From IMG/VR virus record IMGVR_UViG_3300045988_076321: a stretch of 36,548 nt of DNA; one strand, 5' to 3'. The translations under genes and the position numbers were made by a program. Below, piece after piece: positions 1 to 36,548 of this stretch. How positions within the stretch are numbered: the first letter of the stretch is position 1; every line of letters begins with the position of its first letter. The DNA is from a virus. Below the pieces are notes generated by a model. That model made no database searches. It worked only from the letters and a program-made list of their open reading frames with translations, and was not told where the DNA came from.

Positions 1-141
1 AAGGACCCTGACCTGGGGAACGCGTCCGGAACGGCGATCAATTTCCGCTATATGGACCTGTCGTCCGACTGCGATTCCCTGGCGACCGAACTGAAGGACA
101 CCTTCCAGCGCCTGAAACTGTTCATCGACGTTTACCTTCAG
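1..141. repeat. Terminal direct repeat, identical to 36408..36548; assembly overlap of a circular or circularly permuted genome
   Basis: Read directly: nt 1-141 (aaggaccctgacctgggg...tttaccttcag) recur base for base at 36408-36548, and the portal reading frame is continuous across the junction. Confidence 0.9.
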
Positions 142-450
142 ATCGCCGGCAAGGGCGACTTTTCTAAGGAAACTTTCGACATCGTCTTCAACATGGACCT
201 TCCCGTCAACGAAACCGACGTGATCCAGAACGCCGTCGCCAGCGAAAGCCTTCTGTCGAAGCGGACGATCCTTCAGAACCACCCCTGGGTGACGGACGCC
301 GACGAAGAAATGGAGCGGATCGACGCGGAGAAGAAGGCCGCTATGGAGGAATACGGCGAAGGCCTGTTCGGCGACGCCCTGGGCGCCGGCAAGGGCCAGA
401 ACGGCCAGGGCGACCCCGTGAATGGCGGTGGAGCCGATGGCAACGAATAA
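1..450 (+). CDS. Portal protein, C-terminal part (continuation of 35364..36548 through the circular junction)
   Basis: Frame 1 is open from nt 1 to the stop at 448-450. It is in phase with the ORF that runs off the window end, and position 1 equals 36408, a codon start. Sits after terL and before MuF. Confidence 0.85.
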   Translation, partial: KDPDLGNASGTAINFRYMDLSSDCDSLATELKDTFQRLKLFIDVYLQIAGKGDFSKETFDIVFNMDLPVNETDVIQNAVASESLLSKRTILQNHPWVTDADEEMERIDAEKKAAMEEYGEGLFGDALGAGKGQNGQGDPVNGGGADGNE

Positions 451-2008
451 CCGTGACTACTGGGCCGAACGCGCCCTGACGCGCGAGAACGAAGCCTATC
501 TTCGCGGCGCGAACCTGTCGGGGAAAATGTTCAGGGAATACGAAGCCGCGGCGAAGTCGATCCGAAGACAGATCGACAGCTTCTATTCGAAGTACGCCAG
601 CAAGTACGGCCTGACCTACGACCAGGCGGTCCGCCTTCTGTCCAGGAAGGAGTTCCAGGAGTGGAAGGCCACCCTGGGCGACTATGTCGCCACCATCGAA
701 GCCACCACCGACCCCAGCGTGAAGGTGGTCCTGAAGGCGCAACTGGACGCCCTGTCGGCGAACAGTTCCATTTCCCGCCTGGAAGCCCTTCAAGGTCAAA
801 TCGACCTGATCCTGAACGACCTGTGGAAACGCGGCGTCGAGCAGATGAAGGAAGAACTGGGCGAAGGCTTCGTCGAAGGCTACTACAAGAAGTCCTACGA
901 CCTCCAAAGCCGCGCCGGCTTCTACAATGAGATCGCGAAGATCGACGCTTCCGCCGTCGAAGACGCCGTGTCCTACCCCTGGGCCGGCGCCATGTTCTCC
1001 GATCGCCTGTGGCAGTCGAAACAGGCCCTGGTCTTCAACACCAGGGAGATCATCACCCAGGGCCTGATCCAGGGGAAAAGCGTGGGCGTCATGGCGTCCG
1101 CCCTTTCCTCCCGAATGGGCCAGTCCTACAAAAACGCCGAACGCCTGATCCGCACCGAAACCGCCCATATCCACGCAGAAGCCGACAGAAGGGCCTACAA
1201 GGAAGCCGGCGTCGCGGAATATGAATATATGGCCGCGGTCAACGAACGCACCTGTGACACTTGCGGCGCCCTGGACGGCCGCCGTTTCAAGGTCGACGAC
1301 GCGGAACCTGGCGTCAACTACCCACCCATTCACCCGAACTGTCGCTGTACGACGGTCGAATATGACCCCGAAGAGGCCCTGGACTGGCTGAACAGCGGGG
1401 AGCCTATGCCGAAGCGGACCACCTATCAGGAGTGGTACAGCCGGCAGACGGCCGCAAACGGTCAAGGTTCGGTTGAAGTCGAACGGAAGAAGGCGTATAA
1501 TATCAAGGCAGACCAGGAGCAATTCGACGCCTTCCTGGGCGTCCTTCCGGACGGCGAAGCCCCGCCCACCCTGGACGCCTTCCAGAACGTGAAATACACG
1601 AATCCGGAGAAATGGCGCCAGATGAAGGCGAAGGTCCGCCTTTACAACAGCACCGCCAGCCGCGGCACCCTTCCCGAAGCGGCGTCTGCGTCGGCACCCC
1701 AGGACAAACTTCAGGGCTACCTTCTGAACCATGAACACCCCCGCGGGAAGGAAAAGGCCCATGTGATCAACCAGGTCCTGGGCTACAATGTGGAAAACTG
1801 GGAAACCTTCCAGAAGAAACTTCTGACGGAGGTCCAGAAGTCCCCTGTGACGAAGACCGTATCCACGCAGTTCGGCGAACGGTACACCGTCCCCGTGATC
1901 CTGTACGGCCGGAAGGACCGGTTCCTTCGCCTGAACACCGTCTGGCAGATAGACACCGGCGGGAAGACCCCGCATTTCATCACGGCAACGCCGGAAAGGA
2001 AGAAGTGA
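422..2008 (+). CDS. Head morphogenesis protein, SPP1 gp7/Mu F family, with an extra roughly 100-aa C-terminal domain (toxin-like, DUF6883-like)
   Basis: 528-aa ORF directly after the portal. Has the MuF-type signature ...NERTCDTCGALDGRRF...PPIHPNCRCTT. The C-terminal segment QDKLQGYLLNHEHPRGKEKAHV...VWQIDTGGKTPHFITATP lies beyond the MuF core. The start could be ATG 422 or ATG 437. Confidence 0.85.
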   Translation: MAVEPMATNNRDYWAERALTRENEAYLRGANLSGKMFREYEAAAKSIRRQIDSFYSKYASKYGLTYDQAVRLLSRKEFQEWKATLGDYVATIEATTDPSVKVVLKAQLDALSANSSISRLEALQGQIDLILNDLWKRGVEQMKEELGEGFVEGYYKKSYDLQSRAGFYNEIAKIDASAVEDAVSYPWAGAMFSDRLWQSKQALVFNTREIITQGLIQGKSVGVMASALSSRMGQSYKNAERLIRTETAHIHAEADRRAYKEAGVAEYEYMAAVNERTCDTCGALDGRRFKVDDAEPGVNYPPIHPNCRCTTVEYDPEEALDWLNSGEPMPKRTTYQEWYSRQTAANGQGSVEVERKKAYNIKADQEQFDAFLGVLPDGEAPPTLDAFQNVKYTNPEKWRQMKAKVRLYNSTASRGTLPEAASASAPQDKLQGYLLNHEHPRGKEKAHVINQVLGYNVENWETFQKKLLTEVQKSPVTKTVSTQFGERYTVPVILYGRKDRFLRLNTVWQIDTGGKTPHFITATPERKK

Positions 2009-2014
2009 CAGCCT

Positions 2015-2212
2015 ATGTTTGAATTATATGACACCGTCGTCCTTCTGGAAGACGACCATGACACCGGCGTCAAAGCCGGCACAGAAGGGACCGTCGTCTA
2101 TATCCAGGGCAACGGGGAAGCCTACACCGTCGAGTTCTTCGACGAAAACGGGGATACGATCGAAGACGCCCTGTTCAAGGACTTCCTTCCGTCACAACTG
2201 AAGAAGAAGTAA
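2015..2212 (+). CDS. Small DUF4926-like protein (candidate immunity/antitoxin partner of the MuF C-terminal domain)
   Basis: 65-aa ORF 6 nt after the MuF stop. MFELYDTVVLLEDDHDTGVKAGTEGTVVYIQGNGEAYTVEFFDENGDT matches my recollection of the DUF4926 pattern (SH3-like, ...GtVVevy..eaYeVEF.d.dG). Confidence 0.6.
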   Translation: MFELYDTVVLLEDDHDTGVKAGTEGTVVYIQGNGEAYTVEFFDENGDTIEDALFKDFLPSQLKKK

Positions 2213-2261
2213 ACGTCGGCCGACCGCCCGGCGTTTTCTTATACCCTTTTCCAGGTGGAAC

Positions 2262-2290
2262 AGGCGTCGCCTTCGGGTGGCGCCTTTTTC
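2262..2290 (+). terminator. Rho-independent terminator-like hairpin after the MuF/small-ORF pair
   Basis: aggcgtcgcc-ttcg-ggtggcgcct forms a 10-bp stem (2 G-U pairs) with a TTCG loop, followed by ttttt. It lies in a 165-nt intergenic gap, which is unusual for this compact genome. Confidence 0.55.
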
Positions 2291-2377
2291 ATAATACAAG
2301 CCGCACCCGTCCGGCGACCAGGCGGGACCGCGAAGGGCGTGGAAGCCGCCATATAAACAGCGGAGAAAGGAACACCT

Positions 2378-2971
2378 ATGATCATTGAAGGAATCAGAAA
2401 TCTTCTGGGCGAAGACCTGGCGAAGCAGGTCGAAGCGGCGCTGAAGGGCAAGGGCAAGGACGGAAAGGACGTCGACCTGGTGATCGGGAACGACGGGACC
2501 TTCGTTCCGGCCGAAAAGTACAACGGCGCCAACAGCGGGAAGGCAAGCGCGGAAAACGCCCTGAAGGCGGCCGCGGAAGCCCTGAAAGCTGTCGGCGGTT
2601 CCGGCGATCCGGCGAAGATCGCGGACGACGTCAAGGTCGCGAAGGAGAAGTTCGACACCCTTCAGACGACCCACGCCGCCGAACTTGCGAAGATCAGCAA
2701 GCGATCCGCCCTTCAGATGGCCTTGAACGGGAAGGTCTATGACCCTTCCGACATCATCGGCCTTCTGGACATGGACAAGATCGAAGTCAGCGACGACGGA
2801 AGCCTGAAAACCGACCTGGAAGGCCTTCTGAAGCCGATCAAGGAGTCGAAGGCGTACCTGTTCAAGGAAGACCCCGCAAAGACCCCACCCGTCCACGGCG
2901 CGACGCCGGCTGATCCTGGCCCGAAGACGCCGCCGGCGGCCGGCAAGGTAGACGGCCCCGTCTGCCTGTAA
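2378..2971 (+). CDS. Capsid scaffolding protein (GP20-like)
   Basis: 197-aa Ala/Lys/Glu-rich helical ORF immediately upstream of the capsid gene, with RBS ggagaaagga. The N-terminus MIIEGIRNLLGEDLAKQVEAALKGKGKDGKDV is typical of phage scaffold proteins. Confidence 0.7.
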   Translation: MIIEGIRNLLGEDLAKQVEAALKGKGKDGKDVDLVIGNDGTFVPAEKYNGANSGKASAENALKAAAEALKAVGGSGDPAKIADDVKVAKEKFDTLQTTHAAELAKISKRSALQMALNGKVYDPSDIIGLLDMDKIEVSDDGSLKTDLEGLLKPIKESKAYLFKEDPAKTPPVHGATPADPGPKTPPAAGKVDGPVCL

Positions 2972-3005
2972 ACCACACCACCATAAACGAAAGGAATGAC
3001 ACACA

Positions 3006-3902
3006 ATGGCAAGAACTAAAGCTATCAGCCTGATCCAGAGCGGTTCCACGAAGGCCGACCTGGCCGAACTGTCCGGCCTGGTGATCGCGAACATTCAGAA
3101 GGACACCCTGGCCCAGGGCCTGAAGTCCCAGGCCTACACCGGCAACCCCGCCAGCGGTTCCGTCGAGTTCAAGCGTTTCAAGAACAGCGCGTCCCAGCCC
3201 TACGGCACCGCGCGCACCGCGAACAAGGGAACCGCGATCACCGTTCCCCCGACCCCTGTCAACCTGGACACCCACCGCGAGATCGTCGAGGAAGCCGCGA
3301 AGTTCGACCTGGACACCTTCGGCGTGACGAACATCATGGCGCGCCGCGCCGACAACCACGTCGACACCGTGGCCGCGGAGTTCGACGCCGCCTTCTTCCA
3401 GACCGCCTTCGACGCCGGCACCGCCTACACCCCCGACGCCAGCGCCACGATCGAAGAAATCCTGGAAGGCCTGATTCAGAGCGTGGAAACCGTGAAGAAC
3501 GACTATGTCCGCGGCGTTCCCCGTAACCTGATCCGCCTGGTTCTGGACCCCGTCACCTACGGCAAGGCCAGAAACTACCTGGACAAGAACACCAACAACG
3601 CCAACGTCGACACCGCGGCGGAGGACTTCGCCATGTTCCACGGCGTCCGCGTCTATTCCTCCATCAATCTTCCCGTGAAGACCGAAACCGTGGAAGCCAG
3701 CAAGACGAAGACCACCACCTGTCACGGTGTCGCCATGATCGAAGGCGCGATCGCCCAGCCGGCGGTCATTTACCCCTACAAGGAGCCGGAGAAGATCCCC
3801 CTGTCCAACGACTACGGCGTGTCCATGTTCTTCGACTACGGCACGAAGGCCCTGACCCCCGACCTGATCTTCACCTACTCCACCAGCGTCACTTCCGCCT
3901 GA
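3006..3902 (+). CDS. Major capsid protein
   Basis: 298-aa ORF after the scaffold gene, with RBS aaaggaa. Position and size fit PBSX XkdG/SPP1-like coat proteins. Confidence 0.8.
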   Translation: MARTKAISLIQSGSTKADLAELSGLVIANIQKDTLAQGLKSQAYTGNPASGSVEFKRFKNSASQPYGTARTANKGTAITVPPTPVNLDTHREIVEEAAKFDLDTFGVTNIMARRADNHVDTVAAEFDAAFFQTAFDAGTAYTPDASATIEEILEGLIQSVETVKNDYVRGVPRNLIRLVLDPVTYGKARNYLDKNTNNANVDTAAEDFAMFHGVRVYSSINLPVKTETVEASKTKTTTCHGVAMIEGAIAQPAVIYPYKEPEKIPLSNDYGVSMFFDYGTKALTPDLIFTYSTSVTSA

Positions 3903-3937
3903 TCGGCGTGACGCCCGTTTGAAAGGAGGAACAGAAC

Positions 3938-4198
3938 GTGAAGTTCAAGCACATTAGAACCGGCGCGATCCTGGAACCCCATAGCGACTTCGTTCTGGAA
4001 CAGTTCCAGAAGTCCCCCGACCTGATCCCCTTCGACGATCCGGAGCCTGTCGCCGCCCCTGGCGACGGCGACAAGCCCCTGTCGAAGTTCACGAAGGACG
4101 AACTTCTGGAAATGGCCCAGGAAGCCGGAATCGCGGTCCCTGACGGCGCGAAGAAGGCGGAGATCATCGACCTGATCGAAGCCCTGAAGCAGAACTGA
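3938..4198 (+). CDS. Small head-associated protein with a Rho-N/SAP-like helix-extended-helix C-terminus
   Basis: 86-aa ORF with a GTG start 8 nt after RBS gaaaggagg. The C-terminal motif KFTKDELLEMAQEAGIAVPDGAKKAEIIDLIEAL resembles a Rho termination factor N-terminal-like fold. Confidence 0.55.
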   Translation: MKFKHIRTGAILEPHSDFVLEQFQKSPDLIPFDDPEPVAAPGDGDKPLSKFTKDELLEMAQEAGIAVPDGAKKAEIIDLIEALKQN

Positions 4199-4223
4199 CG
4201 GGGCCGCCGAAAGGTGGTCTATC

Positions 4224-4673
4224 ATGCTGAAAGAAATCCTTGCTTCCCTGGAAGGCCTGACCGACCTTGAAAGGGCCGAAGTCCTTCGGACGCTTATGTC
4301 CGGACAGACGGTCCTTCAGAAGGTCAAAACCCTTCTGGGGATCACCACGGAGGACCAGGACGACGTTCTGGAATATGTGATCCAGACCGTTCAGACCCTG
4401 GTCCTTCGCTATATCAACTGGGACGAACTCCCCCTGGAACTGGAAAACGTCCTGGCTGTCATGTGCGTCAGCTACTACAAGGCCGCCGGACTGGGAACCA
4501 CCGCGGCGGCGCCTGGGGCCGTGTCTTCCGTGAAGCGCGGCGACGTCCAGACGTCCTTCGCGGTCGGTTCCGGTTCTTCCGGATCGGCCGGCACCTTCAA
4601 CCTGGGAAACGACAACGGGGACTTCTTCGGCTGGAAGACAGTCCTGAACGAATACCGGAAGTTAAGGTGGTGA
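4224..4673 (+). CDS. Head-tail connector protein (gp6-like)
   Basis: 149-aa ORF in the canonical position after the capsid gene, with helical N-terminal ...DDVLEYVIQTVQTLVLRYINW... typical of gp6-like connectors. Confidence 0.6.
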   Translation: MLKEILASLEGLTDLERAEVLRTLMSGQTVLQKVKTLLGITTEDQDDVLEYVIQTVQTLVLRYINWDELPLELENVLAVMCVSYYKAAGLGTTAAAPGAVSSVKRGDVQTSFAVGSGSSGSAGTFNLGNDNGDFFGWKTVLNEYRKLRW

Positions 4674-4677
4674 CGGA

Positions 4678-5067
4678 ATGGCCTTCGGAAGCCCCGCGGC
4701 GGAGCGCGCCGCGATCGAAAGCACCTATGAAGACACCGCCACCGTCTACCGGACAACACCAAAAAGGGGCGCGAACGGCCTGTCCGCAAGCGTCCCCGAC
4801 GTGGTGTATTCTGGTATCATTTGCGCGCTGTCGTATTCAGGTACAAACAGCAGTATGCAGACAAACGCACAACAGAACATCGACCACGACGCCGTCGTCT
4901 TTGCCGGTCCGGACCTGAAGGTCCTTCCTGGCGACACGATCGTCGTGAAGCGGTTCGGTCGCGACGACCCTTCCGGCACCCAGGAAGTGACGTTCGAAGT
5001 GATCGGCCGCCCGTCGATGTATACCACCCACCAGGAAATCAAAGTAAAGGACGGTGATCTGTCGTGA
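4678..5067 (+). CDS. Head closure / head-tail adaptor protein
   Basis: 129-aa ORF tightly coupled to its neighbours. Call rests on position in the neck module. Confidence 0.5.
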   Translation: MAFGSPAAERAAIESTYEDTATVYRTTPKRGANGLSASVPDVVYSGIICALSYSGTNSSMQTNAQQNIDHDAVVFAGPDLKVLPGDTIVVKRFGRDDPSGTQEVTFEVIGRPSMYTTHQEIKVKDGDLS

Positions 5068-5522
5068 CCTTGAACGACTTCCTGGAAGCGATTGCGAAGA
5101 AGCTGATCGCCAGGTGGCCCGTCCGTCACGTCTTCGTCAACCGGATTCCGGCCGAAGCTGACGGGAACTTCTATGTCCGCGTGATCGAAACCGCCCAGGA
5201 ACAGAAGCTGGACCGCCGCCGCGTCAGGACGACGCGGTTCGAAGTCTGCTATCTTCAGGCGGACAGGGACAACCTGTCCTTCAATACCTGGTTGGAAGCT
5301 ATGCTGGACGACTTCGAAACCCTTTCCGTCTTCGAGAAGACCGAGGACGGGACGGACGTCTTCCGGTCGCTTCGGCTGACGAACATCGCGGCAAACCAGG
5401 ACGGCGACGAACGGTTCTTTTCCTTCCGCTTCGACGCCAGACTGAACTTCGTGATCACGCCCGACGTGATCCCGTCCATGTATTATCTGGATCAGAACAA
5501 CACGATCAGATCGGAGGTCTGA
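5064..5522 (+). CDS. Neck / tail terminator-like protein
   Basis: 152-aa ORF whose GTG start overlaps the upstream stop (gtga). It is the last gene before the small ORF and the sheath gene. Confidence 0.45.
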   Translation: MTLNDFLEAIAKKLIARWPVRHVFVNRIPAEADGNFYVRVIETAQEQKLDRRRVRTTRFEVCYLQADRDNLSFNTWLEAMLDDFETLSVFEKTEDGTDVFRSLRLTNIAANQDGDERFFSFRFDARLNFVITPDVIPSMYYLDQNNTIRSEV

Positions 5523-5525
5523 CAA

Positions 5526-5714
5526 ATGGCCCAGAAGAAAAAGACCGTCGCCGTCGACCAGGAAGCGCCGGTCTTCACAAAGGAACAACTGGTCAAGTCT
5601 AAAACCCTGGGCGTCCCCCAGGACGCCGTCGCGGCGATCCTGAAGGACGGCCAGACCTACACACGGGAAGAAGCGGTCCGCCTTGTGACCGACTTCCTTG
5701 AAAGGAGCGTGTAA
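5526..5714 (+). CDS. Hypothetical small protein
   Basis: 62-aa ORF filling the gap before the sheath gene, with codon style like its neighbours. Confidence 0.45.
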   Translation: MAQKKKTVAVDQEAPVFTKEQLVKSKTLGVPQDAVAAILKDGQTYTREEAVRLVTDFLERSV

Positions 5715-5716
5715 CT

Positions 5717-7051
5717 ATGCCTATTGGTGGAGGTTCTTTCACCGTACAGAACAAGGTCCTTCCTGGTGCTTACATCAACTTCGTGAGCATGGGGACCAAC
5801 GCCAAAATGGGGGAACGCGGCGTCGCGGCCCTTCCCCTGGAACTGAACTGGGGACCTGAAGGCCAGGTCTTCAAGCTGGACGCCGCGGACTTCAACGCGA
5901 CCAGCATGAAGGTCTTCGGCTACGATCCCACCGACGCGAATATCCTTCTGGTCCGTGAAGCCATGAAGCGCGCGAAGACCCTTCTGATCTACCGCGTGAA
6001 CGGCGGCGGCACGAAGGCCAGCGCCACCGTCGGTGGAATGACCGTGACCGCGAAGTATGGCGGCACCCGCGGCAACGCGATCAAGGTCGCCGTGATCACC
6101 AACGTCGACGACGCCACGAAGGCGGACGTCGTGACCTATCTTGACGATATGGTCATGGACAGCCAGACCGTCGCGAAGTCCGGCGGCGCCGCTTCCCTGG
6201 TCGCGAACGACTTCGTCACCTTCGGCACCGTCGCCACCCTGGCCGCCGCCACCGCGACCCCCCTGACCGGCGGCGCGAACGCCACGGTCAACGCCGCGAA
6301 GCACACCGCCGCCCTGACCGCTTTCGAAGTGGAAACCTTCAACGTGATCGGCTACCCTGGCACCGTGGAGGACATCAAGTCCCTGTATGCCGCCTTCGTC
6401 AAGCGTCTTCGTGACGACGAAGGGAAGAAGATCGTCGGCGTCCTGTATGGCTACGACGGCGACAATATGGGCCTGATCAACGTGAAGAACGGAGTCGTCC
6501 TGACCAACGGGACCACCATCACCGGCGACAAGGCCGTTGCCTGGGTGACTGGCGCTTCCGCCGGCGCGGAAGTGAACGAGTCCCTGACGAACACCGCCTA
6601 CGACGACGCCGTGGACGTCGACATCAAATACACGAAGTCCCAGTTCGAAGCCGCGATCAAGGCCGGCGAGTTCGTATTCTATGCCGACTACGGGAAGGCC
6701 CGTGTCCTGACGGACATCAACAGCCTGACCACCATCGGCCAGAATATGTCTTCCGACTGGGTGTCGAACCGCGTCGTCCGCGTCATGGACGGCTGGGCGA
6801 ACGACGTCGCCCGTATCTTCGGCGAGTCCTATATCGGCCTGGTGACGAACAGCGACACCGGCCGCCAGCTTTTCAAGGCTGACCTGGTGTCCCTGGCCCT
6901 TCAGTATCAGTCGATCGACGCGATCAGTAACTTCAAGTCCGACGACATCACCGTTCAGCAGGGCGACGGCAAACGCGACGTCGCGGTCGACTGCGCCCTT
7001 CAGCCGAACGACAGCATGGAAAAGCTGTATATGACCGTCGTCGTGAACTGA
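5717..7051 (+). CDS. Tail sheath protein (XkdK-like)
   Basis: 444 aa. The N-terminus MPIGGGSFTVQNKVLPGAYINFVS is the classic sheath N-terminal signature, and the tube gene follows. Confidence 0.9.
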   Translation: MPIGGGSFTVQNKVLPGAYINFVSMGTNAKMGERGVAALPLELNWGPEGQVFKLDAADFNATSMKVFGYDPTDANILLVREAMKRAKTLLIYRVNGGGTKASATVGGMTVTAKYGGTRGNAIKVAVITNVDDATKADVVTYLDDMVMDSQTVAKSGGAASLVANDFVTFGTVATLAAATATPLTGGANATVNAAKHTAALTAFEVETFNVIGYPGTVEDIKSLYAAFVKRLRDDEGKKIVGVLYGYDGDNMGLINVKNGVVLTNGTTITGDKAVAWVTGASAGAEVNESLTNTAYDDAVDVDIKYTKSQFEAAIKAGEFVFYADYGKARVLTDINSLTTIGQNMSSDWVSNRVVRVMDGWANDVARIFGESYIGLVTNSDTGRQLFKADLVSLALQYQSIDAISNFKSDDITVQQGDGKRDVAVDCALQPNDSMEKLYMTVVVN

Positions 7052-7069
7052 CGAAAGGAGTGACCCAGA

Positions 7070-7528
7070 ATGAAGACTTTGAACGCACCTGATACCATTT
7101 CCGGCAAGGCCGGCCGTGCCTACGCAAAGATCAACGGCAACAACGAAGAACTGTTCTTCGCGAAGACCATCGAAGCCACCGTCGAGAAGAACAAGTCCGA
7201 AGTGAAGGCGATCGGGAAGCGCATGACGGGCCATAAGACCACCGGCGCCAACGGGACCGGCTCCATGACCCTTTATTACATGACGCCCCTGTTCCGCGAA
7301 CTGATCCGCCAGTGGAAGGAAACCGGCGTGGACGTCTACTTCGACATGGTCGTCGAGAACGACGACGAAGAGTCCGCCGCCGGCAAGCAGACGGTCCTTC
7401 TGATCGACTGCAACCTGGATTCCGTGATCCTGGCGAAGCTGGACGGCGACAGCGACGACGCCCTGGACGAAGATGCCGACTTCACCTTCGAGGACTTCGA
7501 CATTCTGAAGGCCTTCAACCAGATTTAA
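7070..7528 (+). CDS. Tail tube protein (XkdM-like)
   Basis: 152-aa ORF after the sheath gene with RBS gaaaggag. Size and order match the PBSX-type core tail. Confidence 0.85.
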   Translation: MKTLNAPDTISGKAGRAYAKINGNNEELFFAKTIEATVEKNKSEVKAIGKRMTGHKTTGANGTGSMTLYYMTPLFRELIRQWKETGVDVYFDMVVENDDEESAAGKQTVLLIDCNLDSVILAKLDGDSDDALDEDADFTFEDFDILKAFNQI

Positions 7529-7558
7529 CCACCCACCGTTCAGAAGGAGGAAATACAC

Positions 7559-7966
7559 ATGGGTAAACTTCAGGAATTTCTTATGCAGAGCGAAGAGCGC
7601 GCACAGGTGACGGAGGAAGTCGCGATCAGCGGCTTCCCCGTCCCATTCACCGTCAAGTCGATCACAGAGGGCGAAAACAAGGCCCTTCGGAAGACCTGTC
7701 AGAAGGTGAACTTCGACAAGAAGACCCACCAGAAGACCACGGAAACCGATATGGACCTTTACAATAACCGCCTGGTGATCGCCTGTTGTGTAGACCCGAA
7801 CTTCAAGGACGCCGACCTTCAGGCGAAATATGGCGTCATGGGCGCCGAAGCCCTGATCGACGTCCTTCTGAAGCCTGGACAGTTCGTCGACCTTCTGGTC
7901 GCGATCCAGGACGTCAACGGCTTCACCGACGACGTGAACGACCTTCGCGAAGAAGCAAAAAACTAA
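7559..7966 (+). CDS. Tail assembly chaperone (XkdN-like), short form
   Basis: 135-aa ORF between the tube and tape measure genes, with RBS gaaggagg. It ends at TAA 7964-7966, immediately after a slippery heptamer. Confidence 0.8.
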   Translation: MGKLQEFLMQSEERAQVTEEVAISGFPVPFTVKSITEGENKALRKTCQKVNFDKKTHQKTTETDMDLYNNRLVIACCVDPNFKDADLQAKYGVMGAEALIDVLLKPGQFVDLLVAIQDVNGFTDDVNDLREEAKN

Positions 7967-8175
7967 TCACCGGTGGAGGGAACGAAGATGAAGCGGACGG
8001 CGAAGCCGTCTATGCGCACTACGCCCTTCACCGGCTGAAAATCCTCCCTGGCGCGCTGATGGCCCTTCCCCTTCGGGAACGGGCCTTCATTTATGCTTCC
8101 ATCGACCTTCAGGTCGAGAAAGAGAAAAAGGAGCAGAAACGGGCCGCGGCGCGGCGGGGGAAGAAAGGACGGTGA
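7559..8175 (+). CDS. Tail assembly chaperone, -1 frameshifted long form
   Basis: A -1 slip at A_AAA_AAC (7957-7963) continues as KKLITGGGNEDEADGEAVYAHY... to TGA 8173-8175, just upstream of the tape measure start. This is the conserved G/GT-type architecture. Confidence 0.65.
7957..7963 (+). promoter_or_regulatory. Programmed -1 ribosomal frameshift slippery site A_AAA_AAC
   Basis: Zero-frame codons are GCA AAA AAC TAA. This is a canonical X_XXY_YYZ heptamer, and the -1 frame stays open for 71 further codons. Confidence 0.65.
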
Positions 8176-8181
8176 TGAACC

Positions 8182-10104
8182 GTGCCTGGTGTTTCGACAC
8201 CTATGACGATCCGCGACGGTATGTCCGCGAAGCTGAAGCGGATCACGTCCGCCTTTCAAAAAATGGAACGCGCCGCCAGGTCTGCGGACAAGGCCACCCA
8301 GGCCGTGAACCCTGGCCGGACCCTGGAAAACAGCGCGTCTTTGATCGACCGCGCCCGAAAGCGCCTGGACGCCTTTATCAACAGGCAGAGGGACGCCGGC
8401 AAGGGGGCGGAAGAAGTTTCCGACGCCTGGTCACGAACGGAAGGCCTGATCAAGAAGGCCCTGGCGGTCTTTTCGGTCGCCGCCGTCAAAGGCCAGATTC
8501 AAAAGGCCCTGGAAGAGTTTTCGAACCAGTACAACGCCGAAGTCCAACTGGGCGTCGTTATGAAGAACGCCGGCATGGACCAGAAAGCCTTCGACGCGAT
8601 CCGCGACAGGGCGTCCGCCCTTGAATCGAAGACTACCTTCGGCGGCGACACCTTCGTCGCCGGCGCGGCCGAACTGGGAACCTATCTGAAGGACCCCGAA
8701 GCCCTTTCCGCGGCTATGGGGACCCTTGCCAACTACGCCGCCGGCATGGGCGGCCCGTCTGTGGATCAAAGCCAGATGGTCGAATACGCGACCCAGCTTG
8801 GCAAGGCCTTAGATGGCACCTATGACGGCCTGAAGAAGAAGGGCTTCGAACTGACTGAAGCACAGCAGAAGATCATAGAAACTGGAACCGACATGGAAAA
8901 GGTCGCTGTGATCAACGACGTGATCAATCAGTCCTGGGCCGGACTGGCCGAATCCTACGCCAACACCCCCACCGGCAAGATCGAGCAGTTCAAGAACAAG
9001 ATCGGGCAACTGTACGAAGCGGCCGGACAGAAGCTGGTCGGCGGCGTCATGCGCCTTTTGACGGCGGTGACGAACCTTCTGGACACCATTCAGAACACCG
9101 GCGCCCTGGACGGCGTCTGTGTCGCCCTGAACGTGGTCATGGGGCTTCTGGGCTATGCGGCGACCGCCGTGTCCTGGATCGCCCAGGTGGTCGTCGACAA
9201 CTGGCCCACCGTGTCCGCTATCCTGACGGCAATCGCGATCGTTCTTCTTCCGGCCATGATCTCCCGCCTGTGGGCTACCGTGGCGCCTGTCCTGGCCCAG
9301 GCCGCGGCCTGGGCGCTTGCAAATGCGCCGCTTATTATGATGATCGCCCTGGTCGCCCTTCTGATCTCCGCCGCAATGGACGCCGGCGTCACCATTGAAG
9401 ACGTCGTGGGCTTCGTTGGCGGCCTTCTGGGCGGCCTGTATGCCTTCGGCTACAACCTGATCGCCGACATTTGGAACTTCATCGCCACATTTGCGGAGTT
9501 CTTCGCGAACGTCTTCGTCGATCCGATCGGTTCCATTGAACGCCTGTTCCTGGGACTGGCGGATTCCGTCCTGGGCGTCCTGGAAACCATAGCGAACGCG
9601 ATCGACGCGGTCTTCGGATCGAGCCTGTCGGACGCCGTCGGCAACTGGCGAAGCGGCCTTCAGGCGAAGATCGAAGCCAGCTATGGAGAAAACGCCGTCC
9701 GCTATGACCGTATGGAGAAGATCGACACGGCCAGCACGGCGGCCGCCTGGTCCACCGGCGCGAAGGGAATCGCGAACAACCTTTCCCAGATCACCGGCAA
9801 ACTGGACAGCCTGACTTCTTCCTGGGACGTGTCCCGCTCCACCGGCACGATCAACGGCGGGGACCTGGACAGCGTCGGTTCCGTCGGCAAGATCGACAGC
9901 GACGTCAATATCGCCGACGAAGACCTGAAGTTCCTTCGCGACGTGGCCGAAATGCGCTATGTCCAGAACTTCGTCACCCTGACCCCGACCGTCGCGATGG
10001 ACGCCCAGATCAGCGAACGCGTGGACCTGGACGACGTCGTCAGCGCGATCGAACGGAAACTGGAAGGTGAGTTCATCGCCGCCGCAGAAGGAGTGTATAA
10101 CTAA
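8182..10104 (+). CDS. Tail tape measure protein
   Basis: 640 aa. It has a helical N-terminal half, a central hydrophobic/Gly-rich block (...AILTAIAIVLLPAMISRLWATVAPVLAQAAAWALANAPLIMMIALVALLISAAM...) and lies after the chaperone genes. The start is uncertain (GTG 8182 or ATG 8203). Confidence 0.85.
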   Translation: MPGVSTPMTIRDGMSAKLKRITSAFQKMERAARSADKATQAVNPGRTLENSASLIDRARKRLDAFINRQRDAGKGAEEVSDAWSRTEGLIKKALAVFSVAAVKGQIQKALEEFSNQYNAEVQLGVVMKNAGMDQKAFDAIRDRASALESKTTFGGDTFVAGAAELGTYLKDPEALSAAMGTLANYAAGMGGPSVDQSQMVEYATQLGKALDGTYDGLKKKGFELTEAQQKIIETGTDMEKVAVINDVINQSWAGLAESYANTPTGKIEQFKNKIGQLYEAAGQKLVGGVMRLLTAVTNLLDTIQNTGALDGVCVALNVVMGLLGYAATAVSWIAQVVVDNWPTVSAILTAIAIVLLPAMISRLWATVAPVLAQAAAWALANAPLIMMIALVALLISAAMDAGVTIEDVVGFVGGLLGGLYAFGYNLIADIWNFIATFAEFFANVFVDPIGSIERLFLGLADSVLGVLETIANAIDAVFGSSLSDAVGNWRSGLQAKIEASYGENAVRYDRMEKIDTASTAAAWSTGAKGIANNLSQITGKLDSLTSSWDVSRSTGTINGGDLDSVGSVGKIDSDVNIADEDLKFLRDVAEMRYVQNFVTLTPTVAMDAQISERVDLDDVVSAIERKLEGEFIAAAEGVYN

Positions 10105-10760
10105 TGAGCCGATACAGAATGACCCTGATCGCGGGGGGACGGGAAATCAACATTCCCGTCCTTCCCGCTTCCCTGAAGGTGTCTTCCCCTGGCAAGAACG
10201 AACGGACGACCGTCCTTGAACTGGGCGAAGTCCTGATCCTTCGGAAGAAGGGGCTTCGGACCATCGAATGGGACAGCTTCTTCCCGAAGTCCAGCGCCCC
10301 CTATACCACGGGCCAAGTCCGGAACCCGACCGCCATTATCCAGGCGATCCAGTCCGCCAGGGACGGCCGGACACCCCTTCGCTTCCTGATCACCGGAACG
10401 GACCTGGACATGAACGTCAAAATGGGCGTGGAGTCCTTCGAGTACGAAGAGCGGTCCGGCGAACTGGGGGACTTCTACTATTCGATCAAGCTGTATGAAT
10501 GGCGGGACTATTCCGCGAAGCGGATCACCCTCCCCGCCCAGAAGTCGGAGCCGGCGAAGGCCCAGGAACCGACCAGGGCCGGCCAGCCGGCCAGCAAACC
10601 GAAAACCTACACCGTGAAGTCTGGGGACTGCCTGTGGAACATCGCGAAGGCGCTGTACGGCAACGGGGCGGACTACACGAAAATCTATAACGCCAACAAG
10701 GGGACGATCGGGAAAAATCCGAACCTGATCTACCCTGGACAGACGTTCACGATCCCCTGA
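10104..10760 (+). CDS. LysM-domain tail protein (XkdP-like)
   Basis: C-terminal LysM motif YTVKSGDCLWNIAKALYGNGADYTKIYNANKGTIGKNPNLIYPGQTFTIP. The ATG overlaps the tape measure stop. Confidence 0.85.
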   Translation: MSRYRMTLIAGGREINIPVLPASLKVSSPGKNERTTVLELGEVLILRKKGLRTIEWDSFFPKSSAPYTTGQVRNPTAIIQAIQSARDGRTPLRFLITGTDLDMNVKMGVESFEYEERSGELGDFYYSIKLYEWRDYSAKRITLPAQKSEPAKAQEPTRAGQPASKPKTYTVKSGDCLWNIAKALYGNGADYTKIYNANKGTIGKNPNLIYPGQTFTIP

Positions 10761-10761
10761 T

Positions 10762-11718
10762 ATGGCTATCTCTATTCTTTACCAGAACAACGTGACCGGC
10801 GCCGCGCATGACGTGACGACGCTGATCACGGCGGCAAAGTGGACGACGAAAAGGTCCGGTTCCCCCGCTTCCCTGACCGTGACCGCAATCGTCGACGACG
10901 CCGTGGCGTGGAACCCTGGCGGGATTCTGGTCCTGAAGAACGGTTCCACGGGCCTTTTTTATGGCTACGTCGTGAAGATCAGCCAGAGCGAAAAGGACCA
11001 GGTCCAGATCACAGCCTACGATCAGACCTGGTATTTGAAGAAAAACAAGGAAACCTATGTCTTCACCGGCAAGCGCGCCGACCAGATCGTGAAGCAGATC
11101 GCCGAAGACTTCAAGCTGAAGACCGGCACCCTGGCGAACACCGGCTACGCGATCCCCTCCATGATTGAGGACGGCCAGACGCTTTTCGACATCGCCCTGA
11201 AGGCAATCGACCTGACCCTGATCAACACGGGGAAAATGTTCGTCCTGTGGGACGACTTCGGTTCCCTGGCGATCACGGACGTCGAAACGGCGAAGCTGGA
11301 CCTGTTCGTGGGCGACGGGAGCCTTGCCACCGGCTACACCTACGACCAGGACATAGATTCCGACACCTACAACAAAATCAAGCTGGTCAAGGACAATAAG
11401 ACCACCGGCAAACGTGACGTCTACATCTACCAGGATTCGAAGAACATGACCCTGTGGGGAATCCTTCAGGACTATGAAACGGTCGACGAAAGCATGAACG
11501 AAGCCCAGATCAAAGAGCGGGGCGCGAAAATGCTGGAACTTTACAACCGGCCGTCGCGGTCCTTCAGCCTGAACGCGATCGCGGACCTGTCCGTCCGTGC
11601 CGGCCGCGTCCTGTATATCGGGATCGGCGCCGTGGGCGTGAAGTCCTTCTTCCTGATTGAGGAAGCCACGCATGACCTGTTGAAGGAAACAATGACCCTG
11701 AAATTAAAGGTGGTGTGA
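10762..11718 (+). CDS. Baseplate hub/tail protein (XkdQ-like)
   Basis: 318-aa ORF whose order after the LysM protein matches PBSX xkdP-xkdQ. Confidence 0.65.
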   Translation: MAISILYQNNVTGAAHDVTTLITAAKWTTKRSGSPASLTVTAIVDDAVAWNPGGILVLKNGSTGLFYGYVVKISQSEKDQVQITAYDQTWYLKKNKETYVFTGKRADQIVKQIAEDFKLKTGTLANTGYAIPSMIEDGQTLFDIALKAIDLTLINTGKMFVLWDDFGSLAITDVETAKLDLFVGDGSLATGYTYDQDIDSDTYNKIKLVKDNKTTGKRDVYIYQDSKNMTLWGILQDYETVDESMNEAQIKERGAKMLELYNRPSRSFSLNAIADLSVRAGRVLYIGIGAVGVKSFFLIEEATHDLLKETMTLKLKVV

Positions 11719-11719
11719 C

Positions 11720-12124
11720 ATGGGCCTTTTAGACACGATGAAGAAAGTCGCGGAGAACACCAACGCCGCCGGCGCGCCGACGGCCTGGTTCTTCGGGAAG
11801 GTGACGAAGACGTCGCCCCTGACGATCCGCGTGGATAACCGCTTCGACATATCCGGCGAAGCGATCGTCGTTCCGAAGGAACTTCAGGCCGGCTACTATC
11901 CCACGCACTACCACACCGGCATGAAGGGCGGCCCTTCCACCGAAGAAAAGGGCGGCGGGAGCGGCGAAGCGGCCTTCGCTTCCCATTCCCACGTCCTGAA
12001 GAGCAACTACCAAACCAACACCGACAAAACGTCGGAATACTATTACGGACTGGCCGTCGGCGACAAGGTGATCCTTCTTCGGAACCAGGGCGGACAGGCC
12101 TTTCTTGTCCTGGGGAGGGTGTGA
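11720..12124 (+). CDS. Baseplate protein (XkdR/DUF2577-like)
   Basis: 134-aa ORF. Call rests on synteny with the PBSX tail module. Confidence 0.55.
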   Translation: MGLLDTMKKVAENTNAAGAPTAWFFGKVTKTSPLTIRVDNRFDISGEAIVVPKELQAGYYPTHYHTGMKGGPSTEEKGGGSGEAAFASHSHVLKSNYQTNTDKTSEYYYGLAVGDKVILLRNQGGQAFLVLGRV

Positions 12125-12127
12125 CCT

Positions 12128-12553
12128 ATGATTCCTAACGCGACCACCGTGAAGATCGGCGAAGACCTGGAAGTCCAGACCGCCGCCGAAGCCCCTTCGC
12201 GGACCTACAAGATCGACTTCGACGCCGGCCGCGTCGGCGGCTTCTGCGATGAAACGGAAGCCATGAAGCAAGCGATCTATAAAATCCTTCAGACGGAGCG
12301 GTTCGCCTACCTGATCTATTCCTGGAACTATGGAATTGAACTGGACGCAGTCGTCGGAAAAAGCTATCAGGTGTTTGAAAGTGAAATCAAGCGCGTGATC
12401 ACCGAAGCCCTTCTGGCGGACAGCCGGATCACCGACGTCACCGACTTCGAAGTCACCCAGATCGACAAGCGGACGGCGTCCGTGAAGTTCACCGCCGAAA
12501 CCATCTTCGGCGAAATCCCTATCGAAAGAGAGGTCGGCGACAATGCTGTATGA
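12128..12553 (+). CDS. Baseplate wedge protein (XkdS/DUF2634, gp25-like)
   Basis: 141-aa ORF immediately before the baseplate J gene. Confidence 0.55.
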   Translation: MIPNATTVKIGEDLEVQTAAEAPSRTYKIDFDAGRVGGFCDETEAMKQAIYKILQTERFAYLIYSWNYGIELDAVVGKSYQVFESEIKRVITEALLADSRITDVTDFEVTQIDKRTASVKFTAETIFGEIPIEREVGDNAV

Positions 12554-13625
12554 GAACATGACCTTCGAAAACATCATGGACCGGTGCCTTTCCCGCGTGG
12601 CCGCTTCCATCGACAAGCGGGAAGGTTCGGTCGTCTACGACGCGATCGCGCCGGCGGCCGCCGAACTGGCGATCATGTATATCGAACTGGCCTACCTTCT
12701 GGACCGTGCCTTCCCCGACACAGAGGAAGGCGACGACCTGACCCTGAAGTGTCAGGAACGAAGCGTCTTCCGAACGCCGGCCACGGCCGCGGTCCGGAAG
12801 GGCTACTTCGAGGACGGGGACGGCGGGGCGATGGACGTCCCGATCGGTTCCCGCTATTCCGGCGACGCCCTGAACTACGTCGTGACAGAGAAGATCGCCA
12901 CCGGCCAGTTCAAACTTCTGTGTGAAACGGCCGGAGCCGCCGGCAACCAGTACCAGGGGAACCTTTTCCCGATCGACTATGTGGAAGGTCTGGGCGCCGC
13001 GCGTCTGGCCGACATTCTGATCAACGGCGAAGACGAAGAGAGCGACGCCGACCTTCTGGCCCGATATAAGGAAAGCCTGGAATCCCAGGCATACGGCGGC
13101 AATATCGCCGACTACCGGACGAAGGTCGAACTGCTTCAGGGCGTGGGCGCTGTGAAGGTGTTCCCCGTCTGGAACGGCGGCGGGACCGTGAAGATCGTCT
13201 TCGTGAACAGCGACTGGGGCGTCCCGTCTTCGACCCTGGTCGACACCGTCCAGACCGCCGTCGACCCCACCCAGAACCAGGGCGAAGGCGCCGGGATCGC
13301 GCCGATCGGCCACGTCGTCACCGTCGTCGGCGTCACCGGAACGGCGATCAGCGTGTCCTTCAAGCTGACCTTCGCCACCGGCTACGCCTGGGACACCGTG
13401 AAGACCGCCGTCACGAAGGCAATCCAGGACTACTTCGTGGCCCTGGCGAAGGACTGGGCGAACCAGTCGGGGATCACCGTCCGCGTGTCCCAGGTGGAAA
13501 CGAAGGTCCTGTCCGTGGACGGCGTGATCGACATCACGGGGACGACGATCAACGGCGGAACCCAGAATATCGTCCTGGCGTCCGACGCGATCCCCGTCAT
13601 GGGAGGGATCACGAATGAAACTTAA
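12543..13625 (+). CDS. Baseplate J-like protein (XkdT-like)
   Basis: 360 aa. The N-terminus ...FENIMDRCLSRVAASIDKREGSVVYDAIAPAAAELA... is typical of the baseplate J family. The gene overlaps both neighbours. Confidence 0.8.
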   Translation: MLYENMTFENIMDRCLSRVAASIDKREGSVVYDAIAPAAAELAIMYIELAYLLDRAFPDTEEGDDLTLKCQERSVFRTPATAAVRKGYFEDGDGGAMDVPIGSRYSGDALNYVVTEKIATGQFKLLCETAGAAGNQYQGNLFPIDYVEGLGAARLADILINGEDEESDADLLARYKESLESQAYGGNIADYRTKVELLQGVGAVKVFPVWNGGGTVKIVFVNSDWGVPSSTLVDTVQTAVDPTQNQGEGAGIAPIGHVVTVVGVTGTAISVSFKLTFATGYAWDTVKTAVTKAIQDYFVALAKDWANQSGITVRVSQVETKVLSVDGVIDITGTTINGGTQNIVLASDAIPVMGGITNET

Positions 13626-14142
13626 AGACTACTGGCCGCGCTGTCTTCAGGACCTGGTCGAGTTCCAGCAGATCGCCAACGCGGAACAGCCGGAGTTCGA
13701 AACGGCCCTGGACGACGTCAGGACGGCCGCTGACGACTTCTTCCTGGCGACCCTATCCGAATATGGGTGTCAACGCTGGGAAGCCATCATGGGCCTTCAT
13801 ACGGCCGACGGGGACACCCTGGAAGCGCGCCGCGAACGGATTCTGATCAAGTACCTTGACCAGCTTCCCTATACATACAGGACCCTTCTGAAGTACCTGA
13901 AGACCATCACGGACGACTTCACCGTCACCCTGGACGAAAACGCCTATGACCTGTTCATTCGAATCCGCCTGGAAGGCTATTCCCAGCGGGACGCCCTGAT
14001 CGCCACCCTGGGCCAGATGATCCCCGCGAACCTGGTCCTTCGGCTGAAGGCAGACATTCCCCAGACGGACGAACCGGCCCAGACGGCGGCCTGTTCCGCT
14101 ATGGTCACGATGAACCGGCACGTCTACACGCCGGCCACATAA
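13615..14142 (+). CDS. Tail protein (XkdU/DUF2313-like)
   Basis: 175-aa ORF after baseplate J. ...YWPRCLQDLVEFQQIANAEQPEF... resembles the DUF2313 family. Confidence 0.65.
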   Translation: MKLKDYWPRCLQDLVEFQQIANAEQPEFETALDDVRTAADDFFLATLSEYGCQRWEAIMGLHTADGDTLEARRERILIKYLDQLPYTYRTLLKYLKTITDDFTVTLDENAYDLFIRIRLEGYSQRDALIATLGQMIPANLVLRLKADIPQTDEPAQTAACSAMVTMNRHVYTPAT

Positions 14143-14155
14143 GGAGGAAAACCAC

Positions 14156-14902
14156 ATGGCAAGATTTAAGTCTATCGTCACGGACGCCGGAGCGGCGGCC
14201 CTGACGGCCCTGATCGCGGCCGGAAAGCCGCTGATCCTGACCCGTGCGGCGGCCGGAAGCGGCGTCGCCACCGTCAGCCCGAACACCCTGGCGGACCTGG
14301 TGACGCCGGAGAACGTCGCCGTGAGCCTGGGCGAAAAGGATCTGATCGAGGGCGACCCCGCGATCATGCGAATCCCCGTCCAGGTGACGAACGAAGCCCT
14401 GGACGCCCCTGTCTGGATCAGGGAAGTCGCCGTCTACGGGAACACCATCGACAACACAGAAGTCATGTTCTGCTATGGCTGGCTGGACGGCGATGACAGC
14501 GACAACGTCCTTCCGGCGACGTCCTTCGAGGAAGACGCCGACACCGTCCATATCCACGACCTGGCCGTCTTCGTGACGAACCAGGAAGCCGCGTCCGTGT
14601 CCGTACAGGTGGCCCCTGGTTCCTATGTCACCCGTGAGCAAATGACCACCTACGCGGCGCCCCTGGTCCACACCCAGGGCGCGGACACCATCACCGAAAC
14701 CACCGGAGAGAACACGGAACAGGTCCAGCGCCGCCAGGACAGCGACATCGAAGCGATCAAGGAGCAGTTGAACACCGGCTTCACCGGAACCACCGTGACC
14801 CACACCTTCGCCCCCGCGCAGCTTTCCTACTGGAAGGGCTATGACGGGACCGGAGTTCCCGAAGGGATTCTGGACCAGACAAGGAACCGCCTGTATCTGT
14901 GA
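14156..14902 (+). CDS. Tail fibre / tail-collar fibre protein
   Basis: 248 aa. The N-terminus MARFKSIVTDAGAAALTALIAAGKPLILTRAAAGSG... resembles a phage tail-collar fibre N-terminal domain. It is the last gene of the Xkd-like baseplate block. Confidence 0.65.
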   Translation: MARFKSIVTDAGAAALTALIAAGKPLILTRAAAGSGVATVSPNTLADLVTPENVAVSLGEKDLIEGDPAIMRIPVQVTNEALDAPVWIREVAVYGNTIDNTEVMFCYGWLDGDDSDNVLPATSFEEDADTVHIHDLAVFVTNQEAASVSVQVAPGSYVTREQMTTYAAPLVHTQGADTITETTGENTEQVQRRQDSDIEAIKEQLNTGFTGTTVTHTFAPAQLSYWKGYDGTGVPEGILDQTRNRLYL

Positions 14903-15276
14903 CCAGGATCGCCGCCACGCCGTCGGAAACCTCTTGCCTTATATCGAACCTGTTCACGGAACTTCGTCCCGTGTGCGGCTTCTGTGAGGGCGACAGCGTG
15001 GTTCTTTGCGGCATGACCTACGCCGGCACGGAAGAAGCCGTGGTCCTTCGGGACTACGGCTTCGACTTTACCGGAGACGCCGCTGTGGTCGAGAATATCC
15101 GGAATCGAAGGTGTATCAATGGGATCGCGAAGAAACTACCAGCGGAGCCAGCCCAGCAAGGGCGAAAGCCCGCTTCACATTCTGCCCGTCGCGGACAAAA
15201 TGATCGGCTTCACCCTGTCGACGACCGACAACCCGAAGCGTTTTCCGAAGAAGATCAGATTTTCCGTGACGAATAA
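14899..15276 (+). CDS. Hypothetical protein upstream of avd; only the first roughly 73 codons look coding
   Basis: The GTG start overlaps the fibre stop (gtga). Codon style resembles neighbours up to about 15118. The remaining 158 nt overlap avd in another frame. Confidence 0.35.
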   Translation: MTRIAATPSETSCLISNLFTELRPVCGFCEGDSVVLCGMTYAGTEEAVVLRDYGFDFTGDAAVVENIRNRRCINGIAKKLPAEPAQQGRKPASHSARRGQNDRLHPVDDRQPEAFSEEDQIFRDE

Positions 15277-15577
15277 AATCCAGGGCCACGCCCTGGCGAT
15301 CTATGACTACCTGGTCGAAGCGAACGAAATCTTCCCCATAATGGACGACCAGGACAAGGCCGACCGCCTGAAACTTCAGCGCGCCGCGCTGACGGAGTGC
15401 AAGAAACTTTTGCACATGATCCAGCTTTCGAAGGACCGCGGCTATATTGACAGCGGGACCTTCGACTACTGGACGAAGCTGACGGTCGACGTGAAATGTA
15501 TGACCGCCCGATGGTACGACGCCGAACGGAAGACGGGAATCCCCGTCGAGCCGGCCGGCCCGATCCCTGAAGGCTGA
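15119..15577 (+). CDS. avd: DGR accessory variability determinant (Avd, four-helix-bundle protein)
   Basis: 152-aa basic helical ORF with RBS gaaggtg. ...LPVADKMIGFTLSTTDNPKRFPKKIRFSVTNKIQGHALAIYDYLVEANEI... matches the Avd / 23S-rRNA-IVS four-helix-bundle pattern. It sits immediately 5' of the TR. Confidence 0.8.
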   Translation: MGSRRNYQRSQPSKGESPLHILPVADKMIGFTLSTTDNPKRFPKKIRFSVTNKIQGHALAIYDYLVEANEIFPIMDDQDKADRLKLQRAALTECKKLLHMIQLSKDRGYIDSGTFDYWTKLTVDVKCMTARWYDAERKTGIPVEPAGPIPEG

Positions 15578-15604
15578 TCATAAATCATTAGGGAACGATC
15601 TGTC

Positions 15605-15709
15605 ACCCCGAACGCCGGCAACGCGAACAACGCGCGCAATGTCAACACGGACGGCAGTCTGAACAACAACAACGCGTACAACGGCAACAACGGCGTCCGG
15701 CCGGATTTG
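15605..15709 (+). repeat. DGR template repeat (TR)
   Basis: Non-coding 105-nt segment between avd and the RT, with 12 in-phase AAC triplets and 1 AAT. It is identical to VR1 and VR2 except at TR adenines. Confidence 0.95.
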
Positions 15710-15880
15710 GTGGAAAACGGGACTGATTAGGGCGGAAAGCCTGAAAACAGAGTATCACCAACAAAGGAGATCGTTTCCTTCCGAAGGGCCGCGACAGTCC
15801 CTTCGGTAAATACATGATTGACGACGAAAGGCCTTCAACAGCGACGGCCGGACTATCAGCGTCAAGGAGGATTTTTCTTT

Positions 15881-17122
15881 ATGAAGGATCAGGGAACGCC
15901 CGCCCATGACTTCGCGTCCGTGACGGACTTCAACAATCTATATCAATCGTTTACAGAAGCGCGCAAAGGGAAACGGTGGAAGTATTCCGTGTGCAAATAT
16001 GAAGCGAATGTCCTGGAAAACCTTCTGTTCATTCAGGTCATGCTTCAGCGCCATAAATACCGCCTGTCCCCGTACAACTGCTTCTTCGTGCATGAACCGA
16101 AAGAACGGCTGATCATGTATAACAGCTTCCGCGACAAGATCGTTCAGCATTGTTTATGTGAACAGGTCCTTGAACCGCTTCTTTCGAAGACATTCATCTA
16201 TGACAACTACGCGAGTCAGAAGGGCAAAGGGACCCACTTCGGCCTTGACCGACTGAAGGCGTTCATGGCGGCCTACTACCGCAAGAACGGCGCCGGCGGC
16301 TGGGTGCTGAAGTGCGACGTCCGCAAGTATTTCTATCGGATCAATCACGACGTTCTGAAGACCCAGCTTCGCCGGCTGATCAAGGACCGCGACGTCCTGT
16401 GGCTTCTGGACATGATCATCGACTCCACGGAGGGACCAGGGATTCCGATCGGGAACCACACTTCACAATGGTTCGCGATCCTCTACCTGTCCGACATGGA
16501 CCACATGATCAAGGAACGTCTGGGAATCAAATATTATGGCCGATACATGGACGACTTCTATTTGATACATGAGGACAGGGCCTATTTGCAGTTCTGCCTG
16601 GAAGAAATCCGCCGGTTCCTGGTCCCCCTGGGCCTGGAACTGAACCAGAAGACGGCCATATTCCCGTTATCCCAGGGGATCGACTTCCTGGGCTTTCGGA
16701 CCTACCTGACGGACAGCGGAAAGGTCGTCCGGAAGGTACGCCGTGAGAGCAAGAACCGGATCAGGCGGAAGATCACGAAGTTCCGCCACCTGGTAGACGA
16801 AGGCCGTGTCGACTTCGACACGGTCCTTCAGTCTTATAATTCCTGGACCGGCCACGCCGAACACGGCAACAGTTATCACCTGATCAGCGAGATCGACGAC
16901 CTGTTCTTCAACCTGTTCAGGAAAGAAATGGAGGGAAAACCCTATGGCGAAATCTCTATCCGCTTTGCCCGTTGGAAGCGTCGTCAAGTCGGCGAACACA
17001 AAGTACAACGGACAGGCGATCAGGTGGATCGTCGGCACACAGGACACGTCCCAGGGCCGAACGGGCCTGGTGACGGAAAAGATGATCACCCTGAAATGCT
17101 TCGACGCGAAGGAGTCCGGTAA
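15881..17122 (+). CDS. DGR reverse transcriptase
   Basis: RBS aaggagg sits 9 nt upstream of ATG 15881. RT motifs include ...GIPIGNHTSQWFAILYL... (DGR-type [IV]GxxxSQ) and ...YGRYMDDFYLIH... (YxDD). The last 179 nt overlap the downstream target gene out of frame. Confidence 0.95.
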   Translation: MKDQGTPAHDFASVTDFNNLYQSFTEARKGKRWKYSVCKYEANVLENLLFIQVMLQRHKYRLSPYNCFFVHEPKERLIMYNSFRDKIVQHCLCEQVLEPLLSKTFIYDNYASQKGKGTHFGLDRLKAFMAAYYRKNGAGGWVLKCDVRKYFYRINHDVLKTQLRRLIKDRDVLWLLDMIIDSTEGPGIPIGNHTSQWFAILYLSDMDHMIKERLGIKYYGRYMDDFYLIHEDRAYLQFCLEEIRRFLVPLGLELNQKTAIFPLSQGIDFLGFRTYLTDSGKVVRKVRRESKNRIRRKITKFRHLVDEGRVDFDTVLQSYNSWTGHAEHGNSYHLISEIDDLFFNLFRKEMEGKPYGEISIRFARWKRRQVGEHKVQRTGDQVDRRHTGHVPGPNGPGDGKDDHPEMLRREGVR

Positions 17123-18650
17123 CAGCAACAGCGACCGCCGGAGTTACGGCAATAACCGTTATTCCGTTTCGAACATCGACAAGTGGCTGAACAGTGCGGC
17201 CGCGTCCTGGTATGCCGCACAGCACGGAGCCGACGCCCCGCCCACGTCCGCGAACTGTTGGAACGGCTATAACCCCTACGACACCGAAGCCGGCTTCCTG
17301 GCGAACTTCGAAGCCGCCTTCCGAAACGCGATCCTGGATTCCACGATCCGCGTCGCGAAGAACACCGTCACCGACGGCGGCGGTTATGAAGACATCGTTC
17401 GACAGGTCTTTTTGCTTTCGAACACGAACGTCGGCCTTTCCAACGAAAACGGCGTGGCCGAAGGTTCCTTGTGGTCCTACTTCAATTCCGCGTCGCGCCG
17501 CCAGTGCTACCCCACGGCGGAAGCCGTCAGCAAGTCCACCTACACCAGTTCCAGCCTGTCCGCTTCTCAATATTGGTGGTGGTGGTTAAGAACCCCGCAC
17601 GCCGGCAACGCGTACTACGCGCGCAATGTCTACACGGACGGCAGTCTGAACAACGGCTACGCGTACAGCGGCCCCGGCGGCGTCCGGCCGGCTTTGTATT
17701 TGGCATCTTCGAATCTGGTATCCGATACAACCGACACAGACGGCGCTTATATCCTTCTGTGGAACCAGCCGCCCACAGCCCCGTCTTCCATTACCTACGG
17801 CACCCCCCAGGCGGGACAGAACCTGACCCTGTCGACCGGCGGATCGACCGATCCGGAGGGCGACGCCATTTCCTACGTCTGGGAACGGAAGGTGGATTCC
17901 GGCGTCTGGACCCAGATCGGGATCACCACCGCGAAGACGATCCAGGACACGGTCCCGTCCAGCGGAACAACCTACTACGCGCGCGTGAAGGCCGTGGACG
18001 CGGTCGGGAATGAATCGGCATATTGCACCGGTTCCGGAAAGGCCATTTCCTACAACACCCCGCCCGTGATCAGCGGTTCCGACCAGAACATGGGCGCGAA
18101 GACCGACCCCTTCACCTACAAATACACCGTCACCGACGCCCAGTCCGCCACCCAGACCATGACCGTGACGGAAACCCTGACCAACGGAACGGAAACCATC
18201 ACCCTTCGCACCTACACGGCCACGGCCGGCGCCCAGAACACCGCCGACCTGTCGTCCGTCTGGATCAGGCTGACCGCGGGGACCCACGTCCTGAAGATCA
18301 CCGCTTCCGACGGCGCCGGTGGAACGGCTGTCCGGAACATCACCTTCAGCCGCACCGTCACCAGGATCGCCGCGGCCCGCGCCTTCAACACCGACGCGAA
18401 GGTCACGAAGGTCTTCGTTTCCCTGTACCCGTCCGACCGTCCGGCCGGTTCCACGCTCCACCTGGAAGTGACGAACAACCCGTTCGACACGAACCCCGTC
18501 TGGGAGGACATCACAGAGAAGGCGAACCGCCTGGTCCACACCTTCGCGAACAGCACCGTCGCAAATGGCTACGGCCTGGGCTATCGGTTCTATCTGCTGA
18601 AGGGAACGGAGGAAATCGAGATCACCCAGGCGACGATCCGTTTCGCCTGA
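16944..18650 (+). CDS. DGR target protein 1: fibre/receptor-binding-like protein with an N-terminal C-type-lectin-fold-like variable domain followed by Ig/FN3-like repeats
   Basis: 568-aa ORF with RBS ggaggga. Contains VR1, which encodes WWWWLRTPHAGNAYYARNVYTDGSLNNGYAYSGPGGVRPALYL. Downstream are beta-rich repeats (PPTAPSSITYGTPQAGQNLTLSTGGSTDPEGDAISYVWERKVD...). Confidence 0.9.
   Translation: MAKSLSALPVGSVVKSANTKYNGQAIRWIVGTQDTSQGRTGLVTEKMITLKCFDAKESGNSNSDRRSYGNNRYSVSNIDKWLNSAAASWYAAQHGADAPPTSANCWNGYNPYDTEAGFLANFEAAFRNAILDSTIRVAKNTVTDGGGYEDIVRQVFLLSNTNVGLSNENGVAEGSLWSYFNSASRRQCYPTAEAVSKSTYTSSSLSASQYWWWWLRTPHAGNAYYARNVYTDGSLNNGYAYSGPGGVRPALYLASSNLVSDTTDTDGAYILLWNQPPTAPSSITYGTPQAGQNLTLSTGGSTDPEGDAISYVWERKVDSGVWTQIGITTAKTIQDTVPSSGTTYYARVKAVDAVGNESAYCTGSGKAISYNTPPVISGSDQNMGAKTDPFTYKYTVTDAQSATQTMTVTETLTNGTETITLRTYTATAGAQNTADLSSVWIRLTAGTHVLKITASDGAGGTAVRNITFSRTVTRIAAARAFNTDAKVTKVFVSLYPSDRPAGSTLHLEVTNNPFDTNPVWEDITEKANRLVHTFANSTVANGYGLGYRFYLLKGTEEIEITQATIRFA
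17592..17696 (+). repeat. DGR variable repeat 1 (VR1)
   Basis: Hand alignment to the TR shows 13 mismatches over 105 nt, all at TR adenines (e.g. AAC to CAC, TAC, GGC, AGC, CCC). Confidence 0.95.
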
Positions 18651-18668
18651 TGAAAGGAGGGAAGCAAA

Positions 18669-19142
18669 ATGTCTTTCAACTCGCACGACTGCGAAACCGT
18701 CAGCATGAAGGAAGCCCAGGAACAGGAAAAGAACAACCCCGTCACCCAGATCGCGGCGGCGGCGTCCATCGCCTTCGTGGTCCTGGCGGAGGGCGGCCAG
18801 ATCGACGACGTCACCGCCACGGAGAACGTCGAGCAGTTCGCCCCCTGGGCCTACCCGATCGCCTACAAAAAGGGCAATATCCGCCGCTACGGTTCCGACC
18901 TGTACCGGTGCAACCAGGACCACACTTCGCAAGCCGACTGGACCCCCGCGGCCGCCGCGTCCCTGTGGTCGAAGATCGGCGACCCGACGGAGGAATGGCC
19001 GGAATGGTCCCAGCCGGTCGGCGCCCATGACGCCTATAACGCCGGCGCGAAGGTGTCCCATAACGGGAAGCACTGGACGTCCGACGTCGCGTCGAACGTC
19101 TGGGAACCTGGCGTCTACGGTTGGACGGAGGTGACGGCATGA
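18669..19142 (+). CDS. Protein with two CBM5/12-like carbohydrate-binding repeats
   Basis: 157 aa with RBS gaaaggaggg. Repeats YKKGNIRRYGSDLYRCNQDHTSQADWTPAAAASLW and YNAGAKVSHNGKHWTSDVASNVWEPGVYGW resemble the chitin-binding CBM5/12 signature. Confidence 0.6.
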   Translation: MSFNSHDCETVSMKEAQEQEKNNPVTQIAAAASIAFVVLAEGGQIDDVTATENVEQFAPWAYPIAYKKGNIRRYGSDLYRCNQDHTSQADWTPAAAASLWSKIGDPTEEWPEWSQPVGAHDAYNAGAKVSHNGKHWTSDVASNVWEPGVYGWTEVTA

Positions 19143-19378
19143 CCGAAGGGATCATCATCGCCGTTCTTTCTATGGTCGGCACGTTGGCCGGTGCCTACCT
19201 GGCGAACCGGAAAAGTTCCGCCCTGATTGCCTATCGCCTGGATAAGCTGGAAGAGAAGGTCGACAAGCATAATTCTGTGATCGAACGGACCTTCAAGCTG
19301 GAAGAACAGGCCGCCCTTATCGAAGAGCGGATCAAGGTCGCGAACCACCGGATCGAAGACCTTGAAAAGGCACAGTAA
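19139..19378 (+). CDS. N-terminally membrane-anchored coiled-coil protein (lysis-module accessory)
   Basis: The ATG overlaps the upstream stop (atga) and RBS ggagg lies 8 nt upstream. One TM segment (GIIIAVLSMVGTLAGAYLA) is followed by a coiled coil (LDKLEEKVDKHNSVIERTFKLEEQAALIEERIKVANHRIEDLEK). Confidence 0.6.
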   Translation: MTEGIIIAVLSMVGTLAGAYLANRKSSALIAYRLDKLEEKVDKHNSVIERTFKLEEQAALIEERIKVANHRIEDLEKAQ

Positions 19379-19619
19379 ACCCCGCCGCAAGTTCTCCAAA
19401 ATCATCGTTTGCACCGTGGGGGCCGTCACGATCGCCGTGACGGTCTTCACCTGTGTCATGGTGTGGAGAACCAGCAACACGGAAGCCCTGGCGTACCTGA
19501 TACCGGCCATCTTCGGGGAAGCCGCCACGGCGACCGGATTCTATTACAGCAAGGCAAAAACTGAAAACAGGATCAAACTTCGCCGGCAATACGGCGACCT
19601 GGTCGACAAGGAGGAATGA
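19362..19619 (+). CDS. Putative small two-TM holin-like protein
   Basis: 85-aa ORF with two hydrophobic segments and a charged C-terminus. It needs a TTG start with a weak RBS, so the start is uncertain. Confidence 0.4.
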   Translation: MKRHSKPRRKFSKIIVCTVGAVTIAVTVFTCVMVWRTSNTEALAYLIPAIFGEAATATGFYYSKAKTENRIKLRRQYGDLVDKEE

Positions 19620-19623
19620 ACCC

Positions 19624-20088
19624 ATGTTTGAAATCATCATCGGAAACCTGATCAAGATCGGCTATGCTATGGCGATCTTCCTGTGTGCCTACCTGGCGAA
19701 CGTCGTGTTCTCCCTGTGGTACAACATCAAGATCAACTGTGAACCCTTCAGCCGCGAAAAGCTGGCGACCGGCGGCCTGAAGGCGCTGACGTTCATCGTC
19801 GGACTGACCCTTCTGTGTATCGCGATCACCACCCTTCCGATCTTCGCGACGGAAGTCGGCTGGACGATTCCTGACGAATACGCGGAACTGTTCGCCGATT
19901 TGATCATCGTCGGCGCGGTCCTTCTGGTCGCCTGTAAGTATATCAAGGAAGCCTTCACAAAGTTCGTCGCGATCCTGAACACGCCGGCGGACACCGTACC
20001 CGCAAAGGAGGAAAAAGAGCATGAGCAACAGCCCGTTAGTGACGTATTCCAGGATCAGCCCGAACCGGACCAGCCCCAGGAATCATAA
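19624..20088 (+). CDS. Phage holin family protein (multi-TM)
   Basis: 154 aa with 3-4 TM segments and an acidic tail, located directly upstream of the endolysin gene and overlapping it by 68 nt. Confidence 0.7.
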   Translation: MFEIIIGNLIKIGYAMAIFLCAYLANVVFSLWYNIKINCEPFSREKLATGGLKALTFIVGLTLLCIAITTLPIFATEVGWTIPDEYAELFADLIIVGAVLLVACKYIKEAFTKFVAILNTPADTVPAKEEKEHEQQPVSDVFQDQPEPDQPQES

Positions 20089-20788
20089 GATCGACACCAT
20101 CACGATTCATTGTATTGTCGGACAATGGACGGCGAAGCAAGGCTGTGACTACTTCGCCACCACCGGCCGCGAGTGTTCCGCGAACTACGTCGTCGGGAAG
20201 GACGGTTCGATCGGCCTGTCCGTGGAGGAACAGGACCGGTCCTGGTGCAGTTCGTCCCGCTCCAACGACCACCGCGCGATCACGATCGAAGTCGCGTCCG
20301 ACACGAAGCACCCCTACAAGGTGACGGACCAGGCCCTGGCCGCCCTGATCGACCTTCTGGTGGATATTTGCCGCCGGAATGGGATCAAGGCCCTTCTGTG
20401 GAAGGGCGACAAGTCCCTGATCGGCCAGGTGGACAAGCAGAACATGACCGTTCACCGGTGGTTCGCGAACAAGGCCTGTCCTGGCGACTATCTCTATAAT
20501 CTCCACCCCCAGATCGCGGCCCAGGTGAACGAACGCCTGGGCGCGGCCGCGCCGGCGGAGCCGGAGAAGAAGCCCAGCCAGACGCCCAGCGGCGCCACCT
20601 TCACCCCCTACCTGGTGCGGATCACGGCGTCCGTCCTGAATATCCGAAAAGGCCCTGGCACGACCTACGCCGTCACCGGCCAGATCAAGGACCGCGGCGT
20701 CTATACCATCGTCGAGCAGAAGGGCAACTGGGGCCGCCTGAAGTCCGGCGCCGGCTGGATCAGCCTGTCCTATACGAAGAAGGTCTGA
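20021..20788 (+). CDS. Endolysin: N-acetylmuramoyl-L-alanine amidase (Amidase_2/PGRP) with a C-terminal SH3-like wall-binding domain
   Basis: MSNSPLVTYSRISPNRTSPRNHKIDTITIHC...HRAITIEVASD... is typical of Amidase_2. The C-terminus ...ASVLNIRKGPGTTYAVTGQIKDRGVYTIVEQKGNWGRLKSGAGWISLSY is SH3_3-like. Confidence 0.9.
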   Translation: MSNSPLVTYSRISPNRTSPRNHKIDTITIHCIVGQWTAKQGCDYFATTGRECSANYVVGKDGSIGLSVEEQDRSWCSSSRSNDHRAITIEVASDTKHPYKVTDQALAALIDLLVDICRRNGIKALLWKGDKSLIGQVDKQNMTVHRWFANKACPGDYLYNLHPQIAAQVNERLGAAAPAEPEKKPSQTPSGATFTPYLVRITASVLNIRKGPGTTYAVTGQIKDRGVYTIVEQKGNWGRLKSGAGWISLSYTKKV

Positions 20789-20790
20789 CG

Positions 20791-21276
20791 ATGGGAATGA
20801 AGCTGGACGGACTGGCGAACTTCGGGAAGGCCCTGGTCGCCCTTCAGGCCGATATACCGGAGATCATGGACAAACTGGTCGTCGGCGAAGGCCGCTTCGC
20901 CCGTGACCAGGCCAGGAAGATTTGCACCGAAGAAAACATCATCAACACCGGCGACTATCGCCGGAACTTCAACAGCAGTTCGAAGGCGATCCGGATCGGG
21001 ACGGCCTACAAGATCGACGTCTTCAACAACCTGGACTATGCGAAGCCCCTGGAATATGGCTTCCGCGGCCACTTCGTCCCTGGACATTGGGACGGGAAGT
21101 CGTTCGTCTACCAGCCGAAGGACCCGCAAGGGGGAATGTTCGTCCATTCCCTGATTCCTGGTCACTACACCCTGGAACGGGCCGTCAACGCCACGAAGCG
21201 CACCCAGAACGCGCGCCTTCAGCGCCGCTTCGAACAGGAACTGAAGAAGCGTGGCTACATGAAGTATTTCAAATAG
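20791..21276 (+). CDS. HK97 gp10-family neck/tail-completion protein (displaced from the neck module)
   Basis: 161 aa. ...INTGDYRRNFN...IDVFNNLDYAKPLEYGFR... matches my recollection of the gp10 family pattern (TG.L..s......YA..vEfG). Confidence 0.6.
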   Translation: MGMKLDGLANFGKALVALQADIPEIMDKLVVGEGRFARDQARKICTEENIINTGDYRRNFNSSSKAIRIGTAYKIDVFNNLDYAKPLEYGFRGHFVPGHWDGKSFVYQPKDPQGGMFVHSLIPGHYTLERAVNATKRTQNARLQRRFEQELKKRGYMKYFK

Positions 21277-21280
21277 AAAG

Positions 21281-21312
21281 ACGCCCAGGGGACGAACCCC
21301 TGGGCGTTTTTT
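21281..21312. terminator. Bidirectional rho-independent terminator
   Basis: acgcccagggg-acgaa-cccctgggcgt is a perfect 11-bp stem, flanked by an A-rich run 5' and tttttt 3'. It lies between convergent genes. Confidence 0.85.
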
Positions 21313-21318
21313 CTTTCT

Positions 21319-21666
21319 TCAGAACATCGCGAGTTTGATCGCCTTGAACCGTGTGTCGTCCAGTTCCAGAAGGGACCGCTTCCCGTCCTTGAACTGAATC
21401 GCCACCACATGAACCCCCTTCGTCTTCGCGGTCGCGGCCGCCACGACGCCCAGGGGACCCAGAAGCAGAGCGCCGGCGGCGCCGCGCGCCACGGCGGAAC
21501 CCATGCTTTTCTGGGAATCTTCGTCCACGACTTCAATCTGGTCAATCGTGGAACTGTCCAGCTTCAGATTTTTCATCAGGCCGACGTTCAAAACCGCCTT
21601 CCCGCCTTGCATAATGACCGCTTTGTGTTTATAGTCGCCTTCCAGGACCCAGTTCTTCGCACCCAT
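21319..21666 (-). CDS. Hypothetical protein with a central Gly/Ala-zipper hydrophobic segment; the only minus-strand gene
   Basis: 115-aa ORF with RBS agggagg 7 nt upstream of its ATG on the minus strand. Hydrophobic core GAAGALLLGPLGVVAAATA. Divergent from the XRE gene. Confidence 0.7.
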   Translation of the reverse strand: MGAKNWVLEGDYKHKAVIMQGGKAVLNVGLMKNLKLDSSTIDQIEVVDEDSQKSMGSAVARGAAGALLLGPLGVVAAATAKTKGVHVVAIQFKDGKRSLLELDDTRFKAIKLAMF

Positions 21667-21699
21667 GCCAGAACCTCCCTTTGATATTTACCCCGAAAT

Positions 21700-21717
21700 T
21701 ATGGGATATTACCATAA
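21700..21717 (+). promoter_or_regulatory. Operator-like repeat copy 1 (tatgggatattaccataa)
   Basis: Exact 18-nt direct repeat of 21752-21769, with a pseudo-palindromic core ATGG-N7-CCAT. It lies in the divergent intergenic region. Confidence 0.6.
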
Positions 21718-21751
21718 GAATATCGGAATCTTATGCTAAAGTCAATTAGAA

Positions 21752-21769
21752 TATGGGATATTACCATAA
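21752..21769 (+). promoter_or_regulatory. Operator-like repeat copy 2 (tatgggatattaccataa)
   Basis: Exact copy 52 nt downstream of copy 1. It overlaps a TAGAAT -10-like hexamer (21747-21752) and sits just upstream of the XRE gene RBS. Confidence 0.6.
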
Positions 21770-21783
21770 CGGGAGGATCAGGC

Positions 21784-22029
21784 GTGAAGAAGTTCGACTA
21801 CAACGGCCGGAAGAATATCTGTGGAAATCGCGTCCGTTGTCTTCGGACGGCGCGACGATGGTCCCAGGCGGCCCTTGCCGCCAAAATGCAGACCCAGGGC
21901 GTAATCATGGAACAGGACGTCGTCAGCAAGATCGAATCCGGCGACCGCCTGGTTACAGACTACGAAGTCCGCGCCTTCGCGGCGGTCTTCGGCGTGGCCT
22001 TTGAAAACCTGATCGAAGACGAAGAATGA
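21784..22029 (+). CDS. XRE-family helix-turn-helix transcriptional regulator (Cro/CI-like)
   Basis: GTG start 8 nt after RBS gggagg. ...GNRVRCLRTARRWSQAALAAKMQTQGVIMEQDVVSKIESGDRLVTDYEVRAFAAVFGV... is the HTH_3 pattern. The upstream in-frame ATG 21733 lacks an RBS and would cover the operator. Confidence 0.8.
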   Translation: MKKFDYNGRKNICGNRVRCLRTARRWSQAALAAKMQTQGVIMEQDVVSKIESGDRLVTDYEVRAFAAVFGVAFENLIEDEE

Positions 22030-22067
22030 ACGGCCTTCCGGATCAGAACCGGAGGGCCGTTTTTTTC
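22030..22067 (+). terminator. Rho-independent terminator
   Basis: acggccttccgg-atcagaa-ccggagggccgt forms a 12-bp stem followed by ttttttt. Confidence 0.85.
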
Positions 22068-22070
22068 TGC

Positions 22071-22099
22071 TTGACAATATACTACCGGTAGTATATAAT
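22071..22099 (+). promoter_or_regulatory. Consensus sigma-70/SigA-type promoter (TTGACA-17 nt-TATAAT)
   Basis: TTGACA at 22071-22076 and TATAAT at 22094-22099 with an exact 17-nt spacer, about 27 nt upstream of the RHH gene. Confidence 0.75.
22077..22096. promoter_or_regulatory. Perfect 20-bp palindromic operator (ATATACTACCGGTAGTATAT) inside the promoter spacer
   Basis: The reverse complement of ATATACTACC is GGTAGTATAT. The palindrome spans the whole spacer and the first 3 nt of the -10 hexamer. Confidence 0.7.
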
Positions 22100-22125
22100 A
22101 AGCACCAGAAGGAAGGTGATTCACA

Positions 22126-22308
22126 ATGTCAAAGGCGCAGACAGCCGCAAACAAACGCTATAACCTGAAGGCGTATGACAGAATTGAAATAACGGTCCCG
22201 AAGGGAAACAGGGAGATCATCGCCCAGGCCGCGGCGGCGGCCGGAATGAGCGTGAACGCCTTTATCAAGGAAGCGATCGAAGCACAGATCGCAAAGCAGA
22301 GCGCGTGA
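22126..22308 (+). CDS. Ribbon-helix-helix (Arc/CopG/MetJ-like) DNA-binding protein
   Basis: 60 aa with RBS ggaaggtg. ...KAYDRIEITVPKGNREIIAQAAAAAGMSVNAFIKEAIEAQI... shows a beta-strand, helix, helix pattern. Confidence 0.7.
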   Translation: MSKAQTAANKRYNLKAYDRIEITVPKGNREIIAQAAAAAGMSVNAFIKEAIEAQIAKQSA

Positions 22309-22313
22309 ACGCG

Positions 22314-22349
22314 AAGGCCCTGTCCGAAAGGACGGGGCCTTTTATTTTA
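22314..22349 (+). terminator. Rho-independent terminator between the RHH gene and the transposase gene
   Basis: aaggccctgtcc-gaaa-ggacggggcctt forms a 12-bp stem followed by ttattttat. Confidence 0.75.
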
Positions 22350-22369
22350 TACCGAACGGAGGAAACACC

Positions 22370-23416
22370 ATGAAACGTCGCAGATTCAAGCAACTGACCA
22401 GAGCGGATCGCCTGAATATCGAAAAGTATCTTCGCCAGGGTATGACGAAACAGGCCGTCGCCGACGCCCTGGGCGTCAGCCTTCGAACGGTATATTATGA
22501 ACTGAAGCGCGGCCAGTATATCCACACCAATTCCGACCTTACGGAGGAAGTCCGTTATAGCTGTGACGTCGCCGAATCAGTCAAGAAGTACAACGGCACG
22601 AACAAAGGCCCACAGTTAAAGATCGGCAACGACCACGAACTGGCGGCCTACATTGAACGGCGGATCGTGGAAGACGGCTATTCGCCGGCGGCGGTCCTTG
22701 GAGAAATCCGCGTCAAGGGAATGAAGTTCAAGACGTCGATCTGTAAGTCGACACTGTATTCCTATATCCGGAAGGGCGTCTTCCTGACCCTTGAAATGCG
22801 CGACCTTCCCCGTCACGGTAAGAACAAGCGCGGCTACACCCGCACCCACAAGAAGGGCGCCAGGGCGTCCGCCGGAACCAGCATTGAACACCGGCCGGAG
22901 GAAGTGAACGCCAGGACGACCGTCGGTCATTGGGAAATGGACTCCGTCCTGGGAAAGAAGAAGACGAAGCCGGCCCTTCTGGTCCTGTCTGAACGACTGT
23001 CCAGGAAGGAACTGATCATCAAGGTCCAGGATCACACCGCCGCCAGCGTAGTTCGCGCCCTGGACCGCCTGGAACGGAAGATGGGATCGCCGGCCTTCCG
23101 TGCCACCTTCAAGTCGATAACCGTCGACAATGGTTCCGAGTTTGCCGACGTCGACGGCATGGAACGAAGCTGTCGCCGAAAGGGGCCGCGGACGAAGGTC
23201 TATTACTGCCACCCCTATTCTTCCTGGGAACGCGGGACCAACGAAAACACGAACGGCCTGATCCGCCGCTGGTTCCCGAAGGGGACAGACTTCAGCAAAG
23301 TCAGCGTCCAGGAAATCCAGAAGGTCGAAGACTGGCTGAACGCCTATCCCCGCGAAATCCTGGGCTTCCTATCTGCTGACGCGGTCTTCTCCACCGCCTT
23401 CGCGGCCTGTGTCTGA
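22370..23416 (+). CDS. IS30-family DDE transposase/recombinase
   Basis: 348 aa. It has an N-terminal HTH (RADRLNIEKYLRQGMTKQAVADALGVSLRTVYYELKRG) and DDE region motifs HWEMDSV, TVDNGSEF and SSWERGTNENTNGLIRRWFPKGTDF. No flanking inverted repeats could be identified by eye. Confidence 0.9.
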   Translation: MKRRRFKQLTRADRLNIEKYLRQGMTKQAVADALGVSLRTVYYELKRGQYIHTNSDLTEEVRYSCDVAESVKKYNGTNKGPQLKIGNDHELAAYIERRIVEDGYSPAAVLGEIRVKGMKFKTSICKSTLYSYIRKGVFLTLEMRDLPRHGKNKRGYTRTHKKGARASAGTSIEHRPEEVNARTTVGHWEMDSVLGKKKTKPALLVLSERLSRKELIIKVQDHTAASVVRALDRLERKMGSPAFRATFKSITVDNGSEFADVDGMERSCRRKGPRTKVYYCHPYSSWERGTNENTNGLIRRWFPKGTDFSKVSVQEIQKVEDWLNAYPREILGFLSADAVFSTAFAACV

Positions 23417-23445
23417 AACTTTTTTATCTTTTTTGCAAAAATATG

Positions 23446-23474
23446 TTGACTTTTGCGCAGCCCCCGTGTATAGT
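23446..23474 (+). promoter_or_regulatory. Putative early-operon promoter (TTGACT-17 nt-TATAGT)
   Basis: TTGACT at 23446-23451 and TATAGT at 23469-23474 in an AT-rich 133-nt gap. A TTTTGCAAAA palindrome lies at 23431-23440 just upstream. Confidence 0.5.
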
Positions 23475-23549
23475 GTAATTGCATTAAGTCGACAGGCTTT
23501 TTGCAGTTACACTTTTTTTATTTTCTCCCAGAGAAAGGACGGTGAAAAC

Positions 23550-23810
23550 GTGGCTGAATGTTACAAAACGATCGAATATCCGGACCGAAAGGCGATCGCG
23601 GCCCTTTACGCCGCCGGCGCGAAGGCCGGACAGATTGCGAAGGAAATCGGCGTCGCCCCCCGCACCATCTACGCCGAACTGAAGCGCGGCCGCGAAGGGG
23701 ACAAGCTGGACAAGAACTTCCGGCCGTCCTACGACGCAGACCTGGCCCAGAAGCGCGCCCAGGAAAGCCTTCGCCGACGCGGCCGGAGGAAAGGAGGGCC
23801 GGCAGAATGA
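23550..23810 (+). CDS. Small HTH protein resembling the N-terminal DNA-binding domain of IS30 transposases
   Basis: GTG start after RBS gaaaggacgg. PDRKAIAALYAAGAKAGQIAKEIGVAPRTIYAELKRGRE parallels the transposase segment RADRLNIEKYLRQGMTKQAVADALGVSLRTVYYELKRGQ. Confidence 0.6.
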   Translation: MAECYKTIEYPDRKAIAALYAAGAKAGQIAKEIGVAPRTIYAELKRGREGDKLDKNFRPSYDADLAQKRAQESLRRRGRRKGGPAE

Positions 23811-24043
23811 CCCCCAGAGCAAGGCAACGGCGAACGCGCCGGAGAATCCGCAACGCGGCCGGTCTTCTTTCCCTGGTGGCCTTCCTGGCGCTTCTGGGAA
23901 GCGTCGGAGCCGTCGAACAGGACCTGGTCCCCCTTCTCCCTGGCACGATCCGAATGTTCGGCTTCCTTCTGATCTGGGCCGGCCTTCTGGCCGTCGCCGG
24001 AGCCTTCGACACCACCGAAGGAAGGAGGGAACGGAGAAGATGA
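23807..24043 (+). CDS. Small membrane protein (two TM segments, Arg-rich termini)
   Basis: The ATG overlaps the upstream stop (atga), with RBS aaggaggg. TM segments are AAGLLSLVAFLALLGSVGAV and MFGFLLIWAGLLAVAGAF. Confidence 0.5.
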   Translation: MTPRARQRRTRRRIRNAAGLLSLVAFLALLGSVGAVEQDLVPLLPGTIRMFGFLLIWAGLLAVAGAFDTTEGRRERRR

Positions 24044-24198
24044 AGTACACGGCGACCCTGTCGCCCGTTCAGGTCGGACAGGCCGTGAAGGCCCTGGTCC
24101 TTCTGGGCGAAAAGAAGATCACGATCGAAGAAACAGAAAAGGACCGTTTCGTCGTCACCACAACAACCGAAACGGCCCATTCCAAAAAGGTTAAGTGA
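24040..24198 (+). CDS. Hypothetical small protein (52 aa)
   Basis: The ATG overlaps the upstream stop (atga), with RBS ggaaggaggg 10-19 nt upstream. It is below the size cut-off of the ORF track, so I translated it by hand (MKYTATLSPVQVGQAVKALVLLGEKKITIEETEK...). Confidence 0.45.
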   Translation: MKYTATLSPVQVGQAVKALVLLGEKKITIEETEKDRFVVTTTTETAHSKKVK

Positions 24199-24226
24199 AT
24201 CATATCACGGAAAGGAACGGTTTTCA

Positions 24227-24544
24227 ATGCCTAAATTGAATTTTTATGATACGGACGCCGTGAAGGCGTTTCTGCTGAACACCCTGGTCGAGAACAAGGA
24301 AGTCCGCGAAGACGTCGACTTCGAGCGCCGGCAGTCCCAGACCTGGTTCACCCAGTACCAGGCCCAGAAGGGGCGCGCCGAAGCCGCTGAAGCGAAGATC
24401 GCCGCCGCGGTGTCCGTTCTGACCACCCCCATGCCCGCGCGTTCCACCGGCACCGTCACCGCCGAAGACGTCAACCAGGTGATCGCCGACGCCCTGGCCC
24501 TTCTGACTGGGAGCCTGAAGACGGAAGGGGGCGCCGCGAAATGA
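24227..24544 (+). CDS. Hypothetical protein
   Basis: 105-aa ORF with RBS gaaaggaacgg, translationally coupled to the next gene (atga). Confidence 0.55.
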   Translation: MPKLNFYDTDAVKAFLLNTLVENKEVREDVDFERRQSQTWFTQYQAQKGRAEAAEAKIAAAVSVLTTPMPARSTGTVTAEDVNQVIADALALLTGSLKTEGGAAK

Positions 24545-25035
24545 CGAACACCCTGTACGAGATCAGCGCCGACTTCCTGGCCGCCCTGGACGCGATGGAG
24601 GTCGACCCCGACACCGGCGAACTGCTGAACGCCGACCAGCTTGACGCCCTTTCCGCCGCCTTCGACGAAAAGGCCGAAGCGACCGCCCTTTACATCAAGA
24701 ACCTGACCGCCTTTGTCGGCGACGTGAAGGCGGAGGAAGCCGCCCTGGCGGAGCGCCGCAAGACCGCCGAAAAGCGCGTCGAGCGCCTGAAGGACCTTCT
24801 GGCGTCCTCCATGCTGTCCGTCGGCCGCGACAAGGTCGAAACGGCCAGGACGAAGATCGGCTTCCGCAAGTCCACCCAGGTTCAGATTGACGACGAAGGC
24901 GCCCTTCCCCCTGACTTCGTGACGACCACCGTCACCACGAAGCCGGACAAAACGGCAATCAAGAAGGCAATCCAGGCCGGACAGGCCGTCGCCGGCGCTG
25001 TCCTGGTCGAGAATCAGAACCTTCAGATCAAGTAA
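24541..25035 (+). CDS. Siphovirus Gp157-family protein
   Basis: 164 aa. LYEISADFLAALDAME...FDEKAEATALYIKNLTAFVGDVKAEEAALAERRKTAEKRVERLKDLL...KPDKTAIKKAIQAGQAVAGAVLVENQNLQIK follows the Gp157 pattern closely. Confidence 0.8.
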   Translation: MTNTLYEISADFLAALDAMEVDPDTGELLNADQLDALSAAFDEKAEATALYIKNLTAFVGDVKAEEAALAERRKTAEKRVERLKDLLASSMLSVGRDKVETARTKIGFRKSTQVQIDDEGALPPDFVTTTVTTKPDKTAIKKAIQAGQAVAGAVLVENQNLQIK

Positions 25036-25047
25036 GGAGGAATCAGC

Positions 25048-25851
25048 GTGAAGGACTTCAACATTCCCCTTCTGACGGCTGAAGACATCGACTGTCGCGT
25101 CCAGTCCGTCAGCAAGGCGAAGAACGGCACGGTCGGCGCGGTCCTTCTTCTCTACAAGGACGCCCGTGTCGATATGCGAATCCTGGACCAGGTCTTCGGG
25201 CCTGGTAACTGGCAGAGAACCCACGAACTGATCAACGGGAACCTGTTCTGTACGATCGAAATCTGGGACGACGAAAAGGCGGCTTGGGTGAAGAAACAGG
25301 ACGTCGGCGTCGAGAGCAACACGGAGAAAGAAAAGGGACAGGCGTCCGACGCCTTCAAACGCGCCGGCTTCAACGTCGGGATCGGCCGCGAACTGTATTC
25401 CGCCCCTTTCACCTATGTCGAACTGAACGACGGTGAATGGAAGGTCGAAAAGGTCCAGGGCCGCGACGTGTATCGAACCTATCCGAACGTCAAGTTCTCC
25501 GTCACGAAGATCGGCTACAACGACCGCCGCGAGATCGTGGACCTGACGATCGTCGACCGCTTCGGGAACGTCCGCTTCCTGTGCGAAGGCGGCGTTCAGA
25601 AGAAGGCAAACCAGAGCGGCCAGGGAAGCCGCCAGAACGCGCAGAGCGGCCGACAGGCACAGACACAGTCCCAGACAACGCAAGCGCCCCAGACGTCCCA
25701 GAGAGCGCCCCAGGGCGGCCAGACAACCACGATCCCCGCCGGCGGTGCCGTCTGTCCCGTGTGCGGTGGCCCGATCAGCGACGCCGAGCGCGACTATTCC
25801 CTTCGCAAGTACGGCCGCGAACTGTGCCGCAAGTGCCAGCGCAACGCGTGA
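25048..25851 (+). CDS. Rad52/Sak-type single-strand annealing protein with a C-terminal Cys4 zinc ribbon
   Basis: GTG start after RBS aaggagg. ...EKEKGQASDAFKRAGFNVGIGRELY... is the Rad52/22 signature. A Q-rich linker is followed by CPVCGG...CRKC. Confidence 0.75.
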   Translation: MKDFNIPLLTAEDIDCRVQSVSKAKNGTVGAVLLLYKDARVDMRILDQVFGPGNWQRTHELINGNLFCTIEIWDDEKAAWVKKQDVGVESNTEKEKGQASDAFKRAGFNVGIGRELYSAPFTYVELNDGEWKVEKVQGRDVYRTYPNVKFSVTKIGYNDRREIVDLTIVDRFGNVRFLCEGGVQKKANQSGQGSRQNAQSGRQAQTQSQTTQAPQTSQRAPQGGQTTTIPAGGAVCPVCGGPISDAERDYSLRKYGRELCRKCQRNA

Positions 25852-25866
25852 AAGGTGGTGTAGACA

Positions 25867-26631
25867 ATGCCAAGCCGTATCATTAAGGAAACGATCATCA
25901 TCAGCGAGTCTTTGACCGCGATCAGCGCCGAAGCCGAACGGTTCTTCTGGCGCCTGGTCGTGAAGGCCGACGACTTCGGCCTGTACTATGGCGACCCCCG
26001 TATTCTGGCTTCCCTGTGCTTCCCCCAGAAGCCCCCTTCCGAACAGAAAATCCGGTCCTGGCTGAACGAACTGGTTCGGGAAGACATGGTGGGAACTTAC
26101 ACGGCCCCCGAAGACGGGAAGAAGTACCTGAAACTTCTGAACTGGGGCAAATGCCAACAGACCAGGGCGAAGTCCAGCAAATACCCTGAACCGTCTTCGT
26201 TTGATAGCAAATGCAAACAGGCGAACGGAAATCAAATGCTTGCAAATGTCCCCGTAAACGTAAACGAGAACGGAAACGGAAACGATAACGAAAACGAGAA
26301 GCGCGCCCATTCGGGGCGCGGGGCGGCGGACGGTTTTGACCGGTTCTGGGCTTCCTATCCCCGACGCGTCGGGAAGAAGGACGCCGTGGCCGTCTGGAAG
26401 AAGATCAGTCCTGACGACGCCCTGGTCGACCGGATCGTGGCCGGCGTGGAACGCTGGAAGCGGTCCGAACAATGGACGAAGGACGAAGGTCGCTTCATTC
26501 CCTACCCCGCGACCTTCCTTCGCGGCGAACGCTGGAACGAGTCCGACGGCGTGAAGCCGGCCGCCGTTCCGCCGGCGGCGAAGGACTACGGCGACGGGGA
26601 CGACTTCCTGGGCGGTGACGACCATGAATGA
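25867..26631 (+). CDS. Replication initiation/replisome-organizer-like protein
   Basis: 254-aa ORF preceding the DnaC-like loader. The C-terminal FDRFWASYPRRVGKKDAVAVWKKI...RWKRSEQWTKDEGRFIPYPATFLRGERWNE motif is common in phage replication proteins. The two domains are separated by an N/E/G hexamer-repeat linker. Confidence 0.55.
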   Translation: MPSRIIKETIIISESLTAISAEAERFFWRLVVKADDFGLYYGDPRILASLCFPQKPPSEQKIRSWLNELVREDMVGTYTAPEDGKKYLKLLNWGKCQQTRAKSSKYPEPSSFDSKCKQANGNQMLANVPVNVNENGNGNDNENEKRAHSGRGAADGFDRFWASYPRRVGKKDAVAVWKKISPDDALVDRIVAGVERWKRSEQWTKDEGRFIPYPATFLRGERWNESDGVKPAAVPPAAKDYGDGDDFLGGDDHE

Positions 26632-27478
26632 CTTCACCGACGTCCTGGAAACCATCGCCCAGAACGCCAGACGCGGCCATGAGCGCGCCGGCGACTACCA
26701 CGGCGAAGACGGTCTTCTGTATTGTGGCCGGTGCCGCACCAGGAAGGAACACCGCCTGGAACTGGACACCGACCCGCCGAAAGTGGTCACGGTGCCGGTC
26801 ATGTGCAAGTGCGAGGAAGAGCGCCAGGAAGCCCAGCGCAAGGAAGAAGAGCGGATCAAGTTCCGCCAGGACTGCGAACGGCTTCGCCGCGACGGGATCA
26901 CAGACCCGTCCTATTTGGTCAACACCTTCGCCCAGGACGACAACCGGAACCCCGCCGTTTCGGACGTGTGCCGGAAGTACGTCGACCATTGGGAGGAAAT
27001 GAAGGCCGACAACATCGGAATCCTGTTCTATGGCGGCGTCGGGACTGGAAAGTCCTTCCTGGCCTGTTGTATCGCGAACGCCCTGATCGACCGCTGTGTG
27101 AAGGCCAGCGTGACGAACTTCCCCCGCATTATGAACCGCCTTCAGGGATTCGGAGAGGACAAACAAGGCTTCCTGGACAAGCTGAACCGCTATGACTGCC
27201 TGGTGATCGACGACCTGGGCGTCGAGCGGGACACGTCCTATTCCGTCGAGCAGATTTACAACGTCGTCGACGCCAGGTCCCGTTCAGGGAAGCCCCTGAT
27301 CGTGACGACGAACCTGTCCCTGGACGACCTTCGGAACCCGTCGTCTATGGGCTACGCCCGTATTTATGACCGCGTCCTGGAAATGTGTCCGATCAAGTTG
27401 AAACTGGCCGGCGACTCCCGAAGGACTGTCAACGCGGCCGCGCGCCGCGACAGGGCGAAGGAAATCCTGGGAATGTGA
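26624..27478 (+). CDS. DnaC/IstB-like AAA+ helicase loader
   Basis: Walker A GILFYGGVGTGKSFLACCIANAL and Walker B CLVIDDLGVE. The N-terminus has CxxC...C.C. The start is ATG 26624 (overlapping the upstream stop) or GTG 26615. Confidence 0.85.
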   Translation: MNDFTDVLETIAQNARRGHERAGDYHGEDGLLYCGRCRTRKEHRLELDTDPPKVVTVPVMCKCEEERQEAQRKEEERIKFRQDCERLRRDGITDPSYLVNTFAQDDNRNPAVSDVCRKYVDHWEEMKADNIGILFYGGVGTGKSFLACCIANALIDRCVKASVTNFPRIMNRLQGFGEDKQGFLDKLNRYDCLVIDDLGVERDTSYSVEQIYNVVDARSRSGKPLIVTTNLSLDDLRNPSSMGYARIYDRVLEMCPIKLKLAGDSRRTVNAAARRDRAKEILGM

Positions 27479-27491
27479 AGGAGGGCCGCAA

Positions 27492-27896
27492 GTGGAAACC
27501 TGGAAAGTGACGATCCCTGGCCTTTTACCTGGCCTGAATGAGTACATAGACGCGGAACGCGCCGTCAAGGGCAAGTACAAGGCCGCCGCCATGAAGAAAC
27601 AGGCCGAAAATGTGATCGGCTTCATGGTGAAGACCCAGCTTCGCGGTGTCCGCTTCGACCGGCCGGTGATCATTCATTACCGCTGGATCGAGCCGAACCG
27701 CCGCCGCGACAAGGACAACGTCGCCTTCGCGAAGAAGTTCATTCAGGACAGCCTGGTCCACGCCGGCGTCCTGGTGAACGACGGCTGGAACCAGATCGAG
27801 GGCTTCACGGACGACTTCGCCGTGGACCCGAAGAACCCCCGCGTGGAAGTGACTATCGAGATATTCGAAGGAGGAAAACGACATGGCAAATATTAA
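27492..27896 (+). CDS. rusA: RusA-family Holliday junction resolvase
   Basis: 134 aa with a GTG start. ...LPGLNEYI...RRRDKDNVAFAKKFIQDSLVHAGVLVNDGW... shows the RusA catalytic Asp pattern. Confidence 0.75.
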   Translation: METWKVTIPGLLPGLNEYIDAERAVKGKYKAAAMKKQAENVIGFMVKTQLRGVRFDRPVIIHYRWIEPNRRRDKDNVAFAKKFIQDSLVHAGVLVNDGWNQIEGFTDDFAVDPKNPRVEVTIEIFEGGKRHGKY

Positions 27897-28479
27897 GACT
27901 TTGAAGGACCTGACCCCTGGGACCGTCTTCGACGCCGGCCCGATCGACGTCCGCGTCCTGGATCACATGACCAACGGGACGACCCTTCTGATCGCCGACA
28001 AGGCGGTCGCGTGGCGTCCCTTCTCCCTGGAACCCCTGAAGACCCGTCCGGAGGAAGCGCCTACCCCTTACCCGAACGACTTCAGCCTGTCCTATCTGAA
28101 GGACGAACTGAACGGTCCCTTCCTGGCGGCCTTCGACACCGCCGGCGGCCCGATCCGTTCCGCGAACATCGTGGAAGCGAACTGGTCCCTGGCAGATCAC
28201 CGCGGCGGCTTCGGCTACGGCAACACGAAGGCGAAGATCAGCCTTCTTCCCGAAGCCCTGTTCCTGAAGTACAAGTCCCTTCTGGCCCTGGACGACTGGT
28301 GGTGGCTTGCGACCCCGTACGCCGGCCACGCGCGCATCGCGCGCACTGTCATCACGGACGGCAGTCTGTACGGCTACTACGCGTACCTCGGCTACCGCGG
28401 CGTCCGGCCGGCTTTCTTCGCGGAATCTGGAATCATTCTGGAATCCGACGGCGGCGAAGCGGTGGAAGCCCATGAATAA
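27883..28479 (+). CDS. DGR target protein 2: stand-alone variable ligand-binding domain protein (remote target)
   Basis: 198-aa ORF overlapping the rusA end by 14 nt. Its C-terminal part carries VR2 (DDWWWLATPYAGHARIARTVITDGSLYGYYAYLGYRGVRPAFFAES). The fold signature (W..L..P...GVRPA) is shared with target 1. No N-terminal signal or TM segment is visible. Confidence 0.9.
   Translation: MANIKTLKDLTPGTVFDAGPIDVRVLDHMTNGTTLLIADKAVAWRPFSLEPLKTRPEEAPTPYPNDFSLSYLKDELNGPFLAAFDTAGGPIRSANIVEANWSLADHRGGFGYGNTKAKISLLPEALFLKYKSLLALDDWWWLATPYAGHARIARTVITDGSLYGYYAYLGYRGVRPAFFAESGIILESDGGEAVEAHE
28312..28415 (+). repeat. DGR variable repeat 2 (VR2)
   Basis: Hand alignment to TR 15605-15708 shows 18 mismatches, all at TR adenines. 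The first non-A mismatch (G vs C) is at 28416 and marks the repeat boundary. Confidence 0.95.
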
Positions 28480-28726
28480 TCCCGCGACGACCCGCGAGTG
28501 GATCGGCCGGCGGCGCCTTCGGGCGTCCGTCGACCGGACCCTGGGCGTGAAGGTGCCGAAGGTGGTCTTCGACGAAGCGGAAGCATACGCCAGACGGAAG
28601 ATGGCCTTCCAGAACGAAGTCCTGGGCCTGGACCGCGGCGACGAATACTTGGAACTTCTGATCCCCGACGTGATCCGCGAAATGGTCCTGGCGGCCAGGT
28701 ATGACGGAAGGAGGGCGACGGCGTGA
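28472..28726 (+). CDS. Hypothetical protein
   Basis: 84-aa ORF. Its ATG overlaps the end of target 2, and its stop overlaps the methyltransferase GTG (gtga). Confidence 0.5.
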   Translation: MNNPATTREWIGRRRLRASVDRTLGVKVPKVVFDEAEAYARRKMAFQNEVLGLDRGDEYLELLIPDVIREMVLAARYDGRRATA

Positions 28727-30039
28727 AATTACTGATCGGCGGTTCGCCGTGTACGCATTGGAGTATAGCCCAGACGAAGCACAGAGAAACGGAGCCTTCC
28801 GGCCTGGGCTGGGAATTGTTCCTGAACTATCTGATCGCAAGGGAAAAATATCGTCCGGACTATTTCCTGTATGAAAACAACAAGTCTATGTCGCCGGCGA
28901 TCAGGGCGCAGATCACCCGCGAACTGGGTGTCGAACCGATCCTGATCAATTCGGCCCTTGTCAGCGCCCAGAGTCGACAGCGGCTATACTGGACGAATAT
29001 TCCTGGCGTGGAGCAACCGGAGGATCGCGGAATCCTGGTCCGCGACATACTGGAAAGCGGTGTCTGCTGGAAAGATAAGGCGTACACGCTGAAAGCGTCA
29101 GCGGGCCACCAGAACGGCCCTTCGAACATTATCCGGAGCATTGAAACCAACGGCCATTTCTCCGCAAATGGCGTGGCGGAACCCGTCAACATCACCGCAG
29201 ACGGGAAGGCGCAATGTTTACGGGCTACTTATTACAAGGACGGGATTCGAAATCTTGTCGGGAACACGATTGACCGGAAGACCTGTGTCGCCGTCCGTGT
29301 CGGTGATATGCCAAACGCCGAAGGCGAAATCATCGGGAGCCAGAGCAAGCGCGTTTACAGCGTCGACGGAAAGTCTGTTCCGTTACAGGCACGGCCGAAC
29401 GGCGGCGGAGCGGACGGAGCGGCGACCGGCCTATATGCGGTTCCGACCGGTATCGCATGGCGGGGCCGTGACGGTTCTTCTTCCTACGAAGCCCGAAGCG
29501 ATCAGAAGACGAACGCCGTGACGGCGGACGGCCACCAAAGCCGCATGGTGATTATAGCCGCTGGCGGAAAGGCACACCCCGTCTATTCCGTCACGGACGG
29601 ATTTATCGAAATCAAGGGGAAGAAGTACCCGATCCGGCTTCCGGACGGCCTGTATATTATCCGCAAACTGACCGTCAACGAATGCAAACGCCTTCAAACG
29701 GTTCCGGAATGGTATCGCTTCAGCGTAAGTCAGACCCAGGCCTACAAAATGTTGGGGAACGGCTGGACGGTGGACGTGATCAGCCATATTTTATCCTATT
29801 GCCCAGGCCTGACGGAAACGCCGACCGAAGTATTTTCCATGTATGACGGAATGTCGTGCGGGCGACTGGCCCTTCTGAAGCTGGGTGTGAATATCACAAA
29901 TTACTATGCGACGGAGATCGACAAATACGCGATCGCAACCACACAGGAAAATTTCCCCGATACGGTCCAGTTAGGGGACGCCTTCCAGGTTCGGGAAGAC
30001 GGTTGGACACTTCAGAAAGGCGGTGCAATCAATGAGTGA
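28723..30039 (+). CDS. DNA (cytosine-5) methyltransferase with apparently permuted motif order (IV-X followed by I-III)
   Basis: 438 aa with RBS ggaaggaggg. The motifs, read in order, are as follows:
- IV: LIGGSPCTHWS
- VI: FLYENNKS
- VIII: SAQSRQRLYW
- IX: RKLTVNECKRLQTVPEWY
- X: YKMLGNGWTVDVI
- I: VFSMYDGMSCGRLAL
- II: YYATEIDKYA
- III: QLGDAFQV. Confidence 0.75.
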   Translation: MKLLIGGSPCTHWSIAQTKHRETEPSGLGWELFLNYLIAREKYRPDYFLYENNKSMSPAIRAQITRELGVEPILINSALVSAQSRQRLYWTNIPGVEQPEDRGILVRDILESGVCWKDKAYTLKASAGHQNGPSNIIRSIETNGHFSANGVAEPVNITADGKAQCLRATYYKDGIRNLVGNTIDRKTCVAVRVGDMPNAEGEIIGSQSKRVYSVDGKSVPLQARPNGGGADGAATGLYAVPTGIAWRGRDGSSSYEARSDQKTNAVTADGHQSRMVIIAAGGKAHPVYSVTDGFIEIKGKKYPIRLPDGLYIIRKLTVNECKRLQTVPEWYRFSVSQTQAYKMLGNGWTVDVISHILSYCPGLTETPTEVFSMYDGMSCGRLALLKLGVNITNYYATEIDKYAIATTQENFPDTVQLGDAFQVREDGWTLQKGGAINE

Positions 30040-30442
30040 AGGCATTTTCGGCAAGAACGCGGACCTGGCCCAGCGGCTGAAGGACCGGATCGCGTTCCAC
30101 GCCAACGAACACCGGCACACCTACGAGATCGGGAAGGGCGTCATGGACCCCCTGGTCCTGGACATTCTGGCCGACTTCCGTGACGCCGGCGGCGTGATCC
30201 TCCCCGTAAAGCCGAACGGGACCGTCTGGCTGATCCGGCGCCGCCACGTCGTGTCGGCGACCGTCATGTTCGTCGGAGCGGGAGCGGACGGCCTGACGTC
30301 CTTCAGCGTCCTTCGCGGACGCCTTGGGACGACGGCCTGGTCGTCCGAGCAGTTCACCGAACACGACATCGGGAAGACGGTCTTCCTGACGAAGGAAGCG
30401 GCCGAAGCGGCCCTGGAAGGCGGCGGAGCATGGCAACAGTAA
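30023..30442 (+). CDS. Hypothetical protein
   Basis: 139-aa ORF in the early operon, with the start at ATG 30023 or 30032. Confidence 0.5.
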   Translation: MQSMSEGIFGKNADLAQRLKDRIAFHANEHRHTYEIGKGVMDPLVLDILADFRDAGGVILPVKPNGTVWLIRRRHVVSATVMFVGAGADGLTSFSVLRGRLGTTAWSSEQFTEHDIGKTVFLTKEAAEAALEGGGAWQQ

Positions 30443-30852
30443 AGGACCTTGCCGCGTATGTCTGCGACAAACTGGCCGGAAAAGTCCTGATTCATAGATA
30501 TGACGCCTATTCCACGAACAGCGTCTACTTGAAGTTCGACTACGGCCTGGGGAACAGTCTTCGCCTTTCTGACCATACAGGGAAAGCCGGTCTGAACTAC
30601 CGTTTCAATATCATCACGACCCTGAAGAGCCTGGGAATAGAAACGTCCGGAGAATACCCCCGCTTTTATTATCCGCCCGACATGGTGGACAAGGCGATCG
30701 CCGACATCGTGAAGGGCGTCACAGAAAAACGCGGCCGGTATCACGACTACGGAAAGGCCCTGGAAACCGCACGGGCCAGAACGAAGGGCAAACGTGGCTT
30801 CTGGGAGCAAGCCCGACTTGTGAAAGGCGGTGAAGACCATGACGTTCCTTGA
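30430..30852 (+). CDS. Hypothetical protein
   Basis: 140-aa ORF overlapping both neighbours, with consistent codon style. Confidence 0.5.
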   Translation: MATVKDLAAYVCDKLAGKVLIHRYDAYSTNSVYLKFDYGLGNSLRLSDHTGKAGLNYRFNIITTLKSLGIETSGEYPRFYYPPDMVDKAIADIVKGVTEKRGRYHDYGKALETARARTKGKRGFWEQARLVKGGEDHDVP

Positions 30853-31018
30853 AGAAGTCCGCCGGAAGGTCGAGAAGGAAGAAAAGGCGTGTGCGACGTG
30901 TGGGAACCTGGTCCGCATAGGCGGGACGCTGATCGGCTGTGTCGCCCATGACAAACTGATCCTTCCGAACTATCCGCCCTACTTCGGACAAAAGCCGTGT
31001 CCGGACTGGAAGCCCTGA
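30839..31018 (+). CDS. Small Cys-rich protein
   Basis: 59-62 aa (ATG 30839 or GTG 30830). Contains CATCG...C...CPDW. Confidence 0.45.
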   Translation: MTFLEEVRRKVEKEEKACATCGNLVRIGGTLIGCVAHDKLILPNYPPYFGQKPCPDWKP

Positions 31019-31025
31019 TCCTGGA

Positions 31026-31214
31026 ATGGCCCAGAAGAAGCGCCAGGGCGTCCCGCTGGCGATCCAGTATTCCATATTTGAAGGCGGCGACGTCTTCGTC
31101 TGCCCCTTCTGCTGTGCCGACCTTGCACGGACCGAAGCCGGAATCCCGCGCAAGTGTCCGGAGTGCGGACAACCCATAGAAAGGAAGCAAAGCCATGATC
31201 GGAAGAAGGCGTAA
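31026..31214 (+). CDS. Small zinc-ribbon protein
   Basis: 62 aa with CPFCC...CPEC. Confidence 0.5.
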   Translation: MAQKKRQGVPLAIQYSIFEGGDVFVCPFCCADLARTEAGIPRKCPECGQPIERKQSHDRKKA

Positions 31215-31449
31215 GAACTTGCCGAAGTGGCGCTACGACTTCAACTGTCGGAAGTGCGACAATATCCAGTTCATCGACGACCCCGCGCGCGGCCGCCTGG
31301 GCGACTACTGCGTGGCGTGTGTGGAAGCCTTCGACCAGGGACGGCCGAACCCGATCCACGCCGACGACGACCGCGTCGTCCGGTGCGATTGCTTTCGGCC
31401 GATCCCCGAACCTGAAGAGGAAGAACAGAAAGAAGGTGAACCCACATGA
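31195..31449 (+). CDS. Small zinc-ribbon protein
   Basis: 84 aa with CRKC...CVAC plus CDC, and an acidic tail. Confidence 0.5.
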   Translation: MIGRRRKNLPKWRYDFNCRKCDNIQFIDDPARGRLGDYCVACVEAFDQGRPNPIHADDDRVVRCDCFRPIPEPEEEEQKEGEPT

Positions 31450-31952
31450 TGAAGCGTTTTCTGACCGGCGTCCTGTCCATCATCGCGGGAACGGCCCTGG
31501 TGCTGACGTCCTTCGCCGGTGCGTGTTCCGAAGACACCGGAAGTGTAAACGGACCACCCGCCCAGGAAACGCCGTCAACGGCCTTCCGGGGGCCTTCTGG
31601 AACCCTTTCCGAAACGGAAACAGTTCCGGAGCCGGAACCGGAATGGATCGAAGCCGTGGCGACCGCGTACTGTCCATGTGAACGGTGCTGTGGTTCCTGG
31701 GCGCTGAACCGGCCGGACGGGATCGTCTACACCGCCAGCGGCGCCGAAGCTGTCCAGGGCGTGACGATCGCCGCCGACTGGTCGATCTACCCGCCAGGGA
31801 CCGTCCTGTTCGTGGAAGGCCTGGGCGAAATGGTCGTCCAGGACCGCGGCGGAGCGATCCAGGGCCAGAAGATCGACGTCTACTTCGAGAGCCACGACGA
31901 CGCCCTTCAGTTCGGCCGCCAGAATGTCCGGTTCTACATAGTGAACGACTGA
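31446..31952 (+). CDS. Secreted/lipoprotein 3D-domain protein (RlpA/MltA-like double-psi beta-barrel)
   Basis: Signal peptide MMKRFLTGVLSIIAGTALVLTSFAGAC with a lipobox-like AGAC. The C-terminus ...ATAYCPCERCCG...TASGAEAVQGVTIAADWSIYPPGTVLFVEGLGEMVVQDRGGAIQGQKIDVYF is the 3D-domain signature. Confidence 0.75.
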   Translation: MMKRFLTGVLSIIAGTALVLTSFAGACSEDTGSVNGPPAQETPSTAFRGPSGTLSETETVPEPEPEWIEAVATAYCPCERCCGSWALNRPDGIVYTASGAEAVQGVTIAADWSIYPPGTVLFVEGLGEMVVQDRGGAIQGQKIDVYFESHDDALQFGRQNVRFYIVND

Positions 31953-32032
31953 AAGAAGCTGAAATCAAATGATAGCACGGGCAAGCGGACGAAGTCCGAC
32001 TTGCTATCGTGCAGAAAGGAAACAGAACAGAC

Positions 32033-32440
32033 ATGGAGATCAAAGACATCGTTCAGAAGGCACACGACAACGCCGTCAAGCACGGCTTCTGGGACCCACC
32101 CCTTCCCTTCGGGACGGCGATCGCGCTGATCCATAGCGAACTTTCCGAAGCCCTGGAAGAGGAACGCGCCGGCCGGCCCCTGGTCTGGTATCATTGCACG
32201 GAGGGCGACCCGTCCCTTCCCTGTGACCCCGCGGACGAAACCGAGTGCTTCCAGTACGGCCACGAAGACGCCTGTCAGTACAGAAACCAGAAGCCCGAAG
32301 GCGTGGCCGTGGAACTGGCCGACGCCGTGATCCGGATCGCTGACCTGTGCGGCCACCTGGGAATCGACCTGGACGCCGTGATCGCGGAGAAGATGGCCTA
32401 CAACGCCGGTCGCCCCTATAAGCACGGGAAGCGGTTCTGA
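32033..32440 (+). CDS. MazG-like nucleoside triphosphate pyrophosphohydrolase
   Basis: ...KHGFWD...IALIHSELSEALEEER...EGVAVELADAVIRIADLCGHLGIDLDAVIAEKMAYNAGRP shows the EExxE / ExxD MazG pattern. GTG 32009 is an alternative start. Confidence 0.7.
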   Translation: MEIKDIVQKAHDNAVKHGFWDPPLPFGTAIALIHSELSEALEEERAGRPLVWYHCTEGDPSLPCDPADETECFQYGHEDACQYRNQKPEGVAVELADAVIRIADLCGHLGIDLDAVIAEKMAYNAGRPYKHGKRF

Positions 32441-32454
32441 AAGGCGGCGACACC

Positions 32455-32856
32455 ATGAATCAAGTTCAACTGATCGGTCGAATGGCCCGTGAGCCGGAAT
32501 TAAGGCGCACGGAGAAGGGGACGCCTGTCGTGTCCTTCGCCCTGGCCGTCGACCGCCGCTTCCAGCGTGACACCGTGGATTTTGTGGACTGCGTGGCGTG
32601 GCGCGGGACGGCGGAGTTCGTGAACAAGTATTTCCGCAAGGGGAAGCGCGTCGCCCTGACCGGTTCAATCCAGGTCCGAAAGTGGAAGGACAAGGAAGGC
32701 AATGACCGGAAGACGGTCGAAGTGGTCGCCGATTCCGTGGAGTTCGCCGACGGCAAGGACCAGGGCGCCGGTTCCTACGCCGCCGACCAGATGGCCGCCG
32801 CCGCGGACCAGCAGTTCACGGAGGTTGAAGACGACGACGGAGAACTTCCGTTCTGA
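32455..32856 (+). CDS. ssb: Single-stranded DNA-binding protein
   Basis: MNQVQLIGRMAREPELRRTEKGTPVVSFALAVDR...VDCVAWRGTAEFVNKYFRKGKRVALTGSIQVRKW forms an OB fold, with an acidic C-terminal tip DDDGELPF. Confidence 0.9.
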   Translation: MNQVQLIGRMAREPELRRTEKGTPVVSFALAVDRRFQRDTVDFVDCVAWRGTAEFVNKYFRKGKRVALTGSIQVRKWKDKEGNDRKTVEVVADSVEFADGKDQGAGSYAADQMAAAADQQFTEVEDDDGELPF

Positions 32857-32876
32857 CACCCCCCAGAAGAAAGGCG

Positions 32877-33395
32877 GTGAAACGCATGGATCAGAACGAA
32901 AAGGAAGAGAAGCGGAAGGCCTGGGTACGCTTCCGCGTCATGGACGTCCTTCGCAACCACGACCAGGAAGCGCGCGTCATAGAATCCCAGATCGCGGCGG
33001 AGCGGGCCGCCCTGGCCGAAGACCTGAAGGAAATCCTGGAATCCGCCTTCCCTTCCAGCCAGCTTTCCGACGCCGGCGTCCGCGTCCAGTCCTCCCCAGA
33101 CCCAGACGCCCGAATGGTGAACATGGTCACACGGACGGAGAAGCGCCGGAACACCGCCGACCGCCGGATCGGCACCCTGGAACGTCAGGCCCAGCAGATC
33201 GAAGACGTCCTGTCCGCGATCCTGGACATGGACAGTCAATCGAAGTGCGTCCTTCTGGCCTTGTATTACCCCTTCCGATCCTACAAAGAAGCGGCTGACT
33301 TCCTCCACATGGCGAAGGCCACGATCTACCGCCAGAGGAAAACGGCCCTGGACTCCCTATTCGCCACCATGTATAAATCCGATTCCTTCCGCTGA
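32877..33395 (+). CDS. Late-gene transcriptional regulator (sigma-70 region-4-like HTH; ArpU/RinA/DUF1492-like)
   Basis: It is the last gene before terS. The C-terminus ...CVLLALYYPFRSYKEAADFLHMAKATIYRQRKTALDSLF resembles a sigma region 4 HTH. The start is GTG 32877 or ATG 32886. Confidence 0.5.
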   Translation: MKRMDQNEKEEKRKAWVRFRVMDVLRNHDQEARVIESQIAAERAALAEDLKEILESAFPSSQLSDAGVRVQSSPDPDARMVNMVTRTEKRRNTADRRIGTLERQAQQIEDVLSAILDMDSQSKCVLLALYYPFRSYKEAADFLHMAKATIYRQRKTALDSLFATMYKSDSFR

Positions 33396-33425
33396 AAGAT
33401 GAATACAGGTGAATACACATGAGAC

Positions 33426-33454
33426 TTTCAATCTGCGAATCCATGTGGTAGAAT
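33426..33454 (+). promoter_or_regulatory. Candidate activator-dependent late promoter (weak -35 TTTCAA, extended -10 TGgTAGAAT)
   Basis: TG at 33446-33447 and TAGAAT at 33449-33454. Two GAATACA direct repeats (33401-33407 and 33411-33417) lie just upstream. Confidence 0.3.
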
Positions 33455-33492
33455 TATAGTCGGGAACAGCGTGTTCCCCCTCCTTTTGAATA

Positions 33493-33535
33493 GGGTACAG
33501 AAAGACGTCCTTTCGGGGGCGTCTTTTTTGTACCC
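33493..33535 (+). terminator. Rho-independent terminator in the late-operon leader
   Basis: gggtacagaaagacgtcc-tttc-gggggcgtcttttttgtaccc forms a long imperfect hairpin with an embedded T6 run, 38 nt upstream of the terS ATG. Confidence 0.7.
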
Positions 33536-33572
33536 GCTTTCAGAGGATCACGAAGAAAGGACGGTGTGAATC

Positions 33573-34100
33573 ATGGCGAAGATCACGAAGAAGAATGAAG
33601 TCTTCTGTGAAGAATATCTGATCGACCTGAACGCGACCCAGGCCGCGATCCGCGCCGGATATTCTCCGGATTCTGCGGGAAGTATTGGATTCGAATTGCT
33701 GAAGAAACCTGAAATTCGCGCGCGCATTGATCAGGCGATGGCCGAAAGGTCGAAGCGGACGGGGATCAATGCCGACCGCGTCCTTCGCGAACTGGGAAGG
33801 ATCGCCTTCCTGAACCCGAAGGACGTGATCGACCTGAACACGGCTGAAGTCCTGGACACGGCCACCGACGACGACCTGGCGGTGATCGCCGGCGTCAAGG
33901 TGAAGTATGTCCCACACAAGGACTTCGATGAAGACGGCGAACCTGTCATTGAACAGGCAATCGAACGCGAAGTGAAGATGGCCGACAAGCTGAAGGCCCT
34001 GGAACTGTGTGGTCGTCACCTGGGAATGTTCAAGGACAATCCCGAAGGGAACGCACCTGTGACGGTGGTGATCAACTATGACTACGGCGGCGAAGATTGA
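33573..34100 (+). CDS. Terminase small subunit (Terminase_2/P27 family)
   Basis: ...KNEVFCEEYLIDLNATQAAIRAGYSPDSAGSIGFELLKKPEIRARIDQ... is the classic terS HTH signature. Confidence 0.9.
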   Translation: MAKITKKNEVFCEEYLIDLNATQAAIRAGYSPDSAGSIGFELLKKPEIRARIDQAMAERSKRTGINADRVLRELGRIAFLNPKDVIDLNTAEVLDTATDDDLAVIAGVKVKYVPHKDFDEDGEPVIEQAIEREVKMADKLKALELCGRHLGMFKDNPEGNAPVTVVINYDYGGED

Positions 34101-35349
34101 GTTCAAGGCGTCCGCCCAGTTCAACCCAGTCTTCCGCCCTGTCAATGAGTGGCGCGGCCGCTATCGTATTCTGAAGGGATCGGCCGGTTCCGGAAAGTCC
34201 GTGAACATCGCCCAGGACTACATAGCAAAGCTTTCTGACCCCGCCTATACCGGCGCGAACCTTCTGGTCGTCCGAAAGATCGAGGAAACGAACCGCGATT
34301 CCACCTTCGCGGAACTTCAGGCCGCGATCTATCGAATGTTCGGCCCATACGCTGACCGCTTCTGGAAGGTCAACCTGAACCCCCTGGCCCTGGAATGTAA
34401 GATCACGGGGAACCGGATCATATTCCGCGGCGTGAAGGACCAGCGTCAGCGCGAGAAGGTGAAGTCGATCACCTTCAAGAACGGAAAACTTGTCTGGATA
34501 TGGTGCGAGGAAGCGACGGAACTTCTTTCTGAAGACGTTGACATTCTGGACGACCGTCTTCGCGGCAAGCTGGACGGCATGAATCCGAACCTGTACTACC
34601 AGATCACAATGACCTTCAACCCCGTCAGCGCGACGCATTGGATCAAGGCCAGATACTTCGACAAGGCCGATCCGGACGTTCTGGCCCATCATTCCACCTA
34701 TAAGACGAACCGGTTCATAGACCCCGCCTATTATCGCCGTATGGAGCGCCGCAAGGAAGAAGACCCTGAAGGCTATCGCGTCTACGGCCTGGGCGAATGG
34801 GGCGAACTGGGCGGCCTGATCCTGACGAACTTCGAAGTCCACGACTTCAAGGTCAACAGGGACGCCTTCGACGCCTTCTACTACGGCCAGGACTTCGGCT
34901 ATAACCATGCGAACGCGATCCTTGGCGTCGGCTGGAAGGACGGAGAAGTCTATATCTGTTCCGAAATCTATGTCTTCGAGAAGGACACCGAAGAGATCAT
35001 CGGCCTTGCAAATCAGGCGAAGGTTGACCGGCGTGTGGAAATGTTCTGTGATTCCGCGGAGCCGGACCGGATCAAGACCTGGCAGAAGGCCGGCTTCCGC
35101 GCCTACCCCGTGAAGAAAGAGCCTGGAAGCGTGAAGGCACAAATCGACTGGCTGAAGGGCCGGAAAATCCACATTCACCCTTCCTGTGTGAACGTCCTGA
35201 AGGAAGTTCAACAATGGAAGTGGAAAAAGGACCCGACCACGGGCCTTTATATCGACGAACCCGTGGAGTTCATGGACGACGCTATGGCGGCCCTTCGCTA
35301 CTCCGTCGAACGACTCCGCCGCGGTTCCGCTATTGAAGTTTTGAAATAA
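34078..35349 (+). CDS. Terminase large subunit (PBSX/Terminase_3 family)
   Basis: 423 aa. Walker A is ILKGSAGSGKS and Walker B-like is VWIWCEEATE. A C-terminal nuclease region is present. The gene overlaps terS. Confidence 0.9.
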   Translation: MTTAAKIEFKASAQFNPVFRPVNEWRGRYRILKGSAGSGKSVNIAQDYIAKLSDPAYTGANLLVVRKIEETNRDSTFAELQAAIYRMFGPYADRFWKVNLNPLALECKITGNRIIFRGVKDQRQREKVKSITFKNGKLVWIWCEEATELLSEDVDILDDRLRGKLDGMNPNLYYQITMTFNPVSATHWIKARYFDKADPDVLAHHSTYKTNRFIDPAYYRRMERRKEEDPEGYRVYGLGEWGELGGLILTNFEVHDFKVNRDAFDAFYYGQDFGYNHANAILGVGWKDGEVYICSEIYVFEKDTEEIIGLANQAKVDRRVEMFCDSAEPDRIKTWQKAGFRAYPVKKEPGSVKAQIDWLKGRKIHIHPSCVNVLKEVQQWKWKKDPTTGLYIDEPVEFMDDAMAALRYSVERLRRGSAIEVLK

Positions 35350-35363
35350 GGGAGTGACACCAC

Positions 35364-36548
35364 ATGGCCGAATATTCCGTCATGGACCGGATCAATATGA
35401 TCATTTCCGATCCGGACCACGCGACAATGACCCTGGCCCAGATCGTGACCGAAGAAATCAGGGAGTTTAAGGCATCCGAGCAGTACGCGAACATGATCCA
35501 GGCCGAAGCCTATTACAGAAACCGGACCGACGTCCAGCGGAAGACGAACGACGTCGCGAACCGGTCGAATACCAGGATCGAACACCCGATTCTGAAGAAG
35601 CTGGTCGACCAGAAGGCGAACTACCTTCTGGGGAAGCCCTTCACCGTGGACACGAAGAACAGTTCCTACGGCGACGCCCTGAACGACGTCTTCGACCAGA
35701 CCTTCCGCCGGAAGATTAAGTCCCTGGGGAAGGGCGCTGTGAAGTCCGGTATTGCATGGCTTCAGCCCTACTTCGACGACGGGAAACTGGCCTTCATGCG
35801 AATCCCGTCCGCGGAACTGGTCCCGATCTGGCGCGACGCAGAGCGAACGAAGCTGGACGCCTTCATTCGCTTCTATGACCAGGTGATCTACATCGGCACC
35901 AGGAAGCACACGATCACCCACGCCGAACTGTGGTGGACCGGCGGCGTCAAGTATTTCAAAACCGACGCCTTCGCCGGCACCATCGCCGGCGACTTCATCG
36001 TCGACACCGAACACGGCGACGAAGCCAACGACTACACCGAACCCCATTTCACCGTCGGCGACAAGGCCTACAACTGGGACACCGTCCCGATCGTCTGGCT
36101 GAAGTACAACGAAGAGGAACTTCCCCTTTGCTACTTCATCAAGGACCTGATCGACGACATCAACTGGCAGACGTCCGTGACCGCCGACGTTCTCCGCGAC
36201 GTGGCGAAGTTCATCTATATCCTGAAGAACTACGGCGGCCAGGACTTGGGCGAGTTCATCAAGGACCTGAAGGAACACATGGCGATCAAAGTCACCACCG
36301 ACGGCGGTGTGGACAAACTTCAGGCCGATCTTAATATCGACGCCGTCATGGCCTTCCTGGATAAACAGCGACGCGACGTCTACGACTTCGCCGCGGCCGT
36401 CGACACGAAGGACCCTGACCTGGGGAACGCGTCCGGAACGGCGATCAATTTCCGCTATATGGACCTGTCGTCCGACTGCGATTCCCTGGCGACCGAACTG
36501 AAGGACACCTTCCAGCGCCTGAAACTGTTCATCGACGTTTACCTTCAG
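35364..36548 (+). CDS. Portal protein (SPP1 gp6-like), N-terminal part; continues at 142..450 of the window through the circular junction
   Basis: ATG 35364 lies after RBS aagggag. I translated by hand and the frame is open to the window end. The total reconstructed length is about 497 aa. Confidence 0.85.
   Translation, partial: MAEYSVMDRINMIISDPDHATMTLAQIVTEEIREFKASEQYANMIQAEAYYRNRTDVQRKTNDVANRSNTRIEHPILKKLVDQKANYLLGKPFTVDTKNSSYGDALNDVFDQTFRRKIKSLGKGAVKSGIAWLQPYFDDGKLAFMRIPSAELVPIWRDAERTKLDAFIRFYDQVIYIGTRKHTITHAELWWTGGVKYFKTDAFAGTIAGDFIVDTEHGDEANDYTEPHFTVGDKAYNWDTVPIVWLKYNEEELPLCYFIKDLIDDINWQTSVTADVLRDVAKFIYILKNYGGQDLGEFIKDLKEHMAIKVTTDGGVDKLQADLNIDAVMAFLDKQRRDVYDFAAAVDTKDPDLGNASGTAINFRYMDLSSDCDSLATELKDTFQRLKLFIDVYLQ
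36408..36548. repeat. Terminal direct repeat, identical to 1..141
   Basis: Same 141-nt string as the window start. Confidence 0.9.

Follow-up and report, generated by a model that had tools for sequence, protein, structure and literature searches.

A two-target diversity-generating retroelement in the genome of a temperate gut Oscillospiraceae myovirus

We analyzed the viral DNA record IMGVR_UViG_3300045988_076321 over its whole length of 36,548 nucleotides (hereafter, the window), which holds a closed phage genome of 36.4 kb. We propose, with a probability of roughly 0.93, that the late region of this temperate myovirus of gut Oscillospiraceae carries a complete diversity-generating retroelement (DGR) of the avd-TR-RT type, which rewrites two target genes from one template repeat (TR). 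A previous sequence-only reading had claimed a DGR with adenine-specific retrohoming, and this agrees with the kinship of the reverse transcriptase (RT), the fold of the Avd protein, the restriction of repeat differences to adenines, and the hypervariability of the variable repeats (VRs) at TR-adenine columns among near-identical genomes. The span assigned to the element by that reading, 15119–17122, takes in avd, TR and RT; the working system also includes both target genes (16944–18650 and 27883–28479). The system is not novel, because its two targets match targets 1 and 2 of the gut phage nd12 and the avd-TR-RT-target order has been catalogued; the two-target design had already been described in related gut phages in 2023. 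The element leaves knowledge of DGRs unchanged. For annotation it offers a clean and complete two-target example, with avd and the TR, a structured spacer RNA, the RT, a tentaclin and, far off, a small second target. Its main features are as follows.

15119–15577, + strand: avd (accessory variability determinant), 152 aa, assigned by fold and position
15605–15709, + strand: TR, 105 nt, non-coding, delimited by ungapped comparison and a sub-window scan
15692–15705, + strand: GC-rich 3' end of the TR (GGCGTCCGGCCGG) with A15705, a putative IMH*/IMH-like discriminator by analogy with BPP-1
15881–17122, + strand: DGR reverse transcriptase, 413 aa, assigned by a search for structural relatives, motifs and family models
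16944–18650, + strand: target 1, 568 aa, assigned by Pfam, PHROG and nd12_tgt1 homology
17592–17696, + strand: VR1, aa 217–251 of target 1, with 13/13 differences at TR adenines
27883–28479, + strand: target 2, 198 aa, a stand-alone DUF6273 protein assigned by Pfam, PHROG and nd12_tgt2 homology
28312–28415, + strand: VR2, aa 144–178 of target 2, 10,707 nt downstream of the TR, with 18/18 differences at TR adenines

The phage is a temperate myovirus of gut Oscillospiraceae, specifically Lawsonibacter-type Clostridia, and a prophage of Lawsonibacter sp. LCP25S3_E2 (NZ_JBQKJL010000001.1) is 97% identical to it in nucleotide sequence. This strain appears to be a cultured lysogen, which would make testable the ligands of the tentaclins and target 2, the presence of target 2 in the virion, and the timing of DGR firing. 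The DGR lies in the late, tail-to-lysis region, beside a tail module of sheath, XkdM-type tube, XkdN-like chaperone, LysM protein, YqbQ-like protein, DUF2577, sheath initiator, baseplate J and Gp48-like genes; this gene set is PBSX/Xkd-like, as the sequence-only reading had described it. No strong + strand terminator was found between the tail genes and position 21276.

Template repeat, variable repeats and variation among relatives

Ungapped comparison reproduced exactly the TR delimited in the sequence-only reading, with its 32 adenines and, in the frame of the targets, 12 AAC codons and one AAT. The TR occupies part of the gap that separates the stop of avd (15577) from the start of the RT (15881); its AAC/AAT frame is that of both targets, and VR1 and VR2 are each in frame. 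The reported counts of differences were likewise recovered without change: 13 between TR and VR1 (A>C 4, A>T 4, A>G 5) and 18 between TR and VR2 (A>T 8, A>C 6, A>G 4). All 31 fall on TR adenines, with a chance probability of about 1e-16, and the alignment, when searched for the non-adenine mismatches that the earlier reading had named as counter-evidence, contained 0 on C, G or T. The attribution of all 31 to adenine mutagenesis held with one exception. All relatives examined have A at position 15705 in the TR and C in each copy of VR1 and VR2. This change near the 3' boundary is a constant mark that tells TR from VR and does not come from mutagenesis. The sequence GGCGTCCGGCCGG is common to TR, VR1 and VR2 and, together with A15705, may act as an IMH*/IMH-like discriminator that sets the direction of transfer. 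The first base after VR2 (28416) has C in place of the G of the TR and marks the end of VR2 homology. A looser scan of the whole window on both strands, with 45-nt sub-windows, returned TR, VR1 and VR2 as the only copies.

The adenines of the TR are distributed by codon position as 16 in position 1, 16 in position 2 and 0 in position 3. No stop codon can therefore arise by adenine replacement, and about 2e18 peptide variants are possible per target. In the 100 nt downstream of VR1 and of VR2 there was no BPP-1-like hairpin or cruciform above background; the 100-nt folds had no extra stability relative to shuffled sequences (z = −0.07 for VR1 and +0.43 for VR2), and the inverted repeats there were short and scattered. 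A hairpin downstream of the VR is a feature of BPP-1 that is present in just a subset of other DGRs and is thus not universal.

Comparison with related phages pointed to ongoing diversification of the VRs. In eight near-identical relatives the TR was identical or differed by one base, and the sequences flanking the VRs were 93–99% identical, while VR1 differed at 12–17 adenine positions in each of the eight. Across nine genomes, 28/32 adenine columns of VR1 varied compared with 2/73 non-adenine columns, and VR2 varied at adenine columns only in nine relatives. Among 39 TR–VR pairs from relatives, 571/600 mismatches were on TR adenines, and all 39 VRs were distinct. Because near-identical phages keep the TR and carry different versions of VR1 and VR2, both targets are apparently being diversified in nature, as judged from variation between genomes, not within one sample.

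The same data bear on whether the DGR was once active and is now dead, its adenine-only differences being historical and its targets no longer diversified, which we consider improbable. Such a history would be compatible with variation known between genomes and not within a single population, with an unconstrained tail of ~60 codons in the RT open reading frame, and with the A-to-N changes in the template copies of two relatives (L032 and L131), which show that such elements can degrade; in these two the TR seems to have become a homing target itself. In this phage, however, the catalytic and DGR-specific motifs of the RT are intact, none of the 32 TR adenines has been lost and six relatives (L002 and L006–L010) have an identical TR, the avd open reading frame is conserved, and the helices of the spacer RNA are conserved with compensatory changes. 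Moreover, 39 distinct VRs within flanks that are 93–99% identical need recent and repeated homing in this lineage.

The two target proteins

On sequence homology, target 1 is a full-length homologue of the nd12 ‘tentaclin’ (nd12_tgt1): the two proteins are 44% identical over their full length (E = 2e-149), with the alignment running through aa 554/568. Target 1 also matches phrog_10993 end to end (2.4e-200), a family annotated as ‘Hoc-like head decoration’, and is presumably displayed on the virion. Its N-terminal DUF6273 domain spans aa 42–254 (E = 1e-37), with VR1 at the C-terminal end of the domain. The C-terminal ~300 aa are homologous to the Ig-like part of nd12_tgt1, with no Pfam Ig or Fn3 domain in target 1 at E 0.01 or better; against solved structures, the protein gave a weak match to a tail-fibre protein (aa 361–495, E = 3e-4) as well as chance matches to antibody chains. 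The tentaclin family carries its VR in an N-terminal DUF6273/C-type-lectin domain (PMC10743442), and in published models of the homologues the VR forms a surface beta-hairpin of the C-type-lectin fold, on its ligand-binding face. From these models and the Pfam DUF6273 matches, we infer that the targets studied here would adopt a lectin fold with the VR on the ligand-binding face.

Target 2 matches DUF6273 (2.9e-7), phrog_9958 (3.4e-37) and nd12_tgt2 (36% identical, E = 3e-15), and VR2 lies at the C-terminal end of its DUF6273 domain, toward the 3' end of the gene. The protein appears, from its sequence, to lack the DUF3310-like N-terminal helix described for its counterpart (PMC10743442). An AlphaFold model built with 30 near-identical homologues was unusable (pLDDT 33). 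Homologues of target 2 fall into more than 1000 distinct clusters, and the 30 that were aligned differ almost only in VR codons. The gene sits ~5 kb upstream of the small terminase gene, in an early/replication region with the order Gam, Erf, replication initiator, DnaC-like loader, RusA, target 2 and methyltransferase; it follows the RusA-like resolvase gene, which its start overlaps by 14 nt, and precedes the DNA methyltransferase gene. A metagenomic prophage (L123) has target 2 in the same place, after a RusA-like gene.

Because of this location in the early/replication region, target 2 might conceivably not be a virion receptor-binding protein, a reading that we regard as doubtful. If it were an early product with a function in infected cells or lysogens, such as binding to a variable factor of the host or of a rival phage, the DGR would diversify a non-structural phage protein, and a single template would serve both this protein and a virion-displayed tentaclin.

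The distance of 10.7 kb between TR and VR2, the position of VR2 outside the structural module, and the end of its homology one base before that of VR1 could also be accommodated if target 1 were the only true target and VR2 were a paralogous VR copy, arisen by duplication or recombination and no longer rewritten. We find this very hard to sustain, given that VR2 differs from the TR at adenines only (18/18) and from VR1 at many positions, that it is hypervariable at adenine columns among relatives while the remainder of the 198-aa protein is nearly invariant, and that nd12-like and nd4-like phages have the same second target in variable form (PMC10743442).

Reverse transcriptase, Avd and spacer RNA

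The RT likely starts at ATG 15881, behind an AAGGAGG site at 15864–15870, and ends at the stop at 17122; a TTG at 15818 was set aside as the start in favor of this ATG. Both motif sets reported by the sequence-only reading are present in the translation, which carries GIPIGNHTSQWFAILY and GRYMDDFYLI and thereby the DGR-type IGxxxSQ motif (IPIGNHTSQ) and YMDD. Homology to other RTs ends near aa 340–354, and the last ~60 codons overlap target 1 out of frame, over 179 nt. Among solved structures, the best match of the RT is the DGR RT of the Bordetella phage (bRT, 8ub7; E = 2.9e-42, 148 bits); the next match lies at 8e-15, and group II and retron-type RTs are at about 1e-14. This supports the DGR kinship that had been proposed over a group II, retron or Abi origin, as do the scores of the NCBIfam RT models, all far below their cut-offs. 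The generic RVT_1 domain of the protein, its best NCBIfam model (group II intron RT/maturase, 107 bits vs a cut-off of 300) and the DRT-type matches in PADLOC would suit a group II intron, retron, Abi or DRT defence RT with repeats unrelated to it, but we give this almost no credence, since the retron model (33 bits vs 235) and Drt models (16–54 bits vs 200–550) also fell far short, the bRT match outscored every other RT-class match (including the generic RT model of PADLOC at 123 bits and its DRT-type models), the RT lacks maturase and endonuclease domains, an Rfam scan of the window returned no family and hence no intron RNA, and the neighboring Avd and adenine-only repeats are explained only by a DGR. 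A tRNA scan of the window was likewise empty.

The open reading frame upstream of the TR had been described as an Avd-like four-helix bundle; Avd proteins of this kind assemble into pentamers. Its sequence matches were weak, with PF05635 at 2.7e-5 and NF033474 (DivGenRetAVD) at 5.3e-6, both under their cut-offs. Neither the protein nor an 18-sequence Avd profile matched any solved structure by sequence, and structure prediction was therefore needed. The AlphaFold model (pLDDT 81) has four helices, and its best Foldseek matches were 2gsc and 2rld, followed by the Bordetella bAvd structures 8ub7 (chains B–E) and 4dwl, with target-normalised TM scores of 0.65–0.84 in the chains listed (most 0.78–0.84). 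The database label of 2rld is ‘S23 ribosomal protein family’, and we take both 2gsc and 2rld to be members of the Avd-related PF05635 family. The N-terminus is conserved among homologues. The predicted fold and the position of the gene thus support, at the level of a model, the earlier description of the protein as an Avd-type four-helix bundle.

Covariation supports a structure for the RNA between TR and RT, one that includes a BPP-1-like 12-bp duplex clamping the TR. Its elements, and the upstream strand of the clamp, are the following.

15590–15601, + strand: 5' strand of the clamp duplex (AGGGAACGATCT), pairing with 15768–15779
15710–15880, + strand: spacer (Sp) RNA between TR and RT, from covariation and hand-set pairs
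about 15707–15713 with 15756–15763, + strand: helix P1 of the Sp RNA
15730–15742, + strand: hairpin P2 of the Sp RNA
15762–15767, + strand: conserved motif CAAAGG of the Sp RNA
15768–15779, + strand: 3' strand of the clamp duplex, from duplex folding
15781–15806, + strand: hairpin P3, which folds in 17/17 representatives
15807–15814, + strand: A-rich motif UAAAUACA, found in all representatives
15818–15823 with 15860–15865, + strand: composite stem P4, ending at the RT ribosome-binding site, judged by eye only

The clamp was a perfect 12-bp duplex in 10/10 clade representatives, with many compensatory changes, and its mean pairing energy was −20.7 kcal/mol for cognate strands compared with −14.3 for non-cognate strands. 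The Sp structure was built from manually placed pairs and from duplex folds computed sequence by sequence. Across 17 sequences, 19 hand-set spacer pairs were 92.9% paired, compared with 28–51% when the partners were slid, and 10 of the 19 showed compensatory change. RNAalifold recovered only fragments from MAFFT alignments of the spacer; as the clades do not line up in register, an automatic helix search of the same alignment returned no helices. There were two candidate RNA helices, one overlapping the clamp duplex. A helix between the TR 3' end (15692–15698) and spacer GGAGAUC (15766–15772), first read as a template-primer duplex, was not relied on because it had only one covarying pair and overlapped the better-supported clamp. 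The Sp RNA matches structural elements known from BPP-1 and from 207 further DGRs (bioRxiv 10.1101/2023.10.23.563531). With the covarying clamp duplex, P3 and A-rich motif, the RNA model of BPP-1 now reaches phages of Gram-positive gut bacteria, and the mapped elements give precise sites for mutagenesis.

By homology with BPP-1, we propose that the avd-TR-Sp-RT transcript folds so that the 12-bp duplex (15590–15601 with 15768–15779) closes off the TR, and that an RT–Avd complex binds the structured spacer and primes cDNA in cis near the TR 3' end. The TR would then be copied with misincorporation opposite adenines until copying halts at the clamp duplex, and the cDNA would replace the homologous 105-nt segment in the two genes, steered by the GC-rich 3' end that TR and VRs have in common. 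Replacement would spare the TR, which is marked by A15705 where the VRs have C.

Comparison with known systems

The sequence-only reading had presented the gene order avd-TR-RT-target as a departure from BPP-1. The target does lie downstream of the RT; the novelty was overstated, as avd-TR-RT with variable target positions is the catalogued architecture B1 of Wu et al. 2018 (PMC5758913). An avd-TR-RT-target 1 order with a distant target 2 has been published for the gut phages nd4 and nd12 (Baykov et al. 2023, Int J Mol Sci 24:17324, PMC10743442), and the same arrangement for the Faecalibacterium phages Lelie and CP11 (Microbiol Spectr 2024, PMC11792537).

The closest likeness is to nd12 (GenBank OR777946), for which Baykov et al. 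2023 found no prophage (PMC10743442). As in nd12 and nd4, avd, TR, RT and target 1 follow in that order with target 2 far off in the same genome, the TR peptide is similar (…DGSLNNNNAYNGNNGVRP), and the same Sp RNA helices occur with compensatory changes. The TR-to-VR1 spacing, 1987 nt, is identical to that of nd12; target 1 is homologous to nd12_tgt1 over its full length, and target 2, whose VR lies toward the 3' end of its gene, is homologous to nd12_tgt2. Target 2 is distant from the cassette in both phages, and that of nd12 lies close upstream of a methyltransferase gene. In contrast to these likenesses, nucleotide identity to nd12 and nd4 is ~67% and confined to the DGR cassette, with no DNA-level match in the tail and lysis genes around it, and the host lineage here is Lawsonibacter. 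Target 2 has 198 aa, compared with 294 and 234 aa in those phages, and its match covers only the C-terminal two-thirds of nd12_tgt2; the overlap of the RT frame with target 1 is 179 nt here and 16 nt in nd12. Searching GenBank phages at the DNA level gave no close match across the region as a whole: query coverage was at most 21% and came from the cassette only.

The prototype BPP-1 (mtd-avd-TR-brt) shares homology across the whole RT domain (8ub7, E = 2.9e-42), an Avd-type four-helix bundle, adenine-specific transfer from TR to VR, and a GC-rich 3' end common to TR and VR with a TR-specific difference. In both systems an RNA duplex joins sequences upstream and downstream of the TR and is followed by a stem-loop and an adenosine-rich stretch. 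The phage studied here differs in having its target downstream of the RT instead of upstream, two targets instead of one, DUF6273-type targets in place of the Mtd trimer, VR1 in the N-terminal domain of a long protein, no recognizable hairpin behind the VRs, and a Gram-positive gut anaerobe as host.

The Faecalibacterium phages have other genomes and hosts, and RT protein identity to them is ~45%, although their RT genes are detectably similar at the DNA level. In Lelie and CP11, as here, one TR serves a large and a small target, both of them DUF6273 proteins with the VR at the C-terminal end of the domain. The DGR targets of FP_Mushu and FP_Brigit are Hoc-like, and target 1 belongs to the ‘Hoc-like head decoration’ PHROG family.

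Template and variable repeats

The sequence-only reading had proposed a diversity-generating retroelement (DGR) of avd, template repeat (TR) and reverse transcriptase (RT) at 15119-17122, with two variable repeats (VRs) elsewhere in the window. An ungapped comparison reproduced exactly its three repeats, their coordinates and its counts.

Features of the element and its targets (positions in the window)
15119-15577, ORF assigned to avd
15605-15709, TR
15881-17122, RT gene, from its likeliest start
16944-18650, target 1, 568 aa, DUF6273 at residues 42-254
17592-17696, VR1, target 1 residues 217-251
27883-28479, target 2, 198 aa, stand-alone DUF6273 protein
28312-28415, VR2, target 2 residues 144-178

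VR1 differs from TR at 13 positions (A>C 4, A>T 4, A>G 5) and VR2 at 18 (A>T 8, A>C 6, A>G 4), the end of VR2 homology being marked by G>C at 28416. None of the differences falls on C, G or T, so the check for non-adenine mismatches that had been suggested gave 0/31; the probability of 31/31 falling on adenines by chance is ~1e-16. The 32 TR adenines, which include those of 12 AAC codons and one AAT codon in the frame shared by both targets, are divided equally between codon positions 1 and 2 (16 each, none in position 3), such that mutagenesis alters amino acids and a stop codon is impossible. The TR/VR family was the top match in an unbiased repeat search of the window, and a looser scan of both its strands found no fourth copy. 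One of the adenine differences should be set apart, which corrects the earlier count. In all relatives examined, each VR1 and VR2 has C where TR has A15705, immediately 3' of a GC-rich stretch common to TR and VRs (GGCGTCCGGCCGG). This position is a fixed TR-versus-VR mark, comparable to the 3' elements IMH* (TR) and IMH (VR) of Bordetella phage BPP-1, and not a product of mutagenesis.

We found many relatives in IMG/VR. In eight of them, with VR1 flanks 93-99% identical to those of the window, TR was unchanged or one base different, while VR1 departed from TR at 12-17 adenine positions in a pattern peculiar to each genome; with all nine genomes taken together, 28/32 adenine columns of VR1 varied versus 2/73 others. 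VR2 showed the same pattern in nine relatives found via target 2, one of which (L087) shares a contig with an RT locus (L008). Across 39 TR-VR pairs from 37 loci, TR adenines accounted for 571/600 mismatches (A>G 238, A>T 196, A>C 137), and no two of the 39 VRs were alike. This variation between close relatives calls for homing into both targets that was recent and repeated. Together with the RT, the Avd and the adenine-only repeats described here, the hypervariable VRs support the DGR interpretation. Target 2 forms >1000 distinct clusters at 90% identity among public proteins, and 30 aligned cluster sequences were almost entirely invariant except at VR codons, which illustrates how the number of protein clusters is inflated by DGR variation, and shows phages of this group to be very common in gut samples.

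In two relatives (L032:9744-9848 and L131:9723-9827), the copy in the template position between avd and RT has lost many adenines (A-to-N) but keeps a TR-type 3' end. Mutagenesis of the template, or its conversion from a VR, seems to have occurred, although the copy may instead be an assembly chimera; adenine loss of this kind would erode the capacity of the element to diversify.

Reverse transcriptase, Avd and spacer RNA

The RT gene, with its likeliest start at ATG 15881 preceded by AAGGAGG, encodes a DGR-type enzyme, as had been proposed. By far its best match among all solved structures was the Bordetella phage DGR RT (8ub7, E 2.9e-42, residues 13-340), followed by group II and retron-type RTs at ~1e-14. 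IPIGNHTSQ and YMDD are present, NCBIfam models of group II, retron, Abi and DRT enzymes all scored far under their cut-offs, and PADLOC returned just a generic RT and lower-scoring DRT matches. Beyond RT homology the ORF continues for ~60 codons, and its last 179 nt (16944-17122) are shared, in another frame, with the beginning of target 1. The overlap measures 179-212 nt in relatives, whose RTs are 376-424 aa long, compared with 16 nt and 351 aa in the human gut phage nd12; the end of the ORF looks like an unconstrained read-through tail.

The ORF at 15119-15577 matches Avd families weakly (PF05635, 2.7e-5; NF033474, 5.3e-6; both under cut-off), and no relatives among solved structures were detectable by sequence. 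An AlphaFold model from 18 homologues gave a confident four-helix bundle (pLDDT 81), the fold named in the sequence-only reading, with best structural matches to 2gsc and 2rld (the latter labelled 'S23 ribosomal protein family'), both members of the Avd-related PF05635 family, and then to Bordetella Avd (8ub7 chains B-E, 4dwl; target TM 0.65-0.84 for the chains listed). The modelled fold and the position of the ORF identify it as Avd. Much as the RT ORF overlaps target 1, an ORF at 14899-15276 overlaps avd by 158 nt (15119-15276), although its PHROG match spans its first 75 residues only.

Conservation across the 170 nt between TR and RT points to a structured RNA. Among 17 distinct sequences, drawn from clades whose RT identity spans 43-99%, 92.9% of cells at 19 hand-set spacer pairs were paired, against 28-51% with partners slid by 1-3 columns, and compensatory changes occurred in 10/19 pairs. 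In the strongest of the elements, a 12-bp duplex, bases immediately 5' of TR (15590-15601) pair with spacer 15768-15779; the duplex is perfect in 10/10 clade representatives despite many sequence differences (AGGGAACGATCT/AGATCGTTTCCT in the window, AGGGTATGTCCT/AGGACATATCCT in relative L030, AGGGTGCGGTTT/AAACCGCATCCT in relative L036), with mean energies of -20.7 kcal/mol for cognate and -14.3 for non-cognate pairs. Beyond the duplex come a hairpin (15781-15806), which folds in every representative, and after it the conserved motif UAAAUACA. This layout agrees with that described for BPP-1 and 207 other DGRs, in which sequences up- and downstream of TR form a duplex next to a stem-loop and then adenosines, with stem-loops just after TR (bioRxiv 10.1101/2023.10.23.563531). 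No BPP-1-like hairpin was found after VR1 or VR2. The last spacer stem pairs TTGACG (15818-15823) with CGTCAA (15860-15865) around an inner GGCC/GGCC pair and ends inside the RT ribosome-binding site; compensatory changes were seen by eye in the 75% and 83% clades, and the stem might link RNA folding with translation of the RT.

Targets, genome context and known systems

The window begins and ends with the same 141 bases (1-141 and 36408-36548), indicating a closed 36,407-bp genome; the portal gene crosses the junction, with 52-450 as its C-terminal part. The phage has a PBSX/Xkd-type tail module, as had been recognised. No strong + strand terminator was found between the tail genes and 21276, so the cassette is probably co-transcribed with the late genes. 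Three strong terminator-like hairpins (21276-21312, 22028-22062, 22313-22342) and a perfect TTGACA-17-TATAAT promoter (22071-22099) occupy a short region between the lysis genes and a transposase gene, marking both the late-operon end and an integration region under separate control.

Homology to a Lawsonibacter sp. LCP25S3_E2 prophage, 97% identical in nucleotides to the window phage, stops at 23457, and homology to a second prophage, adjoining rpsF-ssb-rpsR on a 171-kb metagenomic contig, begins at 23459, which places the attachment site there. The break directly follows an IS30-like DDE transposase gene (22370-23416, phrog_4646) and no tyrosine or serine integrase adjoins it, so the transposase probably serves as the integrase.

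VR1 lies in the N-terminal third of target 1, not at its C-terminus, and this protein matches PHROG 10993 ('Hoc-like head decoration') end to end (2.4e-200). Target 2 lies downstream of genes for Gam, Erf, a replication initiator, a DnaC-like loader and RusA, the last overlapping its start by 14 nt, and upstream of a DNA methyltransferase gene; a peptidase-like protein, a pyrophosphatase, SSB and a regulator are encoded at 31.4-33.4 kb, and the terminase genes start at 33573. These surroundings put target 2 outside the structural module. A less likely reading, raised by its place among early genes, is that target 2 is not a virion protein at all.

The layout differs from that of BPP-1, as the earlier reading held, but is not novel: avd-TR-RT with variously placed targets is the catalogued architecture B1, and non-adjacent targets within prophages have been recorded (Wu et al. 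2018, PMC5758913). Two-target DGRs were described in gut phages nd4 and nd12 (Baykov et al. 2023, PMC10743442). In nd12 the TR-to-VR1 spacing is 1987 nt, as in the window, and the second VR is 14 kb away, close upstream of the nd12 methyltransferase gene; target 1 proteins share 44% full-length identity (E 2e-149) and target 2 proteins 36% (E 3e-15). A large and a small DUF6273 target are likewise paired in Faecalibacterium phages Lelie and CP11 (PMC11792537). The B1 layout and these likenesses place the element in an already published kind. We found no close relative of the window phage in the GenBank phage set; unannotated copies are common in metagenomic collections. Directly after target 1, a 157-aa protein (18669-19142) contains two CBM_5_12 carbohydrate-binding modules and is possibly another surface-binding or lysis-associated protein travelling with the gene for target 1, a tentaclin-type protein like nd12 target 1.

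Follow-up and report, generated by a model that had tools for sequence, protein, structure and literature searches.

The window, a 36,548-nucleotide stretch of DNA analyzed as a whole, is a ~36.4-kb temperate myovirus-type phage of Oscillospiraceae. The joint reading of its DGR locus is held with high confidence: an Oscillospiraceae phage carries a two-target DGR, target 1 is a tentaclin, and the C-terminal tail of the reverse transcriptase (RT) is an unselected read-on into the tentaclin gene. The architecture of target 1, the two-target cassette and the display hypothesis were all published in 2023, and hence are not new. Since the tentaclin kind is already known, there is little here for discovery. 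The overlap of the RT and tentaclin genes has consequences for gene annotation and for the RT boundary, which are described below.

The DGR and its phage

The cassette has the order avd - TR - RT - target 1. Upstream of it are baseplate J, Mu gp48-like and tail-fibre genes, and downstream is an amidase gene with an SH3 domain. This tail-to-amidase gene order matches that of phages nd12 and Brigit. The second target sits elsewhere, between RusA-like and methylase genes. A Lawsonibacter isolate genome carries a 95%-identical tentaclin gene. The parts of the DGR are as follows.

15119..15577 (+): avd, DGR accessory protein gene (phrog_3206 'Avd protein of DGR', E 1.3e-23)
15605..15709 (+): TR, 105 nt, of which 32 are adenines (read in the VR frame, it has 13 AAC codons)
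15881..17122 (+): DGR reverse transcriptase ORF, 413 aa from ATG (RVT_1 E 6e-18; phrog_1423 E 2e-139)
16944..18650 (+): target 1, tentaclin-type DGR variable protein, 568 aa (phrog_10993; nd12/nd4 identity)
17592..17696 (+): VR1, residues 217-251 of target 1 (13 mismatches to TR)
27883..28479 (+): target 2, single-domain DUF6273-type protein, 198 aa (phrog_9958 E 3e-37; DUF6273 E 3e-7)
28312..28415 (+): VR2, residues 144-178 of target 2 (18 mismatches to TR)

The avd product also showed a Pfam 23S_rRNA_IVP match of 24.8 bits, under the cut-off, and the internal Met at 15200 may be the true avd start. The RT ORF opens at TTG 15818 and stops at 17122; its start is likely ATG 15881. The RT has the DGR-clade motifs [I/V/L]GxxxSQ (IGNHTSQ at residue 190) and YxDD (YMDD at residue 222). 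Alignment with the nd12, nd4 and Brigit RTs showed that the conserved core stops at about residue 345 (~16915).

Chance falls far short of explaining the repeats and the architecture. All 13 mismatches between TR and VR1 fall at TR adenines, for which the chance is ~0.305^13 = 2e-7, and so do all 18 mismatches between TR and VR2. Target 2 is fed by the same TR as target 1, from 9.6 kb away. Among the relatives, VR1 was different in every case (31 sequences in the 31 compared) while TR was nearly invariant, and the VR1 entropy was 1.40 bits at TR-A columns versus 0.24 at non-A columns. This pattern of variation indicates ongoing adenine-directed diversification in the DGR. From established DGR biology, the RT together with Avd would copy the TR RNA into cDNA, misincorporating opposite adenines, and the mutated cDNA would then replace VR1 and VR2. 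The 13 AAC codons would make ~15^13 protein variants accessible without stop codons.

Searches for accessory elements gave little. A weak 9-nt inverted repeat lies 39 nt past VR1 and none was found past VR2. An Rfam scan of the whole window, including the TR-RT spacer, returned no family at threshold. A promoter and terminator scan of 14800-19300 returned nothing above the shuffled expectation.

Architecture and placement of target 1

Tentaclins were named and analyzed in 2023 (Baykov et al., Int J Mol Sci 24:17324; PMC10743442). In tentaclin target genes the VR is near the 5' end, and a C-lec domain is followed by Ig domains; the C-lec fold is ascribed to an N-terminal DUF6273 domain, with the VR-encoded β-hairpin at its surface (PMC10743442). 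Judged by its sequence, target 1 is such a protein, with a predicted N-terminal hypervariable binding domain that sits on a three-Ig stalk and would be rewritten by the DGR. Positions 1-554 of the 556 in the phrog_10993 profile cover target 1 residues 1-568 with an E-value of 2.4e-200. The nd12 and nd4 tentaclins are 43.6% and 41.6% identical to it, with 98% of the length covered. DUF6273 is the sole Pfam family reported on target 1. Structure prediction of the 568-aa protein, which the initial annotation had proposed, gave the DUF6273 domain followed by three FN3/Ig-like domains.

16944..17759 (+): N-terminal DUF6273 (C-lec-like) variable domain, residues 1-272 (Pfam PF19789, E 1e-37)
17790..18353 (+): two FN3/Ig-like stalk domains, residues ~283-370 and 375-470 (AlphaFold2 pLDDT 80-94; Foldseek)
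18402..18647 (+): Ig-like domain at the C-terminus ('Cterm-Ig' anchor), residues ~487-568 (alignment with nd12, nd4 and Brigit; tblastn)

The variable domain was modelled by AlphaFold2 from residues 1-280 with 93 diverse homologues collected by profile search, and the model has a pLDDT of 96.1 and a pTM of 0.93. An earlier full-length AlphaFold2 run was built on 32 sequences that were 70-96% identical, a shallow alignment, and the N-domain part of that model, with a pLDDT <50, was discarded. VR1 matches residues 217-251 exactly, as the initial annotation had placed it. In the domain model these residues form, at the C-terminal edge of the DUF6273 domain, a predicted β-hairpin (strands 225-229 and 235-239 with a TDGS turn between them) and the loops on either side of it. 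A Foldseek search of the N-domain against the PDB gave a single significant match, the DUF6273 domain of 9qa6 (TM 0.74), and the family profile (alignment A3) matches the 9qa6 sequence with an E-value of 4e-17. Lectin and FGE-like matches (CD23, SP-A, EgtB) had E >4.

The ~320 residues after the variable domain, read earlier as Ig/FN3 repeats, are indeed modelled as three β-sandwich domains, at residues ~283-370 (pLDDT ~90), 375-470 (~80) and 487-568 (50-70). The stalk matches tandem FN3 domains of contactin, titin and gp130 in Foldseek, the best PDB match having an E-value of 1e-8, and FN3-bearing phage proteins are also among the matches of the β-sandwich domains. By tblastn, residues 368-554 match the 'Hoc-like' proteins of Mushu and Toutatis. 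Alignment of the last 110 residues with nd12, nd4 and Brigit showed 20 invariant positions; the invariant set in the C-terminal Ig domain comprises TF, D, T, PA, NN..D..P.WED.T, H.F.N, G and F. The family motif was judged by this alignment, the published seven-residue logo being in figure form only. A short Pro-rich linker and the two FN3/Ig domains would form the stalk, and the conserved C-terminal Ig-like domain would anchor target 1 to the virion.

The initial annotation described the VR as lying mid-protein. Its position in the protein is as stated, but within the variable domain it still occupies the C-terminal edge, which is also where classic targets have it; the VR looks mid-protein because a stalk and an anchor are fused downstream of the variable domain. 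The view that this architecture departs from described DGR targets does not stand, as tentaclins with such a layout were published in 2023. Such target genes have been annotated as 'Hoc-like' since 2018.

That label raises the question of where the protein is displayed. The gene position, after baseplate and tail-fibre genes and outside the head module, suggests that target 1 is likely attached to the tail or baseplate, the capsid being the alternative. On the Hoc-like reading, with display on the head, diversification would serve attachment to mucus or host glycans instead of bacterial receptors. In its favour, 'Hoc-like head decoration' is the annotation of phrog_10993 and of the homologues in Brigit and Mushu, the tandem Ig-like domains are similar to those of Hoc, and mucus binding has been proposed for 'Hoc-like' targets (Cornuault et al. 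2018). The label, however, is based on generic Ig-like domains. According to Baykov et al. (PMC10743442), the lectin domain at the N-terminus is missing from Hoc, and its anchoring domain is another one. No homology to T4 Hoc was found: when 50,697 phage records were searched by tblastn (E up to 1e-5), no T4-like genome was recovered, and Pfam reported DUF6273 only. The solved 'tail fiber protein' 31he matches the family profile over residues 361-518 (E 2e-6), which also argues against a head protein. Display on the head is thus an unlikely reading.

Far less probable is that target 1 forms an Mtd-like trimer at the tail-fibre tip and happens to have extra C-terminal domains. It is a DGR target whose VR is at the C-terminal edge of a putative C-lec-type domain, and its gene lies beside tail genes. 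Against this, Foldseek of the N-domain versus the PDB did not recover Mtd, TvpA or FGE, and hhalign of the domain profile against Mtd gave a probability of 0.4%, i.e., no similarity. Between the end of VR1 and the C-terminus lie 317 residues. Relative to Mtd the domains come in the opposite order, with the variable domain N-terminal and no β-prism. The earlier suggestion that the variable domain is displayed differently from Mtd-like fibres, at the N-terminus ahead of Ig repeats, fits the published description of tentaclins (PMC10743442).

The RT/tentaclin overlap

16944..17122 (+): RT/tentaclin overlap, 179 nt (in the RT frame, a 59-residue Arg/Gly-rich read-on tail)

The coordinates of the overlap are confirmed: the RT ORF has no stop near the target 1 start and reads 179 nt into the gene, with RT codon position 1 corresponding to target 1 codon position 3. 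The 59-residue tail has 32% Arg+Gly, versus 14% in the RT core, and a pI of 10.4.

The overlap includes the codons of residues 1-46 of target 1. These residues are conserved in nd12, in nd4 and in Bacillus phage PBS1, whose homologue has no RT gene beside it in the 4 kb examined, and are modelled as strands with pLDDT >94 (AlphaFold2). Because these residues are conserved and fold confidently, ATG 16944 is the true start of target 1. Peptides from the stretch MAKSLSALPVGSVVK would mark this ATG as the tentaclin start.

The overlap is present in all of the 37 close relatives, in the same frames and in independent metagenome, MAG and isolate records, with lengths of 65, 122, 134, 161, 179, 191, 209 and 212 nt. 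It is 16 nt in nd12 and 92 nt in nd4, and is replaced by a gap of 23 nt in Brigit and 43 nt in Mushu. The window's RT stop, TAA, is made by a GGC to GGT change at Gly59 that is synonymous in the tentaclin frame; in the closest relatives the RT frame reads 33 nt further.

Up to a point ~31 nt ahead of the tentaclin ATG, nucleotide diversity is highest at RT position 3. Once the ATG is reached, tentaclin position 3 takes over the peak and RT position 3 varies least. The tentaclin position-3 to position-1/2 diversity ratio is not lowered within the overlap. With its GC content of 60%, this genome has stops at 1.8% of the codons in the overlap frame, and entries into that frame run at least 179 nt in 36% of cases. 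A second read-on overlap is found nearby, where the ORF at 14899-15276 runs into avd. Together these patterns indicate that the overlap length is within chance and that the RT tail appears to carry no wobble signature of its own. An RT with no stop before the tentaclin ATG would read on until a stop happens to occur. The tail would not be selected as protein, and its length would drift as synonymous tentaclin substitutions create or destroy stops.

A functional overlap, in the form of a dual-coded basic nucleic-acid-binding extension of the RT or a means of coupling or balancing expression, was weighed against this. An overlap of at least 16 nt occurs in nd12, nd4 and all 37 close relatives, and the first 60 nt are somewhat less variable than the sequence further on. 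In the Mushu and Brigit RTs the C-terminus carries a basic tail of 30-50 residues that lies clear of the target gene, and the Mushu RT has 'PYGAIS' where the window RT has 'PYGEIS'. On the other side, the RT stop moves between 16 and 212 nt by changes synonymous in the tentaclin frame, RT position 3 is least variable across the whole overlap, and the tentaclin diversity ratio is unreduced there. The nd12 RT, which stops 16 nt into the target, has no basic tail, and both the chance-level run length and the second read-on into avd speak against function. A functional overlap is therefore quite improbable. A narrower form of the idea, that the proximal basic tail (~residues 355-375, RFARWKRRQV...) is a functional nucleic-acid-binding extension like the Mushu and Brigit tails, has an equally small chance of being right. 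If true, the tentaclin gene would genuinely encode both proteins over its first ~60 nt, and through the overlap the amount of the diversifying enzyme would be tied to the amount of the main target it acts on.

The overlap is thus real, and the comparative data point to an unconstrained read-on tail without functional meaning. This agrees with the initial annotation, which had suspected a non-functional Arg/Gly-rich tail; the stop positions vary in relatives and the substitutions follow the tentaclin wobble phase. That annotation also proposed RT/target coupling, of which the physical overlap stands; conserved translational coupling finds no support, since homologous cassettes have overlaps of anything between 0 and 212 nt. 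The idea that an indel from sequencing or assembly lengthens the RT or displaces the target 1 start is almost certainly wrong and was dropped on the comparative data: nothing was found in its favour, though many public gene calls begin the target at internal codons, and against it the 37 relatives overlap in the same frame, the window RT tail is co-linear with its closest relatives up to the window's stop, and the target 1 N-terminus is conserved in distant homologues and folds confidently.

The read-on makes gene callers clip the tentaclin N-terminus. Many database entries begin at residue 32 or 47, and the nd4 GenBank CDS starts 27 codons late; such clipped entries lack four of the strands in the folded binding domain. 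Gut metagenomes are rich in this family, with >1,600 clusters at 90% identity in one search. According to the comparative series, constraint on RTs of this clade stops at about residue 345; the series is also a clean case of stop codons drifting in an alternative frame when the gene is GC-rich.

Comparison with known systems

The closest likeness is to nd12_tgt1 and nd4_tgt1 (phages OR777946 and OR777945), which likewise have a DUF6273 N-domain, described there as C-lec, a VR-encoded hairpin, predicted for target 1, and three Ig-like domains, the last of them conserved. These small gut myoviruses also share the order avd - TR - RT - target 1 and a second small C-lec target with a C-terminal VR. 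They belong to a separate lineage, however, with only patchy nucleotide matches to the window at 66-73%, and the window's host is Lawsonibacter-type, unlike theirs. Target 2 has 198 aa and lies 9.6 kb off in the window, versus 234 and 294 aa for the nd12 and nd4 counterparts. The RT overlap is longer in the window, at 179 nt versus 16 and 92 nt.

The Faecalibacterium phages FP_Brigit, FP_Mushu and FP_Toutatis ('Hoc-like', Cornuault et al. 2018) are homologous in the C-terminal region (27-37% over residues 368-554). As in the window, the RT is immediately upstream and the gene lies where the tail and lysis modules meet. Divergence is greater in their N-terminal domains, and the RT and target genes are separated by gaps in Brigit (23 nt) and Mushu (43 nt). 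The Brigit and Mushu targets have four Ig domains (Baykov et al., PMC10743442), versus three in the window.

Mtd of Bordetella phage BPP-1, the canonical DGR target, is like target 1 in having the VR at the C-terminal end of the ligand-binding domain, and BPP-1 also has an Asn-codon-rich (AAC) TR and an RT with Avd. In Mtd, unlike target 1, the variable domain is at the extreme C-terminus, and the order is target - avd - TR - RT.

Two other proteins carry an N-terminal DUF6273 domain. The Thomasclavelia ramosa IgA peptidase ThomasA (PDB 9qa6; EMBO J 2025) is the only solved structure of the domain and shares with target 1 the motif WWLRTP...GVRPA. ThomasA differs in being a bacterial secreted protease and not a DGR target, and its paper gives the DUF6273 domain no ligand (EMBO J 2025). 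The 1438-aa protein of the Bacillus jumbo phages PBS1/AR9 (phrog_24060) has the domain followed by FN3 repeats, as in target 1, with 36% identity over residues 5-372. It is much longer, and the 4 kb examined there contain no adjoining RT gene; therefore the architecture also exists without a neighbouring RT.

The phage genome and its retroelement cassette

An exact 141-nt direct repeat is present at both ends of the window (1-141 and 36408-36548). These identical ends indicate that the window is a complete phage genome of ~36.4 kb, either circular or terminally redundant. A copy of target 1, 95% identical, was found at 6001-7704 of a 399-kb contig from a cultured isolate, Lawsonibacter sp. LCP25S3_E2 (NZ_JBQKJL010000001.1). 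From this copy, the virus is a temperate phage of Oscillospiraceae; the isolate is a likely host and would offer an inducible prophage for experiments. The phage genome also contains an IS30-like transposase gene (22370-23416; HTH_38 plus rve integrase core).

The cassette is laid out in the order small ORF, avd (phrog_3206), TR, RT and target 1. Upstream of it lie genes for baseplate J, a Mu gp48-like protein and tail fibres; downstream of target 1 come a CBM5/12 protein and then an amidase with an SH3 domain. The former (18669-19142, 157 aa) has two CBM5/12 carbohydrate-binding modules and begins 18 nt past the tentaclin stop, before the lysis genes. A three-copy repeat family joins 15590-15721, 17577-17708 and 28297-28428, and refinement of its boundaries gave the following repeats.

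15605-15709, template repeat (TR)
17592-17696, variable repeat VR1, residues 217-251 of target 1
28312-28415, variable repeat VR2, residues 144-178 of a 198-aa protein

VR1 lies where the initial annotation placed it. TR has adenine at just 32 of its 105 positions, yet all the mismatches fall on these: 13 of 13 between TR and VR1, and 18 of 18 between TR and VR2. The second target gene (27883-28479) lies 9.6 kb from the RT in the replication/early region, not in the tail-gene region, and is flanked by a RusA-like gene (27492-27896) and a C5 cytosine methylase gene (28723-30039).

The RT ORF opens with TTG at 15818 and ends at 17122. The start is likely the ATG at 15881, giving 413 aa; a Shine-Dalgarno-like AAGGAGG precedes it, centred roughly 14 nt upstream. 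The protein has the DGR hallmark motifs IGNHTSQ and YMDD. No two of the 31 VR1 sequences compared (the window and 30 relatives, drawn from IMG/VR contigs and genomes) are the same. TR is nearly invariant in this set and the TR/VR mismatches are almost all at adenines; columns at TR-A positions have an entropy of 1.40 bits vs 0.24 elsewhere. The 90%-identity protein clusters of the tentaclin hold thousands of members, as expected for a hypervariable gene.

The overlap of the RT and target genes

The ORF of target 1 (16944-18650, 568 aa) is in a different frame from the RT ORF and shares 179 nt with it (16944-17122). The part of the RT inside the target gene consists of 59 basic residues, 32% of them Arg or Gly vs 14% in the core. 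The first observation is borne out in full, the overlap and the Arg/Gly-rich tail included. The overlap is genuine. Both frames are kept in all 37 close relatives, and target residues 1-46, which lie within the overlap, are conserved in the phages nd12 and nd4 and in the RT-less PBS1 homologue, and fold as strands in the model.

The length of the overlap drifts. Lengths of 65, 122, 134, 161, 179, 191, 209 and 212 nt occur in the lineage, 179 nt being unique to the window among the relatives compared. nd12 and nd4 have overlaps of 16 and 92 nt, and the genes are separated by gaps of 23 nt in Brigit and 43 nt in Mushu. The window's TAA stop arises from a synonymous change, GGC to GGT at tentaclin Gly59; in its closest relatives the RT frame is open 33 nt further. 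In the 191-nt group the stop is a TGA across AGT-GAC (Ser-Asp in the tentaclin frame); the 212-nt group reads AGC-GAC there. Similarity among the aligned RTs fades past about residue 345-350; nd12 has an RT of only 351 aa. Nucleotide diversity is highest at RT codon position 3 up to some 31 nt ahead of the tentaclin ATG. The maximum then moves to tentaclin position 3, leaving RT position 3 as the least variable phase. Stop codons are rare in the overlap frame of this 60% GC genome (1.8% of codons), and 36% of entries into it therefore stay open for at least 179 nt. A second such overlap is that of the small ORF (14899-15276) into avd (15119-15577). This ORF matches phrog_21058 over its first 75 residues only, yet enters avd by 77-158 nt.

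The RT/tentaclin overlap therefore shows no sign of function and is a neutral read-on. A residual doubt concerns the first ~20 residues of the tail, which may have a role, because the RTs of Mushu (417 aa, L048 1076-2329) and Brigit (396 aa, L003 2553-3743) carry basic C-terminal tails outside any overlap. The Mushu RT has GEIPYGAIS at the place of GKPYGEISI in the window.

The overlap has consequences for annotation. Public calls for this tentaclin often begin internally, at residue 32 (537 aa) or Met47 (522 aa) (P0014, P0018, P0058, P0075), probably because gene callers penalise long overlaps with the RT. The nd4 GenBank CDS starts 27 codons late (L002 4001-4082). The residues omitted by late starts (window 16944-17084) are modelled as strands with pLDDT >94; such calls strip part of a folded domain.

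Domain structure of target 1

The full-length AlphaFold2 run rested on a shallow alignment and resolved the beta-sandwich domains alone, at 283-370, 375-470 and, less confidently, 487-568; these match tandem FN3 arrays in Foldseek. Residues 361-518 (18024-18497) match PDB chain 31he_AAA, "Tail fiber protein" (family profile, E 1.9e-6); the match includes a common motif, PVISGSD..lG.K, at the start of the second Ig domain. Modelling residues 1-280 separately, on 93 diverse homologues, yielded pLDDT 96.1 and pTM 0.93. In this model the VR contributes strands 225-229 and 235-239 linked by a TDGS turn, which would be the hairpin described for tentaclins. An alignment of the C-terminal 110 residues with nd12, nd4 and Brigit has 20 invariant positions, among them NN..D..P.WED and H.F.N.

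The Pfam match to DUF6273 spans residues 42-254 (E 1e-37) and has the VR at its C-terminal end. Others have reported the VR likewise at the C-terminal end of DUF6273 in Faecalibacterium prophage targets. With respect to the domain, the VR still follows the usual rule; the stalk and anchor are merely fused downstream.

Relation to the tentaclin family

Target 1 matches phrog_10993 end to end (residues 1-568 to positions 1-554 of 556, E 2.4e-200). In tblastn searches of GenBank phages, full-length homologues were found in nd12 (43.6% identity) and nd4 (41.6%), and partial ones in the Faecalibacterium phages Brigit, Mushu, Toutatis and Lelie and in the Bacillus jumbo phages PBS1 and AR9. The PBS1 protein (PBS1_2610, L038 1495-4062; 1438 aa) has FN3 repeats behind an N-terminal DUF6273 domain that shares 36% identity with the tentaclin N-domain, and the 4 kb examined at this locus contain no adjoining RT gene. 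The tentaclin family was founded on the proteins of nd4 and nd12 (Baykov et al. 2023, PMC10743442); a "Hoc-like" annotation has been in use for it since 2018. Target 1 thus belongs to a family already described in 2023, and the finding is a rediscovery; the interpretation in the initial annotation was essentially right, though the family was known. In the tentaclin cassettes of Baykov et al. (2023, PMC10743442), the VR of target 1 is near the 5' end and the same TR serves a second, small C-lec target, in which the VR is at the 3' end; the window's cassette is the same.

Follow-up and report, generated by a model that had tools for sequence, protein, structure and literature searches.

An IS30-family transposase as the probable integrase of a contractile-tailed phage inserted upstream of host promoters

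How does a temperate phage enter the chromosome of its host if its genome encodes neither a tyrosine nor a serine recombinase, but an IS30-family transposase between the lysogeny and the early genes? This question is raised by a viral sequence of 36,548 nucleotides (IMG/VR record IMGVR_UViG_3300045988_076321), the whole of which we refer to as the window. The two contig ends are identical over 141 nt, so that the sequence closes to a circular 36.4-kb unit. It encodes small and large terminase subunits, a portal, a Mu-F-like protein, a scaffold, a sheath, a baseplate protein, an endolysin and a replication module. We are confident that the window represents, in its circular form, a temperate contractile-tailed phage hosted by Lawsonibacter and related Oscillospiraceae, and that the whole 36.4-kb phage is one IS30-type transposon. 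The features that bear on this reading are listed in Table 1.

Table 1. Features of the region between the regulatory genes and the early operon (window coordinates)
Feature	Position	Strand	Basis or details
ORF without assigned function, 115 aa	21319..21666	-	ORF list; no Pfam match
Operator-like 18-bp site TATGGGATATTACCATAA, two exact copies	21700-21717 and 21752-21769	+	divergent regulatory region
XRE-family HTH regulator	21733..22029	+	Pfam HTH_31 E 1.1e-7, HTH_3
Promoter TTGACA-17-TATAAT	22071..22099	+	consensus, 12/12 matches
Ribbon-helix-helix (CopG-like) protein, 60 aa	22126..22308	+	Pfam RHH_1 E 6e-4
IS30-family DDE transposase, presumed to serve as phage integrase	22370..23416	+	348 aa; NF033563, HTH_38, rve
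Right end of element (...TTTTTTGCAAAAATATGTTGACTTTTGCG)	23417..23457	+	-35 TTGACT 23446-23451; TGCAA core 23434-23438
2-bp spacer CA between abutted ends in circular form	23458..23459	.	varies between circles
Left end of element (GCCCCCGTGTATAGTGTAATTGCATT...)	23460..23505	+	-10 TATAGT 23469-23474; TTGCA core 23479-23483
HTH_38-only paralogue of transposase N-terminus	23550..23810	+	86 aa; Pfam HTH_38 E 5.6e-9
Start of early/replication operon	23807..25035	+	small ORFs 23807-24043, 24040-24198, 24227-24544; Gp157 24541-25035

The recombinase gene and the integrated copies

The transposase matches the NCBIfam model NF033563 ('IS30 family transposase') with 245.5 bits, the cut-off being 80 bits, over model positions 2-266 of 267. 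Pfam places an N-terminal HTH_38 domain at residues 6-48 and an rve core at residues 186-272. By motif, not by structure, the D, D, E triad was assigned to D191 (HWEMD), D253 (VDNGSEF) and E292 (NENTNG). The spacing from D253 to E292 is 38 residues; the canonical spacing between the second D and the E in IS30 is 33. We infer from these sequence features that the protein catalyses the transposition. It shares 53.5% identity with the enzyme of phage Lagaffe and 47-66% with many homologues carried by phages. Pfam scans of about 40 ORFs of the window revealed no tyrosine or serine recombinase, and six-frame searches with PF00589 and PF00239 gave no match within the prophage copies of two bacterial genomes (G001 and G083) or in three related virus records; elsewhere in both host genomes matches to these models are numerous. 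The preliminary description of the window, which had reported a full-length IS30 DDE transposase and no recombinase of the tyrosine or serine type, is thus confirmed on both points.

The integrated copies reveal which unit moves. In G001, a prophage that is collinear with the window at 96-98% identity is broken exactly at 23459/23460, and the prophages of G001 and G083 both start at window position 23460 and end at 23457 (for G001, 23457/23459 is also given). Since these ends coincide with the ends of the whole phage, the mobile unit is the phage and not an IS. In G001 and G083 the transposase gene comes last and faces outward, with 41 nt between its stop codon and the right end. At the opposite end, the HTH-only gene opens both the prophage and the early operon, its start lying 90 nt in from the left end. 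These prophage forms exclude the earlier alternative of a non-integrating phage, and the junctions in G001, G083 and G101 support the proposal that the IS30 enzyme is the phage's integrase and not part of a hitch-hiking IS.

Integrated copies occupy at least 27 different sites, as judged by 27 different left flanks. A target duplication of 14-15 bp was observed in 7 paired sites, in place of the 2-3 bp that had been expected. In G083 both prophage ends lie on one contig, with the duplication AAAATTTTTCCTGC; the two copies of this duplication disagree at the base adjoining the left end. Loci L069 and L112 together give the duplication TATAATCTTCAAATT, and four prophages with 64%-identical transposases show the same layout and again duplications of 14-15 bp. 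The G001 contig stops at the right end of the prophage, and the duplication at this site is deduced from circular closure and from the empty site in G101, where the flanks are contiguous with a single copy of CACTTTTTTCAGAAT, implying a 15-bp target duplication. We considered an assembly artefact for G001 and rejected it, given this contiguous empty site with its single 15-mer and given that in G083 and four more prophages a single contig holds both ends.

Element ends and target sites

The right end is identical up to ...TTGACTTTTGCG in the remnant L061 and in all loci with a transposase at least 94% identical, and beyond this point the flanks differ in all loci compared. Locus L070 has one inner substitution, and in L044, with a 90% identical transposase, the right end reads ...TTTTGTG. 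On the other side, the sequence from G23460 onward is common to 27 integrated left junctions and 10 circles (L104 has C instead of G at the first base). A T before GCCCCC, present in G001 and G083, was tried as the first base of the left end and rejected; because the preceding base varies in 25 further junctions, the left end is set at G23460. In the family with 64%-identical transposases the T is apparently part of the end, since it makes ATTGCAAA equidistant from both tips.

A search for the circular junction, which had been proposed in the preliminary description, was successful: all 10 circular junctions consist of the right end, two variable bases and the left end. The spacers are CA (twice), TT, AA, TG (three times), CC and GT (twice), i.e. 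six dinucleotides, all of 2 bp. Such a spacer is a hallmark of IS30, and its invariance provides a mechanistic tie to IS30 minicircles. The spacer CA is identical to the two bases following the right end in G001, a match that could be due to chance (1 in 16). The TGCAA core of the right end and the TTGCA core of the left end are each located 20-24 nt from the tip. From tip to tip, the inverted-repeat match amounts to 11 of 30 positions, and the only equidistant block is TTGCA; the ends of the 64%-identity family match at 16 of 30 positions, with ATTGCAAA at 19-26 nt from the tips. An inner site of the left end, AAGTCGACAGGCTTTTTGCA (23486-23505), agrees with the right end in 16 of its 20 positions, as counted by eye. 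Scanning the virus contigs for extra right-end copies recovered only the already-known loci, and for the 64%-identity family the scan gave no joined-end forms. In analogy to an IS30 minicircle, the transposase would cut the 3' ends at the junction and paste the circle into a target with a stagger of 14-15 bp. The circle would be regenerated from the prophage by copy-out in the manner of IS30, whereby the two flanking bases would become the spacer.

The targets follow a strict pattern. At 23 of 26 sites the phage sits upstream of a host sigma-A promoter, with 25-26 bp between its left end and the -35 box; the orientation is the same at all 26, the host promoter reading away from the phage. Flank position 27 is a T throughout (26/26), and in 23/26 sites flank position 26 or 27 is where the best promoter match begins. 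In this register a promoter score of at least 8/12 is reached by 19 of the 26 sites versus 0.35% of the background positions (binomial P about 1e-41). From the -35 box to the nearer edge of the duplication there are 10-11 bp, and the A+T content is 64-65% in flank positions 1-26 versus 51% further out. The same promoter-upstream rule is seen in all four sites of the family with 64%-identical transposases. In our model the whole phage would enter in a single orientation, 25-26 bp upstream of the -35 box, and the promoter would be read either directly, through a sigma-region-4-like HTH, or via bound RNA polymerase.

The junction promoter and the regulatory genes

In the circular form, the joined ends create a predicted promoter, TTGACT-17-TATAGT (23446-23474; 10/12 positions), in front of the early operon. 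Its -35 hexamer belongs to the right end and its -10 hexamer to the left end, and integration separates them. The operon includes Gp157 (Sipho_Gp157, E 3e-44) and, further downstream, a DnaC/IstB-like ATPase, RusA, a C5 methylase and SSB. The junction promoter would drive these genes only while the ends are joined. As the early promoter needs joined ends, the lytic genes would fall silent upon integration and be armed again once circles form. Additional early promoters or repressor sites may exist. Tentatively, we propose an IS30-family transposase with promoter-guided integration, in which integration splits the early promoter and the recombinase itself is the lysis-lysogeny switch; we regard this combined model as possible rather than probable.

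The first gene behind this promoter encodes the HTH-only protein. The homology between this small protein and the transposase HTH that had been noted before is borne out by the Pfam match and by an alignment with transposase residues 30-49 (BLASTP E 2e-5). Its conserved start is the GTG at 23550, preceded by AAAGGA. The start formerly assigned at 23409 is wrong, because the element ends (23457/23460) and the junction promoter fall inside that stretch and because host DNA replaces it in prophages. Homologues of 55-57% identity are found at the left end in four of the five prophages searched from the 64%-identity family; in the fifth, G091, the homologue is only 42% identical and located on another contig. 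A role as regulator or inhibitor is plausible for this putative DNA-binding protein. It might bind the TTGCA motifs common to both ends and in this way control the junction or the transposase.

Upstream of the transposase gene, the 115-aa ORF and the XRE-type gene are divergent, with a promoter-like site on the minus strand at 21745-21717. The 115-aa ORF may be part of a lysogeny switch, and its XRE-family neighbour is a candidate repressor. The 18-bp operator-like site has 2 matches in the window versus 0 expected. The XRE gene is followed by a terminator (22028-22062) and then by the consensus promoter, which is overlapped by a perfect 20-bp palindrome (22077-22096) that is unique in the window. 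This promoter heads the RHH gene and, via read-through, the transposase gene. The RHH_1 match is weak, as it is below the gathering score. The RHH protein probably regulates its own promoter and hence the supply of transposase. Between the two genes lies a further terminator (22313-22342), in agreement with the preliminary description; together with the absence of a predicted promoter for the transposase gene alone, this fits a dependence of transposase expression on read-through. The RHH regulator and this upstream terminator would throttle the transposase supply. Neither operator-like motif, the 18-bp site or the 20-bp palindrome, recurs near the end junction at up to 3 mismatches.

Alternative readings and related systems

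A standard full-length match to the IS30 family would also be expected from an ordinary IS that landed between the lysogeny and early modules without any role in the life cycle, and IS elements do occur in phage genomes, IS983 in phage bIL311 being among the matches. Yet no IS-sized inverted repeats or duplication bracket the transposase gene, in keeping with the earlier failure to find repeats in its flanks, and the only ends that move are those of the whole 36-kb phage. Furthermore, gene position and layout are kept where the transposases are only 53-64% identical, and no other integrase was found, a classical one being absent from the prophage copies. A simple IS insertion was also rejected upon reading the 60 nt upstream of the gene, which contain no end motif of the TTGCA or TTGACTTTT type. 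We therefore regard such an insertion as extremely unlikely. Two IS30 copies, one intact and one decayed, could instead flank the phage and mobilise it as a composite transposon. This description is used in PMC12823448, and IS30-related coding sequence is indeed present at both ends. Against it, the left 'copy' amounts to no more than an HTH gene of 86 aa, and reading revealed no inner end (TTGCA or TTGACTTTT type) in 22309-22369 or downstream of the HTH gene. Placed behind the left end and the junction promoter, the HTH gene takes the position expected of the N-terminus of an IS30 transposase, which agrees with a single IS that received a phage into its interior. We leave the composite transposon a small chance. 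Both readings, the composite and the single expanded IS, predict the same chemistry at the outer ends.

DDE chemistry, Mu-F-like and Mu Gp48-like virion genes and the many integration sites are shared features that could point to a Mu-like phage, which would transpose replicatively and be packaged from integrated copies, with the transposase serving also as replication enzyme. This is very unlikely in the light of circular or concatemeric junctions with a clean 2-bp spacer in 10 independent assemblies, a replication module of its own (Gp157, DnaC-like loader, SSB, RusA), both terminase subunits, and contig ends that overlap each other and carry no host DNA. Pfam scans of the window ORFs gave no match of the MuA or MuB type, and for Lagaffe a cos site is reported (PMC5883640). 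As to the target sites, the promoter association might stem from survivorship, i.e. random landing followed by persistence in harmless AT-rich upstream regions, and intergenic AT-rich targets would be expected from selection against gene disruption. Selection cannot account for a distance that is fixed to within about 1 bp, nor for one orientation in 26/26 sites. The same rule in 4/4 sites of the 64%-identical family and an experimental analogue, the Mutator-like TnGBS/ISLre2 elements that insert 15-17 bp upstream of -35 (PMC3942029), also argue against survivorship, which we consider improbable.

That a tailed phage can use an IS30 transposase as its integrase is correct and already published (Lagaffe 2018; IScream, Nature 2025), and the window phage is therefore another member of this class. 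For the IScream phages (Wirbel, Hickey et al., Nature 2025), circles and DNase-protected particles are documented in Blautia hansenii (PMC12823448). They are prophages of gut Clostridia with no annotated integrase and with a tailed-phage gene order, and they occur as circular forms and in several host contexts for the same phage (PMC12823448), all of which applies to the window phage. Likewise, they have an outward full-length IS30 transposase at one end and an inward truncated IS30-derived gene without catalytic domain at the other, the counterpart of our 86-aa HTH gene. In that paper the phage transposases form one sub-clade within the IS30 proteins. For the window phage, virion formation is suggested by the circular contig and by related contigs in virus collections. 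The text of PMC12823448 contains no target sites, inverted repeats or promoters and uses 'duplication' only for structural variants. Its authors frame their phages as composite-transposon-like; the ends in the window look like one expanded IS. Phage Lagaffe (Cornuault et al. 2018, NC_047911) has an integrase annotated as a transposase of the IS30 family, and direct repeats flank its prophage (PMC5883640). Lagaffe is also a contractile-tailed phage, with a diversity-generating retroelement (PMC5883640). The local order is shared: regulators, transposase, CTTGACTTTT...TAATAT and HTH gene. With 48.2 kb, Lagaffe is larger than the 36.4-kb window phage, the hosts differ (F. prausnitzii and Blautia hansenii), and the comparison refers to the transposase and the local order.

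The family's namesake, IS30, is an element of 1.2 kb. In work of Kiss et al. (2003), its transposase reportedly replaced the integrase of lambda. IS30 circles have a 2-bp spacing between the ends and a junction promoter (PMC9333248), so that E. coli IS30 (Olasz, Kiss, Szabo) and the window element agree in family, in ends abutted via 2 bp and in joined ends as the substrate for insertion (PMC9333248). On the other hand, IS30 generates 2-bp duplications and targets palindromic hot spots or its own ends, whereas the window element generates 14-15 bp and targets promoter-upstream DNA. The IS30 junction promoter drives the transposase gene; in the window it would drive the HTH-only paralogue and the early operon, the transposase gene being at the far end, and the inverted repeats are weak, unlike those of canonical IS30.

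In its target choice, the element resembles TnGBS and ISLre2/ISKra4 (Brochet 2009; Guerillot 2014), in which a DDE transposase likewise replaces the integrase of a large mobile element. TnGBS/ISLre2 show oriented insertion 15-17 bp upstream of the sigma-A -35 box, and asymmetric ends were proposed to set the orientation (PMC3942029). These elements have a Mutator-like (p-MULT) transposase and conjugative cargo, in contrast to an IS30-family enzyme, a phage and a distance of 25-26 bp. The window element thus behaves like TnGBS/ISLre2 but is not a member, because its enzyme is of the IS30 family. Phage Mu, too, is a tailed temperate phage that integrates with a DDE enzyme at many sites. It relies on MuA and MuB and leaves a 5-bp duplication; its replication proceeds through transposition, and host DNA is packaged at the genome ends. 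The same features are reported for the Mu-like phage Mushu (PMC5883640). The window phage differs by its circular junctions, its own replication and terminase genes, and its IS30-family enzyme.

Promoter targeting, the long duplication and the split promoter were not found in the Lagaffe (2018) and IScream (Nature 2025) papers. Beyond these, our analysis adds the exact ends, the invariant 2-bp spacer, the 14-15-bp duplication, a strict promoter-upstream rule that is convergent with TnGBS, and a predicted early promoter that exists only with the ends joined. A promoter is a universal signal and not an att site; if it is indeed the target, this would make sense of the unusually broad host range reported for these phages. 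Provided that the rule is enzymatic, it would account for integration in hosts of different families, for genes being rarely broken, and for these phages being missed by predictors of prophage boundaries and att sites. It would also offer a compact promoter-seeking DNA-insertion enzyme for study.

Integrated copies of the phage

The nearest bacterial genome compared (G001, 3.16 Mb) harbours a collinear 36-kb prophage with 96–98% identity to the window. Window 23460 onward corresponds to G001 3120256 onward, and the match rounds the circle to end at window 23459 (G001 3156307), the last base of the contig; the right junction spans the contig break. The first bases of this contig, CTTTTTTCAGAAT, repeat the 13 bases preceding the prophage left end. 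In a related complete genome (G101) the two G001 flanks are contiguous (95% identity), with one copy of CACTTTTTTCAGAAT. Therefore, the G001 insertion has a target duplication of 15 bp, which the phage circle lacks. As judged from these junctions, the duplication is the signature of transposition rather than of conservative att recombination. The contig of G001 is broken exactly at the prophage right end plus two bases, CA (3156307/1), probably due to circular and integrated forms coexisting in the reads.

In Lawsonibacter sp. LCP25S3_E2 (G083), both prophage ends lie on one contig, flanked by AAAATTTTTCCTGC, a duplication with one mismatched base, adjoining the left end. A third site, whose two sides come from two separate records, has the duplication TATAATCTTCAAATT. 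For related prophages with a transposase 64% identical to that of the window (the 64% family), five genomes were searched and paired ends were obtained from four. All four prophages share the layout of the window, with the HTH gene first and the transposase gene last and facing outward, and their target duplications measure 14–15 bp; in two, both ends reside on one contig, about 35 kb apart. The mobile unit, as these paired ends indicate, is the whole phage.

Six-frame searches for PF00589 (tyrosine) and PF00239 (serine recombinase) gave no match in the two prophage copies (G001 and G083) or in three related virus records; 16–36 matches were obtained elsewhere in each host genome, and control genomes gave matches as well. 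Likewise, about 40 window ORFs scanned with Pfam gave no tyrosine or serine recombinase. The transposase ORF scores 245.5 bits against the curated NCBIfam IS30-family model (cut-off 80), nearly the full model being covered. Its Pfam matches are an HTH_38 domain at the N-terminus and an rve-type core, and D191, D253 and E292 were assigned from the motifs HWEMD, VDNGSEF and NENTNG. These searches bear out two claims of the preliminary description, a full-length IS30-family transposase and the lack of a tyrosine or serine integrase. Its proposal that the IS30 enzyme serves as phage integrase, to be checked by looking for prophage junctions in host genomes, is supported by the whole-phage prophages of G001 and G083, by the junctions of the 64% family and by the lack of any other integrase. 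It had expected an IS30-type target duplication of 2–3 bp, whereas 14–15 bp were observed.

In another Lawsonibacter strain (sp. LCP25S3_F5, JBQKKA010000002.1, locus 3001–3213), all that remains of a related transposase gene (86% identity) is its final 71 codons; an intact right end comes next, and then host DNA. This locus has the appearance of a solo right-end remnant, left by a prophage that decayed or was truncated.

Element ends and target sites

Every locus with a transposase at least 94% identical keeps the right end up to ...TTGACTTTTGCG (window 23457), apart from a single substitution inside the right end of one locus (L070); the flanks beyond all differ. Since the base before G23460 varies among integrated copies, the left end starts at 23460. 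Scanning the left-end sequence against metagenome and virus contigs yielded 25 integrated left junctions and eight joined-end forms. Adding the window and one MAG contig gives ten examples of the circular junction that the preliminary description had suggested seeking. Their spacer is exactly two bases in all cases (CA, CA, TT, AA, TG, TG, TG, CC, GT, GT). The CA of the window equals the two bases after the right end in G001, which fits a flank-derived spacer origin but could be chance. The ends are asymmetric, matching tip to tip at only 11 of 30 positions. A TTGCA block is common to both, 20–24 nt from each tip, and the right-end motif recurs further inside the left end as a second, closer match. 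One joined-end form with a CA spacer, as in the window, resides on a 34-kb contig (SFII01000003.1) of a MAG labelled Coriobacteriaceae. The contig probably represents free phage assigned to an unrelated MAG during binning, and the host label is therefore not to be trusted.

With the phage end as anchor, we aligned 26 independent left flanks, and we scored promoters by simple match count. On the strand reading away from the phage, the consensus is TTGaca at flank positions 27–32 and TGnTAnAAT at 47–55, with T at position 27 in every flank. Position 26 or 27 is the best -35 start for 23 sites, and 19 have at least 8/12 promoter matches at exactly this register, versus 0.35% of background positions (binomial P roughly 1e-41). 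The 64% family follows the same promoter-upstream placement at 4/4 sites; the promoter targeted in G001 precedes tRNA-Ser(GGA). When the flanks are compared, the left end lies 25–26 bp upstream of the -35 box of predicted sigma-A-type promoters, in one orientation. From the flank consensus and the promoter scores, phage integration is therefore class-specific, not site-specific. The duplicated 14–15 bp span the A+T-rich region where UP elements lie. About one third of the targeted -35 regions (flank positions 26–38) read CTTGACTTTT or CTTGCTTTTT, both of which resemble the right-end tip of the phage, GTTGACTTTTGCG. By analogy with IS30, which targets its own inverted repeats, one DNA-binding domain might read both end and target.

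Predicted junction promoter, regulators and gene content

The right end bears TTGACT 6 nt from its tip and the left end TATAGT 9 nt from its tip. When the ends are joined, including the 2-bp spacer, these hexamers are 17 nt apart with 10/12 matches, directed towards the HTH gene and the early operon. Host DNA occupies the -35 position in prophages (in G001 ACTTTT, 0/6 consensus matches). The predicted promoter thus placed exists only in the circle. Integration would physically turn the early operon off, and circle formation would turn it on. A motif search for the regulatory region's two operator-like motifs found neither of them again near the end junction.

The product of the small downstream gene matches HTH_38 (E 5.6e-9), the same model as the transposase N-terminus, and aligns with transposase residues 30–49. 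Thereby the homology proposed in the preliminary description stands, but not its start at 23409: because host DNA substitutes for window 23409–23459 in all prophages, this longer ORF is ruled out and the gene begins at GTG 23550. The terminator reported to precede the transposase gene is likewise predicted here. The palindrome ATATACTACCGGTAGTATAT (22077–22096) occupies the spacer and -10 region of the consensus promoter, and the repeat TATGGGATATTACCATAA is present in two exact copies within 21700–21769, a divergent region; both probably serve the RHH and XRE regulators as operators. The RHH regulator and the upstream terminator would restrict the supply of transposase, and the HTH-only paralogue may work through the shared end motifs, either as an autoregulator or by inhibiting the transposase.

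Features of the phage genome (window coordinates)
Feature	Position	Strand	Size	Remarks
IS30-family transposase ORF	22370–23416	+	348 aa	
HTH-only gene	start GTG 23550		86 aa	downstream of transposase gene
XRE-type regulator	21733–22029			upstream of transposase gene; two 18-bp operator-like repeats
Consensus promoter	22071–22099			12/12 match to consensus; overlapped by perfect 20-bp palindrome
Ribbon-helix-helix (RHH) gene	between promoter and terminator		60 aa	
Predicted terminator	22313–22342			upstream of transposase gene
Variable repeat 1	17577–17708			within DUF6273 protein gene 16944–18650
Variable repeat 2	28297–28428			3' end of second DUF6273-domain gene 27883–28479, early region
Virion and lysis genes				small and large terminase, SPP1-type portal, Mu-F-like protein, scaffold, sheath, baseplate J, amidase endolysin
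Replication genes				Gp157, DnaC/IstB-like ATPase, RusA, C5 methylase, SSB

The window is a circularly closed contig: bases 1–141 recur exactly at 36408–36548, which gives a unit of 36,407 bp. Otherwise, the genome has the gene complement of a complete contractile-tailed phage and includes a replication module of its own. An HK97-gp10-like tail-component ORF (20791–21276; weak match, E 6e-4) is placed after the endolysin gene, apart from the other tail genes. A diversity-generating retroelement is also present, with a reverse transcriptase (RVT_1, 15818–17122) downstream of a template repeat (about 15606–15707, in 15590–15721) whose adenines are the positions differing in the two variable repeats; two target genes 10 kb apart are unusual. 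Just one large segment fails to match between window and G001 prophage (28727–30032 versus G001 contig C1 3125519–3126057), and it contains the C5 cytosine methylase gene (28723–30039). As it measures 1.3 kb in the window versus about 0.5 kb in G001, it is a swapped cassette.

Relation to known elements

E. coli IS30 undergoes copy-out-paste-in transposition via circles, with ends "abutted via a 2-bp spacing" from flanking DNA, and its joined ends form a strong promoter (PMC9333248). The constant two-base spacer of the phage is a hallmark of IS30. For insertion upstream of promoters, the closest precedent, functional rather than phylogenetic, is found in TnGBS conjugative transposons, ISLre2 and ISKra4, whose Mutator-like transposases insert 15–17 bp upstream of -35 boxes. 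Their end asymmetry has been proposed to set insertion orientation (PMC3942029), and the phage ends are asymmetric, too. In phage Lagaffe, an IS30-family transposase is annotated as the integrase, and direct repeats are reported on either side of the prophage (Cornuault et al. 2018, PMC5883640). Lagaffe has a transposase 53.5% identical to that of the window, and the gene is followed by CTTGACTTTT, 16 nt, TAATAT and then an HTH gene, which is the window arrangement; it also shares a diversity-generating retroelement.

Wirbel, Hickey et al. (Nature 2025; PMC12823448) described "IScream phages", prophages without integrase in which one end carries a conserved IS30 facing outward and the other a truncated IS30 facing inward. 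They found 1,780 candidates among the entries of a gut virus catalogue and, in Blautia hansenii, circles as well as DNA protected from DNase. Every feature tested in the window fits, and by comparative sequence analysis the phage is a further representative of this published class. Target sites, inverted repeats and promoters are not mentioned in the text of that report, and our literature search for promoter targeting by IS30-family elements found none. Because it is absent from both, the anatomy of ends, spacer, duplication, targeting and junction promoter adds to the published descriptions, and this mechanistic detail is worth an experimental test.

Follow-up and report, generated by a model that had tools for sequence, protein, structure and literature searches.

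A second, remote DGR target lies among the replication and recombination genes of a temperate myophage

A single DGR in the window, the whole stretch of 36,548 nucleotides analysed here, has two target genes, and the second lies far from its template among replication and recombination genes. This second target (target 2) is almost certainly an active DGR target of a published class, 'target2', in which a small DUF6273-only protein accompanies a tentaclin; the arrangement is not new. What our analysis adds is the recurrence of the small gene in the early module across about ten divergent lineages. Our best explanation overall, which we hold to be probable, is that target 2 is a target2-class DGR target and a free early-module binder, a soluble single-domain ligand-binding protein of the DUF6273 / PHROG 9958 family. 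A sequence-only reading of this DNA had noticed a second, remote DGR target. That observation is confirmed and its interpretation is partly supported.

Results

One template and two variable repeats

The window is a complete circular genome of 36,407 bp, its first and last 141 nt being identical, and belongs to a temperate myophage of a Lawsonibacter-like member of Oscillospiraceae. Its one DGR consists of avd, a template repeat (TR), a reverse transcriptase (RT) and exactly two variable repeats, VR1 and VR2 (Table 1). The RT carries an IGNHTSQ motif, and its reading frame overlaps the following gene, target 1, by 179 nt. The avd product also matches Pfam 23S_rRNA_IVP at 24.8 bits, under the curated cut-off. 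Using a pattern made from the invariant repeat bases, we found exactly three repeat copies in the window (15650, 17637 and 28357), against a chance expectation of 0 in 100 shuffles. These three copies with their adenine mismatches bear out the claim of a genuine second, non-adjacent target.

It is only with the copy at 15604 as template that the differences fall at adenines. All 32 TR adenines occupy codon position 1 or 2 in both target frames, and the two non-adenine mismatches of VR2 are the first and last base of the repeat. The 18 and 13 adenine-site changes previously counted for VR2 and VR1 are exact; each includes an A-to-C at TR 15705 that is fixed and common to both. Comparison of VR1 with VR2 shows 21 differing sites, and the earlier view that each was rewritten independently is supported. 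Both end in the same 17-nt GC-rich putative IMH, one base off the IMH* of the TR. Downstream of VR2 or VR1, no BPP-1-type hairpin or cruciform beat shuffled sequence; a weak imperfect hairpin 3' of VR2 (28419-28450) has a z-score of +1.06 against shuffles. A hairpin enhancer of the BPP-1 type is not universal among DGRs.

The distance from TR to VR2, given as 10.7 kb in the sequence-only reading, is in fact 12,707 nt; the spacing between VR1 and VR2 is 10,720. Taking the copy at 17577 as the TR would make 10.7 kb fit, but this was rejected, since the copy that is both intergenic and AAC-rich is the one at 15604. From the RT stop to the start of the ORF at 27883 is likewise 10.7 kb.

By analogy with mutagenic retrohoming in Bordetella phage BPP-1, TR RNA would be copied by an RT-Avd complex with adenine-specific errors, and the cDNA would replace either VR under direction of the IMH, leaving the TR intact. 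Some 2x10^18 protein variants could be possible across the strands encoded by VR2 (model residues 140-181).

Table 1. Features of the window that bear on the DGR and its two targets
Feature	Coordinates	Strand	Details
Tail fibre	14156-14902		248 aa
avd (accessory variability determinant)	15119..15577	+	PHROG 3206 'Avd protein of DGR', E 1.3e-23
Template repeat (TR)	15604..15709	+	AAC-rich, 32 adenines, intergenic between avd and RT
TR 3' end, IMH* (putative)	15692-15708		GGCGTCCGGCCGGATTT
DGR reverse transcriptase	15818..17122	+	Pfam RVT_1 E 7e-18; PHROG 1423 E 4e-139
Target 1, 568-aa 'tentaclin' (N-terminal DUF6273 + downstream domains)	16944..18650	+	Pfam DUF6273 E 1e-37, residues 42-254
VR1	17591..17696	+	14 mismatches to TR, 13 at adenines
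VR1 putative IMH	17679-17695		GGCGTCCGGCCGGCTTT
RusA-like Holliday junction resolvase	27492..27896	+	PHROG 1682 E 1e-38; Pfam RusA 21 bits
Target 2, 198-aa stand-alone DUF6273 / PHROG 9958 protein	27883..28479	+	PHROG 9958 E 3.4e-37, residues 2-189
VR2, codons 144-178	28311..28416	+	20 mismatches to TR, 18 at adenines
VR2 putative IMH	28399-28415		GGCGTCCGGCCGGCTTT
84-aa ORF	28472..28726	+	Gene called at equivalent L001 position
C5 cytosine DNA methyltransferase	28723..30039	+	Pfam DNA_methylase E 2e-25

VR2 is rewritten in natural populations

We found 1012 homologues of target 2, the best 120 of which are all 90-95% identical to it, and computed entropy on 118 same-length, near-identical metagenomic homologues. 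Mean entropy is 2.13 bits at the 19 TR-adenine codons versus 0.087 bits elsewhere. Because entropy concentrates at these codons, VR2 is being actively rewritten in nature. Residues at partly adenine codons match the prediction from the TR, namely T/A/S/P at 158, D/G/V/A at 159 and S/G/R at 161, and codon 177 (Ala) is invariant in all 118. Tyr, Asn, Ser, Asp, Gly and His are enriched at the variable sites. The sequence-only reading had named a VR2 that stays constant while VR1 varies as a ground for abandoning it; natural variation at VR2 is no smaller than at VR1, which removes that ground.

The same picture is seen in DNA. Between L001 and the window, the 428 nt 5' of VR2 are 99.5% identical and VR2 is 84% identical, and L002 and L045 show the same pattern. 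VR2 of L004 was left out of this comparison, its register being shifted by an indel. Two relatives at 60% protein identity have 10/10 and 13/14 of their VR2-to-own-TR mismatches at adenines and keep a live VR2. A search of +/-10 kb around the distant L005 and L006 homologues gave no TR.

There is very little chance that VR2 is a fossil or a chance repeat which the DGR no longer rewrites. VR decay does occur: in the relative L043, the VR of the gene at this position bears 13 non-adenine differences from the TR of L043. However, the internal differences of the window VRs are all at adenines and the putative IMH is intact, hundreds of natural variants differ almost exclusively at TR-adenine codons, and shuffled sequence gives zero chance matches to the repeat. 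The fossil or chance-repeat reading is already contradicted by the population entropy and the L001 DNA comparison.

Target 2 is predicted to be a single binding domain

Besides PHROG 9958, target 2 matches Pfam DUF6273 at 31 bits (cut-off 23.5) over residues 139-179, a family described as C-type-lectin-like (PMC10743442: C-type-lectin domain). VR2 encodes the C-terminal end of the DUF6273 domain. A GGAGG stands 8 nt 5' of the target 2 ATG. The AlphaFold2 model is one globular domain (pLDDT 91.8, pTM 0.87), with strands over VR2 at 140-145, 152-156, 162-166, 172-174 and 176-181. In BFVD, Foldseek matches the model to DUF6273 proteins with E down to 8e-8. The closest solved structure among the matches listed is PDB 9qa6 (Foldseek E 2.9e-5, query-normalised TM-score 0.62; profile search E 1.3e-10). 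It is the N-terminal DUF6273 domain of the Thomasclavelia ramosa IgA protease and is like target 2 in fold, although the protease is a secreted, cell-wall-anchored bacterial protein and not a DGR target (PMC12402451).

The N-terminus is polar and there are no cysteines. We saw no hydrophobic N-terminus, signal peptide, lipobox or TM segment in target 2, the top 19-residue Kyte-Doolittle mean being 0.96, and no attachment or further domain in the model (no beta-prism, beta-sandwich or C-terminal Ig anchor). The earlier description, a stand-alone variable domain lacking a secretion or attachment module, agrees with this single-domain model and polar N-terminus. Pfam scans of longer family members for informative fusions returned only fn3 (tentaclin-like) and one DUF5983.

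Target 1 resembles target 2 only in the VR segment, with 55% identity over 49 aa. Its full length matches PHROG 10993 'Hoc-like head decoration' (E 2e-200), it is 42-44% identical to the nd12 and nd4 target1 proteins, and by sequence it fits the tentaclin family.

Target 2 might itself belong to the virion, as a receptor-binding tip or adaptor that docks on the particle, whether at the short tail fibre or at another site, in the way that Mtd does on BPP-1 fibres. VR2 diversification would then change host range, and the gene would merely sit outside the late operon. We regard this as possible, though short of likely. A separately encoded tip protein is plausible because the tail fibre is just 248 aa and has no recognisable receptor-binding tip. 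The TR is common with the tentaclin, itself proposed to be virion-exposed, and the residues enriched at the variable sites are typical of binding sites. To our knowledge, the phage DGR targets characterised by experiment are all receptor binders. However, target 2 has no attachment module in its one globular domain, and no Mtd chain is among the 50 Foldseek PDB matches listed for it. Its gene also shares bases with rusA on one side and, on the other, with an ORF running into a methyltransferase gene, and the early-module position described below recurs in lineages with unrelated structural modules.

The gene recurs in early replication and recombination modules

Target 2 lies between rusA and the C5 methyltransferase, in the replication/recombination module where the sequence-only reading had placed it; the 198-aa length and the 14-nt overlap with rusA are likewise correct. 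That reading also put a small ORF and the methyltransferase downstream. Both are present, the small gene being the 84-aa ORF; the Arg/Pro/Gly-rich frame at 28498-28704 was rejected as a gene. The ATG of the 84-aa ORF overlaps the target 2 stop by 8 nt (ATGAATAA), its own stop overlaps the methyltransferase GTG by 4 nt (GTGA), and it matched nothing in PHROG or PADLOC. No strong terminator-like site was found between a promoter-like site at 23446-23474 and a hairpin at 33462-33478, which stands immediately 5' of the small terminase gene. With the early half of the window as query, megablast returned a single kind of match, an amidase of an Acutalibacter phage.

Related phages keep the remote target in this place. 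L001-L004 share the order Gp157, Erf, replication initiator, DnaC, RusA, target. Elsewhere the target lies in the early module (contig of P0131), adjoins SSB (P0139), follows an S24 repressor and a PDDEXK nuclease (P0155) or precedes RNase_T, Gam, Erf and SSB (P0165). Read from ORF translations, the distant homologue precedes a Hjc-like resolvase, helicase and polymerase in L005 and a C5 methyltransferase in L006. The whole cassette lies between a ParB-like nuclease and terminase in L009 and L011. In FP_Brigit, gp06 is the third gene past a cro-like gene and has 7 A-changes to the Brigit TR. The contexts of P0178, P0185, P0192 and P0221, contigs of 1-4 kb, added little. In about ten divergent lineages, then, the early replication/recombination module is where the small gene sits, and in none of them does it lie with the tail genes. 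This recurrence supports a non-structural reading without proving a non-structural role.

One such reading makes target 2 an early-made intracellular binder of a variable host protein, a DGR-diversified inhibitor or sensor used in adaptive counter-defence. Counter-defence genes often sit beside orphan methyltransferases and nucleases, and target 2 has such neighbours in its early module. The protein has no secretion signal and no cysteine, and its gene travels among phages whose virion modules are unrelated. In multicellular bacteria, DGR-diversified cytoplasmic proteins are reported as putative antigen sensors (PMC10907252). We nevertheless consider this reading unlikely: PADLOC gave no match for target 2 or six neighbouring small proteins, no homology to a known anti-defence or defence family was seen, target 2 has no effector domain, and no data here point to an intracellular ligand. 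Equally doubtful, in our estimate, is its extension to the family, that PHROG 9958 small proteins are a widespread early non-virion class whose DGR-rewritten face keeps pace with a variable molecule inside the host cell, for example a defence protein.

Exported or peptidoglycan-active neighbours also recur. The window encodes a 3D-domain protein with a lipoprotein-like signal at 31446-31952; L005 and L006 have SLT-like and SleB-like proteins with membrane anchors near the homologue, as read from translations; and Hydrolase_2 (a weak match) and Glucosaminidase lie near it in L059 and L057, on short contigs with scant context. Exported cell-wall hydrolases beside several homologues hint at an envelope-directed function. 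Target 2 could be a free extracellular lectin, released at lysis or leaking in lysogeny, that binds cell-wall polysaccharide or host mucosal glycans and might act with the peptidoglycan hydrolases exported from the same region. In one lysogen, secretome and vesicles were both found to contain a tentaclin (bioRxiv 10.64898/2026.05.08.723808). However, target 2 itself has no export signal, the hydrolase link is loose (2-3 kb off in the window) and the short contigs yield little context; we judge this reading improbable.

Comparison with the published class and other DGR targets

The tentaclin and 'target2' pair has been published for nd4 and nd12 (PMC10743442), FP_Toutatis (bioRxiv 10.1101/2024.10.15.618418), and Lelie and CP11 (PMC11792537). 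When the phage collection was searched by tblastn with the 198-aa protein, nothing matched at E <= 1e-3, the Toutatis, Lelie and CP11 records included. The phage genomes were therefore reached through tentaclin and Toutatis gp24; nd4 and nd12 do match target 2 when a small local database is searched. Wu et al. 2018 (PMC5758913) catalogued remote targets inside prophages: many phage-associated DGRs in that survey pair an adjacent target with a non-adjacent one lying no more than 50 kb away, and the non-adjacent phage targets stand there without functional or module-level description.

The second targets of nd4 and nd12 are, like target 2, DUF6273-only proteins with a VR at the 3' end and a TR common with a tentaclin, which has an N-terminal lectin and is encoded just past the RT, as in the window. 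VR1 and VR2 likewise differ within each genome. The VR2 genes lie in the early region, 11.7 kb (nd4) and 14.1 kb (nd12) from their own TR. In nd4, VR2 is in CDS 30965-31669, followed by an RNase_T-like gene and then a homologous C5 methyltransferase, to which that of the window is 50% identical; in nd12, VR2 is in CDS 31285-32178. In contrast, nd4_tgt2 and nd12_tgt2 are longer (234 aa and 294 aa), just 29-36% identical to target 2 over aligned parts, and nd12_tgt2 has a DUF3310-like N-terminal helix (PMC10743442). Baykov et al. 2023 (PMC10743442) treat both genes as part of 'the cassette' and propose an Mtd-like receptor role; the words 'replication', 'early', 'distance', 'upstream' and 'downstream' are absent from the text of that paper.

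FP_Toutatis also encodes a tentaclin downstream of the RT, and its small DUF6273 protein, gp24, carries a remote second VR at a distance of 17,480 nt from the TR. The early genes around gp24 include methyltransferases, a replication initiator and a 3D-domain protein. Unlike the window, FP_Toutatis has a Faecalibacterium host and a 54-kb genome. In Lelie, the small target is encoded at 40024-40668 of PP479942. Variation of both VRs among cognate genomes has been demonstrated for CP11 (PMC11792537 / bioRxiv 10.1101/2024.10.15.618418). In Toutatisvirus the small gene is core, present in 98.8% of genomes, and in the Toutatis class it is reported core even without a DGR (bioRxiv 10.1101/2024.10.15.618418). 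Such core status is unusual for counter-defence genes; it agrees better with an essential role in the virion than with an accessory gene for counter-defence. A receptor-binder role is guessed or favoured by the authors of all three class papers and proposed explicitly in PMC10743442 and bioRxiv 10.1101/2024.10.15.618418.

Mtd of Bordetella phage BPP-1 is like target 2 in its C-terminal VR, C-type-lectin-type scaffold, diversification at TR adenines and IMH at the VR 3' end. The mtd gene adjoins the DGR at the end of the tail module, whereas target 2 is encoded 12.7 kb from its TR among replication genes. Mtd has 381 aa, and its N-terminal beta-prism and beta-sandwich presumably fix the trimer to the tail fibre (PMC10743442); target 2 has neither extra domain. 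Unlike tentaclins, it has no Ig-like domains or C-terminal Ig anchor after the lectin domain, and unlike surface-displayed bacterial DGR targets of the LtdA / TvpA type, it has no signal peptide or lipobox by hydropathy.

Discussion

Judged by gene position, target 2 would be a free binder made together with the early replication and recombination genes and not a built-in part of the virion. That it is non-virion is, on the same ground, close to an even call. Early expression and a cytoplasmic target, both raised by the sequence-only reading, we likewise infer from where the gene lies.

Phage DGRs are currently understood as host-range devices acting on tail proteins. The target2 class is hypervariable in nature, yet many unrelated gut phages consistently encode it together with genes for replication and recombination. 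Inducible isolates already exist in Lelie, FP_Brigit and a Lawsonibacter lysogen. If target 2 is a virion protein, phages can encode a key receptor binder at a long distance from the structural module, and such genes will escape annotation pipelines and those DGR surveys that consider only adjacent targets. If it is non-virion, phages diversify a binder for another purpose and the role of DGRs is broader. Should the counter-defence or takeover reading of PHROG 9958 be true, it would be the first case in which a phage applies targeted hypermutation to counter-defence or takeover and not to adsorption.

A second, remote DGR target

The window carries exactly three copies of a 106-nt repeat, against zero expected by chance: the template repeat (TR) and two variable repeats (VR1 and VR2). 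In the target frames, every TR adenine (32/32) occupies codon position 1 or 2. TR and VR1 differ at 14 positions, 13 of them adenines; TR and VR2 differ at 20, with 18 at adenines and the remaining two being the outermost bases. A comparison of the two VRs gives 21 differing sites. Each VR ends in GGCGTCCGGCCGGCTTT, where the TR has GGCGTCCGGCCGGATTT, and judged by sequence this is the IMH/IMH* pattern. The IMH/IMH* difference sets the direction of DGR homing. The sequence-only reading had counted 18 (VR2) and 13 (VR1) A-site changes, and these match, although each includes one fixed A-to-C IMH change. Its TR-VR2 distance of ~10.7 kb needs correction to 12,707 nt; 10,720 is the VR1-VR2 spacing.

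Coordinates of the DGR elements and other features (window positions unless a locus is named)
Feature	Position	Strand	Remarks
TR	15604-15709	+	intergenic, avd/RT gap; AAC-rich, 32 adenines
VR1	17591-17696	+	mid-protein in 568-aa tentaclin
VR2	28311-28416	+	3' end of 198-aa ORF
198-aa ORF	27883-28479
Tail fibre	14156-14902	+	248 aa, PHROG 7037; ends directly upstream of avd
RT ORF	15818-17122
Tentaclin ORF	16944-18650
IS30-like DDE transposase	22370-23416	+	PHROG 4646, E 3e-131; in expected integrase position
Promoter-like site	23446-23474
84-aa ORF	28472-28726
68-aa frame	28498-28704
3D-domain protein	31446-31952	+	early region; N-terminal lipoprotein-like signal MMKRFLTGVLSIIAGTALVLTSFAGAC
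Hairpin	33462-33478
Left prophage junction	L001 ~5525-5632
Target homologue	L043 21188-21703
DGR cassettes	L009 7601-10387; L011 9132-11938		Oscillospiraceae MAG prophages
FP_Brigit (NC_047909)	L060 3948-4559 (gp06); L061 2362-2489		gp06 VR ~41 kb from TR on linear record
Small DUF6273 genes beside SLT-like, SleB-like hydrolases	L005 9179-9922; L006 9254-9988		hydrolases with membrane anchors; read from translations
Small DUF6273 gene beside Hydrolase_2	L059 2177-2854		weak match
Small DUF6273 gene beside Glucosaminidase	L057 666-1097

Public metagenomes hold 1012 homologues of the 198-aa protein, the best 120 of which are all 90-95% identical. Across 118 same-length homologues, mean entropy is 2.13 bits at the 19 TR-adenine codons versus 0.087 bits in other columns, and single-adenine codons carry exactly the predicted residues (T/A/S/P at 158, D/G/V/A at 159, S/G/R at 161). 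At the DNA level, the homologous locus L001 and the window are 99.5% identical over the 428 nt 5' of VR2 and 84% within VR2; VR1 shows the same pattern in nine related contigs. The proposal that both VRs were independently rewritten is supported. In this phage group, numerous IMG/VR contigs terminate within VR1 or VR2 (L044, L045, L047-L053), as expected where a site varies within a sample. Taken together, the adenine-codon entropy, DNA divergence and contig breaks identify VR2 as an active DGR target, an interpretation we regard as secure. Its theoretical repertoire is ~2x10^18 proteins. Because assemblies break at hypervariable sites, surveys requiring RT and VR on one contig will under-count remote targets of this kind.

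A single-domain DUF6273 protein

No upstream in-frame start was found for the 198-aa ORF, and by inspection its product is without a hydrophobic N-terminus, TM segment or cysteine. PHROG 9958 (function unknown) covers residues 2-189 and Pfam DUF6273 the C-terminal part. An AlphaFold2 model, built on a diverse set of 48 family members, has high confidence (pLDDT 91.8, pTM 0.87) and predicts a single globular domain, in which VR2 would span strands 140-181. With one domain and neither signal nor TM segment, the earlier description as a stand-alone variable domain was correct. The top structural matches are gut-phage DUF6273 proteins and the N-terminal DUF6273 of the T. ramosa IgA protease (9qa6); Legionella Lcl matches weakly. 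Tentaclin has an N-terminal DUF6273 and matches PHROG 10993 ('Hoc-like head decoration') over its full length. Similarity between the two window proteins is confined to the VR segment, so the 198-aa protein is not a recent copy of the tentaclin domain.

The pairing of tentaclin with a small remote DUF6273 target is already published, and our protein joins that class. Gut phages nd4 and nd12 each pair a tentaclin target1, in which an N-terminal lectin domain is joined to Ig-like domains, with a target2 consisting of DUF6273 only; one TR serves both (Baykov et al., PMC10743442). FP_Toutatis has the same pair; its second VR gene, a core gene of the genus, is separated from the TR by 17,480 nt (10.1101/2024.10.15.618418, 2024 preprint). 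Phages Lelie and CP11 carry large and small DUF6273 targets, with both VRs variable among cognate genomes (demonstrated in CP11) (PMC11792537), and numerous non-adjacent targets in prophages were listed earlier by Wu et al. (PMC5758913). In the portions of these papers available to us, the small protein is guessed to be a receptor binder or its role is left open, and we found no comment there on its genome module.

The gene keeps an early-region position

The terminal 141 nt of the window are identical (1-141 and 36408-36548), which makes the assembly circular and complete at 36,407 bp, opened within the portal gene. All plausible genes lie on the + strand, and their content marks a small temperate myophage, with genes for a Mu-F-like protein, sheath, tape measure, baseplate and tail fibre, the DGR, genes for holin and amidase, one XRE-type HTH gene, and terminase genes. 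The early region runs Gam/Gp157-like, Erf-like, replication initiator, DnaC-like, RusA, 198-aa ORF, 84-aa ORF, C5 methyltransferase, 3D-domain protein, MazG-like pyrophosphatase, SSB and regulator. The lipoprotein-like signal suggests that the 3D-domain gene encodes an exported peptidoglycan-active protein amid replication genes. No strong terminator-like site lies between the promoter-like site and the target in the window; the hairpin is immediately 5' of the small terminase gene.

Two overlapping small ORFs lie 3' of the target. The start of the 84-aa ORF overlaps the target stop and its stop overlaps the methyltransferase start; the frame is called in L001 and looks like a real protein. 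The 68-aa frame, Arg/Pro/Gly-rich and resembling an off-frame artefact, was rejected as a gene. The RT ORF extends ~59 codons beyond homology, overlapping the tentaclin ORF by 179 nt, and this extension is also present in 95-99% identical relatives. Prophage copies have their left junction just 5' of the first early gene, beside host rpsF-ssb-rpsR. Together with the location of the transposase, this makes the DDE enzyme a probable integrase, and integration may thus not use a tyrosine or serine recombinase. Transposase homologues are present in nd12 and nd4.

Close relatives, including a Lawsonibacter sp. LCP25S3_E2 prophage and a 171-kb metagenomic contig, preserve the order Gp157, Erf, replication initiator, DnaC, RusA, target, small ORF, and have exchanged the genes 3' of it. 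Where tentaclin identity is 80% and target identity 60%, the gene still follows RusA and VR2 is live, adenines accounting for 10/10 and 13/14 differences from its own TR. Conservation of the remote target in this operon, raised as a question by the sequence-only reading, is therefore borne out. At locus L043 the gene (45% identity) again follows RusA; with only 14/27 VR-TR differences falling on adenines, this target has apparently decayed or become uncoupled.

Distant phages place the gene similarly. In nd4, target2 precedes an RNase_T-like gene and a methyltransferase that shares 50% identity with the one in the window; the target2 of nd12 is likewise within the early region. FP_Toutatis gp24 is surrounded by methyltransferase, 3D-domain and replication-initiator genes. 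FP_Brigit gp06, annotated hypothetical, is the third gene past a cro-like gene, upstream of exonuclease, RecT, replisome organiser, DnaC and RusA; its VR matches the Brigit TR, with 7 adenine changes and an IMH-type change identical to that of Brigit VR1. Other distant members adjoin SSB, a PDDEXK nuclease 3' of an S24 repressor, or RNase_T, Gam, Erf and SSB. From ORF translations rather than profile hits, neighbours are a Hjc-like resolvase, helicase and polymerase (L005) and a C5 methyltransferase (L006). Two prophages carry the whole cassette (two tandem small PHROG 9958 targets, avd, TR, RT) between ParB-like nuclease and terminase genes, not at the tail-module end. Among the phages compared, no small target lies among tail genes. 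Distant small DUF6273 genes also directly adjoin cell-wall hydrolase genes, a recurrent neighbour.

Possible roles of the protein

Several features favour a protein that does not form a built-in part of the virion: its gene's position, the overlaps with rusA and the ORF leading into the methyltransferase, the lack of an attachment module, and the gene's occurrence in phages whose virion modules are unrelated. We give this reading about an even chance. Four points speak against it: to our knowledge, every tested phage DGR target is a receptor binder, the tail fibre of this phage is short, the small gene is core in Toutatisvirus, and exported cell-wall hydrolases recur nearby. The tail-fibre gene is the only recognisable one in the window, whose structural module shows no evident receptor-binding tip. 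A virion receptor binder is a less likely alternative. Of the two non-virion roles considered, binding of an intracellular target, as originally proposed, is the likelier, though unlikely overall; a free extracellular lectin is less likely still. The functional speculation of the sequence-only reading is reasonable, and the conserved early-module position lends it some strength. The remote second DGR target in this phage is real and significant.
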